From the NCBI RefSeq assembly GCF_001194135.2, contig NC_068989.1, forward strand, positions 80,976,375 through 81,040,374: a DNA stretch of 64,000 nucleotides, written 5' to 3'. The notes below the pieces were generated by a model. It had not been told where the DNA came from, made no database searches, and worked only from the letters and a program-made list of their open reading frames with translations. Positions 1 through 64,000 of the stretch are shown in pieces. Position 1 is the first letter of the stretch, and each line of letters begins with the position of its first letter. Source of the stretch: Octopus bimaculoides (Eukaryota). The position numbers and the translations under genes were made by a program.

Positions 1-78
1 TGTCAAGCGGTGATGGAGGAGAGAGACACAGACACAAAGATATACACACACAAATATAGACATAAACACGCACACACA

Positions 79-128
<50 letters not shown>

Positions 129-1275
129 CATACATACATAAATATACATGCGGGCTCTAAACATAACAGACTTTCACTTTTCTGAGCGTCAAATTAATAA
201 TTAATACACCTGCTTGTTGTTCATACACCTGTCTTCATCTTTTGTGTTTCTATAAATTTCAACTATATGACGGGCATCTTTCATTTTCAGTCTACCAAAT
301 CTACTAACCAGGCTTCGGTTGGCCTGAGGTTATAGAAAAAGACACTTACCCAAGGTTCCACACAGTGGAGCTGAACCCGGAGCCATGTTGTTAGTAAGCA
401 AGCTTGTTACCACACAGTCATGACTGCACCTACTGAGTTTTGATTTTCTCACAGAAAAAGCTACTTATGCTGGGCTAGTGTTCTATCCAGAGGGAGGTTT
501 GTCTCATGTTAGCATCAAAACATCATAAAAGCAGGAGATGAGCAGCAGTCCAGTAGTCTGTGAAGTAACCAAAAGACTGTCTAACTGGCACAATGAGTTG
601 GTGTTAACTTCAATGTTACAACAATGAAACACATCCCTACTTTTCAAGACAGGAAAACGCACACACACATCTCCTCCTCCTCCTCCTCCTCTCTCTCACC
701 GCACAGTCATTCCTGCAGCCATAGGCATGCCTTCCCCTGTACCTTCTACATTGAAAAATTAATCAGAAATCTACAGCATTTACAATTTTATTCTGTTAAT
801 GCAGCCAATCTCATAACCGAATCCTATTGGCCCCAAAGGGCAGCACCAAAAACTCTGCCTTCCAATTTTTTTATCAAGGGCAAATCAGTTTAGAGAGGCA
901 CACATGTTTTTCAAGTTATATACAGATGTAATGATTCAATTTGATACTGCAAACTAACAAAACAATGTTGGTTTTTGTGTAGTGGTAGAGTAAGTTGTTG
1001 TTAATCCCTAAGATCTATTTTCAGCTTAGTACACTTGGCAATTTAAATGGTAAGTCTCTTGGCCATGAACACAAATATGTATATATATATCTATATCTAC
1101 CTATCCATATTTGTGTGTCTAAGTGGCCACGTAGTTCAGGTCATGATGTGTATATATAGATATATATATATGTATGTGTATATATATATGTGTGTGAGGG
1201 TGGGGGGTGTATGTATATAAAATACACTGCTTTATTTTCTGCTTGCATTGCCTCCATTCAGATTATTAAATGGTA

Positions 1276-1310
<35 letters not shown>

Positions 1311-2084
1311 NNNNNNNNNNNNNNNNNNNNNNNNNNNNNNNNNNNNNNNNNNNNNNNNNNNNNNNNNNNNNNNNNNNNNNNNNNNNNNNNNNNNNNNNNN
1401 NNNNNNNNNNNNNNNNNNNNNNNNNNNNNNNNNNNNNNNNNNNNNNNNNNNNNNNNNNNNNNNNNNNNNNNNNNNNNNNNNNNNNNNNNNNNNNNNNNNN
1501 NNNNNNNNNNNNNNNNNNNNNNNNNNNNNNNNNNNNNNNNNNNNNNNNNNNNNNNNNNNNNNNNNNNNNNNNGTGTGTGTGTGTGTGTGAGTAAAAATAA
1601 ATACAAAAAAAAGGGTTTTGTATGATCGTGTATAGAGGAATATATTATTTTATTTAAAAGAGTTCCAACACTGTCTGTTTTTTATGTTTTTTATTTATAT
1701 TCTTGTAAAATTTATGTGGGATATAGAATATGGAATATATAATATAAAAAAAGATGGATGGTACAATGAAATGAAGTATTGAATGTCTTATTGAATATAT
1801 GGAATATGTCTTATTGAATATATGAAATATTGAGTGTTCAATATAAAGGATTAAATATATAAAAATATAAAGGCGAATACGTATTTTCTATACCTTGTGG
1901 TATTTCATCATGGCCAGTATATATATATGTATATATATTTTATGTATTTATTTGTGTGTGTGTATACATGTATGGATAAATATGTGTGTGTGTATGCATG
2001 TATGTATGTATGCATGTGTGTATATATACATATGTGTGTGTGTGTGTGTGTGTGTGCGCACGCACGCGCGTGTGTGTATGTACT

Positions 2085-2317
2085 GGCATTTGAGCATGGT
2101 TGATGCCAGTACCCTCTGATTGGCCCTCGGGCTGGTGGCATGTAAAAAGCACCCACTACACTCTTGGAGTGGTTGGCGTTAGGAAGGGCATCCAGCTGTA
2201 GAAGCTCTGCCAGATCAGATTGGAGACTGATGTAGCCTTCTGGCTCACCAGTCCTCAGTCAAACCCTCCAACCTATGCTAGCATGGAAAGCAGATGTTAA
2301 ACGACAACGACGATGAG
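2085..2317 (+). mobile_element. Family B short interspersed repeat, 3' part with (GAT)-type tail
   Basis: aaaagcacccactacactcttggagtggttggcgttaggaagggcatccagctgtag...gttaaacgacaacgacgatga; recurs about ten times in the window. Confidence 0.85.
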
Positions 2318-2550
2318 GATAAACCTCTGTACCTGGCTTTCGTTGACATGGAGAAAGCCTTTGACAGGGTCCCCCGATCCCTTATCTGGTGGTCAATGAG
2401 GAAACTTGGGATAGAAGAATGGCTAGTGAGAGCTGTGCGAGCCATGTACAGAGATGCGGCCAGTAAGGTGAGGGTTGGAAATGAGTACAGCAATGAATTC
2501 CGGGTAGAGGTAGGGGTCCACCAAGGTTCCGTCCTCAGCCCCCTATTATT
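2318..2550 (+). mobile_element. RTE-clade non-LTR retrotransposon, reverse transcriptase fragment (runs into gap)
   Basis: KPLYLAFVDMEKAFDRVPRSLIWWSMRKLG...VGVHQGSVLSPLL contains the RT motifs FVDxEKAFDRVP and GVHQGSVLSPLLF. Confidence 0.92.
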
Positions 2551-3389
2551 NNNNNNNNNNNNNNNNNNNNNNNNNNNNNNNNNNNNNNNNNNNNNNNNNN
2601 NNNNNNNNNNNNNNNNNNNNNNNNNNNNNNNNNNNNNNNNNNNNNNNNNNNNNNNNNNNNNNNNNNNNNNNNNNNNNNNNNNNNNNNNNNNNNNNNNNNN
2701 NNNNNNNNNNNNNNNNNNNNNNNNNNNNNNNNNNNNNNNNNNNNNNNNNNNNNNNNNNNNNNNNNNNNNNNNNNNNNNNNNNNNNNNNNNNNNNNNNNNN
2801 NNNNNNNNNNNNNNNNNNNNNNNNNNNNNNNNNNNNNNNNNNNNNNNNNNNNNNNNNNNNNNNNNNNNNNNNNNNNNNNNNNNNNNNNNNNNNNNNNNNN
2901 NNNNNNNNNNNNNNNNNNNNNNNNNNNNNNNNNNNNNNNNNNNNNNNNNNNNNNNNNNNNNNNNNNNNNNNNNNNNNNNNNNNNNNNNNNNNNNNNNNNN
3001 NNNNNNNNNNNNNNNNNNNNNNNNNNNNNNNNNNNNNNNNNNNNNNNNNNNNNNNNNNNNNNNNNNNNNNNNNNNNNNNNNNNNNNNNNNNNNNNNNNNN
3101 NNNNNNNNNNNNNNNNNNNNNNNNNNNNNNNNNNNNNAGTTAGAATAGAGACAGCTGATGAAGGGATATTCCAAGTGGCTTTCCGTTTTCCTATGTGTTC
3201 GTTCCGTTGTCTGTAGTTCATTGTTCTAACGTCCTGTACCCTGATATGCATATATATACACATGTAGATGTAAGTATGTACATATATGTGTGTATACATG
3301 TATATATATTCTTTGTATTATTACATTATTGAACGCACACGTCCTTTTTTGCAAGTAAGTCTACTTTATATATATATATATATACACAC

Positions 3390-3423
<34 letters not shown>

Positions 3424-4151
3424 GCATTTTCTCACATACACACACACACATACGCATGCATGCACGCACACACACACACACACACATGAATATATGCATA
3501 TGTGTGTATGTATATATTCATATCTGTATACATATTGTGACATACATTGGGAAACTTGTATCAGTTGTTAGTTGCTGAGACTTTGCATCCTTTAAAACCT
3601 CAATGCTTCCTGAAATTTGCCAACAATACACCTGATATCCCTCCCCCTTCCATACACAGGCACACACGTGTATCCTGACTCATACACTATTCACTTTCCT
3701 GACTTTTGTACATAATTCCATGTACTATACATGCACCTTTGATGAGTTGTAGTGCACCTGAGCACTATACACAATAATCTAATTATTAACATTATTCTAA
3801 ACAGTTTGCACACCCACTTTCTAATTTACACTTCTCTTATATTCAGTTTATTTTTGCTTATGAAAATATCCTTTATTTTCCTCCCTTACTCTCACAGGAC
3901 AATAAAGTCTCCTTAACTTCCCTTATGACTCTCATTAAGTATCAATCCAAACATTTAAATCTGAATAATCATTCACTTGGCTATTTTATCCAACTCGATA
4001 ATTATATATATACACACACACACGCATATTTGTTTTAATGTGAAGCTTGCTTGTGCAGGATGGAATTTGATAAGGTTCACTTTCTATGGCTAGATGCCTT
4101 TCCTGTCACCAATCCCTACCTGTTTCCAAGTAAGGTAATATTTCCCATATA

Positions 4152-4560
4152 GGCGCAGGAGTGGCTGTGTGGTAAGTAGCTTGCTTACCAACCACATGGT
4201 TCGGGTTCAGTCCCACTGCGTGGCACCTTGGGAAAGTGTCTTCTACTATAGCCTCGGGCCGACCAAAGCCTTGTGAGTGGATTTGGTAGACGGAAACTGA
4301 AAGAAGCCCGTTGTGTATATGTATATATATATGTATGTGTGTATATATGTTCGTGTGTCTGTGTTTGTCCCCCCAACATCGCTTGACAACCGATGCTGGT
4401 GTGTTTATGTCCCCGTAACTTAGTGGTTCGGCAAAAGAGACCGATAGAATAAGTACTACGCTTACAAAGAATAAGTCCAGGGGTCGATTTGCTCGACTAA
4501 AGGCAGTGCTCCAGCATGGCCGCAGTCAAATGACTGAAACAAGTAAAAGAGTAAAAGAGT
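4152..4560 (+). mobile_element. tRNA-derived SINE, family A, full length
   Basis: Head GGCGCAGGAGTGGCTGTGTGG...GGTTCAGTCCC, central gcaccttgggaaagtgtc block, internal (TA/TG)n, tail AAACAAGTAAAAGAGTAAAAGAGT. More than ten related copies in the window. Confidence 0.9.
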
Positions 4561-6939
4561 AACCAGATACGTTTCCATGGAAAATTGGAAATGAAAGACA
4601 CTACTTATATAAAGGTGGCACTCGTTTACAACTATCACAGACTGTAACACACACAGGAGATACACACACACACACACACACACACATACATATGAAGATG
4701 CATAGCCTAGTGGTTCGGGTGTTGCACTTATGATCTAGCAATCATGGGATCAATTTCTAGACCAAGCAATGTGTTGTGTTCTTGAGCAAAACACTTCATT
4801 TCACATTGCTCCAGATCACTTGCTTGACCATGGTTTACTTTCAGCTTATGCTGAAAGACCACAGCTAACCCACGAACTAACAACACACATATCCTGTGTA
4901 TGTATGTTCAATTTTGTTTATATACTTCAAGCTACTTCTAATTCCTATTTGAATTTTTTCTGTGGTATGAAGCATTGAGACATGCTAGCAGATGGTGTCT
5001 AAACCATTTAGCATGTAGTCATAGTTAGCGATATACCTTGCAGAGGACCTTGTTCAGTATGCGGCATTGATAAGTCAAAACAATGACAAAACATCAATGT
5101 CTGTCGCTCTGAGAAGAGACCTGATGTGAGTTGTCTTGTTTGACAGTGACTTACTTGCAGCTGTTTTTTACACCAGGCACACAGAGAATACATTTTCTTA
5201 CGCCTAAAAACTGCAGCTGACCCATGAACAAACAACACACACTCCTTGTGTATGTGTGTTCAATTTTGTTTATATACCTTGAACTGCTTCTAATCCATAT
5301 ATACATATAAGTTTCTTTCAGTTTCTGTCAACCAAATCCATACAAAAGTCATTAGTCGGCCCAGGGGATAGGGGTTATTGTAGAAGACAATTGCCCAAGG
5401 TGCCACGCAGTGTTACTGAACCTGGAATCAAGTGATTGGGAAGCAAGCTTTTTAGTAACATAGCCTTGATAGTATATAAATATAGGAAGCTCATACATAT
5501 ACATAAATGTATATATATCCCTATATGTATATGTAGACACACACACATTCACACACATTTATGTACGGATATGCATATATATAAGTATATATATATATAA
5601 ATATGTGCACACATATATTTATGCACAAAACATACACAAACATAATTATTTAATTATTTCATACACCTGGTGCTTGTGGGACTTTGGGAAGCACTAACCT
5701 AACTTCTATGCCCAACCCACTCTTACACATTAAATAAATTTACCACAGCCCAAGAGATACTTTTATTTTCATTATAAGCAAAATGGGGGTTGCAAGATAA
5801 TACTGCTCAGTCTGTCTATCTGTCCATCTATCCATCTATCTGTCTGTCTGTCTGTCTATCTATCCACCTGTCCATCCTTCCATCTGTCTATCTCTCTATG
5901 TGTCTGTTTGGCAGTGCCTGTCTGTCTGTTTGTTTCTCTTTCTGCTTATATATCTATCTATCAACCTATTTGTCTCTCAAGTTGTCCACTTGCTTACATG
6001 CCTGTCTGTTTGTGTATCTATCTATCTATCTAGCTCGCAATCTATCCATCTATCTATCTAATTATGCAACATATATATATATATATATATATATANNNNN
6101 NNNNNNNNNNNNNNNNNNNNNNNNNNNNNNNNNNNNNNNNNNNNNNNNNNNNNNNNNNNNNNNNNNNNNNNNNNNNNNNNNNNNNNNNNNNNNNNNNNNN
6201 NNNNNNNNNNNNNNNNNNNNNNNNNNNNNNNNNNNNNNNNNNNNNNNNNNNNNNNNNNNNNNNNNNNATAAGATATACAATCAATTCAAAAATATGTCTG
6301 TGAAAGTTTTGTCAGCAATTGTAATTCTTATACTTATCAGGTATTCTAATAATAGATAAAAGGGTTGTAATTCTTAATAAAAGCAAATAAAAGCACTTCA
6401 TCTTACAGAAGCAAAGCTGTGTGCCAAGATCCTTAAAATTAGCATAGCTCAAAATAGTGAATATATAAATGAGATCAAATCATAGGCAGTAGTAATGGAG
6501 ACTATCTATTTATATATATTGAGTTTGGAGGTGCAGGAGGTGCACCAGACTCCACTCTGGTTTAACATGCTTTCTATGGGTGGATGTCCTTCCTAATGCC
6601 AACCACTCCAAGAGTGTAATGGGTGCTTTTATGTGCCACCAGTACAGGTGCCATTTGCATGACACTGATATCTGCCACAACTGCAGTTTTGTTCAGCTTG
6701 GTTGGTCTTTTTCCGAAGCACAACATAATGCCAAAGGTCTTGGTCATTGCCTCCATGAAGCCAAACACTTGAAAAGAGCTCAACCACTTTCCCTCCGCGA
6801 GGCTCGAAAGGTGCTTTTTACATGCCAATGGCACAGGTGCCAGAGAGTGACACCAGCATCAGCCACAACTACAATTTCACCTGGCTTGAACTGGTCCTCT
6901 CAAGCATGCGTGTGTGTGTGTGTGTGTAATGTCAGTGTG

Positions 6940-7250
6940 CATACACGACAGAGTGTAAGCGCCTTGAGAGAAAAATTCGACTTAAGAAGCATCAGAAGTG
7001 GCGTGCAAGACAGACGACTGTGCTGATGTGGTCATGTGTTGCATATGGATGAGGACAGCTGTGTGAAAACGTGTCACACCCTAGCAGTAGAGGGAACCTG
7101 TGGAAGAGGTAGACCCAGGAAGTCCTGGGATGAGGTGGTGAAGCACGACCTTCGAACGTCAGGCCTCATGGAGGTGATGACAAGTGACCGAGACCTTTGG
7201 AGATATGCTGTGCTTGAGAAGACCTGGCAAGCCGAGACCGTAACTGTAGC
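6940..7250 (+). mobile_element. RTE-clade LINE 3' fragment, degenerate
   Basis: Translates to ...RRLC*CGHVLHMDEDSCVKTCHTLAVEGTCGRGRPRKSWDEVVKHDL...DRDLWRYAV, the typical RTE ORF C-terminus (WxGHV...GxRxRGRPRKTW). Confidence 0.85.
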
Positions 7251-7339
7251 CTATGCCAGTGCAGCATAACCAGCCCATTTAAGAGTACCCTTCAATCATT
7301 GGGCAATAAACTGTGCTTGTGAAAGCCTGTTGAGTCAAG

Positions 7340-7705
7340 TGAAGTCATTGTCATGGCTGATGCCAGCGCCACCTGACTAGCACCTGTGCTGGTGGCACGC
7401 AAAAAGCACTATTTGAGCATGGTCATTGCCAGCGCCACCCAACCGGCTCCCATGCCAGTGGAACATAAAAGGCACCATTCAAGCGTAATCAATGCCAGTA
7501 CCACCTGACTGACCCTTGTGCCAGTGGCACGTAAAAAGCACTCACTACACTCTTGGAATGGCTGGCATTAGGAAGGGCATCCAGCTGTAGAAACCTTGCC
7601 AAATCAGATGGGAGCCTGGTACAGTCTTCTGGTTTGCCAGTCCTCAGACAAATCGTCCAACCCATGCCAACATGGAAAGCAGACGTTAAACGATGATGAT
7701 GATTA
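7340..7705 (+). mobile_element. Family B repeat with reiterated 5' module and (GAT)n tail
   Basis: Three ...tggcac(g)taaaaagcac modules, then the core and gttaaacgatgatgatgat. Confidence 0.85.
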
Positions 7706-8282
7706 TATGTGTGTGTGTATGTGTATGTATATATGTATGTATATATGTATGTATATATATATATATATAGTGCTGGTACCATGGAAAAGCACCCTGTACA
7801 TCAGTACATGCTATAAAATGCACTGAGATACAACTAATTTTTAAAGGGAAAAATGTTGGCAGTTGTGACATTCATGCTTTTCCCATAATATTGAAATGCT
7901 CCTAGGAATGAAGTGAAATACTTTACTGTCTGCTGCAGAGAATAATATTAAAATCCTTGATTTCAGACTTAGTTTAGTCAATGATGTTCATATGCTGATG
8001 TTTGTGTGTGTGTGTGTGTTTACACTAATATTTATTTATTCTATTTATTGACATAAACACAAGTTACATTTAACATGTCATTTTCTCCTGTTGAAGTTCT
8101 TCAGCTGTTCCAACCACCCAATGTATTCCTGTGGCAGAGAGGGGGGGGAAGAGACAGGGGAGNNNNNNNNNNNNNNNNNNNNNNNNNNNNNNNNNNNNNN
8201 NNNNNNNNNNNNNNNNNNNNNNNNNNNNNNNNNNNNNNNNNNNNNNNNNNNNNNNNNNNNNNNNNNNNNNNNNNNNNNNNNN

Positions 8283-8322
<40 letters not shown>

Positions 8323-8479
8323 TAGGACACTTCAAGTTAGCTTACTTAAACATGGATGATTTAATTTTAATTTACCTGAATGCAGACATGGCTAAGTTTC
8401 ATGTAGCAACTACATGATTTCAGGTCCAATCTCACTAAGCAGTACCTTGAGCTAGTCTTTTTACTACGACCTTGGTTTG

Positions 8480-9030
8480 ACGAAAGTTTTGTAAGACAAA
8501 TTTGCTTGAAAACATTAAGTTGGACATAAGAAGTATCAGATGTGGTGTACAAAAGAGTATGCGCTGGTATGGTCATGTGTTGCGTATGAATGAGGACAGC
8601 TGTGTGAAGAAGTGTCATACCCTAACAGTTGCGGGAACCAGTGGAAGAGATAGACCCAGGAAGACGTGAGATAAGGTGGTGAAGCATGACCTTTGAACAT
8701 TGGGCCTCACAGAGGCAATGACAAGCGAATGAGACCTTTGGCGATATGCTGTGCTTGAGAAGACCCGACAAGCCAAGTGAGATTATATTTATGGCCGATA
8801 ACAATGTTGCATAACCGCCCGTTTAAAAGTACCCTTCAATCATCGGGCAATATGCTGTGCTTGAGAAGACCTGTTGAGTTAAGTGAGATCATAGTCGTGG
8901 GCAATGCCAGTACCTTTTGAACGTTGGGCCTCACGGAGGGAATGACATATGGCCAAGACCTTTGGTAATATGGTGTGCTTGAGAAGACCTGTCAAACCAA
9001 GTGAAATCATAGTTGTGGTAGATACTGGTG
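8480..9030 (+). mobile_element. RTE-clade LINE 3' fragment with internally reiterated 3' end
   Basis: Nucleotide similarity to 6940-7250 (ggtatggtcatgtg...gaggacagctgtgtgaagaagtgtcataccct...agacccaggaagacgtg). The atatg(c/g)tgtgcttgagaagacc block recurs three times. Confidence 0.8.
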
Positions 9031-9589
9031 TCATGCAACTGGCACCCATGCCGGTAGCACATAAAAGCACCCATTACGCTCTCAGAGTGATTGGCATGGA
9101 GAAGGGCATCCAGCCACAGAAACCATGTTAAAAAAAAAAGACTGTAATCTGGTGCAGCTCCTCAGCTTACCAGCTCTGGTCAAACTGTCCAACCCATGCC
9201 AGCATGGACAATGGACATTAAATGATGATGATGATGAGGAGGATGATATATACATATATAAGGAATTTTTTTTTATATCTTCTGTTTCAGTATAATAAAT
9301 GCATTGATTTTATAAGTTCAAAGCGAAAGAAAGACATGTGGTATGTATGTAGAGGAAACCTTGACCTATTTTAATGTATTTAATCTGTGTAAATCAATGT
9401 ACAGGTTCTGAATCTCCTCTGAATCAATATAATTATACAATTATACTGAAACGAGGACAGTTGTCTAAGAAAATTGAGTGCTAGGTTGTATGACTTTCTG
9501 TATCCAGTTTTATGTTTTGTCTTCTTTAGTTCGTATTCCGACATAGTTATATAGTTCTTTTGTTTTTTGCCTTTTATCTTTTTTATTTG

Positions 9590-9755
9590 CATCAGTCATT
9601 GGACTGCAGTTGTGCTGGGGCACTAACGCTAGTATACTCCGCAGGATGTGTAATGTAAGTGTATTGAAAGAAAAGCTTGACATAAGAGAAATTAGACACA
9701 ATGAGCAAGAGAGAAAACGGCACTGGTTTGGCCATGTGATGCAGATGGATGCCAA

Positions 9756-9798
<43 letters not shown>

Positions 9799-10240
9799 GT
9801 CATCATCATCATCATCATCATCGTCATCGTCATCATCATCATTATCATCATCATCATCATTTAATGTCTGCTTTCCTCGCTGGCATGGGTTGGACGATTT
9901 GACTGAGGACTGGTGAACTGGATGGCTACACCAGGCTCCAACTGATTTGGCAGTGTTTCTACAGCTGGATGCCCTTCCTAACGCCAACCACTCCAAGAGT
10001 GTAGTGGGTGCTTTTACGTGCCACTGGCATGAAGGCCAGTCAGGCGGTACTGGCAACGGCAACGGCTCCATAAAAAAAAAGTGCCAATCTCTCAAAGTAG
10101 ATGGAACATGTGGAAGTGAGAGACCCAGGAAGACATGGGACGAAGTACAGAAGGACAACCTCAAGACACTGAACCTTTCAAATGAAATGACAAAGGACTG
10201 AAATACATGATGCCTTCCTGTACTCAAGAAGACCCAAACT
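9590..10240 (+). mobile_element. RTE-clade LINE 3' fragment interrupted by an antisense SINE
   Basis: 9590-9756 reads ...RKRHWFGHVMQMDA. After the insert, 10071-10240 continues KKCQSLKVDGTCGSERPRKTWDEVQKDNLK. Confidence 0.8.
9757..10070 (-). mobile_element. Family B repeat, antisense, with an expanded (ATC)n tail of about 35 units
   Basis: Reverse complement of family B. The tail at 9757-9860 explains the poly-Asp, poly-Met and poly-Ile ORFs. Confidence 0.88.
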
Positions 10241-10609
10241 CCACAGTAGAAGTGTTAAGGTCACTCATTCTAGTAAAGAGGATTGGCCTACAAGAGTTCT
10301 GTGCTGGTGCCACATAAAAAGCATTCATTCCGGTGTCACATTAGAAGCAATCATCACATGTCAGATCATGCTACAAACTTCAACCATTCCTTCTAAGCAT
10401 TTTACTTCCTCACCCATTGTACTGCTCCCGCACTGCCCTAACCTTTTCCCAAACTGCTCACACTACCTCCAACTCTACTTGCACCATCTCCCACACTACT
10501 CACACCACCTTGCATTAGTTTCCTCCTCCTCCTCTTCCTATATCAACCTTTCTGTGTCACTCACTCCTTTACCTCTTTTCTTTTCTCATCTGCAATTTTA
10601 TTACCTTGG

Positions 10610-10655
<46 letters not shown>

Positions 10656-10689
10656 GACAGAGAGAGAGAGAGAGAGAACCTTCCTGAGT

Positions 10690-10915
10690 CATATACACTC
10701 CTAGGGCTGGTTTCTCCCGTTCCCATGGTACATATATACTTTCCCTCCACCATCCTGGATGAGACATCACTGTTGCAGGATTACTCATTTTGCCAGCTTG
10801 GACTGGAGCAATATGAAATGAAGTGTTTTGCTCAAGAACACGATGCATTGCCTGGTCCAGGAATCAAAACTACAATCTCACAATCATGAATCCATCACCC
10901 TAACCACTAAGCCTT
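10690..10915 (-). mobile_element. Family C SINE, antisense
   Basis: Reverse complement of 56590-56770. Confidence 0.78.
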
Positions 10916-11326
10916 GTGCTTCCACATTTTCAAACAAAGGACAAAAGCTTGAAATAGGAAATGGTGCCTCTATTTTCTCTGTCTCTCTGTCTGTCTGTCT
11001 CACTCTCCTTTCCTCTCTCAAAAAGACAAGTGTTTAAGTTGCTGGATATTTTCCATTCCTGCTCAACTTCTTTTATGAATTCTCCTATAGATTAACTTAG
11101 TTGGCACAGAACATCACCAGTTTCCAGAAATTCAAGATTTTACCATATTTACAATAAATAGTTACATTGTCGCTCTATCATAACTTGGCCTTTAGCTTCT
11201 CCCTCATTATTCTATGTTCAAATTTTGTGTTAGGTTTGACTCAAGGGAGTTTTTGTGAGAGTGAAGTTAGCAGAATGGTGACCAAAGCAGCAAAACTCTC
11301 TTTCTCTAACTTTCTCTGTTTCTACC

Positions 11327-11406
<80 letters not shown>

Positions 11407-11538
11407 CTGCAGTCGAAACATATGTAGGTCTGATATATGCTGTAGAAAACTTTTAAATAAAGAAGTTTTCAGGTGTGAATAAAACTTCCACTCTCTTCTT
11501 TGTTATCAACATTATATATATATTTGTGTGTGTATGTG

Positions 11539-11572
<34 letters not shown>

Positions 11573-12099
11573 CATATATTGTATATCAAACCCCAGCTGT
11601 TAGATTTAATTTGTTTATCTGCATAATTGCCTCTGTATCTGCTCATCTGGATTCCCTTTATAGCCACTCTTTACCTCACAGAATTGGTCTCTCATAAAGA
11701 CATTGAAGTTTAAGCTCAAATCCTTTGACTGCTGCTAAGTGTTTTCTATACCAAGAACCTCTGGATCTCATCTGTTGACTCTGTATGTGTGTGTGTGTGT
11801 GTGTGTGTGTACGTACAACTGTTAAATTAGTTATGTCCCTTCTTTCGGGAAACTAACTTAGCCGTTTAACAAACAATGGTTTGATAAAATAACCACTGGA
11901 CTGAATGGGTTGGCATGATAGACTACTAACCTTTAATGCAATGCTCCATCATGGCCATAATCCAGCAAGTGGAACTAACAAAAGAATAAAAGAACACAAA
12001 GGTTTGATTGTTACTGAAACCAATATGATATTATTATTATTATTATATTTTTTCATATTCTTGTTTTTAATTTCTTTTTTTTTCTTTTTTTACAGAACA

Positions 12100-12441
12100 A
12101 TGACAGCCAGAGGACTTCATGAGAGTTGTCAAGGACCTTATCCTGGGTTTGATCTCCAGCCAAAGAATGCTCGTCCAATGTCGAATTCAAGGGTCCGTCC
12201 TGAAGCAGAGGAATATGCAACAATGCATAAAGGATCTTTAAATCTCTTTGAGTCTTCTTATTTTACAGGGAATAACGGTAATAATAATGTGAAATCCAGG
12301 TGCCCCTCACAAGCATCCCGAGAAAATTTAGTTTACAGCCGACAAGGATCTGTGAGTAAAATTATTCACTGCCAGGCCACCCCACGTCCTGACACTCCAA
12401 ACCAAACCCGAATCAGACCAGAAGCGTTGTCAATTGCTGAG
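12100..12441 (+). CDS. Unknown repeat-motif protein, probable first coding exon (MTARGLHESCQGPYPGFDLQPKNARPMSNSRVRPEAEEYATMHKGSLNLFE...RIRPEALSIAE)
   Basis: Long T-tract acceptor ttttttacag| at 12096, ATG at 12100 with A at -3, 114 open codons of protein-like composition, donor GAG|gtatgt at 12441. Confidence 0.8.
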
Positions 12442-13084
12442 GTATGTAAACAAAAATGTATGCATGTGCATGTGTGTGTTTTTTCTTTGAGTTTTGCTAA
12501 AGTTCTTCTCAAAAGAGTTCATGCCAGTTGCTAACAAATTGACAAGACTTTTTGGGTTAAGAAAGTTCCTGGTATATGTAAATATGTGGTTGAATTGGCA
12601 TGTTAGCTAAGTTGTTTATACATACACCCATCTTACAAATCTTCATTTTGACACTAATAGATAGGATTTGGAGAATGTGCATCAGTTTTTTCTGCTCTTT
12701 CTGTAAAAAAACATACTATACTCTTTTACTCTTTTACTNNNNNNNNNNNNNNNNNNNNNNNNNNNNNNNNNNNNNNNNNNNNNNNNNNNNNNNNNNNNNN
12801 NNNNNNNNNNNNNNNNNNNNNNNNNNNNNNNNNNNNNNNNNNNNNNNNNNNNNNNNNNNNNNNNNNNNNNNNNNNNNNNNNNNNNNNNNNNNNNNNNNNN
12901 NNNNNNNNNNNNNNNNNNNNNNNNNNNNNNNNNNNNNNNNNNNNNNNNNNNNNNNNNNNNNNNNNNNNNNNNNNNNNNNNNNNNNNNNNNNNNNNNNNNN
13001 NNNNNNNNNNNNNNNNNNNNNNNNNNNNNNNNNNNNNNNNNNNNNNNNNNNATATATATATGTATATATGCATATATATATACG

Positions 13085-13245
13085 ACGGGCTTCTTTCAGT
13101 TTCCGTCTACCAATCCCACTCACAAGGCTTTGGTCGGCCCAAGGCTATAGTAGAAGACACTTGCCCAAGGTGCCATGCAGTGGAACTGAACCCGGAACCA
13201 TGTGGTTCGTAAGCAAGCTACTTACCACACAGTCACTCCTACACC
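13085..13245 (-). mobile_element. Family A SINE, 5' half, antisense, in the intron of the plus-strand gene
   Basis: Reverse complement of the 4152-4320 region. Confidence 0.85.
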
Positions 13246-13395
13246 TATTCCTAGTTTTTATGTAAATTTGTTGGTACATTCCTGAAATGTACCTAGGTAC
13301 AAGTGTACCTTGTAGCTACAAATGAGGATTTACAGTCAGTGTACAAGAGATTTAAATTCTGCTTTAATTCACCACAAATGTTCTCCCTCTTTGTT

Positions 13396-13426
<31 letters not shown>

Positions 13427-14173
13427 TTGTGTGTGTGAAAACCAGATTAAGGGCTACTGATGCTCTATGTACAATCTAACAATGGCCTTCTCTCAGTACT
13501 TCCATTGTAGAAATGACAAGACAATGAGACACAATAAATGCTGAATGTGAAATATTAAATGAGAATTTTTGTTTTCTTCTAGGCTAATCCTCACAACTAT
13601 ATTAAATATAGCTTATTTTTCACCCACCAGGTTAATCCCCAAAATTATTTTAAATACAGCCTTGGTCCTTTTAACATGTACTTATTTTGTCTCATGTATA
13701 GTTGGGACCTCATACATACACACATACATACATACATACAGACATACAGAAAGGCAGACAGACAGACAGACAGACAGAACCTGGTGGAGCCCTCTACTTG
13801 GTCTTTCTCTGTCAAATTGTCCAACCCATGTCAGCATGGAAAAAGGATGCTAAATGATGATAATGATATATATATATATATACAACAGCTGCAGTATTTT
13901 ATATTTGCTTTGCATCCTGGAAGGGGTTGGACAGGTTGCTGCTTATTTGGAGTTGCTACCCTCCCAGCTATGATTAGGGGAACGTATTTATACATACATG
14001 TATATGTGTGTGTTTTGTATGTGGAGACAGTAATTTAAATAAACATGAATAGGCTTGATATATATAAATATACATATATACACGCTCACATATAGATACA
14101 CACACACATAATGAGAGAGAGACTTACAAATAGCTAAATATATTCAGAAGATAAACACATATGTACAAGCATC

Positions 14174-14213
14174 GGCCATGACGAAGGGAAATAGCCCTGA
14201 AACTCGAGTCGCC
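14174..14213 (+). ncRNA. Minimal type-I hammerhead-ribozyme-like motif, probably from a Penelope-like element repeat
   Basis: GGC-ca-UGACGA-AGGG-aaauag-CCCU-GAAA-CUCGAG-UC-GCC: stem I GGC/GCC, stem II AGGG/CCCU, GAAA, palindromic CUCGAG loop III, GUC triplet. There is one extra A between C3 and U4. Confidence 0.6.
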
Positions 14214-14595
14214 TTTATATATATATATTTATATTTATATATTTATATATTTGATCCTTTATATTGAACACTCAATATTTCATCTACATTCAATACTTTC
14301 TTTCATGGTGCCATCCATTTTTATTTTATTTTATTTTATATTGTATATTGTATATCATATTATATATTGTATATTCCATATTCTATACCCCACATTAGTT
14401 CTGCAGGAATANNNNNNNNNNNNNNNNNNNNNNNNNNNNNNNNNNNNNNNNNNNNNNNNNNNNNNNNNNNNNNNNNNNNNNNNNNNNNNNNNNNNNNNNN
14501 NNNNNNNNNNNNNNNNNNNNNNNNNNNNNNNNNNNNNNNNNNNNNNNNNNNNNNNNNNNNNNNNNNNTTAAAAGCAGCAGAAATATAACAAAAAG

Positions 14596-14633
14596 CTGTT
14601 ACTCAGAGTTTCACGTTCCCGTTCATTGGACAG
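14596..14633 (-). ncRNA. Decayed minimal hammerhead-like motif in an AT-rich interspersed repeat
   Basis: The minus strand reads CUGU-c-caauga-ACG-ggaa-CGU-GAAA-C-ucuga-GUA-ACAG. Stems I and II and GAAA are intact; the CUGANGA core is altered (consistent with CpG decay). Confidence 0.45.
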
Positions 14634-14940
14634 TTTTGTTAGAAATGGGAGAGAAATGACAATGCAATCAAAACTAATATAAATTAAAAAACATGGATCT
14701 GTTTCATTGGTCGTTTCAAATAACGGTCTTAGGTATGCAATGAACAAAATAAACAAAACAAATGAATTCAATATAGATTCATTCTATTTTTTTAAAAATC
14801 AAAGAAAACCTTAAATTGAAAAGTGGGTTCAAAATACATATTGTAAATAATTATATTCGAATTAATAATAATTATATTCGAAACCTATAACCAATGAATT
14901 TATTGTTCCAAAACGGATGGTATAATTTGGAAAATATAAA

Positions 14941-15331
14941 TTGTTGTGTGATTAAGAAGGTCACTTTGCAACCACATGGTAGTGGGTTCAGTCCCACTAC
15001 ATTGCATCTTGGGCAAGTATCTTCTATAGCTCTGGGCTGACCATGCCTTGTGAGTAAATTTGGTAGACAGAAATTGTGTGGCAGACTGTCATACATACAT
15101 ATATATAAATGTATCTTTGTGTTTGTGTTTTTTGCATTTGTCCCCACCAACACTTGCCAACCAGTGTTGGTTTATTTTTGTCCCTATAACTTAGTGGTTT
15201 GGCAAAAGCATCTGGTAGAATAAGTTCCAGACTTTAAAATAGGTACTGGAGTTTTTTCAACTAAACCCTTCAAGGTGGTGCTCCAGCATGATCGCAGTCC
15301 AATGCCTGCAAAGCAAGTGAAAGATAAAAAG
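14941..15331 (+). mobile_element. Family A SINE, near full length
   Basis: Colinear similarity with 4152-4560 (gggttcagtcccactacattgcatcttgggcaagt...gtgctccagcatgatcgcagtc). Confidence 0.85.
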
Positions 15332-16559
15332 TAAATAGATGGATATAAACAGGTGAGTTAACTCACCTTTCAGAGTAATGTTAACACTGACACAAATCTA
15401 TTGACTTTTTATATCAACAGTTTAGGGAGACTTGAAAAGAGCACCTTATGTTTTACCATATTTGAAGGCATACAAGATACATATAGCCCTGGTCCTATAT
15501 GCAAAGTTGCTTTAAGTTTTTAAATGTTAATGCACTATTATTACCTCTTATCATCATCATCATCATCATTATCATCGTTTAACATCCACCTTCCATGCTA
15601 CCTTGGATAGGACGATTTCACAAAACCCGTCTAGGCAGAAGCCTGCACCAGACTTCTGCGACTGTTTTGGCAGGATTTCCACAGCTGGATGCCCTTCCTA
15701 GCACCAACCACTCAGTAAGGCTATAGTAGAAGACACTTGCCCAAGGTGTCATGCAGTGGGTCTGGACCTGGAACCACGAGATTGGGAAGTAAGCTTCTTA
15801 CCACACAGCCACACCTGCACACTAAATAACTTTTTTGCCATATATGTGCTGTGTTGAAATTAGGATGTTTCNNNNNNNNNNNNNNNNNNNNNNNNNNNNN
15901 NNNNNNNNNNNNNNNNNNNNNNNNNNNNNNNNNNNNNNNNNNNNNNNNNNNNNNNNNNNNNNNNNNNNNNNNNNNNNNNNNNNNNNNNNNNNNNNNNNNN
16001 NNNNNNNNNNNNNNNNNNNNNNNNNNNNNNNNNNNNNNNNNNNNNNNNNNNNNNNNNNNNNNNNNNNNNNNNNNNNNNNNNNNNNNNNNNNNNNNNNNNN
16101 NNNNNNNNNNNNNNNNNNNNNNNNNNNNNNNNNNNNNNNNNNNNNNNNNNNNNNNNNNNNNNNNNNNNNNNNNNNNNNNNNNNNNNNNNNNNNNNNNNNN
16201 NNNNNNNNNNNNNNNNNNNNNNNNNNNNNNNNNNNNNNNNNNNNNNNNNNNNNNNNNNNNNNNNNNNNNNNNNNNNNNNNNNNNNNNNNNNNNNNNNNNN
16301 NNNNNNNNNNNNNNNNNNNNNNNNNNNNNNNNNNNNNNNNNNNNNNNNNNNNNNNNNNNAAACATGCAACCGTCAGACATCTACCATACTCTGAACTCTT
16401 AGCATGGACGCATTAAAGTTCCAAGGTCTGACAACTGATTTGTTAGTCACCCACAAGATATCACCTACCACCTTTCCAACAACAACCTTGAGCCACTTTT
16501 TGAATTTCAAATGTCTAATATTCATGGACATGCTTACAAAATAAATCGACCACATGACT

Positions 16560-16905
16560 GATTCTTTGTAAGCATAGTACTTATTCTATCAGTCTCTTTT
16601 GCCAAACCACTTAGTCACAGGGATGTAAGCACACCAGCATCGGTTGTCAAGCAATGCTGGGGGCACAAACAGACACACAAACATATACACACACATACAT
16701 GCATACATACATACATACACACACACATATATATATATATACACATATAACGGGCTTCTTTCAGTTTCCGTCTACCAAATCCACTCACAGGGCTTTGGAT
16801 GACCCAAGGTTATACTATAAGACACTTGCCCAAGGTGCCATGCAGTGGAACTGAACCCGGAACCATGTGGTTGGTAAGCAAGCTACTTACCACACAGCCA
16901 CTCCT
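16560..16905 (-). mobile_element. Family A SINE, antisense, ending about 60 nt before the 16965 acceptor
   Basis: Reverse complement of family A (cttttgccaaaccacttagt...ctacttaccacacagccactcctg). Confidence 0.88.
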
Positions 16906-16964
16906 GAATATTTTAATTGAAATCATGAAAATTCCTTCTCAATGTTTTTATATTTTGATTACAG

Positions 16965-17383
16965 GGGCTTCAATGGCTGCTATCTTGAGTCAACCCCCCA
17001 AAAGCAAGCCAGTTCCAACTGTGTTTCACATAAAAAATACAACAAACTCTTTATGCCTCTGGGAAAAGGCAGTCAACAGCATCACTAAAGGAGAGCAAAT
17101 GAGAAAGGTACTGAGCAGCAACAACGATGCAGAAATAGCAGCAGCACCTGCAGCTCGGGTGAAAAGAGAAGGCCAGCATATATCAAATCTCGACAGAGGA
17201 GGCCGTATGAACAAACTGATTTATGATACCAGCTCACTTCCAGCACCTATTAAACCAGTTCCCAGATGTGGCATGTCTAAAGTTGCCAAAAAGATAATGC
17301 AACAGAATAGAGGTACTGTTGGAAGTCTTTTAACAAATTTGGCAAGCCATCAGATTGTTTTACAACCTGGAGTCAGAAGTTGA
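16965..17383 (+). CDS. Unknown repeat-motif protein, probable terminal exon (GASMAAILSQPPKSKP...PAARVKREGQHISNLDRGGRMNKLIY...PVPRCGMSKVAKKIMQQNRGTVGSLLTNLASHQIVLQPGVRS*)
   Basis: Acceptor tatattttgattacag|GG (phase 1), about 139 open codons to TGA at 17381-17383. It shares the R...[RK]G-x-M-x-x-L-L motif with exon 12100-12441. Confidence 0.8.
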
Positions 17384-18071
17384 GAAACTTATATCTAAGT
17401 TCATGCCTCTGGTTATCTATCTATCTATCTATCTACATACCTGTTTGTACACACACACACACACACACAAACATACACATGCATGCATACACACACACAC
17501 ATGCACGTGTGCACACATATATATTCTTTTACTTGTTTCAGTCATTAGACTCCCCACCAAAAAGAACAAACTAGATTTATTCAGTTTGATATCGGCTGCT
17601 ATATAGATTATTTATATATAATCAGTTGATATCAAACTGGATAAATTTCTCTCTCTCTTTCTGTCTCTCTCTATATATATATGCATACATGCATATATTT
17701 TCTTACCCACCTTATTCCCTCAACCATCATCCACCCCAAATATTTGTAACTGTGATTTGCAAAGCACATTCCATACACTGTCGTCCCTTTATCCCTATTT
17801 ATTCTACTACTAAATAAGTTAGAATAAGGGCGGAGGGCAGGTGGACTAGAGGGCACAAGCTTATGACTTTGAAGTGCTTTACCACCCGTTAGAGGCAAAA
17901 GGGGATCTTTTGGTAAAGAATTGCCTTTCTTTTTATTTATAAATGATTTTATTTCTTCTGTTCTTTTTTGTTATTTGTAGATCTATCATGCATAACATAT
18001 AAGTGCTGTATACCTATAACACATAGGTAAATTATATGCATATTGCACTAATTACAGAAGTACTTAATGAA

Positions 18072-18330
18072 CAGTTTGAAATAGGGCCTACATTTCACAT
18101 CTGGTCTGGATCTAGTTGAAATAGTGCAAACATTTCAAATCTGTCCTGGGTCTATTACCATTTGAAATGGGCCTATGTTTTACATCTGTCTGAGACCTGC
18201 TACAAACTGAGACGAGCTTGAATTTCACATCTGACCAGGGCCCACCATTTGAAATGGAACCTACATTTCACATCTGCACTGGGCCTATTACCAGTTGAAA
18301 TGGAGCTTTCATTTCACATCTGACCCAGAT
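18072..18330. repeat. Degenerate minisatellite, about six units of 40-46 bp, each with internal dyad symmetry
   Basis: TTGAAAT starts at about 18076, 18116, 18162, 18249 and 18295, with a degenerate unit near 18205. Unit consensus is approximately ccatTTGAAATgggcctacATTTCAcatctgtcctgggcctatta. Confidence 0.85.
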
Positions 18331-19279
18331 TTGCATGGGCCAATTACTGACAAAAATTCCTTCTTTATTGCAAGAACTGTTTTCACTCAGTAAGTTTACA
18401 CTTTTCTTCACAGTATTACAAGCAAATCTTTTCAAATTTCTACACACCTCTAGTATTTCTCCAAATTCATTTCCACATACACATCAGCACATTTGTCAGA
18501 TGTAAGTGATGAATTAAATGCAATTTTTTGTGTTTTAATTTACCACAAACTTCAATCTTTTTAATACCAAACACCTGTATTAAAGTGTTGAAATTTAAAT
18601 TCCAATCATGGACTGAAATTTTATTTTTGCACAAAAGATTAAAATAAGATTTGAATTTGTAAAAAATTATCTTTCAATAAATAAGTTAATTCATTAAGTC
18701 TATCATAATTCTTGATTATTAAAAAAAAATTAAGTGCTAATTTTATACTTGTGTGTGTGTATTTTACATTTATGCCTCTCCTAAAAAAAATTCAATTCAG
18801 CTACCAATGCTGATGATGTCATTTCCCCAATCAGCAAATCTTCCACTGGCTTTGCACCTTCAAACATATGAAACAATTAGAGATCTATTACTTCAGAGAC
18901 AAGTAAAGGTTAGTAACAGGAGAGCACCCAGCTGTAAAACAAGGCCTCAATTATATATTCAGCTAACGTATGGAAAAACAGGTATAAAATGAACATACAT
19001 ACATATGCATGTATGTATGTATGAACCTTTATGCTTCTTTCTTTCCATCTCCTTATTCTTTTACTCCCTAACTCTATGTTGTCATCTTATTAATATATAC
19101 CATTCTCATTTTCCCTATTTTTCTCTAATGGAATATCCCATAGTCGGGGATATTTCAGAAACAGCTGTAAGATTTTGAATTTCTTCCTATAATAATATTG
19201 TATATGACTTGAGATGTGTGCCTTGCTTTAATGTTTGCTGTCCTGTTTAACAATTATATCTATTTATCTATCTATCTAT

Positions 19280-19575
19280 CATAAATGGCATCTATGCCAG
19301 TAGCACATAGCATTATTCGAGCATTGGGCCTCATGGAGGCAATGTGGCTGATACTGGTGTCACATAAAAAGCACCATTCAAGTGCTGGGCCCCATGGAGG
19401 TAATGTGGCCGATGCCAGTGTCATGTAAAAGCACCTATTACACTCTTGGAGTGTTTGGTATTAGGAAGTGCATCCAGCCATAGAAACCATGCCAAATCAG
19501 ACTGGAGTGTGGTACAGCCCTGGTCAAACCATCCAACTCATAGCAGCATGGTCAATGGCTGTTAAATGATGATGT
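19280..19575 (+). mobile_element. Family B repeat
   Basis: Core aaaagcacctattacactcttggag...gttaaatgatgatg. Confidence 0.8.
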
Positions 19576-19843
19576 ATGTATGTATGTATGTTGGCATTTC
19601 TATAATGCAGTAATTTTGTGTATAAAGCTTACCTGTCTCTGACGATTTGACTGTACAGCTTGGTTATGTAATTAACTTTGTATAACTAATAATCAGCTTT
19701 TGTTAATGAAAAGTATGTAAGGTAGTGCAACTAAATATCTTATAAACAATCCTTCATGTTTTATTTATTTATTGTACATATATATATGTATGTATATATA
19801 TATATATGCATGTGTGTGTGTGTTCTGTCTGTCTGTCTATCTA

Positions 19844-20060
19844 TGTGGGGGTCCCAAAAAGTTCCTGGCTTTGGGTAAAAGAAAATACTGAAGGATCAGT
19901 TAATTATGATTTTATTTAACATATTCCATTCTCAGATTCACACACTTATTGCAGCAGTCCTTCAGTTTTTCTAAGCCCTGTGAAAGAACTCTGAAGACTG
20001 GACCTCCAACTAGGCTTTTCGTGATACCCTTAAGGCAAGGAACTTTTCAGTACCCCCTCA
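19844..20060. mobile_element. Mariner-derived MITE, 217 bp
   Basis: TA|TGTGGGGGTCCCAAAAAGTTCCTGGCTT at the left end and revcomp TA|TGAGGGGGTACTGAAAAGTTCCTTGCCTT at the right end; TA target duplication. Confidence 0.85.
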
Positions 20061-20942
20061 TATCTATCAATCTCTCTCTCTCTATATATATATACATATA
20101 CAATACATTGTGTGTGTATGTAAACGTCACCAAGATCAGGAAATTGAGTCTAAAATAATCAAACATTAACATTAATGGCAGTGCCCCAGCAAGACTACCT
20201 CTGGCTGAAAGCATGAAACTGATAAGAAAATAATAGAACAAACGATGTGTGTGTGTGTGTGCGCATACATTTATATATACAGGCTTTTTGTTGCCTTGAA
20301 AGCATTTAAACCAGGTTGCTAGTCTCCATCACTATTTTGAAAGCCCTGAAAAGAAGGACCATGTAATTTTGCCCCTTGCACTTCTGACAAAAGTCATTAA
20401 AAAATTATGTAGAAACCCTTAACTGAGCTGCCTACTGGACAGGAATTATGAGACCTTGGGACGCCAAGCTTCTCTAATGGTCTGACTTTTTCCTTTCCAT
20501 GTCATGAGTAATAAAATATTTTCAGTATAATGTAATGAAAAGATCTTGGCATGTTATGTTATTAAATTAGTCTGACCTTTTCTTTACATCAGCATGAAAG
20601 AAAAAAGAAAACTGTTATGTGTTAGAAAATACCGTCAGTTACCATTTACTGCTATTTAACTGTTTGTTTTTCTTGAATCAAGAATAGCAACAAGTGTTTT
20701 TGTTACTGTTTGTTAACTTTACATCCAATTTTCCATGATGATATGGATTGGACAGAGATCAGAAATTTAATCTAAGCAGCATGTTATAGTTGGATGACCT
20801 TTCTGTTGCCAACCCTCACCTGTTTTTCTAGTAAGAAATATTCTTTATTCCAATAATGCACAATGATAAGATGTTTTTGTCAACAGTGGATTTAGACATC
20901 ATCTCACTGTTTTGCTCACATGGTGGCAAGAAGTAGAATCTA

Positions 20943-21072
20943 CAGGGTGTTCACAAGGTCTGGGCACATGGAGTAAATAAAATAATAACATAAACAATTA
21001 AATATAAGAAATAATAATAATTTCTTAAAGTACGTGTTAATCCCCATGTACCCAGACTTTGTGGACACCTTG
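20943..21072. mobile_element. Tc1/mariner-type MITE, 130 bp
   Basis: TIRs TA|CAGGGTGTTCACAAGGTCTGGGCACATGG and revcomp TA|CAAGGTGTCCACAAAGTCTGGGTACATGG around an AT-rich core; TA duplication. Confidence 0.9.
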
Positions 21073-21449
21073 TACATTTGCATAAGCTAGACAGAATTCA
21101 TTGAGGTTTATTTTCTCTGGCCTGATCCCCCTTCTTGTTGCCAATCCTCATCTGTTTCTAAGTAAGGTAATATTTCCCTATGGCCAGACATTTTCACAGT
21201 ATGTAGGACACAGTTTGTATGATGGGGCTTCTTGAAATTATCTCCCCTTTCTAATTCACTAATTTGGTATCAGTCACAACTGCCAACCATGCCTTTCTTC
21301 ACTTTTTATCAAAACGAAAATGTCAATAAATCAAGAATTTATCTTTTAAGGTTATTTAACATACCTTTACTTACTCCGAGATATTTCTCTTGGCTCATTT
21401 TAACAATTATGGCATTAAATAAAAAAAAATTGCACAGAATTAAATATAT

Positions 21450-21850
21450 AGGTGTAGGTTATGACTACGTGGCAAAGAAGCTTGCTTTGTCACTATGTAG
21501 CTTTGGGTTCAGTCCCAATGTGTAACACCTTGGGTGAGTACCTTCTATTATAGCCCCAAGTTGATCAACACCCCTATGAATGAATTTTGTAGACGTAAAT
21601 TGTGTGGAAGTCTGTCGTGTGTGTGTGTGTGTTTTTTTGTGTCAGTGTTTGTCCCCTCACACCACATGACAACCGGTGTTGGTTTGTTTATGTCCCTGTC
21701 ACTTAGTAATTTGGCAAAAGAGAAGAGTAAGTACCAGACTTAAAAAAAAAAAATACTGGGGTTGATTTGTTTGACTAAAATTCTTCAAGAGAGTGCCCCA
21801 ACTGAAGTGCAAGAGAGTGCCCAATCACTGAAACAAATAAAACATGGAAG
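21450..21850 (+). mobile_element. Family A SINE, diverged
   Basis: Colinear with 4152-4560. Confidence 0.8.
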
Positions 21851-24800
21851 ATAAACATGTAGCAAAAATGTTAAAGCAGATTTGATCAACAGTTATTGAA
21901 AGAGAAAAAGGAAAGCAAATGTTAGAGCTAGAGAAAATTTTATTTCTTTTGTTTGTTCTTTTACAAGTCTGAAGTGTGTCAGATTGGAATGGGAAAAAAA
22001 CCTTTACATAGGAAAAAAAGCAACAAAACTTTAGCTTTGAAGGTAAACTGTCATGATTCAGTGTCTTATATATGTGAGTGTGTAACTGTTGAGGAAAATA
22101 GCACCAATAGGCAAGTGTGAGGGGAAAATTTAGAATTTAAAAAAAAGAAGAACTCAGTTTAACAGAAAGATATAAGTGTGGGTTAGGGGGTGGGGGGTTG
22201 AGATAAAAAGAAAAAAGAATTTGATTTATTTCAAATCGAAAACAATACCAGATACCAATACATTTAAAGAATGTTTAGCATGAAACACAGAGCAGGAGCT
22301 AGAGTATTCTGTGCCTCAGGCCAGTGCTACAAAGTACAGCTGTTTGGCAAATACAGCCAAGAGTAGTAGCTTATAAATAAATATGTAGCGTACATTTGTT
22401 CAGCTGAAGTCTATTTCATTTCTGATATTGCTAAAACATTGTTTAAACAACTACAGCATCCATATCTGTTGACAGATATAGATAGTAAGACTAGGATTTA
22501 CCAAAAAAATTATCATAATCCTTTTTGTTTTTTGTTTTTTTTTATGTTCTTTGAAAAAAATCTGTATTTTTAGCTAGATTAATGAAATTACATCTAAACT
22601 GTTCAGAATTTAGATTTTAACATCTTAAGTAATCTCTTGGTTTGCCAAGTGCATAGCACCGACCCTGTTAGTACCAATCTATAAACAGGGGACTAGTGGT
22701 GGGTAATAAATAAATAAACATGCCAATAATGGCTTTCTTCAGCTGAACTTATACCATTATTATATGTTCTTTTATAAGCTAAAATGTATCTTTATCAAAT
22801 GGTTGATGTAATCAAGTCTTCTTTCAAGACTCCTAATATTTACGTAGAAAGAATAAATGACATTGTTTTGATATCAGCAGGAATTAATTTTTATATAGAT
22901 AATGGCTTCAAATCAGCTTTTTAAAACTGAGAGGTAGATACTTATAAAAGAAATCTACAACACTGAATTAATCCAAAACGAACTGCTTGATTTTAAAGAT
23001 GTAAAAAGAAGTAATATGGCATGCAAACAGCATCAAAGCCAAAATTTAAATAAACATTTAAGAATAATGTTAAATTCAATAAATATGAAAACATGAAAAA
23101 AAAAAAAAAAATTCCTATGACCACATTATTATTATGATGATAATGATTATTACTATTATTTAAATTAAAATTTTGATGAACATTTTAAAAATTGTTTTAC
23201 ATCATTCTTTTAAACTGAGTTCTGTATATTCTGATAAGAGGTAGATAAACCGCACACATGCACACACATATACAACATTTGTTTAACTTGAAAGAAAATA
23301 TCAATAAGAAAAGAAAATATTGATAATTCTACTTAAAATCCCATTCAGAAAGATGGAATTAATGCAGGAGACTAAAAAGACAGGTTGAAATCTCAGATAT
23401 GAAATAATATAGATGTGTCTCTCCCTCTATATAGATTTAAACATCTTGTTAAATGCTCAGAGTCAAAACTGGTACAATAAGTTTTACTAACAGCTCTATT
23501 AACTTTAAACGTATTTCAATCTAAGAAAGTCTGTTTGACTTAATAATAATAATAATAATAATAAGAGACTTTCAAAAACAAATTGTNNNNNNNNNNTAAA
23601 GGAAAAAAAAAAAAAAAAAGAAAAAAAAGAAAAAGAAATGCTTTATCCAATAAATTTTAAATATTTTTCTTGGTTTTTATTTTTAGAAAAATAATCTCAT
23701 CCTTGTTTGTCTCACTTGTGTAAAAACTAATTTCCAAATAGTAATCTTTGTCCATACTAAGTGAAATTTATCTATTCAACTTTAAATATAATTCCATATT
23801 TATAGCTCAATATAACAAATGTAAAGGGTAACAAAAATAATCTAAAACTGGTTATTCCATATAGCGTGTTGCTGGCAGTCACAGGCCAATTCAATAACTG
23901 GTAAGGCACAACAGTACATATGCTTCGCAGCAGCCTAATATATCTGCACTGTTGCCTTTGTCGTCTTCATTTTACTTTTATAGCAGCCAGCACCTAATCG
24001 GACATCATTAAACTATTAAGCAAGAAGCAATACTTTTGACTGAGACAGACAAGAAAAGGGGACAGAAATGAGAAGAGAGAAAGCTAATGTATATAAAACT
24101 CACTAAACACATTTCAAACTCAAATATTTAAAGACTGAAGCCTATTTCAATAAAATGCTTAAATTATTGCATCTAATCAGAACAAAATTTTTTTGAAGGA
24201 AGTAAAAGGTCCAATTCAAAGTTCTTTAGATTTACACAACAATACTTCTTAAACTAGTCTTTACTAAATTCTTTATATTAATTAAATTTTAAAATATTGT
24301 CCAAAGATAACAGTTGCATTAAATGATAAAAAAAAAAAACGAAAAACCATGATATAAATATAATGAAGACAATATATTCAAGAAATCTAACTGGCTAAAT
24401 GGTATCTACTGCTTGTGCACACACACGCACAGTCAGCCAACGCAACTACTAAATGACACTAGCAGCCAATGCAAACAAAATACGACTATTGTTAAAGTTA
24501 TATCCAAAACATCATTGCACATGTTTGCTCATGTAGGCAAGCACAGCTTCTCCTCTTCAAGTCTTATAGTGCTGTACTACTATCAGTTTCAGAAGAACCA
24601 TGTGGGCATGTGCATGCTATTGACTTTGATATTTACTACAATTACTACTACAGGAATCAATTGTCTACAATAGTGCTGTATCGGATTTTTTTTTCTTTAG
24701 GCAACGTTAGCAGAAGTTTTTTTGTTGTTGTTGTTGAGATTCTTATACTCATGATTATTTTGAAGTATATCAGTAAGATAATTACCATTAGCAGCATACA

Positions 24801-25199
24801 TATTACATTTAACGAGGGGGGGGAAAAAATGTAGGTAACTGTTGGAATAAAATTTAGCCCTACCTCAATTGGGACACTGTTGTTGTCTTTTTTTTTTGTT
24901 TGATATTTTAAAATTTTTTGTTTTACATATACAAAAATATGTTAAGGTTTTTGGTTACAGGAAAGAATTCAAAAGTTTTTCCTAATAACTACTGAAAAAA
25001 ATTCAAATGAGTTAAGGCAGCAGCTGTAGCAGTTGAGTCTGCTAGATACATCGCTCTTCCCGGTAATCTAGGAGAGGTGAACTCCAGACAAAGACAGCAA
25101 AAGTAATGAATGTAGCATGCCTCCTCCTCCACGCACTGGTCAACAGGTGAGAAGGAACACAAATGGTCCGATGCACAGCACTGCTTGGCATCCACATCA

Positions 25200-25267
25200 T
25201 CATTGCATGCCCTCGGGCTTTTTACCTCCGTGGAATTCCTCTATGCACAAGTGGCAACTCCAACTAC
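25200..25267 (-). CDS. DPF: DPF/d4 terminal coding exon (GSWSCHLCIEEFHGGKKPEGMQ*)
   Basis: Acceptor tttcgttacag|GT AGT TGG, phase 1. It completes PHD2 (PEGSWSCHLC). Stop TGA at 25202-25200 is followed by a second in-frame TGA. Confidence 0.96.
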
Positions 25268-25364
25268 CTGTAACGAAAGATAAATGTAGAAACATCAGAA
25301 TAAAAAACTTATTTGATAAAATACAATATGCATGATAGTTTTCAATGAAAACAAAGAGAGAAAA

Positions 25365-25595
25365 ACCATCTGTGTTGGTGCCATGTAAAAGCACCCATGC
25401 CAGTGCCACGTATGTAGCATCTGTACTGGTACCACATTAAAAGCACCCAGTATACTAAGTAAAGTGATAGGCATTAGGAAGGGCATTCAGCCCTAGAAAC
25501 CAAGCCAAATCAGGCTGGAACATGGTACAGCTCTCCAGCTTGTTAGCTCTGGTTAAACCTTCCAACCCGTGCTAAATGATGATGATGATGATGAT
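25365..25595 (+). mobile_element. Family B repeat in the last DPF intron
   Basis: catgtaaaagcaccc...aggaagggcattcagcc...ctaaatgatgatgatgatgatgat. Confidence 0.82.
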
Positions 25596-25988
25596 ATAAA
25601 TACACACACACAATTCTAAGAATCTTATTACACATTATCTAAAATAAGCACTACTTAAAATTCAATAATGGAATGGTAATTTTTGTTTTTTAAGTTATGT
25701 ATGTGTGTATCTATATGTGTGTGTATGTGTGTATCTGCCTACATAAATACATGTGAGATGCTTAAAACCTCATTATATGAATCTGAAAGTGAGTTCTTTT
25801 CTCTCGTCTACTCCACTTAACATTATAAAATGCATCTTAGTTAACATGAATAAATGTTCTGTGTTAGTATCAAAGTCAGTGACTAACAGGAAGAATATTT
25901 TGGAAGGGCAAATTTTTTTCTGAGGAAGTAAGTGCAAATAGGCAATGTGTTTCAGTACATAATACATATATGTATATAGTTATATTAC

Positions 25989-26070
25989 CCTCAGGCGGTT
26001 CCGATAACTGAGGAGTCAAGCAATACATATGATAGCCTCGGTCACAGTCATCACAGAACAGAAGCTGTTC
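25989..26070 (-). CDS. DPF: DPF/d4 exon: PHD2 core ([28 protein letters not shown])
   Basis: Absent from the ORF track and read by hand. Acceptor ctccttttag|GAA CAG, donor GAG G|gtaata; 82 nt, phase 0 to phase 1. Contains the [16 protein letters not shown] motif. Confidence 0.97.
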
Positions 26071-26125
26071 CTAAAAGGAGAAAGAAAAGAAAGGAAAATT
26101 AATTTTATATACATATATATTTATC

Positions 26126-26178
<53 letters not shown>

Positions 26179-26194
26179 TACACTAACACACACA

Positions 26195-26948
26195 CAAGGT
26201 GATATCAAAAGGTTCCAGGAGTAGTTATGCATAATAAAAAATAACTTCTTACACCAGTCCCAGTGTTCCTGCCACTTTTGGAATCCGGCCTGGAAGTTGT
26301 TTTTCCATAAGCGGGTCAAGGATCTTCTGTAATTCACTCTGGATCTCGACAACGGTGATAAAACAGTGACCTTTGAGTTTCATTTTCATCTTGGGGAAGA
26401 GATGGAAGCCCACAGGTACAGAAGTGATACCATGTTCTTGTGAAGAATCCAATTCTTTGTAGTCCACAGATCCAGTCGCTTTCACTGAATGTCCTTCATC
26501 AAACGCTTCAAAACATCGCAGTACAACCGTCTAGCCCTGGGGGACAAATTCTCGGTGCACAAAACCAAATTTCTGGAGGTGACACTCATGGCAGGTCTTC
26601 TAGGGACATTCTTCTACTTTTGAAGCACCCATGCCACTTGAAACATTGTGTACAATCCATTGCCTCATTTCCATAAACTTGCTGAAGCATGTTCAACGTC
26701 TCAGTAGCAGACTTCCCAAGTTTAATACAAAATTTCATGTTGTCTCTTTGTTCCTGTCCATGACAAAAATTGCAGACTGCAGCATACATGTGATCACAAA
26801 AACACATATCTGTGAAATAAACTCAGTGACACCACTCGGCACACTGCCTCATGAAGGTCACTGCTAGCTCTCAGTGCACACACAACTGTGTGCTGCCATC
26901 TGTTGGCATGCTACAGGACTAGTTTGGAGACTTTTTGAAACCACCTTA
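26195..26948 (-). mobile_element. Internally deleted mariner element
   Basis: Imperfect TIRs CAAGGTGATATCAAAAGGTTCCAGG / revcomp TAAGGTGGTTTCAAAAAGTCTCC. Holds a mariner N-terminal HTH remnant (EQRDNMKFCIKLGKSATETLNMLQQVYG) and a C-terminal remnant (FPKMKMKLKGHCF...VEIQSE); the central DDD domain is mostly missing. Confidence 0.88.
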
Positions 26949-28348
26949 TGTGTGTATATATATATCTATATATATATGAAATAGTAAAAGTCTCCACATG
27001 AAACAATGCAAAACAAAAATTTGGGAAAATAATGGAATGAAATTTACAAAGCCAAAGAACATATAATTCATTTAAATGACTACTAATAAGAAAATAATTA
27101 AAATATTTATAATAGAGCTATTTACAGATTACAGGCTTATCAAAAGATTTTACACATAAATGATGGCATGATTTGGCTATATGGTTCATGTTATAATATT
27201 GCTCAATGTGAATAAGAGCACTTCAAATTTCCTTCATAACAAGCAATTCTTTTTGTTTATTATTTACATTTGACGGATATTTGTCCTCATCTTTTTGTTG
27301 TTTAATAAATCTAATAATGAAATAAACTGAAACAGCACAGCTATTAAATTTGGGGACTAGAAAAATATGGGCTTCACTGTATCTCCGTATGTCATTAGAA
27401 ACCAACTTCAACACAATGTGAAAATGACTAACTTTGTCATTAGCCTGAGCTTTTGCCCACTACAGAAAAAAATTCATTTTCAAGGAAAGAATTATTTTTG
27501 AGTTAACATACATCATCAATTTAATGTCCACTTTTCTTTGCTTGTATGGGTCAGAAAGAATTTGTTGAGGTAAATTTTCTATGGCCAAATGCTCTTTTTG
27601 TTGATAACCCACATTGATTTCCAAGCAAGGCAATATTTTCCGGTAACTAGACACGTTTTTCGTGGAAGACAGGAAATGAACAACCTCACTTGTATGACAA
27701 TAATGCTCATTTACAACCATCATGTGATGTCTAGACAAGGGTAAACACAAAAACACACACAACAGACCTCTATCAGTCTCTGTCTATTGACTCCACATGC
27801 AAAGCTTTGGTCAATCATAGACTATAGTAGAAGACACATGCCCAAGGTGCTGCACTGTGGAACAGAACCCTGAGACCACATGGCTAGGAAACAAGCTTTT
27901 CAACCATATAGCCACATATGCACCTATTTTGACATAAGTTTTCTATAAAGAATTTTCAAAAACATATTACTTGGTAATACTTTGATTAAACCAGAAGCTA
28001 GAGCAGCCTTATCAACAAAACCAACTTAACAGAAAACAGCAATACCACCCTTGTTCTTTACTTCTCATTAAAATCAATTCAACTAAAATCTGTAATACTG
28101 CTGGTATACAATAGCAGAAGCCAATATTTATTCAGAATTTACAAATATGTTCAGATTCTTTTCCTACTTCAGCACATGCTATAAACCAGCAGTTTAATTT
28201 CACATCCATTGTGGCTTATTTTCATGACAAAGTAATTTTATTCAATATCAACTTGTTTATATGTCTTTATCCTATAAATCACTGCAAGTTAGAAAAGATC
28301 TTAAAGTTTGCAGAGAACTGTACATATTTTCAGGAAATGGGAACAGAT

Positions 28349-28668
28349 ATCATCATCATCATCATCATCATCGTTTAACGTCCGCTTTCCATGCTAGCAT
28401 GGGTTGGACGATTTGACTGAGGACTGGTGCAACCGGATGGCTACACCAGGCTCCAATCTAATTTGGCAGAGTTTCTACAGCTGGATGCCCTTCCTAACGC
28501 CAACCACTCAGAGAGTGTAGTGGGTGCTTTTACGTGTCACCCGCATGAAAACGGCCACGCTCGAAATGGTGTCTTTTATGTGCCACCCGCACAAGAGCCA
28601 GTCCAGGGGCACTGGCAACGATCTCGCTCGAAAACCCTACAAGGCCAGTCAGGCGGTACTGGCAACGG
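28349..28668 (-). mobile_element. Family B repeat, antisense, little diverged, in the DPF intron 30861-26071
   Basis: atcatcatc...cgtttaacgtccgctttccatgctagcatgggttggacg...; nearly identical over long stretches to 9860-10070. Confidence 0.9.
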
Positions 28669-30861
28669 TATATATATAATATATAATATATATCAGAAAA
28701 TATTTTAAAATTTCTACTCTGCAAGACAACTTTGGAAATTTCTAACGGAGAAAATATTTTAACAACAAAAACTGAGAAAATCTTAATCTGAATATAGTAA
28801 ATGAAATTTTGAAGCTAACAAAGCTCTAAATATGAAGTTTGATGTAGTGTAGCTAATAGTAACAACCAGTATCCAGCATGTTAGTGATTGGTGAAATTGT
28901 GATAGGTGTAAATAGTGAAAGGCTAAATTGATAACTAAAGAATTGGTAAACACTAATGAAAATAGTAACTAAATCTAGATATAAACAGTCTCTGAAAGAA
29001 GATTATGCATGTATTAATAATAAGTGCGGATGTTAAGATTAGATTTAGATTAAAGTAAAGCGAATTTGGTGGGTCACAAAAGCTTGCCAGTAATTAGCTG
29101 GAGTTGTGGGTCAGTGCTAGATGTGTTAAAATGTGCTACCCATGGTCACAGTTGTTCTCAGTTTTACAATACCTACAGCAAATATCCTGCAGTTTTCTTG
29201 ATCCATGCTGTTGCAAACCTGATTACATCAAAAACAGATTGGTCTGCAAGAATACAAGGTCACACTTTATCAGGTGTTGTATCTGACATGAAAGCTAAGT
29301 TCAAAACAAAATAAACAATGCCAGCTCTTGCCATTAACCACCTAAATCTAGTTTTTAGTGGACACTAGCATACGTGATGTGGAAAACCCAGTAATCCTAA
29401 TTAATTGGAATTATGTCCTTACAGGTGAGAACTATGATTTTCTAAATGACTATTTCTTGAGGGGAGGGGGAACACATGAGTTTTTAATTAATTTAAATTA
29501 AATATAGAATGCAGTATTGAGTTTATTCTTCATCAGTATGGTGACAACTCTGAAGATATGTCTTGTTGAACCCCACTTAGTGAAGCATTGTCTGTTACTG
29601 CAGGTCTTTGATGATGAGAGAAGTAAATAGGGTTTTGCTGAATGAACACAGAGTGGCTTTATAAAATAAAAGACTAGGAGAATATAACTGGAGATACTTG
29701 TTGTGCTTGTGTGTGTGTGTGTGTATTACACTTCACATGTGCTCTTGACAGTTCTATAATTTGTGTATATTGCAAAGCACCAATCTAGAACTGCAGGGAT
29801 GCCTACTAAATATAGATTATCGTTATTAACTAATTTAAAAATAATTAACAGTGACCATGGTAGAGACAAGTAATAAATGGGAAAGTTAACTGCAAGACAA
29901 AAATAACAGTTTTACTGACAAAATGTTCTCCAAGCTGGTATCTATAACATCCACACACGACAAATCAGCTATTTATTTCACCTGAATATATATATATATA
30001 TATGCAATATTATTTGATAATCTAATGTCCATATGAATTTTACAGGTCATTAATCCTCATATCCAATGTTATATTTAAGTTACATCTCATTAAAAATATA
30101 TCATTCCACAGATAACTCCCATTGCCTTATCCAATACATGATTGTTAATACTTTGACATAAATTTGGATAAACAAAAATGTTTGAGAATCATGTTTTTTT
30201 TTTTTTAGATGTTAGCAGCTAATATTTTTAGTAATTTGGTGTAAATCAAAGTTTAAAAGTAAAAAGAAACTGCATCATTTCAATGTAACAGGAGTCCTTG
30301 AAGTACAAAAATGGAAGTCTATTCAATCAAGGATGACTTGGGGACTAAACAACAGGTGTCCTACCACATATGAGGAAGCAACTCTCACAATAAATACATA
30401 TCATTTCCTGGTCAATTCCCATAACATTTCTTATAGTAATAACAGTGTTGATATATTTGTTCAAATCTGACAGAATAAGACAAAACAAAAATGAATTCTT
30501 AAAACAGTTTAACCAGGAAAACAATACATGCTATGAAAAATTAATGTCACGAAATGAGAGTTACTTTGAATCCTTTGATTTCAGTCACAAGAAATTTCCA
30601 CTGGTAATTAAAAACAGTTCTGTTAATTTAAGTTTATTTAAATCTGGTTAATGGGGGGAAAAATCTAAGCAACAATCCTCTAAGGACATGAAATGTGAAT
30701 TTTCTTAAATGCAAATTTCTCAAACCTTTTTTTTTAACATATAACAAATAAAAACAGTGGCAATAGAAGCTATAGTAGCAACAGCACTAAGAAGATGCAA
30801 ATAGATTTTCAAAGAAATATAGATATATATAAATAAAAAAGAAAAGCAAACATATGCTTAC

Positions 30862-30974
30862 ATCATTATCGGATGTCCCACAGAGACCACAAGACTTGCA
30901 TTCAATACATTGCCAAGGATATTTCTTCACGGATATTATCATGTTTGGAGTAAACTGCAGGCAGGATGGATGCC
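30862..30974 (-). CDS. DPF: DPF/d4 exon: end of PHD1 and start of PHD2 ([38 protein letters not shown])
   Basis: Acceptor ttgctccag|GG CAT and donor GAT|gtaagc; 113 nt, phase 1 to phase 0. Contains the HPxCLQF...WQCIECKSC signature of the DPF double PHD. Confidence 0.97.
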
Positions 30975-32578
30975 CTGGAGCAAGACAAACAAAATGGATT
31001 GGAAGAAATTGTAAAGCCCAAGCAAGAAAATTAATGTAATTTTCATGAGCATTTGTAGCCAAGCAATTAAAATATAAACTTTCTTTTAATAATAATTATA
31101 AAAAGAAACCAAAAAAAAAAAAAATGATTTCTGAGTAATAAATAACCTAAAGATGAGTGTTAATGGCAAGTTGTTATACTTACAATTGCAAACAGTATCA
31201 GAGCTCTGAGAAAGAGAGTATGAAATATAATTGTAACATTTGGATGGGGGGCAAAATTGTAAATGTTGAAACTATAATGATACACCATGAATCATCTATA
31301 ACAGTAATAGAAGAGAAGATGCAGTCAAAATAGTTGTTTTGGTACAGAATTTAAAACCAAGCCTCCTTAAATGTACTAAATATGTAATTGAGATAAATAT
31401 TATAGGGTTTTACAATTTTGCTCAGTAACTGTTGGGCTGTGTATTTGTTTTTGTATTTATGGAGGAAGACAGAAGTATATAAAATTGGTTATTAGCTTAC
31501 ATAAGAATTTTTTATATTTTTTCCTATGCATGAACAAAACCAGTAAAATGCAGCTCCTGTCCTAGTCTGTCAAAGCTAGATTTCAAATATTTAGTAAATT
31601 AAATCACCCAGTAAATAAGCTTAATAATATAAAATATTTTCTTTTTCTTTTTTCATATCACATGGATATATATTTCCTTGGTTCACAGATTTGTCTCAGA
31701 TAATCTACAAACACTTGCAAAAGAAATTCTAAGCTTAAAAAAAAAATAATCATACTCCCAGTTTACCTCAATCAATTTAAAAGCATAATATGGTTTTAAA
31801 CAATATTCATTAATGTATTTCAAGATTACATTAATGTAATAGTATGATCTAAACTATAGCTTATATAATCACATCATTATATGTTGAAACAACATAAGAA
31901 AATAACAAACAGGTTTAATTACCATCATTTTCACGCCTGTTCTTCCAAACTGGCATGGGTTGGGACTGGACGTTTTGGCACAGTTTTAACAACCAAACGC
32001 TCTTCCTGGTACCAGCCCTTTTAGTTGCGTTTTACGACACTCAAGTATAAACTGTACTTATCCCTGCATGTCATAAGAGGTGACTAAAAGGAGCTGGTGT
32101 TAAGAAGGCAGACTTTCAGTATTTCCAAATATCTTTTGCCAAATAATCAACAAACAGAACTAAGATTTTTGTTGCAAATACACAAAACTCTGATACTAAA
32201 ATCAAACTGTTAAAAACTGCAAAGTTTCTTGTCAAATCACTTAACTGCTGCAAGGAGTCTAACAACAAGTTTCCTCAACACACACACACATATATTATAC
32301 TCTTACACAAAGAGTGATGACAATGACTTCAAAGTTTTGGCTTGCTACCTCTCATCTGACAGTTTGTAGAAGGATAACAGGCCAAAACTTCAAAGTCACT
32401 GTAATTTCTCCTCCTGTAAAAGTATAAGTATTTTATAAAAAGTATTGCGTAATCCTTCAGTTCATTGTAAAATTGTTTTTATTGTAGTTCAAGGGAAAAA
32501 CAAACACATATAAATGGTACCCAAAATAAAGATTAAGAGACTGGAGGTAAGAAAAGTTAAATGAATGAAAGCCTTTAC

Positions 32579-32704
32579 CTGATCGTCCACAATCACTGCA
32601 GGATACTAGGCCTTCTGGCTGACGCGTCTTCTTGTTCTCTTGTGAGTCTCCGAGGCAGAAATCACAGTAATTATTTGGAGCCACTTTGCCATCAATAGAT
32701 TTTG
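32579..32704 (-). CDS. DPF: DPF/d4-family (BAF45-like) exon: start of PHD finger 1 ([43 protein letters not shown])
   Basis: Acceptor ctttcag|CA at 32704 and donor TCAG|gtaaag at 32579; 126 nt, phase 1 to phase 1. The peptide matches the DPF1/2/3 PHD1 signature [10 protein letters not shown]...PEELVSCxDCGRSG. Confidence 0.97.
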
Positions 32705-33107
32705 CTGAAAGATTAACAAAAACAAAAATAAAAAAACTAAATGCTTGAAGACAGTGGGATGTAACTGAAGAAAGCACAACACTACACAACATGGCAAACT
32801 AGAATCCCATCTATGTTAACCCTGCCACCATTACACCCAGGCTGCAAGCAAGAAAGCAGTTACAGAACAGATAAGTTTAGAATTATTGTGCTATCAATTT
32901 CCTTGCTTAAAAAATTCATCCAGAAATTATCAATTATAACTGCTTTTAATGATAAATTCAAATATGTATCTGCATATTGTTTATATAAAGGTAAGATATT
33001 GTTCACCAGCACTTATCCAAACTAACAAAAAATTTGAAATAGCTTCGCACCTTTTCAAAACAGCCTCATTAATGAACATTTTGGGCCCCCATTGGGAAAG
33101 TAGATTT

Positions 33108-33301
33108 TCAGTTTTTCTTGGGCCGCCCTCTCTTTTGGTGGTGATTTTCAATGCTTTTATGCTTCTGCAGTTGATACTGAGAGGCAAAGCATCGGCCACA
33201 CTCTTCGCCTGAGCCCACGAGGAATTTGCAAATAAACAGAGAGGGTGAGTCTGCGTGTCTCGTGTGAAGGCTGCCACCATGCATCCACACCGTGTGTCTT
33301 C
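33108..33301 (-). CDS. Candidate alternative last exon of DPF encoding a C2H2-type zinc finger and AT-hook (GRHTVWMHGGSLHTRHADSPSLFICKFLVGSGEECGRCFASQYQLQKHKSIENHHQKRGRPKKN*)
   Basis: Acceptor gtcttcttgccgtttcatatttccctcttctactgacag|GA, phase 1. Pattern F-x-C-x9-C-x3-F-x5-L-x2-H-x5-H followed by KRGRPKK. GC-richer island in AT-rich flanks. No good donor seen before the TGA. Confidence 0.65.
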
Positions 33302-36039
33302 CTGTCAGTAGAAGAGGGAAATATGAAACGGCAAGAAGACGTTCAGATTCTAGGTTGGTGGCCCCGGCTCAGTTTACATACAACAAGATTTGTAGACTTA
33401 TGAATTAGAGAGGAAACAAAAAATAACAAAACAAAACAAAAATAAAATAAACATCTTTTTTTTTATATTTATTTTAATAGTTTAAAATAAAATTAAGAAA
33501 AATGTGTGGATTGTTTTATTTTAAATATTGAAACTGAAGAAAAAGTTATAAAGAAAGACAAAGAAAAATTACAAAAATTTGTATACTTTAATAATAGATC
33601 GATAGAAATATGATATTTCCAATTACTATAATTGCCAATTTTTTTCTGTTATTAAAATATTTCTTTTGGAATCACTTTTATCTTTCTCTCTCTCTCTTTC
33701 TCTCTTTTCAAAAGCATTATATTTCGTTCATATAAGAACAGTGCTATAGTATATTATTGTTTTCAGTAGTATTAAAAGCAGAAATATGCATTATTAAATA
33801 TTTTTGTTTATCAGGATGACTTTTTTAAAATTTTATTTAAAATGACCAAAACTTTATTTTTAAAATAGTCTTTAAAATTGATTTAATTTATATTAATATT
33901 TTTCTTCAATTTTTTAATTTTTTATTTATGAATCTTCTGTCTTAAATTAATATTATGAAAGCAGGTTGTAAAAAAATGTAAGAAAAAATATTGAATTATA
34001 AAAGAAAACAAAGAAAACAAAGGGGAGGCAGGTATCTAAGAAAGAATATTACCAAAGACATTCAATACTAGACAGGGGGGAATAGTTGGAATAAGAATTT
34101 GGAATGAAAGAAGCTGGTAAGCAGGTTCTGACTACTCTACTTGCAGCCTGGTGAAGTATCTATGGTTTACTTTTAGCCTAGGGTTTCTGATGGTACACTT
34201 AGGTAAACATATTGTAATCAATACATCACAATAGCCACTCACCAAATAAAAGATGAGGTGACAGCACAAGAGAAATGTGTGAGACTTACAAGGAAGATTT
34301 TAATGATACAAGAGATTTTACTAACTAAATCATTAACCATAAACTTGACATGCACAGATATTTTATATGCTTAGATAAATATAATAGTATCCCAGCTTGT
34401 TACTTACAATAGCCAGACTATACTGCTAGCTTTTACTATTGCACTAATATGAGACATTATAAGTTAACAGCCAGTAAATATTAAAGAGACTGGTGAAGTG
34501 ACATATACCAGTTTTTAAGGTAAAATCAAAATGACGTGTGCACACATACACGTTGATGTATGTGTAATAAAAGAGTAAAAGACAACTGAAGGGTGAGGAA
34601 GATGGATTAGTACAAGATATTATATGCAGAAAGAGAGGAGGAGATAGTTTAAATTTGATGAACACTGCAGTTAGTTAGGCATTGTTACACAAATACATGC
34701 ACAAGAATATGAATTTAATCACCCAACAAACAACGGATTTTAGATATAAAATCTTTAAAAGATATGTTATACAAAACTTTCTCAAGGTTTAAAAGATGGC
34801 AACCATATATATATATAATATATATATGTCATACAGCAAAATAAAAAAAAATATATTAAGAAGAAAAAAAACATTGTAAAAGCACTGAATGCATATAAGC
34901 AAAATTGATATTTCAACTTAATAAAGCTTTAGCTTTACAAAGAAGAAAATCTCAAAAGAAATATCGAAGATGAAAGAGATATTCTGCAAGGATTACTTAC
35001 TGTCATGTCTGTATACATTCTAACACTTCAAAAGCAAAATGATGTCTATTCTTACAAGAAACTTCTATAAATATTAAATAGGTGTTTAAAAAAAAATGAA
35101 TAAACCCTTACAAAATATGTAAGTAGTTTTGATTTACATACTCTATTGATATAGGGAATTAAATTTGAAGTGAAATACTAAAAGGAAGAATTTTACTACC
35201 AACTGACAAATTTTAACTGAATACCTCAAATGCTGAATTTCTTTCAGTTATTACACACTTTGACTCTAAACATAAGTCAATTGGCTACTATTTCTCATCA
35301 GGAATCAGAGAATTGGCAGTCATTAGAGCACTGGGTATAGTGTCTTATGGTATTTGTACTGGCTCTATGTACTCCGAGTTCAAACTCTGCTGAGGTAAAC
35401 TTTGCCTTTCACTGTGGATAAAAACTGTATAAGTCCAGAGTAAGAGTAATGGATTAGTGCAATTGACAAGACATAATACTAAACAGGATGCTTTGCTTCT
35501 GTTTCTATGTGTTCTGCAAATAACACTTGTAATGACACTAGTATCAAAGCTGTTGTCAATCCTTGCATTGGTAGGATGTAGAGGGGAAACTTACAGGCAC
35601 ATCTACTATTTAAACATAAATATTGCATCTTAGAGAGGAACATTACAGATGTTCTGGACTATGATTTATATCTGAGTAAAAAATACTCATTTTGGAAAAT
35701 TAATCCTCTTGAAAATATTTAGTTTCTCAAAAGATGTTTACAACAGCAACAATCTGAGACAGAGACAAATCAAACAGCTAATAGATGAAAGAAACTCTCT
35801 AAAAATATTTATCAAATGGTGACAGTTCCAAAGGATTAGATTATAGAAAACATCTAGAGTACAGCGAATTTTTTTTTAGAAAATAAATATATTCTTAAAT
35901 ATTGCATTTAGTTATTTGAAAAATAAAGGAAATGTGTTGAAAAAATATACTAAAAGCATTACATGTACTAACTTTATTTTTACAGCTATTTAATGAGGAA
36001 TTAAATATTTAACCCTTTTGTTATCACATTTTTAGCTTT

Positions 36040-36415
36040 TGCAATTCTATATTTCTGAGATGAGGAATTTATATTATGTACACTATTTACATTAGTCGGA
36101 TTGATGTCCTCATTCTGATTGTTGCTTTCACTACATTTTGGCTGTTGTGCACTCCAACCTTCTTCAGATGTCATAAAAAAAAAAAAATCAACTGTAGGGA
36201 AAACAAATGTCATGAAACACAGAGAACAGAATGAAAACAATGTATCCTTGTGGATCAAATAAAGGGTTAGGGTTGAAATTCCAATACAACAGCTTGACAC
36301 AAGACACCTGAAAAAGGCTGGAGCGTGGACAACTGCCAGAATGGAATGAACGTATCAATCATGATGAAAACACCAGTCCGAGTAATATAAATAGTATACA
36401 TAATACATTACTTTT
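36040..36415. mobile_element. Inverted pair of Penelope-like terminal-repeat fragments, each with a decayed hammerhead-like core
   Basis: 36040-36172 (-) and 36303-36415 (+) are homologous. Cores CTGAAGA-AGGTTG-loop-CAGCC-AAAA (-) and CTGAAAA-AGGCTG-loop-CTGCC-AGAA (+), followed by similar ccga...aat(g/a)taaatagt(g/a)tacataat segments. Confidence 0.5.
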
Positions 36416-39400
36416 CTTTAAAATTCTTTTGAGAAAAAAATGAAAAATTTAGTAAAATAACATCTTTATTAAACTGGTGTTTCAAACAAATCAATATGAA
36501 ATTTTGATGGGAAGTTTAAATTTATATCACTTTAAAAATAGGAAGTTTGTATTCTAGAGCCAGGAGCAGTCTCAGGTGAGTATCAAAAGGGGTTAACTAG
36601 TAAAGGTAAGGTATTAAAGTTTAGGTAATAACAAACACGGCTAACATGAACAGAGTATATAGTTTTAAACAATTAATAAAATATCTCAGTGGTAGGAGGA
36701 ATAATTCCCTTATTCAACAATTATTTCCTAAAAGAGAAAATTATTCTGCAAATGAATGAGTATCTTGATAATGTTCTTTCTTTAGTTTAACCTTACCTCA
36801 TGAAAAAAAAAAAAAAAATTAATTATTGCAGCTAAAACTTTTGTTGCAGTATACCTCAAATGACTTACACAATTTGATGGTAGCTTGTTAAAAGATTTGC
36901 AAGCCAAAACATTGGATATCTCAGGAATTGCCATGAATATCAGATAAAATATTGTGTTTATTCAAAATGTGAAAGAGATTTTAAATAGCTATTCTATAAC
37001 AAAACCATTCCACAATGATGCTATATAAAACAAAACCCCTTTTCTACGTGCACATATATAAAGTAATATATATTGCATGTGCATATAAACATTAGTTTTT
37101 TCTGGGGAAATAGCATTGGTTACGACTGATTAATGAAGTATTTTAACAACATACAGGTTATCTAAATTTTGAATAAAATTCTTTTCAGATCTATCATACC
37201 TGTCTTACACTCTTCAAATTAGGTATAAACCTTTGTAAACTTTCTGTGAGGTACAGAAAATGATGATTTAACAAACATCATTCAAATAGATGTTGTTTTA
37301 GTTTTATTACAAAAGACTAAAATATAGATGTCTCTCAGAGCACAACTTGCTAAGTGATTTACCATTAAATAATATTCATTCCTTCAGTTTCTACATAACC
37401 ACTGGTAATACCAATTGCTAATTAAATAATAATAAAGTTAATAAACTTCTAGCATTAACTGATCTTAAATAATTAGAATCCCATATACAGAGTTTATCTT
37501 TAAAGTTTCTTTTGTTTTGTTTTTGTTTATTAAATACAACAGTAAGAGCAAATAACAATGATCAACAGAAGATAATCTTTTGATAGGATAGGAAACAAGT
37601 ATGTTTTGATTTAAATATTTCATGGAGCTAAATAGTTTTTCTATAACATACATAAAGTTTGTTATTTCATAAACCAAAGCTTGGAAAGCATAAATGGCAG
37701 GGGAGAGAAACACTAATTCATTAAACTAATATCTACACTAACAAAATATTTCTTTTGTCAGACTTATTAAGTGAAGAGGAATAACAGGTTGTGACATTTC
37801 AGGTCTTTACTGAGTATTATTTAACAGTTTAAACACCTCTGTCTTTAAACTTGTTATGTAAACCAGATCACAATGTGATATAAATTCATGGCACCAATGA
37901 TAATTACTTCTTACTTTAGCAAAGGGTTATACATGTTGACAGGAGTGTATATGACTTAACTAAACCCCAAACCCACTGCATTCCAGTGCTCTTTTCATAA
38001 ACTTTCAAAGGATGAAAGGCAAGTTTGATTTCGGCATAAAGTAAACTAAGAGAGCATAAAGGAATGTAACTAAATACCTACCATATTTAGTCCTGTGGTC
38101 TACAAATGCTACCTTTGACACAAAGCCATGAATTTGTCAAGAAGGGAATAGGATCAAGTGAATTGAACCCAGTACTTGACTGGTACCTCACCTATCTTTT
38201 TTACCAAATCAGAACATAATGCAATGAAATAAAATATTGGAAAAGCATTTAATTCAGTGTTGTAATGTTTCTGCCACACTAGCTTACAGACATACAGCAA
38301 ACTCTTCTAGAGCAGAAGCTGAAACATTTGCTATTTTCATCGGTCAGTATCTATGTACTTAACCTCCTCTCTAACTAACTTGAGTTATAGACCAACATGA
38401 TGAATCCTCCCTTCACCCTACATTTCATCTTTGCTGAAATATCACAGTATTATTGTCATTGAATATACTGAGCCCTGGTACATAAAAACCAACATAAAAT
38501 TTTAAAAAGTAGCTGATAGACATCTATAGAGCCGAGTGGCCTCAATTTCCACTCAGCTCTATGGACATTCAAAGATAAACACAAATCATTTCCAAGAGGG
38601 ACAGTTACTTGGAGAGGTTACCAATCAAGATATTGGTGGCTATAACAAAGAATCATCTTTCCTTATGCCATGTCTTCTTTCTTCTTAATAAAGGAAATTT
38701 TGAATTCTTTCCTATGTCAAACATCAGAGTTAAGTTGCCTTGAAGAAGTTTAGTGAGAAGCTTGTGTATCTTACTATTTAATAAGTTACATTTAGTATAT
38801 GCTCCCTGCTTCAATCAAACAAACCTACAACACATTTTCACTCATGAACAATCTATGGTTTAAATCATCACACACCATACACATGCCAAACCTATGTTTG
38901 AAACCATTTAGACTCTATATATCAAACTTAGCTGAAACAACACTACAAAAGCTGGATTCCTTCTTTAGAGCCACTACAATACTTAACACTAAGTAAGTCT
39001 AACCCTTTATACTAATTACAAATGTGTCTCATGCATTTGGAAAGGTAAATGATACATACAAAATTCCTTGGTAGCATCCAGGGCAAAGTTATCTGTACCT
39101 GATTGCTAAGTCCATGCTTGTCTCTTCAATTGTTACAAGAATGGCATTACTATCCACACCTAAGCCCACTCGACACCCTTTGACTGGCCACACAAAAGCC
39201 ACTGTACTTATATGTTCAATCAAGCTTTGTTAGAACTACGCCTTCTTGGAACTCATTCCCTGTTCATATTTCCCTTCACCTCGAAACCTATGAATCAAAT
39301 TAAATGTTGACTGTGCTGACATCACCCCAGGAAGGGCCTAACAAAGACAGTCACTGGTCTTATCAAACTAATAAATAAAAAGAATATTAATTCCAACAGT

Positions 39401-41003
39401 AAAATGATCCCTAGAGGATATGAATACAGTCACAGCAGGTTTATTTATTTACCAAACTGTAGTTTACTGATGTATAGCAAGCAGTTGATATGTGCAAAAG
39501 CAGATGAGCGCATATGTTAGTATTCAAATGAGATATCAAAAACAATCAAAAGGAAAAAAAAATCATTTGTTAAAATAGTATAAAAAAACAGAATGTTTTA
39601 TGACAACATATGCTGATTGGCTTATGTTTTCAGCTCTTTCTTAAAGTTCAGTTCTATTTAGATTGATAAAGATATTAATATACAGGAAAATAAAATAAAA
39701 TGTCACAAAAACACTTTTAAAAAACATTTTCAAAGTTTAAAGACAGAAAGAGAGAGTGTGAGAGAAGCAGGAATTAAAGACATCCACACATTTTATAAAG
39801 AGAGTGAGAAAAACAAAACAAATTCAAAAGTTATGAAGCCAATGACCATTGAAAAAGCAGAAGTCAGACATTTAATATAAAACATGCGAAGAACAAAAAG
39901 TATTTGATGTAAAAAAAGGAAAATGTTGATAGGATATATGCAACAATAACCAAATGTGATCAACCATTTTTTTTTGTCTTATGCTATTGTGAAGATGAAA
40001 ACAATTTCATTGCTGTATAATGACCTACGCAGGTCTTAAGATGCATATATTTTAAATGAAAACCTGAAAATATTTATGAACCAATAATTGAAAATTTGCT
40101 ATTCATTTACTAAACTAAAGTGTGAAAGTCACGCAGATGTGAAACAATACACAAGTAATAATAATAATTAAAAAAATAAGGCCTGAAGGAGTAAGGGTTT
40201 AGTCAATTATATCAACCCCAGAACTTGACTGATACTTATATTATTGATCCTGAAAAAAACGAAAGGCAAAGTCAACCTTGGCAGCATTTGAACTCGGAAT
40301 GTACAGCTAGAAGAAATACCATTAAGCATTTTTGTTGGTGTGCTAATGATTCTGCCACCTTGCTGCCTTAGAAATACTCATTAAGACTAAACTAAATTGT
40401 TTGTTAATTGGTGGTTTCAGTACATCACATTGTGTGGAATTATGAAAACTCATGTGTTTCTTTAATCAAGTGGCAACATACAAAAAAAAATGACTGCCAA
40501 CACATTGTTATTCAAGATAATATTGATTTCTTGTGAATCTTTAATCAAGTCAATTTAATTTTACAGCTATTTCAACAAAGGTATACGAAGCAGGAAACTA
40601 AGTTACTAAACTAGATTTCATAAGGCACTGCCATCTTAATATCTTAGCCATCTTCATTATTGATTGTAACATAATAATATGACTTTGATAATAATATGGA
40701 TGTTATACATAACCATGAAGCTTCAGATTTTTAGAAGATAATAATGATATGCAATAGTTAACCTTTTTTCCTTCTCAAAAATATTATAAACTGGTATGAT
40801 GCTGGTTACAGATTTCATATATCACAAACATACTATCAAACAAAAGCAGTAAATACTGTTACAATAAAAAATCTAATTTGCTTTTCTTTTTTTTTTTTTA
40901 TATAGAAACTTCATTCCATAACTTACACATTATATAATGATATATGCACAAAACATTTAGGATATTTCTAAAACATGAAGAAAACAATAAAAGTTTTCTT
41001 CTC

Positions 41004-41400
41004 GGTGCAGGCATGGCTATATAATTAAGAAGCTTGCTTTACAACTACATGGTTTCGGGTTCGGTACCACTGTGCAGCACCTTAGGTAAGTGTCTTCTAC
41101 TGTAGGCCTGGACTGACCAATGCCACGTGAATGAATTTGCTAAGTGGAAACTGTGTGGAAGCCTGTTATGTGTGTGTGTGTGTCTTTGTGCTTGTGCCTG
41201 TCATCCCACGTCCACTGCTTGATGACCAGTGTTAGTTTATGTCCCTGTAATTTAATAGTTACAGGAACATAAATCAGTAATGGATATCGATAAAATACCA
41301 GACTAAAAAATAAGTACTGAGATCAATTTGCTTGTCTAAATCCTTCAAAGCATTGCTCCAACATGGCTGCAATCCAATGACTGAGACAAGTAAAACATAA
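41004..41400 (+). mobile_element. Family A SINE, full length
   Basis: ggtgcaggcatggct head through gagacaagtaaaacataa tail, colinear with 4152-4560. Confidence 0.85.
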
Positions 41401-42923
41401 ACACAGCTTTTAAGTTCTTATTATCAAACAGAAGCAATAATGATAGCTGCTAAAACCTAATATGAAAGTGTTCCCCAAACTTCAGTTTTCAAACAACAAA
41501 CTATTACATTCTGACTGAATTATTTTATGTTTATAAAAATATAATTAAAAACTTAATATTTGATTAGATTCACCTAAAGCATTAGATTTTTAAAGAAACC
41601 AAATAATGCTACATGTGTTTTTTAAGATCATTAGCACTATAAACGAAAGGTTTCAACTAGTAAATGAAACTTGGTCACAGAATTAATTCCCTAAGAGACT
41701 CCAAACACTAGCCACTTGATTAAACAGTGACCATATATCTCTTAAAGCTCATTGAATTTACCTTTTAACTAGTATGACATTTTGCTACTAGGTTTCCTTA
41801 TTGTGAGCCTTAAGGATTCTGAACTGTAGCAAAATATAATAAAATAAGAAAATGAATAGTCTTGAAGTAATCAATCACAAGATATATTATGTGATTTAGT
41901 ATAACTAAAAGATATTAGATATCTAGGAATAACCACTTCATAAGAAAGTCATAATTACAACTGAAATGATAAATAATGAAACAAAACATTCAGTTCAGAA
42001 CTAAAGTTGTGTCGACTAAATTCTGTAACGTCAGATGATAAAAAACTAGGTGGTAATCAAATGATCTAGTTACTTCCAGAAATAATTAGTTTTGAATTAA
42101 TAATGCCCTCCTATCAACAAAGTGTTTTTATTTATTAGTATACAGACAATGTGAGTGTAAATTAATATCCATAATCATTTCTTCATTATGCGAAAAGAGA
42201 GCATCAAACTTGTCATAAACAATATAAGCTAATAACATAAATTCAAATGAAATTGATATAGAATAATTAGTCACATGTAACAAATGAACATAATTTAATC
42301 TAATTCTTCATGTCTTTCATAATTAATAAAGAGTAAGGTTTAAAAAATATCAAGAGATATTAAAAAAAACACCTCAGACTTAGCAATATAATTTGAATAT
42401 CAGTCTACAGTTTACAGAATATAATCACTGATTTTTATTCAAGCCATTTGAGCGGACTTTAGAAATCCCAAATTAAAAATGAAAAATAAAACTAGGAAAG
42501 TAATTCACTGTTATAAGAGTAAAAAAGTCACAGCCAGGGCAGAAACTATGACAAATATTGAACTAAAAATCATTACAATATGGCAAAACTTATTGCAAAT
42601 TGCAATAGACACATTTGTGTTGTAATTTGATTTTTAACTATTTTACTCTCTTAACAGTGATACAGCAATCTCAACACCTAGATGATTATGAATGCAGTTT
42701 TTTTTTTTTGTATTAAACAGCAACAAGATATCTTTTTAATACAAAGATAATTCTAGCATTTTTAACAATGGAGAAACCCTAGCTATTTGTCTTAATACAA
42801 CCTCTTCAAAAATAATGATTATACCAAGTTTTTGCTCTCAAGTAAAGCACAAGAAATCCAAAGGATTTTTAAGTTGATGGATAAGATTACCAGTTACAGT
42901 AAGATCTAAAACACGGCACTCAC

Positions 42924-42971
42924 CGACAGGTGTATGATTGAAAGTATTATAGCTGTCCATAGAAATACCCA
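42924..42971 (-). CDS. DPF: Probable 48-nt internal DPF exon in the linker upstream of PHD1 (x-GISMDSYNTFNHTPV-G/A)
   Basis: On the minus strand: ctaac branch-like motif, then pyrimidine tract ctttttcttcttaactttctgcatcatcaccag, a 48-nt exon open in phase 1, and donor CG|gtgagt. Phase 1/1 splices in frame to both 32704 and 33301. No homology support for this linker peptide. Confidence 0.7.
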
Positions 42972-44323
42972 CTGGTGATGATGCAGAAAGTTAAGAAGAA
43001 AAAGGTTAGTAAATATATCCTCTAAAATTTAATCAAGTGATGTAGAAAACCAAGAAATAGTCAAGAGAACAAGAGAATAAAAGTGTTTGGAATTACAATA
43101 ATATTAATAATCAGCTCTTGACATGTAGAAGAGTAGAATTATCTGTGACCAGGTATAACATTAAAAAAATAATTATCAATAAGAACAATAAAGAATGCAC
43201 AAAGCTACCAAGCTAGAGTCTAAGACTGCTGCAATGATGTATACAATAAATAATTACATTTAAGAAACTTTATATCTAAAAGCATTTTTTTTTTAAAGTT
43301 ACAATACAAGAAAGAGCAGGTAAAATGATTTTTACTTATTATGAAAGAAGTTTTGTTTCTAGATGTATATAATAGTATTTTGAAAATGAATGAAAATGGA
43401 TTACATCAATAAAATACATCTAATTACAGAAATGATGTTATTAGTTAACAGATTCTTAGCATCAACTTGATATTCTGTGCAAGAAAACCAAAAACCCTGG
43501 AAAATGTAATAAAGATCACAAAAATAAAGAAAAGAAAAAAAAAAAAAGGAAAATGTGAAGATGGTAAGATAGTTGAAGCAGAAAGAATTTGGAGAAAAAA
43601 AATGCTTTTATATAATGACTTTAGATAAAACACTGATCACTAAATTTAGAATGTTAACTCTCAAACTGCATATCCTAAACTTAAACATACTACATAATAC
43701 ACTGTTCCTTCTAGATTCTCAGAGTAGACCACTGGTCTGGACTATATTAACAATGTTTGCTTATTTAAAGATTGTAGTCTTAAATATATCAGGTAACACA
43801 ATAAGCTCTCTTACATACACTATATGCATGAAAGCTGAAAATACAATGAGGTAGGCAAAAATGAGATTGCATGTAGTAAATTAATTTATATTTCCTCTAT
43901 CAACATTAGTAACAATAGTGCAAAACAGCTCTATTTAATAACATTTTAACACTATGATCAAATAACCACAAGATGCAAATACTGCAAGATCACAGAGAAT
44001 GCGGTCACCAGAGATTTGTTGCTTTAAAACAGTATCATAAACATTATAGGTTTCTGAATTAATAAGACTTATTTTTCTCATTAGCAGAAAATATTTTCTT
44101 CATAAAAATTTTGAAAAGCAATGAAAAACAAATATATTTTAACATTATTTTACATAAATCACATTACCTATTCTAAAGAAATCATCTTGCAAATTGATTA
44201 ACACATAATTAATATTTATATACATCTCCGTCTTAGCTTATTCAATTTTCAACATAGTTTAAAATGATGTTAAAGCTTTTCCAAGGTTAAGGTACGTATT
44301 TACCATTACATAGGGCATTACTG

Positions 44324-44593
44324 TGGAGGCGCAATGGCTCAGTGGTTAGGGCAGCGAACTTGCAGTCATAGGATCGCGGTTTCGATTCCCAGACCAGGCC
44401 TTGTGAGTGTTTATTGAGTGAAAACACCTAAAGCTCCACAAGGCCCCCGCAGGAGATGGTGGCGAACCCTGCTGTACTCTTTCACCACAACTTTCTCAGC
44501 CACTTGCACGTTAATTTCACGAGCAGGCTGTTCTGTTGATCGGATCAACTGGAACCCTCGACGTCGTAAGTGACGGAGTGCCAACAACAACAA
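44324..44593 (+). mobile_element. Full-length tRNA-derived SINE with (CAA)n tail and 10-bp target site duplication
   Basis: A-box TGGCTCAGTGG and B-box-like GGTTTCGATTCCC; ends gagtgcCAACAACAACAA; perfect TSD GGCATTACTG at 44314-44323 and 44594-44603. Confidence 0.92.
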
Positions 44594-45897
44594 GGCATTA
44601 CTGATATAGGATGGAACTAAAAAGAAACTTGGCTCTCCTCAACTCTACAGCTTTTCTCTCAATACCTCCTCTAGTATAATATCTCTTGTTGAATGTCCTA
44701 AATAAGCATTTCAGCCCAAATAGGTAACATGTTAATACAGTGTCACTACTGCTTAGAAAAATATGAGTTTTGCATATTCATATCTGTTCACAGATAAATG
44801 AACTAACACAATGAGGATTAAATATTATTTGCCAATCATATTCAATCAATTAGGGAAAAAAATTTCATTATATGCCTGCAGACACGGAATAAGTTGTACC
44901 TTCATAAAAAATATCATTGCCACATTAAACACACTGCTAGCTACAAGATTTTTTTTTCCTTTAGATCGTACAAGTATTTAAAAATATATTTATAAAAAAA
45001 AAAAAAAAAAAAAAACAATCTCCATTTCTGAAATTTTCTAAAGTCAATATATAAGAAACAAATTTTTTTTTCCTTGAATTTTAATTGCTAGAAAGAAAAA
45101 AAATCATTAACAGAAAAATAAGCTTTTTTATTTGTTTATGAATTTGTGTAAGATTCCTGATGTGAAACCATGTGTTGAAACAGATATTGTTCTATTTCGG
45201 GATGATGACCATCCCAAAATATAACTTTTTCTCTTTTGATAAAACATTANNNNNNNNNNCATTACACTGTTGGAATTCAACAAATGTAAGAACCATTCTG
45301 AAAGAAATTATATGAATGTGAGCATGTTTGTGTGTGTGTGTGTGTGTATATATATGTACACACAGATATATTTATATATGTACACACTAAGCATCAGACT
45401 AATATATTCACTGTGGATGTTCATTTGACTTTTGTTGTTTTGTTTTTGAATTTGCTATTTGTTACTGATTTGCATATATATATATATATATGCACACACA
45501 CACACACACACACATACATGCATATCCAGATATATACACATACATGTAAACAAGCAGAGTATGGCCGAATGGTTAAGAGATTTGCTTTGCAACCACATGG
45601 CTCCAGGTTCAATCCCACTTCATGCATCTTGGGCAAATGTCATTATCTATAGCCTTGGGTTGACCCATACCTTGTGAATAAAATTAGGTATAGAAGCCCT
45701 TCAGATGGATGTGTCTGGAAATTCAAAGGTACAACTATGTCATACACTGTACCACTGCTAGGGAATTACATTTACAGTTCAGCAACTTACATGCCAATTA
45801 CATGGGCAAGTAATTCAGTTCATTGAATAACCGAATGAATCCTCATCATCAAACTAACAGCTCCTCCCCTCCCTTCCTCTGTGTGTGTGTGTATACA

Positions 45898-46390
45898 CAG
45901 GGTGGCCTAAAAGTAGGTTTACAGTTATTCAACTATCTCTTTCGCATTCATATATTAACAGTTTAGATCTTAATTATCGAAAAAATATGAAACCATTATT
46001 CAGCAAGATGGGCAGCATCAAATGGCCACCATGTTCACCTGACACGACACCAATGGATTTCTTTTTTTTGGGTGTTGTAAAGAACAAGGTTTATGAGAAT
46101 AATCCCAAAACAGTAAATGAATTAAAAGATTACATTTCTGACGTGTTCACTGAAATTGATGGAGATCAGAATTTGTGTCACACTGTGTGTCAGAGTGTTC
46201 TGAAGAGGTTTGAAGAATGTTACAATGTTGAAAGAGGACATTTTGAGCATCTGAGAGATTAAACATCATCTGTTTAAGATGTGCATAAAACAATATGATT
46301 GTAAGATAGAAATTTAAATGTAATAAAATGTTTTAAAAGAAATTTAAAGTGTCTACGTGATAACTATAAACCTACCTTTGGGCCACCTTA
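45898..46390 (+). mobile_element. Non-autonomous Tc1/mariner-superfamily element with transposase C-terminal remnant
   Basis: About 30-bp TIRs CAGGGTGGCCTAAAAGTAGGTTTACAGTTAT / ATAACTATAAACCTACCTTTGGGCCACCTT in TA context. The ORF contains WPPCSPDTTPMDFFFLGVVKNKVY (compare WPPRSPDLxPxDFFLWG). Confidence 0.9.
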
Positions 46391-47371
46391 TATATATATA
46401 TATATATATNNNNNNNNNNNNNNNNNNNNNNNNNNNNNNNNNNNNNNNNNNNNNNNNNNNNNNNNNNNNNNNNNNNNNNNNNNNNNNNNNNNNNNNNNNN
46501 NNNNNNNNNNNNNNNNNNNNNNNNNNNNNNNNNNNNNNNNNNNNNNNNNNNNNNNNNNNNNNNNNNNNNNNNNNNNNNNNNNNNNNNNNNNNNNNNNNNN
46601 NNNNNNNNNNNNNNNNNNNNNNNNNNNNNNNNNNNNNNNNNNNNNNNNNNNNNNNNNNNNNNNNNNNNNNNNNNNNNNNNNNNNNNNNNNNNNNNNNNNN
46701 NNNNNNNNNNNNNNNNNNNNNNNNNNNNNNNNNNNNNNNNNNNNNNNNNNNNNNNNNNNNNNNNNNNNNNNNNNNNNNNNNNNNNNNNNNNNNNNNNNNN
46801 NNNNNNNNNNNNNNNNNNNNNNNNNNNNNNNNNNNNNNNNNNNNNNNNNNNNNNNNNNNNNNNNNNNNNNNNNNNNNNNNNNNNNNNNNNNNNNNNNNNN
46901 NNNNNNNNNNNNNNNNNNNNNNNNNNNNNNNNNNNNNNNNNNNNNNNNNNNNNNNNNNNNNNNNNNNNNNNNNNNNNNNNNNNNNNNNNNNNNNNNNNNN
47001 NNNNNNNNNNNNNNNNNNNNNNNNNNNNNNNNNNNNNNNNNNNNNNNNNNNNNNNNNNNNNNNNNNNNNNNNNNNNNNNNNNNNNNNNNNNNNNNNNNNN
47101 NNNNNNNNNNNNNNNNNNNNNNNNNNNNNNNNNNNNNNNNNNNNNNNNNNNNNNNNNNNNNNNNNNNNNNNNNNNNNNNNNNNNNNNNNNNNNNNNNNNN
47201 NNNNNNNNNNNNNNNNNNNNNNNNNNNNNNNNNNNNNNNNNNNNNNNNNNNNNNNNNNNNNNNNNNNNNNNNNNNNNNNNNNNNNNNNNNNNNNNNNNNN
47301 NNNNNNNNNNNNNNNNNNNNNNNNNNNNNNNNNNNNNNNNNNNNNNNNNNNNNNNNNNNNNAGGGATTGCA

Positions 47372-47907
47372 GCCTGGAGAGTTGGTTGGCCAGATGTTAG
47401 GGGTAATGTGGTCACAGAAATTGTCTGACATCCATGACTGGGCTCTCATGCTTGTGTGGCTTGGTGCAGAGTTCTGTTGCCAGACATAGGGTCTTCCAGC
47501 AGCCACCCTCTTGACCAAGGGCAGCACTACCTTCTCCAGGCACTTGATGTAGGCCTCCGTGTTGAATCTGAGACCATGTGGGAAGATGGCAGTATAACAC
47601 CACCATCACTAGTGATCATTCCAAACACCATATCGACTGGATGTTTGATTTTTATCACTCTCGGTACATGTCCTCAGATTGATATTCAAACATTCTGAAA
47701 TGTCTGTATTGGAGCTTCCAGTGTGACTACCAAGCAGTACAGCATGTTGTTTCCAAATTTCTGTCAGAGTGAACTGCATCATGGTGCTGTTTTTCTCACA
47801 GACGGTGCCCAACTGACCCTACTATACTGCGTAGTCAACAAAATCAAAAACAAACAATGCGCAAAATTATAAATATTGAATGGCAACAATTTATCCATCA
47901 AACCCTG
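47372..47907 (-). mobile_element. Deleted, frameshifted Tc1-like element (runs into gap)
   Basis: 5' TIR TA|CAGGGTTTGATGGATAAATTG at 47907. A DDE-type remnant MVFGMITSDGGV.../...VKRVAAGRPYVWQQNSAPSHTS...WPTNSPGCNP is joined to an N-terminal remnant. Confidence 0.88.
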
Positions 47908-47931
47908 TATATACATACACACACTATATAT

Positions 47932-47974
<43 letters not shown>

Positions 47975-48072
47975 CACACTCAGAGGTCTGTTTGTGTGTA
48001 TATACATATACACATAACACACTTGTGCATGAATGTATAAGAATACAGAAAGAGATAATGATAATTTGTACA

Positions 48073-48434
48073 GGTGCAGGCATGGCTGTGTTGTAAGAAG
48101 CTTGTTTCCCAACCACATAGTTCCAGGTTCAGTTCCACTGCAAGGCACCTTGGGCCGATCAAAACCATGTGAGTGGATTTGATAGACAGAAAATGAAAAA
48201 AGCCTGTCGTATATATATATATTTGTGTGTTTGTGTCTGTGTTTATTCCTCCACCATCGCTTGACAACTGATCTTGGTGTGTTTACGTCCCTGTAACTTA
48301 GCGATTCAGCAAAAGAGACTGATAGAATAAGTACCAGGCTTACAAAGAATAAGTTCAGGGGTCTATTTCCTTGGCTAAAAGGCGGTGCCACAGCATGGCC
48401 ACAGTCAAAATGACTGAAACAAGTAAAAGAATAA
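48073..48434 (+). mobile_element. Family A SINE with internal deletion
   Basis: Head ggtgcaggcatggctgtg and tail tgactgaaacaagtaaaagaataa. The actatagcctcg block is deleted relative to 4152-4560. Confidence 0.87.
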
Positions 48435-49429
48435 ATAACAGAAGCACCAAGCAAATAGATATATCTAAGCATATTTGAAGTTATTTACACTGACACCAGA
48501 GAAATGCACCTTTACTTTCAACTATAGTATCAATAGTTATCCATAATTAATCAACGCCATTAACGGAAATCATTTAATTTTAAATTATGTAAATCTCTGC
48601 ATGAATCCGTGCGTGTTTAATGAGTTTCTTTGCACAAAGAAATACAGCTAAATGGACATTTAAACAACTCTCTTTTAGTTCTTAAACTGAATAAACTAAT
48701 AAATATTTCAAAGATAACATTTCAGTCTTGTTATTGTTGCCAGAATATTTTACTAACAAATTAGTATTATCACCTTCTTTAAGCAAACTCATATTCCACC
48801 AAAACATCAGTGAATAACTTTACATACATACATGTATGTATGTATGTATGTATGTATGTATATATATATGTATGTATATATATATATATANNNNNNNNNN
48901 NNNNNNNNNNNNNNNNNNNNNNNNNNNNNNNNNNNNNNNNNNNNNNNNNNNNNNNNNNNNNNNNNNNNNNNNNNNNNNNNNNNNNNNNNNNNNNNNNNNN
49001 NNNNNNNNNNNNNNNNNNNNNNNNNNNNNNNNNNNNNNNNNNNNNNNNNNNNNNNNNNNNNNNNNNNNNNNNNNNNNNNNNNNNNNNNNNNNNNNNNNNN
49101 NNNNNNNNNNNNNNNNNNNNNNNNNNNNNNNNNNNNNNNNNNNNNNNNNNNNNNNNNNNNNNNNNNNNNNNNNNNNNNNNNNNNNNNNNNNNNNNNNNNN
49201 NNNNNNNGTCTCGAGCGAACACGACACAATGAAGTAGAGAAATTTGAAAAGACAACACGAAACCGGTTATTTCTCAAAATACAATGTTTATATACCAAAA
49301 AGATTTTATAACATTTTTCTGACATAATTTAAATATATATTTTAACCAAGTAACACAAGCCTTCTGTAGTTTTTTCACTCTTATTATCTTTTATACATCC
49401 AACCACGTGCTTTCACATACCAACTTTCT

Positions 49430-49477
<48 letters not shown>

Positions 49478-49857
49478 ATGATTTTCAGGTGTTTCATCAC
49501 CAAACGTTATCAGGGAGTTTTTCCCCAAGTGCTATCCCACAGTAAATATGGCAAATAAACAAAACACATATATGTGCAATCATTTATATAAAACGTTAGA
49601 ATAAGAATGGAGAGCTATACATCCACAAAGACTGTTTATTACAGTATTATATCCAGTATATTCACAGTAAATCTTTGGATATTTATGCAGAAGAAATGCA
49701 TGTCAGACAGAGATTTAATGTGAATATATTATGCATAATTATGTAATAAACAGAATTTGTGGATCTACAATTTTCCATTCTTATTTTAATGTGGTAAATA
49801 TACACTGTATATTGAATAAAATCAAAAGAAACAAACTCCTGTTGTTCTGTATCATTC

Positions 49858-49924
49858 GATGTGGCTATCCAGAACCAGGATTATACTAGAGTATAGTATA
49901 ATCTAGGTTCTGGCTAGCCATATC
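49858..49924. repeat. 67-nt near-perfect inverted repeat (hairpin)
   Basis: Arms GATGTGGCTATCCAGAACCAGGATTATACTA (49858-49888) and TAGTATAATCTAGGTTCTGGCTAGCCATATC (49894-49924) with a 5-nt loop. On the + strand the 31-bp stem has two mismatches and two G-U pairs. Confidence 0.9.
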
Positions 49925-50469
49925 TCAACACACACACCTATAAAAGGAAAATATACAAAGGAATATGCTACGTCAAGTAGTAGTAGTTCATTTCTAATCA
50001 TATGGTTTCAAGTTCAATCCCATTATGCTGCACATTTTCTATTATAGTTCTACCTGACCAATATCTCGTTGTGTGGAATTTTGTTGGAGTGTATATGTGA
50101 AGGAGCAGGACCTAGTGGTTAGGCTGTTGCACCCACAAGTACTAGATCATGGGTTCAATTCCCAGACCGGCAGCACTTTGTTTTCTTGAGCAAATCCCTT
50201 CATTTCACAGTGTTCCAGTCCCCATTTTGATCAGGGGTGAATGTTGGCCTGTTCATCTAGCCAGTGGGGTGGCATCATTTGAAGACCAAAACACTGCAAA
50301 GCACAGTGTGAACAGCAATGTGTAGCGACATCTGACAGTCTGGTTGGTATATGTATAAACATTTACTAATTTTTACACAAACCATTATTGTTTCGTATAT
50401 GTGATATTTATCCCACAAAATTTACATTCAAAATCCAAGTGATATATGGCTTGGCAGCCTTATTGACTG

Positions 50470-50760
50470 TTCCATATCACCCCGGGATTGAAGTATCCGG
50501 ACAGTACAACACCAGTTGCTGAGTGCCTTTTGGAGACACCAGACACACTGGCACATAGGGGATGCACAATATCCCTATCAATACAGGTTAGCCTCTGTTT
50601 TGCCATGGCCTCATCTCAGCCTGTCTATCTATGTCCATTGCTTTCTGGTCAGATTGTAGAAACTAGGTTGTAGGTCAGTGGGTTCCCCAACTTCTAGGAG
50701 GATGCTTCCTCTAGCCTTCTCTCTAGGCTTTCTTAATGTTTAAGTTTCCTTTTCTTGGTT
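50470..50760 (-). mobile_element. Decayed non-LTR retrotransposon C-terminal region (post-RT Cys motif)
   Basis: The minus strand reads EPTDLQPSFYNLTRKQWT*IDRLR*GHGKTEANLY**GYCASPMCQC. This fits the LxRKQWxxLNRLRTGHGR...WG...SPxCxC motif of LINE ORF2 C-termini and carries several stops. Confidence 0.7.
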
Positions 50761-53700
50761 TATAGAAAAAAGGCTGTCTTGATTTTAGTTGAGGTTGTGG
50801 GTGTTCTAGAACTGCACCAGTGTTTATAATCTTTTATATCTTGCAACACAGCAATTCAACAGAGATCAGTAAAATAAATGCTGACATCGATATGATTGAC
50901 TACACCCTTGACAGCAATGTCCTATTATGGCTGTGGTCCAATAAATGATACACACATACACACATACATATATATGGAAGAAGATTGCACTTGTATAAGA
51001 TATTCCCAATCCATGTTGTAAAGTGGCTGGTGATTGAAAGGGTATCCAGCCATTAAAAAAAACATATACCAAAAAGGAACAAAAACAAATGGAGATGTGG
51101 ACTCTGCAACCTGCAGTAAAGGCAGCCTACTTAGGGATGCATTAACTCAGAATTAAAACTGATATAGGTTAAAGAAAGTAATTTGCAGCATGATAAATAC
51201 ATCTGATCCATGCTGTAAAATGGATACCCTTCCTGGCAATAGGAAAGGGTATCCAGCCATAAATTTGGCAACAATACGACATACACAACAACAAAGGTTG
51301 GGGGCTTTCTTGTTGTGTATATTAGACGATAAATGACCGAAACAAACATTGAGATACTATACTGGAACAGACTCATTCAGGTATACCTGCGTGAAATGTG
51401 AAATGTTTCAAGATAACTTCAGCCTACCAGCTAGAAAAGGAAAAAATCTCTTTATGTCTATACAATACATGTATAAACACTTGTGTGTAAGTGTGATATG
51501 GGTGAAACAATGTATGATAGTTAAAGCTTGAGTTACTTAAAAGCTAATACAATGCAAAATGAAATGAAGGAATAAAAACAGAAGTGAGGAAGACAGAAAA
51601 AACAGTTTACATTTTACGTTATATTTTGATATTAGTGCCCCTTTGTCAGGACAAAATAGAGGGTGGTATTCCATCCTCCATTTTCTATTAAGAAAAGTGT
51701 AGGGTTTATCAACACTGGAATATCAGAATATAAAGTGAAAATTTTGTCTTCCTTCCTTCTGTCCTTTTATTCTTTTATTTCAATTTGCATTCTAATTTTT
51801 AACACACACACACATGTACATATTTAATGAATTTGAAACAAATACACAGATTTTACATATAAGGTGTACTCTCTATATCTACATTTACCCCCTATCCTGG
51901 TCACTCTAATAACCGCTTCTGGTCTTTCTATCATTGTTTCTTTTCTAAACACTGTATACAAGGCAACTCCCACTGCCATAGTCTACAGTTCCAATGTAAA
52001 GTGGTTGGCTAAATGAGTAGAGAATGTGTAAGGTTATGATGCCCTTCAAGTCCTGTCTCACTAAGGACTGTTCAACAGCTCTAATGATGGTGCCATAAAT
52101 AAATGTACCGCATATAGCCTGTAAAGTGGTTGGTATTAGGAAAGGCAACAAACTGTAAAAACCAAGACAGTGATACAAAAGAATATCTAGTTTCTGGGAA
52201 TTGTAGCTCTTAATAGAAGGAAACAAAGACTGTGACAACCCAACCAATTCATACCAACATATAAAGTGGATATAAAATTATGATAATGGACAAGCTAGTG
52301 ATTAGTCACAGAAAATACATCAATATTTACAGACAGACACACACTGTATATACTTATAAACACACACAATACACAAGAGTGTGTATATGATAAAGAATAC
52401 AAAGTCAGATTTGCAAATGACATATATTTTCCAAGTTAATAGCAGTCTAGTCAAAATCAAAATTAAATTTAGTGAACCTGTTAACCTTGCCATGAATAGC
52501 AACCAAGAATAAAAGCAGGTTGTATTCAGAGTACATCTCTCATGTACTGTCTCTTATGGAAAGAGTACAGTATTAGGATATAGAAGAACAAAATTTCACA
52601 GCCATATAAGTATCATCACTCACTGTAGGAAATACTGGCAGGTACTGGTGGTAACTCAAAAAAAAAAAACCACTCAAGAGAAGCAATGCATGTAAGAGGT
52701 ACAGTGACGTTTTTAGCAGACAGACATAGAACCAAGGATTTAGATGTACTATGTGAGAGCTTTCATGCAGTCACTCAACCCAATAGAAACAGTAGTTAAA
52801 TTTCTTGCAAATCCCACTACCATCATATTAAAAACGAATGATGCAGTGAAAAATAAAGCTCTAGATATATTATACTTGAATAAAAAAAATACAGGATAAA
52901 AGGCTCCAATGCCTTTCATCATAAGTCTGCTCAGCTCAGATTGATCTAGGATTAAGCACTAACATACGGTTAGTAGTAAAGTTAACCTATGAAACAAAAT
53001 CAACTTCTGATGTGAAAAAGTGACAAGAGTATGTGTGTCACAAATCTACCATAACAAGTTTACTAGTTAACACCTAACCCAATTTAAACTTTAAGTATTA
53101 AATTCTGGACAAACTGACACTAACAAAAAAACCAGAACTTTCATCTAGACCCAATTTGATATATGACCCATACAATCCCATAACCATAAAATCAACAGAT
53201 TATAGAAACAATTAAAACTAGGCTTAGATATATACCAGAAAATGGAAGAACTAACCCTACACAACTAAGGATACAATCAAGGTTTACACTGAAATGCTGA
53301 AGAATATAAAACTACAGAAAAGAACAACAAGCTAAAAAGGAAAAAAAAAATGAACATACAAACAGCTATATAAACACCACAATAACAACCAAAACTGACG
53401 AACATAGACAGTCCATCATCAGCCGCTCTCTCCAAAATCATTATGGTTTCGACACAACAGTGCCTTTCAATCAAATTGTGTAAAGAACATCAAAAAATAT
53501 ATTCCAAGACTACCTGGAAATTACTAAACATAGCATCAACACAAACAAGTAGCTGTGATAGAATAGTCTCCCACAGCATGTAAAACAATACATACCTTTC
53601 CAAACCAACTACATAAAAAGTGTTTATAATCAAACTGAAACAAATATATGATTAGCACCTGAAGCTCACAACACTAAATGACATTAAAATAAAGGGAATA

Positions 53701-53780
53701 AACAGATGATAGACTAGTGCTTATTATTATATATATATATATATATATTTCTAATACCCACTTTTCCTATGCTTCCATGG

Positions 53781-53818
<38 letters not shown>

Positions 53819-54609
53819 TAACAGTTATCTTTTTACACATGATATGTAGAAAACCTGACTGTCTTCCAGTTTCATCTCTCTTATCAGGGTTTTTTGTACC
53901 TTTGTATCAGACAATTTTTACTTATACAAGTTTTACAGCTGGAATTTGATAGTGTAACTCGAATGGTCAAAATACAAATTTGATGAAATGGAACTCTAAT
54001 GCTCTAGTAATCAAATCTCTGCATAAAGAACATTTTGGCTGTAAAGCCTGCATAAACAAAAGCTGCCCAGTATAAAAAGGGCTAGCAAAGTAATCAACAT
54101 TACGAAGACAGCTGAGAAAAGCTGATAAAAAAGAATTTTTAGTGTAAGGCTCTGAAATGTAGAAATGGGAAAAAACCCTAATAAAAAAAGATTAAATTGG
54201 AAAATAGTTGTTTTTGACCTATATTTGAAGTGGATGGTGTTAGGAAAGGCATCCAGCCATAGACACTATGCCAAAGCTGACAAAAGAGTTTGGTATAGTC
54301 CTCTGGCTTACCAGCTTTTGTCATGGAAAACGGATGTTAAATGATGATATATATATATTTTTATATGTATAGATATATATATATTTATATATTGTGTCGT
54401 ACATTATATATATATATATATATATATATTTCATATACACACACATACAGTCCAGAGGAAGGAATGAATGCAAGAGGTAGCTGAAGTGAAAATATATTGC
54501 ATAACCAAAGAAAGGATTTGAAGAAAAGAAAAATAATTCAGAGAGTTATTTTGTCTGTTGATAAGGTATATCTCTCTCCAACTAGAGTGCAAGACAGCAG
54601 GAAGTGTTT

Positions 54610-54870
54610 GTAAGTGAGAAAATTAGACAACAAATGCAATAGATATGTGAAGAGTGGACAGAAATGAATTAAGTATGGTCTGTTGTATTTGTACTGTTGA
54701 GTTACACAAAGGGACTTAAAGGCATCGGCCACTGTGCATAAGGAAGATGGTTGCACTAGTAGGGTTGTGTGGTGATGCTAATACCAAGTGAAAAACTGGT
54801 GATAGTGGAAGACAATCATGACAAAAATAAAACCCAAGAAGAACATGGAAAGAAGTGGTGACATCACAAC
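54610..54870 (+). mobile_element. Highly degenerate RTE-type LINE 3' fragment
   Basis: aagtatggtctgttg...tggaagacaatcatgacaaaaataaaacccaagaagaacatggaaagaagtgg resembles the RTE 3' fragments at 6940 and 8480. Confidence 0.5.
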
Positions 54871-55654
54871 TCACTATGGTGATATGCCATCCTGCAAACC
54901 CGTCCAACATAATCCTGCATGAAAAATGGACATTAAACACTGAGTATGTGTGCGTGTGTGTATGTATATACATACATACATGTGTAATTACACACACATT
55001 TACAAATTATCAACATTAATTTTTTTCCCCTTCCTCTACTCCAATTGTGTAGGATATTTGATTCTATATCAATAAAATATCATTATGCTAATATTAGTTT
55101 CCTTAAGCAAATATAAAGGAAGATTTAACTAAACAAAATTGCATCATGCAGTCTTAAATTTAAAAGTAATTGATCTTTTTAAAAAAATTTCTTTAATTGT
55201 GATGATCTTTAATAAGGTTTCAATATTCTGAAGAGAAATAATATGGTCAAAATACAATATAATTTAATCAATACGGTTATCAATAAAAATAGTTGCTGTC
55301 AGATCCACAACTGCTATTTCAAATTAATTATCTCGATCTCTGTTTACCAAACAGTGGGTTCATGAAGTGAACTACTGGTTTATTAAATGGATTAAGATGA
55401 AGATAATTGATAAAAAAAAACAGCAGATAACATTTGAAGGAAAATATAAAAAAAGATAGTAAAGAAATATCAAATCCAGATGAGAGCATAACACAGCAAA
55501 ATTGTTAATAAGAAAAACAAAGAAATAATTACTTTAGTAGAGTAATTGTTCAACTAAAATGCAATTTTAGATGAATAAATTTATTATAAACTTTCGTACT
55601 TGCTAAAATGTTTAGGAAAAGGAGATTATTAAATATGACAAACTTAGCACCATT

Positions 55655-55945
55655 CAAGTGTGGTCGATACCAGTGCTGCCTGACTGGCACCCATGCTGGT
55701 GGCATGTAAAAAGCACCATTCAAGCATGGTCAATGTCAGTGCCACCTGACTGGCACCCATGCTGGTGGTACGTAAAAAGCACCCACTACACTCTTGGAGT
55801 TGTTGGTGTTAGGAAGGGCATCCAGCTGTAGAAACCTTGCCAGATCAGACTGGAGCCTGATGCAGCCTCCTCGCTTGCCAGTCTTCAGTCAAACTGTCCA
55901 ACCCATGCCAGCATGGAAGGCAGACGTTAAACGACGATGATGACA
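55655..55945 (+). mobile_element. Family B repeat with duplicated 5' module
   Basis: ctgactggcacccatgctggtgg occurs twice, then the core and gttaaacgacgatgatga. Confidence 0.87.
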
Positions 55946-56589
55946 AAACTTGGCTTTATCATGATATTTTCTATCTCAGAAGAAATAGAGGTCATGTGCA
56001 CTATTCAAACTTTCTGAAATTCCATTACTAAATCTTGGACACACTATTATGTGTGATAGTAGAGAGCTAACCCATTAAGTTATTGGAGCACTACACAAGA
56101 CTTAATCTAGGGTAAATCAGCTTATCGAAAACTCCTTTTCTTCTAAACAATCCTTGCAAAAGAGGGTATTTGAAATTTAAGTGTTTTATCCTTTCACATA
56201 AAACCAACAACCTCTTGACTGGCCTCTCCAGAACTTTATCAATGTAACATCTGTGGCCTCAGTGCTTATTACATTTGGGAATATATAAAGCAAACCAGAA
56301 TATAAGAGGAAGGAAAACAAGTTTTGCAGATTAGAACTAAAGGCTAGAATGTATTTTGATATGGGAATTTTGGCATTTAGATTAGAAGGAACTATATTGT
56401 TTCTTTTGTCTCGTTAAGAAAAACCATTAATTTAATTAGAACACATGGCTGAGGAAAATGTAAAACAAATATATGCAATGAAACTCCAATGGTAACATAT
56501 TTAATGCAAGGAGCATTAAAAAGCTATTCTTATAAGCTATTTTCTTTTCTACAATGAATTTCCATAGGATATCAGACCAAACAATGTGG

Positions 56590-56770
56590 AGATGCATGGC
56601 TTAGTGGTTAGGGTGTTGGACTCATGATTGCAAGATTGTGGTTTTGATTCCTGGACTGGGTAATGTGCTGTGTTCTTGAGCAAAACTCTTCATTTCACAT
56701 TGCTCCAGTCCACTCAGGTGGGAAAAATGAGTAATCCTGCAATGGACCAGTGTCCTGTCCAGGGAGGAAT
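56590..56770 (+). mobile_element. tRNA-derived SINE, family C
   Basis: catggcttagtggttagggtgttggactc...gattcctggactgg...gtgttcttgagcaaaac...tggaccagtgtcctgtccaggg. Related copies at 4695-4830 (+), 10690-10915 (-) and 50103-50345 (+). Confidence 0.8.
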
Positions 56771-58190
56771 ATATATATATATATATATATATATANNNNN
56801 NNNNNNNNNNNNNNNNNNNNNNNNNNNNNNNNNNNNNNNNNNNNNNNNNNNNNNNNNNNNNNNNNNNNNNNNNNNNNNNNNTATATATATGTACATGTGT
56901 AAAATATGTTTTATATATATATAGAGAGAGACACACACACACACACATATATATACATACATACATACACATCTAATAAAAAAAATAAAGAACCTTCACA
57001 TGTACTTTTACAATCAACCTTAACAGTTCTTTTTTTTTTTTTTAGTTGGCAAGAATGTTTTTTGCATAGTTAATCCACTCTATGAAACACTAAAGGGAAA
57101 TATATAAAAGTGATATTCTTAATTCAAGTCTATAATTTATACAAATTATGTAATTATTTTGTGTAGATACTTATAAAGTCTACTTTTCTACACAATTTTT
57201 TAGTGCAGTCTTTAACTCTTTAGAAAAATGCTACCATTGGCAAAATGAGACCGATGGAAGTATGGCAAAAAATGGCGAGGTCAGATCTTAAGATGTTGGT
57301 TTCACAGATGCTGTGACATAGGATGAAGATGGGCAACAATATGGAACACTAGTGGCCTGTCCAACCAATTCTAGCTTTAAAAATAGATATCAAAATACAG
57401 TCTCTCCACTCTAGTTTCAAATTATTTTACTTTTTGCAATGATTTAAATAGGACAAATGTTTACAATATATTTCCTCTTGGTGTTGAAATCATTATATAC
57501 TATTCATTACTTGATTATTTCATAAAAATGTTAACAAGTTTCTTTCTACTTTTAATGTGATATTCATACAAAGTCAGAGCTGGTCAAATTTATAGGGTTT
57601 GAGACACCTTGGTTGGTAAGATAAATGTTTCATATTTTATCTTCAACTATTTGCAAGTCCAAGATATCTAACCTTTAAAACAACCAGTTGTAAACAGGTG
57701 AAATGGATAGATAAAACTGACCACTGCAAAACTATGTAGAATTAAAGTGCATTCTAACAATTTACAGTGATGTGTTCAAGCCATTCAATGGGCCTAGATA
57801 AGATAACCCCCCCAGCACTGAACTCTGGACACACATCTTCATTTTTATTGAAGGGGGTGGGGTTCTAACCCACCATTAGATTCAGGTTGCATTGAATGGT
57901 TTGAGCAAAACAGCCTAACTTGCATGAAATTCATTCGAAACAAACATCCAGCATCAAGTGGCTATCTTATTTAACAACCAGAGATTTTACAATACTGTTA
58001 ATATTTGCTTTGCATTATTCTTAGCTACAAGAAACTGAGTTATATATTCAGAACTAGACAGGTTCTTAGCTGTAGATACAAAACTTTTTCTTGTTTGCAC
58101 AAGATATTTGACATCACAAAACCTAAGTGCACTGTGATATGAAATACTTTCTTTTCTTCCAGATAATCATAATAAACTATATACTCTAAA

Positions 58191-58333
58191 TCAGTGCTTC
58201 CTGAAATGTTCTAAAACAATTTTCACTTCTTTCAAGGTCTCATTAAAATCAGGGTGGTGTGGGTGTCCACAGAATACAAATGGAAAAATGTATAGCAGTT
58301 TCGATTCCCTGCAAAAAGTTTGGAAACTACTAC
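58191..58333. mobile_element. Possible degenerate hAT-type MITE
   Basis: Ends CAGTGCTTCCTGAA...TTTGGAAACTACTA resemble CAGTGGTTCCCAA-type TIRs. The 8-bp flanks ctctaaat and cttcaaac are only partly alike. Confidence 0.35.
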
Positions 58334-60464
58334 TTCAAACTTTCTATATATACAATTTATAATTTAGTCAGGGAAGAGAAGTAATGTCCATGAGACTAGC
58401 TATCTTAGATTGGGATTAATGTAATTATAGGTGAAATTGCCGTAATTAATCAGTTGATCATACATATGCAGTAAATAATTGGTGTTCAAATTATGAATAT
58501 ATATGTATATATTCAAATTTTGTACATATAAATATATTTAAAAATCTTTTTTTAACCTTATAGCTACTCTAAAATACCATGGCAATGCGTGACCCAAACT
58601 GTGTAGAAGCCTGTCAGATAGATTGAACCTTGAGCAATACCATAGTCAACAAAAACTGGCTTAGTCCACAGTGTTATGCTGATTCTGTCTCTGGATTATG
58701 TTGACTTGTACATGTCTGTGGAATGCTCAGCCACCTACATGCTAATTCAGGTGAGAAAAGCTCATTATCAAAGCTGACAGAGATCCATTTATTTACTTTA
58801 CACACCTATTCATTTATGCATTTTAGTTCCCAAATAGATATTTTCACCAGACCTGTATCACACTATATTTAGAAGTTCTAAGATTTCTAAACAATATCCT
58901 TAGTCTTGAGAATATTTTTGTTCAACATTGAAAAGTTTTATAGTTAATTCACTCTATGAAATACTAAACAGAAATATATAAAAGACTGAAATCCTTAATT
59001 TAAGTCCATAATTTATACAGATTATGTAATTAATGTAAATATTTATTAAGCAAAAGCCTTGTTGGCATAACAGCTTTAAGATATTGCACTTCTTACTCAA
59101 AAATTTAAGACATGCTTCATTAACCATGCTTTATTGTTATTATTAAGAATAAAGAAGCATCCAGTTTGTAAACCATTTTGTATGTCATAATTTGCATAAC
59201 CAACTAACAACCATGCTAGCAAGAGACTTTCTGAAGGTTATTAATCAGAACATTCCATATTTGAGGACCATAATTTGTCTTTACCTATAATTGTCTCCAT
59301 TCTGGTACCATATAAACATCCCTAGTGGTATCACAAAGACCAAAATGATTTCTAGCAGGTAGTGATTTGAGAAAGAAAACAATGTTTTAATCCAATGCAT
59401 CTCAAGATGATTAATATGAAAGCTATTACAAATTATGTCTATTTTTTGCAGGGAGTAAGGGAACATTTCAACTATATTTCACTCATATTAATAAAGATGT
59501 CATCTAAGTTTGTCTAGCTTATATGTCTTTTGAAGCTACTTTATTTAAACAAATAGAAGTATTTTGGATTAAGTCACAGGGATATAAATGCTTTGTATGG
59601 CACTGAGGAGTGAATCTCCCAAAACAGTTTAAACACATTAACAGTTAAACAAAATGGAAGTTTGAAAACACACACACACACGTATTAATTTTATTTTTAA
59701 ATAACTTGTCGAAACAATAAAGTTATTTTTGAAAATTCTGAATCAATCATCAAGAATAACTGCTAGTTAACATCATCAAGAGAGCCTTACATTAATATCA
59801 GATCAAAAAGCTTTTAATTTGGGAATATAGTTTATAATGTGAATGCTGATTTTTAACTGTTCCATAGATCAGTAACAAACATTCAACTTATAACAAGATG
59901 AAAAATTAAAGCACTTATACGAAATATTTTAAAACAATAATTCCAGATAAGATCAATGCGAAAAAACATAAAATGAAAAGGAATGTACTAGTATATACAT
60001 TACATTTCAACAAAGGCACTTTTCTAAACAAATGAGTTTCTAACTGCACTAATCAATAATAACATTTTGAAATTTATTAACATTATCATTTTTAATTGAA
60101 AGTCACATGTGTCTGAGTCATAAGGGCACTAGCATACTAAATGGTATTTAGCTTTATCACTGCCAAAATACTTAACTAATTGATGCCACAGCAGACATAG
60201 CTATCATGAAAAAAGAACATTGTTGAAAGTATAAATCTTGAGCAGTCGCCAAATATCAGCTTTGAATGTGGACTATCAGGACAAATGAGATAAAACTCCA
60301 ATAAATTGATATACCTATCCAAGAAGATAGTGTTTCTTGATCAACCAACACCATGAAAATTGGGATAAGTTCAAGTACACAGTAACAATTTTAGTAACAG
60401 AAATAGATGAGCAATCTATTTAGTAACAACAATCCTTTTCTATTATAGGTACAAGGGTTGAAAT

Positions 60465-60650
60465 TTTGGGGGAGAGGGTTAGTTGATTACATTGACCCCA
60501 GTGTTCCACTGGTACTTATTTCACTGATCCTCAAAAGATGAAAGGCAAAGTTGCCCTTGGTAGAATTTGAACACAGAACATAAAGAAGGATGAAATATAG
60601 CCAAGTATTTTACTTGGAATGCTAATGATTCAGCCAGCTTGCCATCTTAA
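60465..60650 (+). mobile_element. Short interspersed repeat, family E
   Basis: ttgaccccagtgttccactggtacttatttcactgatcctcaaaagatgaaaggcaaagttgccc. Related copies near 35310-35470 (-), 37940-38080, 38135-38290, 40190-40370 and 62480-62640. Confidence 0.7.
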
Positions 60651-63600
60651 CAACAATAATAATAGGATGAGCACATATGAGATATGTTTCACACAATCCT
60701 TATTCGACTTGTCATGAAGATCTTTATATTTGGCATTTGCTGACACAGGAGAGTTCTGGAGGACTAAGTGCTTATTGACCATTGATTTCATGTAAAGTGA
60801 ATGGAAGCTATATTTTTTGTCGCTTCTAATTTCTAGCCACAGTCCCATATCTAGAACTGGTAGCCTTTTTTGTTGGGTAATGACTAATATTTTCTTAAAC
60901 TACTTTAAAATAAAACTTTTAAAAAAATAAAACCAAAGAAAATATGTAGACAAGTTACATTTAGTGTCCACCACTTTCTCATATAGAAAAATTTATGATT
61001 ATAATAATAATGTGTTTGAAGTTGCATTTTCTGTAGAGTAAACAGATGGCAGAATCAGCAGAGTTTAAAACAAAATGCTTTGATATACAGTTACGTCCCT
61101 TTATGTTTGTTCTAAGTTAAATCCTGTTAAAAGAAAGCTTCAGCTAAATACTGGAGTCAATATAACTCACTATACCACCCTACACAGCACAAAGTTAGAA
61201 GCTCATATCAGAGACAGTGGACAGAAATAACTCTATCCAAGGCTGAAAATCATGAGGCCATTTCAGTTTACAAGTTTATCCTTTCACTTTCTATACACTG
61301 CCATTAGCTACAATAAAATTCAATTTAAACAAGGATGTGTTACACTCCACTGTACATTTTAAATAACTGGGATAAAGATCAAGTAATATTGAATATGTGG
61401 TGAATTATGTGGTAAATTTTTTTTATCATAAGAAAGTAAGGCAAGTAATTCTAGGCATTAATTAAAGTTGGGAGTGTCTTCAACAAAAGTCTAATTTTAC
61501 CATATGTGATGTAGTGTCAGTAATTTTTGAAATTTTGTTAGATGCAACACGCAACTACTTCTAACATAAGAATATTTTAAAAACTAATTCAAGAAATAAC
61601 TATTACTGTAAGCTTTGTCTTGAAATAACTCTTTTTAAATAAACTTCAAAAATCTGTGTTACACAATAAAGTCATTGTTCCTTGTGATGAACACTGATTT
61701 TAGCACTCGAATAGATTTACAGTTAAATATGAGCTTAATAGCCAGTGATGAAAACGAAAATATTACTAATAAAAGTGGTAAGAATAGTAACATTTTGAAA
61801 ATTAATGAATAATTAAATGGATTTTATAATTGTTAATATACAGCAGAAATGTAACAATGTAGCACAAAGTGTACAGAAACCTTGCAAAAACAAATACTTC
61901 CACATTAATTCTTAAATTACTCTCACTCTATTGTTTTAGGTGGGCATCTGGAAAATAGAGTTGTAACAATTGGCTTACAGATCCACTGAGACCTTACAAG
62001 ATAATTCATATGCAATTTCTCTGTGCAAGCTGAACATCCATCTATTTTCACCACCTAGAGAAGAGAGTCCTCAGGCACCTCTTCCATAGGACCCTATCAG
62101 AAACGATCATCAACAAGCTTTTCCAGCTGAATTCCCAAGCATGACCAACTGAGATTATGGATATAATCCAAACTGAACACAATGTATATAAATCAAACAA
62201 AGAGTTTCTAAAATCCTACATTTTGTTGCACTGCAATGAAGGAAACATAACAGGAAAGTGAAGAATGTCTTGACTTGGTTAGAGAACTGATAAAGCTGTG
62301 AGATATGCAAGTGACAGTCATCTCTAATGCCTTGGAAGAACTGGGAACAATATATATAAAAAGAGAGATACTGAAAATTAAAACAGGATAGATGTTGGAA
62401 ACTGTCATAATCTCAAGAAACAATTAACATGATTATGTTATAATAATAACATAAATTTTTAACAAGTATCAAGTTTACAAATTCTTAGAGGACATCTATT
62501 TTATCAATCTTAGAAAGATTGAAGGTAAATTTGATTTGGACAAGATTTTAACTCAGAACAAATAAAGTACAGAATAAACCTCTACAAAGTGCTTTGCCTG
62601 CTGCTCCACCAATCTTACCATTTAGCAAATGTTGCATTTGCTGTTATTTCCTACATCTACAATTACTAAAATTACTGTAAATGCAACCAGAATAGTAATG
62701 GTGAACCATAGTCTTATATCAATTAGAGGAACTATTTAAAAGATTGAGAAGGAGGATGGGGAATAAAATGAAGAAAATGAATTTGAAAATACAAACAAAA
62801 CAGATTTATAGAGAAACTATATCCCATGAGATAAATAATAAATGAAACACTTGTCTTCTGAGAAAGAGAAAACTACATTTATATATTCAGAGGAGATTGT
62901 ATGTGGAGATATGTTAACAAATGTACCAAAAGAACTACATAAAGAAAAAAAAAACTTACACTAGATCTAAACACAAAGCCTCATTGACAGGATTGATTTC
63001 TTTTTTAAACAGATGCTGTATAACAAACCCATCCAACCCATGCTCAGTAAAATAAAACTGTTGTTATAATAATTAAAATGATGACAATACAGCAAGAAAT
63101 GTGAGAATATTATTAGTATACTTAAATGTTAATGAGAAAAATAATCAAGATTGACTTCAAGAATTCCTGTTTAATGTGTTTACGGAAGAAACAAAATTAT
63201 AGAAAGAAAATTTGCTTGAGCTAAAACAAAAAAAAAAAAGGAAACATTATGTGAAAGGCAGTTCAAACTGAGAGGAGGAATGTTTTCCCCCATGAATGAG
63301 GTAATCCATGAAAATTCAGATAAGATCGATGAGATATTTATTTAAAAACTGAAATATAGTAAATTTTTTTAATAAATTTTCTCATTAAATACAGTAAAAA
63401 AAAAAAATTTTTTTTTAAAATCAATTTTCTATATATATAATTGTATGTCTTTAATAGAAAATTTTTAAACAATGGAGAATAGTTAGAATATATAAATAAT
63501 TTGATGTAAGGAAAAAAAAAAGTCCAGCTGCTAATAGAGTAAATGTTATTGAGGCTTATTAGTGCAGAGAAAGGCGAAAAGCAGGTGTGTTAACAGAGCC

Positions 63601-63769
63601 AAAGAGATGTAAGCAAAATAGAAAATAGCTATGTTTAATAGTGAATGAGCAAAGCATGATTTATAACAAATTGCATTTTTACATAATTAACAACCTCGAG
63701 CTTTAAAAGAAAGAATAGTGAATTTAGGCCAAAAGTAATCAACAATTTTTGTCATATATGTCTCATACA

Positions 63770-63788
63770 TACATACATACATACACAC

Positions 63789-63819
<31 letters not shown>

Positions 63820-64000
63820 CATATATATATACATATACATATATATATACATATATATATATACATATATATATACATATACATATATATATACATATAC
63901 ACACATATATATATATATACATATATATACATATATATATACATATACACATATATATATATATATATACATATATATACATATATATATATACATATAT
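63770..64000. repeat. Compound (TA)n/(CATA)n microsatellite
   Basis: Direct reading; it produces the YI-repeat ORFs at the end of the window. Confidence 0.95.

Follow-up and report, generated by a model that had tools for sequence, protein, structure and literature searches.

A probable transposon remnant ending in a zinc finger and an AT-hook-like tail within an intron of a DPF (BAF45) gene

Introduction

Does an open frame that looks like a terminal exon, set in an intron of a DPF (BAF45) gene, belong to that gene, or did it arrive with a mobile element? The 64-kb stretch of DNA analysed here (the window; coordinates are window positions unless another contig is named) raises this question upstream of its first PHD exon, where a frame opens behind a candidate 3' splice site, encodes a C2H2-like finger and an AT-hook-like tail, and closes with its own stop codon. 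The initial annotation proposed an isoform switch in which this frame would replace the double PHD of the protein, with the caveat that the exon could be the exapted end of a transposon ORF. Our analyses lead us to conclude, with a probability of roughly 0.65, that 33301–33108 is the 3'-terminal remnant of a cut-and-paste transposon and most likely a passenger in the DPF intron.

The host gene

The C-terminal part of a DPF gene, with the tandem PHD fingers (D4 domain), is encoded on the minus strand by four exons that are 64–100% identical to DPF proteins. These exons and a candidate exon upstream of them are as follows.

42924–42971, minus strand: candidate upstream exon of 48 nt, reading ..GISMDSYNTFNHTPV + G, phase 1 at both ends, proposed from splice signals alone
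32579–32704, minus strand: DPF exon for the first half of PHD1, (A) plus 41 residues, with a phase-1 acceptor; 77–81% identity to human DPF2 and an oyster protein by tblastn
30862–30974, minus strand: DPF exon for the second half of PHD1 and the start of PHD2, by homology
25989–26070, minus strand: DPF PHD2 exon, by homology
25200–25267, minus strand: coding part of the last DPF exon, ending ...SWSCHLCIEEFHGGKKPEGMQ-TGA, by homology

Joined together, the C-terminal 144 residues reach 89% identity to DPF proteins of molluscs and brachiopods, with an oyster protein as the best match (89%). Exons for the canonical Requiem (2/3) domain and the Krueppel-type C2H2 finger were not detected by tblastn between 43 and 64 kb of the window, so the DPF gene starts beyond 64 kb; the Requiem and C2H2 exons presumably lie outside the window on its upstream side, and more than 21 kb of intron would precede the 48-nt candidate exon.

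The 48-nt segment has good splice signals at its borders (cag/TG on the 5' side and G/GTGAGT on the 3' side), and no homology support for it was found in protein homology searches or by tblastn. The initial annotation had stated that this exon splices in frame to either of two acceptors, and that the PHD1 acceptor lies about 600 nt downstream of the candidate terminal exon in the same phase 1. Both statements hold: the predicted joins read TPV-G-RHTVW into 33301 and TPV-A-KSIDGK into the PHD1 exon, and the PHD1 exon starts, in phase 1, at 32704, 597 nt downstream of 33301. Since splicing to the phase-1 PHD1 acceptor requires an exon that ends in phase 1, the phase fit of 33301 is independent of the 48-nt exon.

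Anatomy of the candidate terminal exon

The transposon-like remnant, found 0.4 kb upstream of the PHD1 exon in sense orientation, comprises the following features.

33302–33336, minus strand: candidate 3' splice site, a tract rich in pyrimidines that ends ctgacag and reads ...SYFPLLLT in frame
33108–33301, minus strand: candidate terminal exon, a 64-codon phase-1 frame plus TGA, the putative tail of a transposase-like ORF
33279–33296, minus strand: H-x4-H, orphan His pair of family finger 1, both His invariant in the alignment with relatives
33141–33230, minus strand: family finger 2, C-x9-C-x12-H-x5-H, C2H2-like with a long first knuckle
33114–33134, minus strand: basic tail KRGRPKK with an AT-hook-like RGRP core, directly before Asn-TGA
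32945–32950, minus strand: ATTAAA hexamer, 158 nt past the stop

On the minus strand the letters before 33301 read ...cttcttgccgtttcatatttccctcttctactgacag, and the phase-1 frame that follows, (G)RHTVWMHGGSLHTRHADSPSLFICKFLVGSGEECGRCFASQYQLQKHKSIENHHQKRGRPKKN, is terminated by TGA at 33110–33108. Re-reading of the sequence bore out the anatomy given in the initial annotation, namely the 33301 acceptor, the 64-codon phase-1 frame, the finger spacing, the KRGRPKKN-TGA end and the ATTAAA. Within QKRGRPKKN the putative AT-hook core R-G-R-P is flanked by basic residues. The GC content is 0.42–0.58 at about 33050–33400, compared with 0.08–0.24 in the surrounding intron, and a self-comparison of the window revealed no overlap between the frame and the window's many SINE-like repeats. 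A second GC-rich island (0.44–0.50 compared with 0.2–0.28 in the intron) is present on the minus strand at 32750–32850, between the ATTAAA and the PHD1 acceptor.

Chance expectation and splice-site strength

The length of the frame alone is not notable, given that the six frames of the window contain 160 open frames of at least 64 codons and composition-matched shuffles contain 69. The motifs within it are far rarer: the finger pattern C-x3-F-x5-L-x2-H-x3-5-H occurs once in the window, where shuffles predict 0–0.015 occurrences, and the AT-hook pattern [RK]GRP[RK] occurs twice, with 0.09 expected from shuffles. The acceptor at 33301 has pyrimidines at 14 of the 16 positions from -5 to -20. Across the 10.2-kb intron, just 8 YAG acceptors reach 13 or more pyrimidines out of 16, 33301 among them, and it is the only one of the 8 that precedes a phase-1 frame of more than 23 codons. 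The poly(A) signal to which the initial annotation pointed, ATTAAA at 32950–32945, is indeed present but not significant; the same intron strand carries 32 poly(A) hexamers (17 ATTAAA and 15 AATAAA), a frequency that makes this one uninformative by itself.

Relatives of the peptide

An exhaustive HMMER search with the 64-aa peptide against 1.84 billion representatives returned two specific relatives, P0125 and P0135, each matched over a single stretch; the other matches were generic multi-finger proteins. P0125 (E=1e-7, 49% identity to the window peptide) ends in ...YQLQKHKEIQGHHQPQGRPKKN-stop, and its C-terminus, ...YRCQFVLDGKPCGKSFHMMYQLQKHKEIQGHHQPQGRPKKN-stop, follows the same ...YQLQKHK..HHQ..GRPKKN-stop pattern as the window. 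P0135 (E=4e-5) ends in ...VVCKFVTESGVVCGKKFATQYYLNKHKSEEEHFSRVHKKAKV-stop. The QGRPKKN-stop of P0125 occupies the same position as the window tail, and the tail of P0135 is basic without GRP. The window and its relatives agree in having a long Cys spacer (x8-9), H-x5-H spacing and a His pair ahead of the finger, and their stop codons fall at the same place. The initial annotation had singled out an unusually long Cys spacer; the C-x9-C spacing is real, but a spacer of x8-9 is a trait of the family and not peculiar to this copy. A word-indexed search with the three aligned sequences (the peptide and both relatives) yielded P0125 and P0135 and nothing further, and no further relatives were found in a scan of JGI metagenomes.

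P0135 is found on two short contigs, where it follows an upstream exon and a 51-nt intron. The spliced product aligns over 118 aa (E=1e-7) with the ORF of the transposon that carries P0125 (L001, described below), and this alignment identifies the tail as native to that transposon protein family. The conserved C-terminal domain spans about 120 residues and consists of ...HYxTFL..., finger 1 (C-x3/4-C-x12-H-x4-H), finger 2 (C-x8/9-C-x12-H-x5-H), the basic tail and the stop. When the L001 ORF was compared with the window by tblastn, the match at 33269–33111 (E=2e-11, 47% identity) covered the last ~53 aa alone. The Cys pair of finger 1 is missing upstream, where in the alignment the window has ERLLAVSYF and the relatives carry C-x3/4-C; ERLLAVSYFPLLLTG of the window aligns to RCQ-x-GC-x-YVF of the relatives. 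Finger 2, by comparison, retains every ligand and core residue that is invariant in the three-sequence alignment (C25, F27, G32, C35, G36, F39, Y43, L45, H48 and H54).

Finger 2 departs from the standard C2H2 model at its first knuckle. Its score against Pfam zf-C2H2 (PF00096) is 20.3 bits relative to a gathering cut-off of 25.2, with profile positions 5–22 aligned. The C2H2 core is present (C35-x12-H48-x5-H54, with F39 and L45), but the canonical C-x2-4-C first knuckle is not, as the spacing is C-x9-C and a Gly stands where the first Cys would be expected. AF2 modeling with the three-sequence alignment predicts, with pLDDT 79–85 for residues 21–55, a beta-hairpin and a helix at 42–52, with disorder at both ends; the top Foldseek matches of this model are C2H2 fingers, all with E>0.8 and none significant. 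The spacing and core (F/Y, G-x-x-C-G-K-x-F, L, H) are the same as in the extended-first-knuckle C2H2 fingers (C-x8-10-C-x12-H-x3-5-H) of the arrays P0122–P0145, and the hairpin and helix are also predicted in the window finger. Long-knuckle fingers are thus a regular variant in these sequences. Unlike the fingers of the tandem long-knuckle arrays, the window finger is single and C-terminal, has a basic tail after it and scores below the Pfam threshold. Three of the array proteins, P0122, P0130 and P0133, are metagenome proteins with tandem long-knuckle C2H2 fingers (C-x8-10-C) and a C-terminal domain with the motifs [IV]E[CI]DExxH[DK]...[IV]R[FY]NPD.

The transposon carrying the closest relative

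P0125 is encoded on a 207-kb metagenome contig (ENA ERZ25072854 contig ctg59176_43x_l, hereafter L001) as the last ORF of a same-strand, frameshifted ORF chain of ~640 aa at L001 8277–10204. The chain lies within an element of ~2.96 kb (L001 7478–10434) that is bounded by 47-nt terminal inverted repeats (TIRs; 7477–7523 and 10389–10435, 87% complementary, start GGGGCCGTC) and has a TTA target-site duplication (TSD) at both ends. A paralogous empty site, uninterrupted and with 98% and 92% identity to the flanks of the element, is located at L001 12184–12248. The filled site together with the empty site is classic proof of cut-and-paste insertion in L001. Reverse-transcriptase and pogo fragments are neighbors of P0125, and no DPF or PHD similarity was found within 10 kb on either side of it. 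A comparison of L001 with the window found no repeats common to the two.

The L001 ORFs matched no family in Pfam, NCBIfam or the PDB, and the DDE-like motifs in them are a by-eye observation. Because no family is matched, it is the TIRs, the TSD and the empty site that justify the label "transposase". PIF/Harbinger-like cut-and-paste transposons have a 3-bp TTA/TAA target duplication and GGG... termini. The L001 element resembles them in its TTA TSD, which conforms to TWA, its GGG... termini, its 47-nt TIRs, its size of ~3 kb and its paralogous empty site; it differs in that its ORFs have no match to Pfam DDE_Tnp_4 at E<=1 and in that no Myb-like second ORF was seen. The element may represent a transposon family that is uncatalogued in the libraries searched, and this family is noteworthy for its combination of a TTA duplication, GGGG... 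ends and a Pfam-less protein that closes in two unusual fingers.

Another repeat is present on the same contig in two diverged copies (L001 10535–11539 and 12416–12982, 74% identity over 99 nt), which encode ...PGD[VI]xHPxF...FDVSVRNxLxPSY...AAEAGExxKD... with no Pfam match; the pair is bracketed by 68-nt inverted repeats of 96% identity at L001 10539–10606 and 12892–12959.

What the window keeps of the element

DNA similarity between the window and L001 is concentrated in the frame, where none of 500 shuffles reaches the observed score. The corresponding counts are 21 of 500 for the 3' non-coding part and 53 of 500, which is not significant, upstream of the acceptor. One further feature of the 3' part may be related to the ends of the element.

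32990–33035, minus strand: possible 3' TIR remnant, with the inner part AAATTTTTTGTTAGTTTGGATAA at 33035–33013

The sequence AAATTTTTTGTTAGTTTGGATAA agrees with the inner L001 TIR at 22 of 23 positions, and the outer TIR is dissimilar. This 23-mer lies 75 nt past the stop and is the top-scoring site of the window, although by a score of 36 compared with 35 elsewhere (empirical p ~0.01–0.04), and the match, being marginal, is suggestive only of a TIR remnant. A 5' TIR was not found in the window, nor was a second copy of the frame in its 64 kb. Other pieces of the L001 protein were not found in the window, 33.3–43 kb included (best tblastx E 0.14–1.3).

Two more complete structures were considered and rejected. 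A nested intact transposon or gene upstream was set aside given that no further L001 protein piece occurs in 33.3–43 kb, and so was a short element with an internal deletion and both TIRs, given that no inverted repeat pairs 33,340–33,400 with 32,950–33,110.

Origin of the fragment

We propose that a DNA transposon inserted in sense orientation into the DPF intron and that its 5' part has since been lost. The open frame would be the last 55–65 codons of the transposase-like protein of the element, of which the window would keep half of finger 1, a complete finger 2 and the RGRP tail with its native TGA, and perhaps also the inner part of the 3' TIR. In the transposon, the finger and the basic/AT-hook tail plausibly help the protein to hold the AT-rich ends of the element. 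For the DPF gene, the fragment is most likely a passenger that the mRNA does not regularly include, and it might at most serve as a young or cryptic alternative terminal exon. Given the homology to P0125, which extends to the same stop, and the TIR/TSD-bounded element that contains this relative, the finger with its long Cys spacer, the AT-hook and the TGA are, by homology, features inherited from a transposase. The same-stop homology to the ORF of such an element, together with the truncation of the two-finger domain, lends support to the caveat of an exapted transposon ORF end given in the initial annotation.

Several observations count against this reading. The frame is intact and all finger 2 ligands are kept, and the upstream flank has no detectable similarity to the element; so sharp a contrast between the frame and the flank immediately ahead of the acceptor is the pattern that selection on an exon would produce. 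In addition, the strong acceptor, the phase, the orientation and the downstream ATTAAA permit use as a terminal exon. On the same side of the balance stand the marginal score of the TIR-like match, the lack of repeats common to L001 and the window, the failure of the L001 ORFs to match a known family and the limited reach of the protein searches.

A different source of the finger would be the host genome, the frame being a decayed fragment of a host tandem C2H2 gene, with a KZNF-like finger that has lost its first Cys. The partial match to Pfam zf-C2H2 (positions 5–22, 20.3 compared with 25.2 bits, Gly for the first Cys) speaks for such decay, and EECGRCFASQYQLQKHK resembles the generic finger consensus. 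In view of the HMMER relatives and their alignment we consider this source very unlikely: the specific relatives share the Cys at x8-9, the H-x5-H, the preceding His pair and an identical C-terminal end with its stop, long-knuckle fingers are a regular variant, neither a linker nor a neighboring finger is present, and the relative P0125 resides inside a TIR/TSD-bounded transposon. The direction of transfer could also be reversed, with the frame as an original DPF exon that the transposon family took up by transduplication. Transposons can capture host exons, and the DPF gene already encodes a C2H2 finger upstream, but the tail terminates 118 aa that are conserved in two unrelated members of the transposon protein family, the DPF copy is the truncated one, and no DPF homologue with such a tail occurs among 281 DPF matches or 1.84 billion representatives, all of which renders this direction highly improbable. 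As to whether frame and motifs arose by chance in AT-rich intron sequence, frames of at least 64 codons are common in the window (160), as are poly(A) hexamers, but the single occurrence of a finger pattern expected at most 0.015 times, peptide homologues found among 1.84 billion library proteins at E=1e-7, and DNA similarity to L001 that beats 500 of 500 shuffles refute a chance origin, to which we attach next to no probability.

Possible use as a terminal exon

If the fragment is of transposon origin, it could nevertheless have been recruited, in which case the transposon tail would have become an alternative last exon by exonisation and, in some DPF transcripts, finger 2 with the AT-hook would replace the double PHD. 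Much of the locus is compatible with such a host-transposase fusion. The fragment points the same way as the gene and precedes the PHD1 exon by 0.4 kb; its acceptor is strong and has the phase needed for splicing in place of PHD1; the frame is intact with all finger 2 ligands kept, next to an unrecognisable flank upstream of the acceptor; an ATTAAA follows 158 nt past the stop; and the finger is predicted by AF2 to fold (pLDDT 79–85). There are also precedents, as the capture of transposase DNA-binding domains by alternative splicing is recurrent in tetrapods (bioRxiv 10.1101/2020.05.07.082677) and vertebrate D4-less DPF isoforms that arise via alternative last exons are known (PMC11678306). 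Against recruitment stands the origin of the exon-like features, all of which come from the transposon; if the insertion is young, its intact state calls for no selection. The boundary splits finger 1 and looks accidental, the 48-nt upstream exon is a candidate from splice signals only, searches for the junction or the peptide found no protein evidence, and Kuvaeva et al. list no D4-lacking isoform for molluscs (PMC11678306). We therefore regard the fusion as unlikely and, on present evidence, the isoform switch as less likely than a passive transposon remnant. The broader claim that a mollusc (probably cephalopod) BAF45/DPF protein captured a transposon finger and AT-hook, and so swapped histone-tail reading for AT-rich DNA binding, seems to us unlikely as well.

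The protein searches differ in what they can be expected to reveal. A word-indexed homology search with the 79-aa junction peptide, which has limited reach, gave no candidates, and HMMER found no DPF-linked relative of the peptide among the 1.84 billion representatives, a library that may fold such an isoform into its canonical cluster. In a word-indexed search with the 144-aa DPF query, the 120 matches listed were all of at most 251 aa, and short DPF isoforms were among them but not full-length ones. This suggests that the word-indexed search returns proteins only up to ~1.75x the query length, and because of this ceiling its negatives are weak and full-length isoforms are probably invisible to it. 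A homology search with the PHD region had no same-species protein among its matches.

A fusion, were it true, would yield a BAF45 variant that lacks the reading of acylated H3 and has a small DNA-binding module instead, and it would represent a lophotrochozoan transposase capture, outside vertebrates, that affects a core chromatin-remodeller subunit. The subunit concerned would be one whose PHD-less isoforms matter in vertebrate heart and muscle, and both the insertion and the parental isoform would still be visible. On present evidence, the locus is an ordinary intronic transposon remnant and a good exon mimic, and it serves as a warning that a mobile element can deliver an intact finger together with an AT-hook and a stop codon wholesale.

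Comparison with known systems

At least 94 captures that produced host-transposase fusions by alternative splicing have been described in tetrapods (bioRxiv 10.1101/2020.05.07.082677). The window locus resembles the fusions KRABINER, SETMAR and PGBD3-CSB (Cosby et al.) in that a late intron of a host regulatory gene contains, in sense orientation, a transposon coding piece with a usable acceptor, a putative DNA-binding module and its own stop. It differs from them in four respects. The fusions of Cosby et al. are fusion genes, whereas a chimeric transcript of the window locus is hypothetical; the window holds only the last ~60 residues of the transposon protein and not the main N-terminal DNA-binding domain; its acceptor lies inside the former ORF and not just upstream of it; and the host is a lophotrochozoan, whereas that survey covered tetrapods only.

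DPF isoforms without the D4 domain occur in other lineages, and the survey of Kuvaeva et al. (2024) lists none for molluscs (PMC11678306). In vertebrate DPF3a the branch point is inside PHD1 and the tail is conserved, disordered and not a finger, and the invertebrate D4-less cases listed arise by exon skipping or frameshift (PMC11678306). The candidate exon would be similar to DPF3a and DPF3a-like isoforms in that it would likewise replace the double PHD via an alternative last exon of a d4-family gene; it differs from DPF3a in that the replacement is transposon-derived and a candidate only. The fragment is best read as an intronic DNA-transposon piece of a family that the libraries searched do not recognise.

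Other features of the window

The window contains traces of further mobile elements. The same DPF intron carries MITE-like inverted repeats of 81 nt (36072–36152 and 36325–36405, 79% complementary, 172 nt apart). A reverse-transcriptase fragment on the plus strand (2294–2550, Pfam RVT_1 E=2.8e-8) runs into the assembly gap 2551–3137. On either side of another gap (46410–47361), the segments 45885–46262 (plus strand) and 47362–47527 (minus strand) have by eye the look of the C-terminus of a mariner-type transposase, with the ORF motifs ...SPDTTPMDFF... and ...QQNSAPSHTS... and no Pfam match at E<=0.01. SINE-like families of 200–400 bp are present in many copies with 72–92% identity and account for 91 self-hits in the window, including pairs such as 4156–4490 and 16906–16543, 9835–10033 and 28349–28549, and 7405–7702 and 55646–55943.

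Twelve runs of N (1311–1572 ... 56796–56881; 3,473 nt in total) interrupt the window and are mostly flanked by (TA)n or (TGTA)n microsatellites; with a gapped short-read draft assembly of this kind, small structural details near the gaps are unreliable. A long trinucleotide microsatellite at 9700–9860 reads as poly-Ser on one strand and as poly-Asp on the other.
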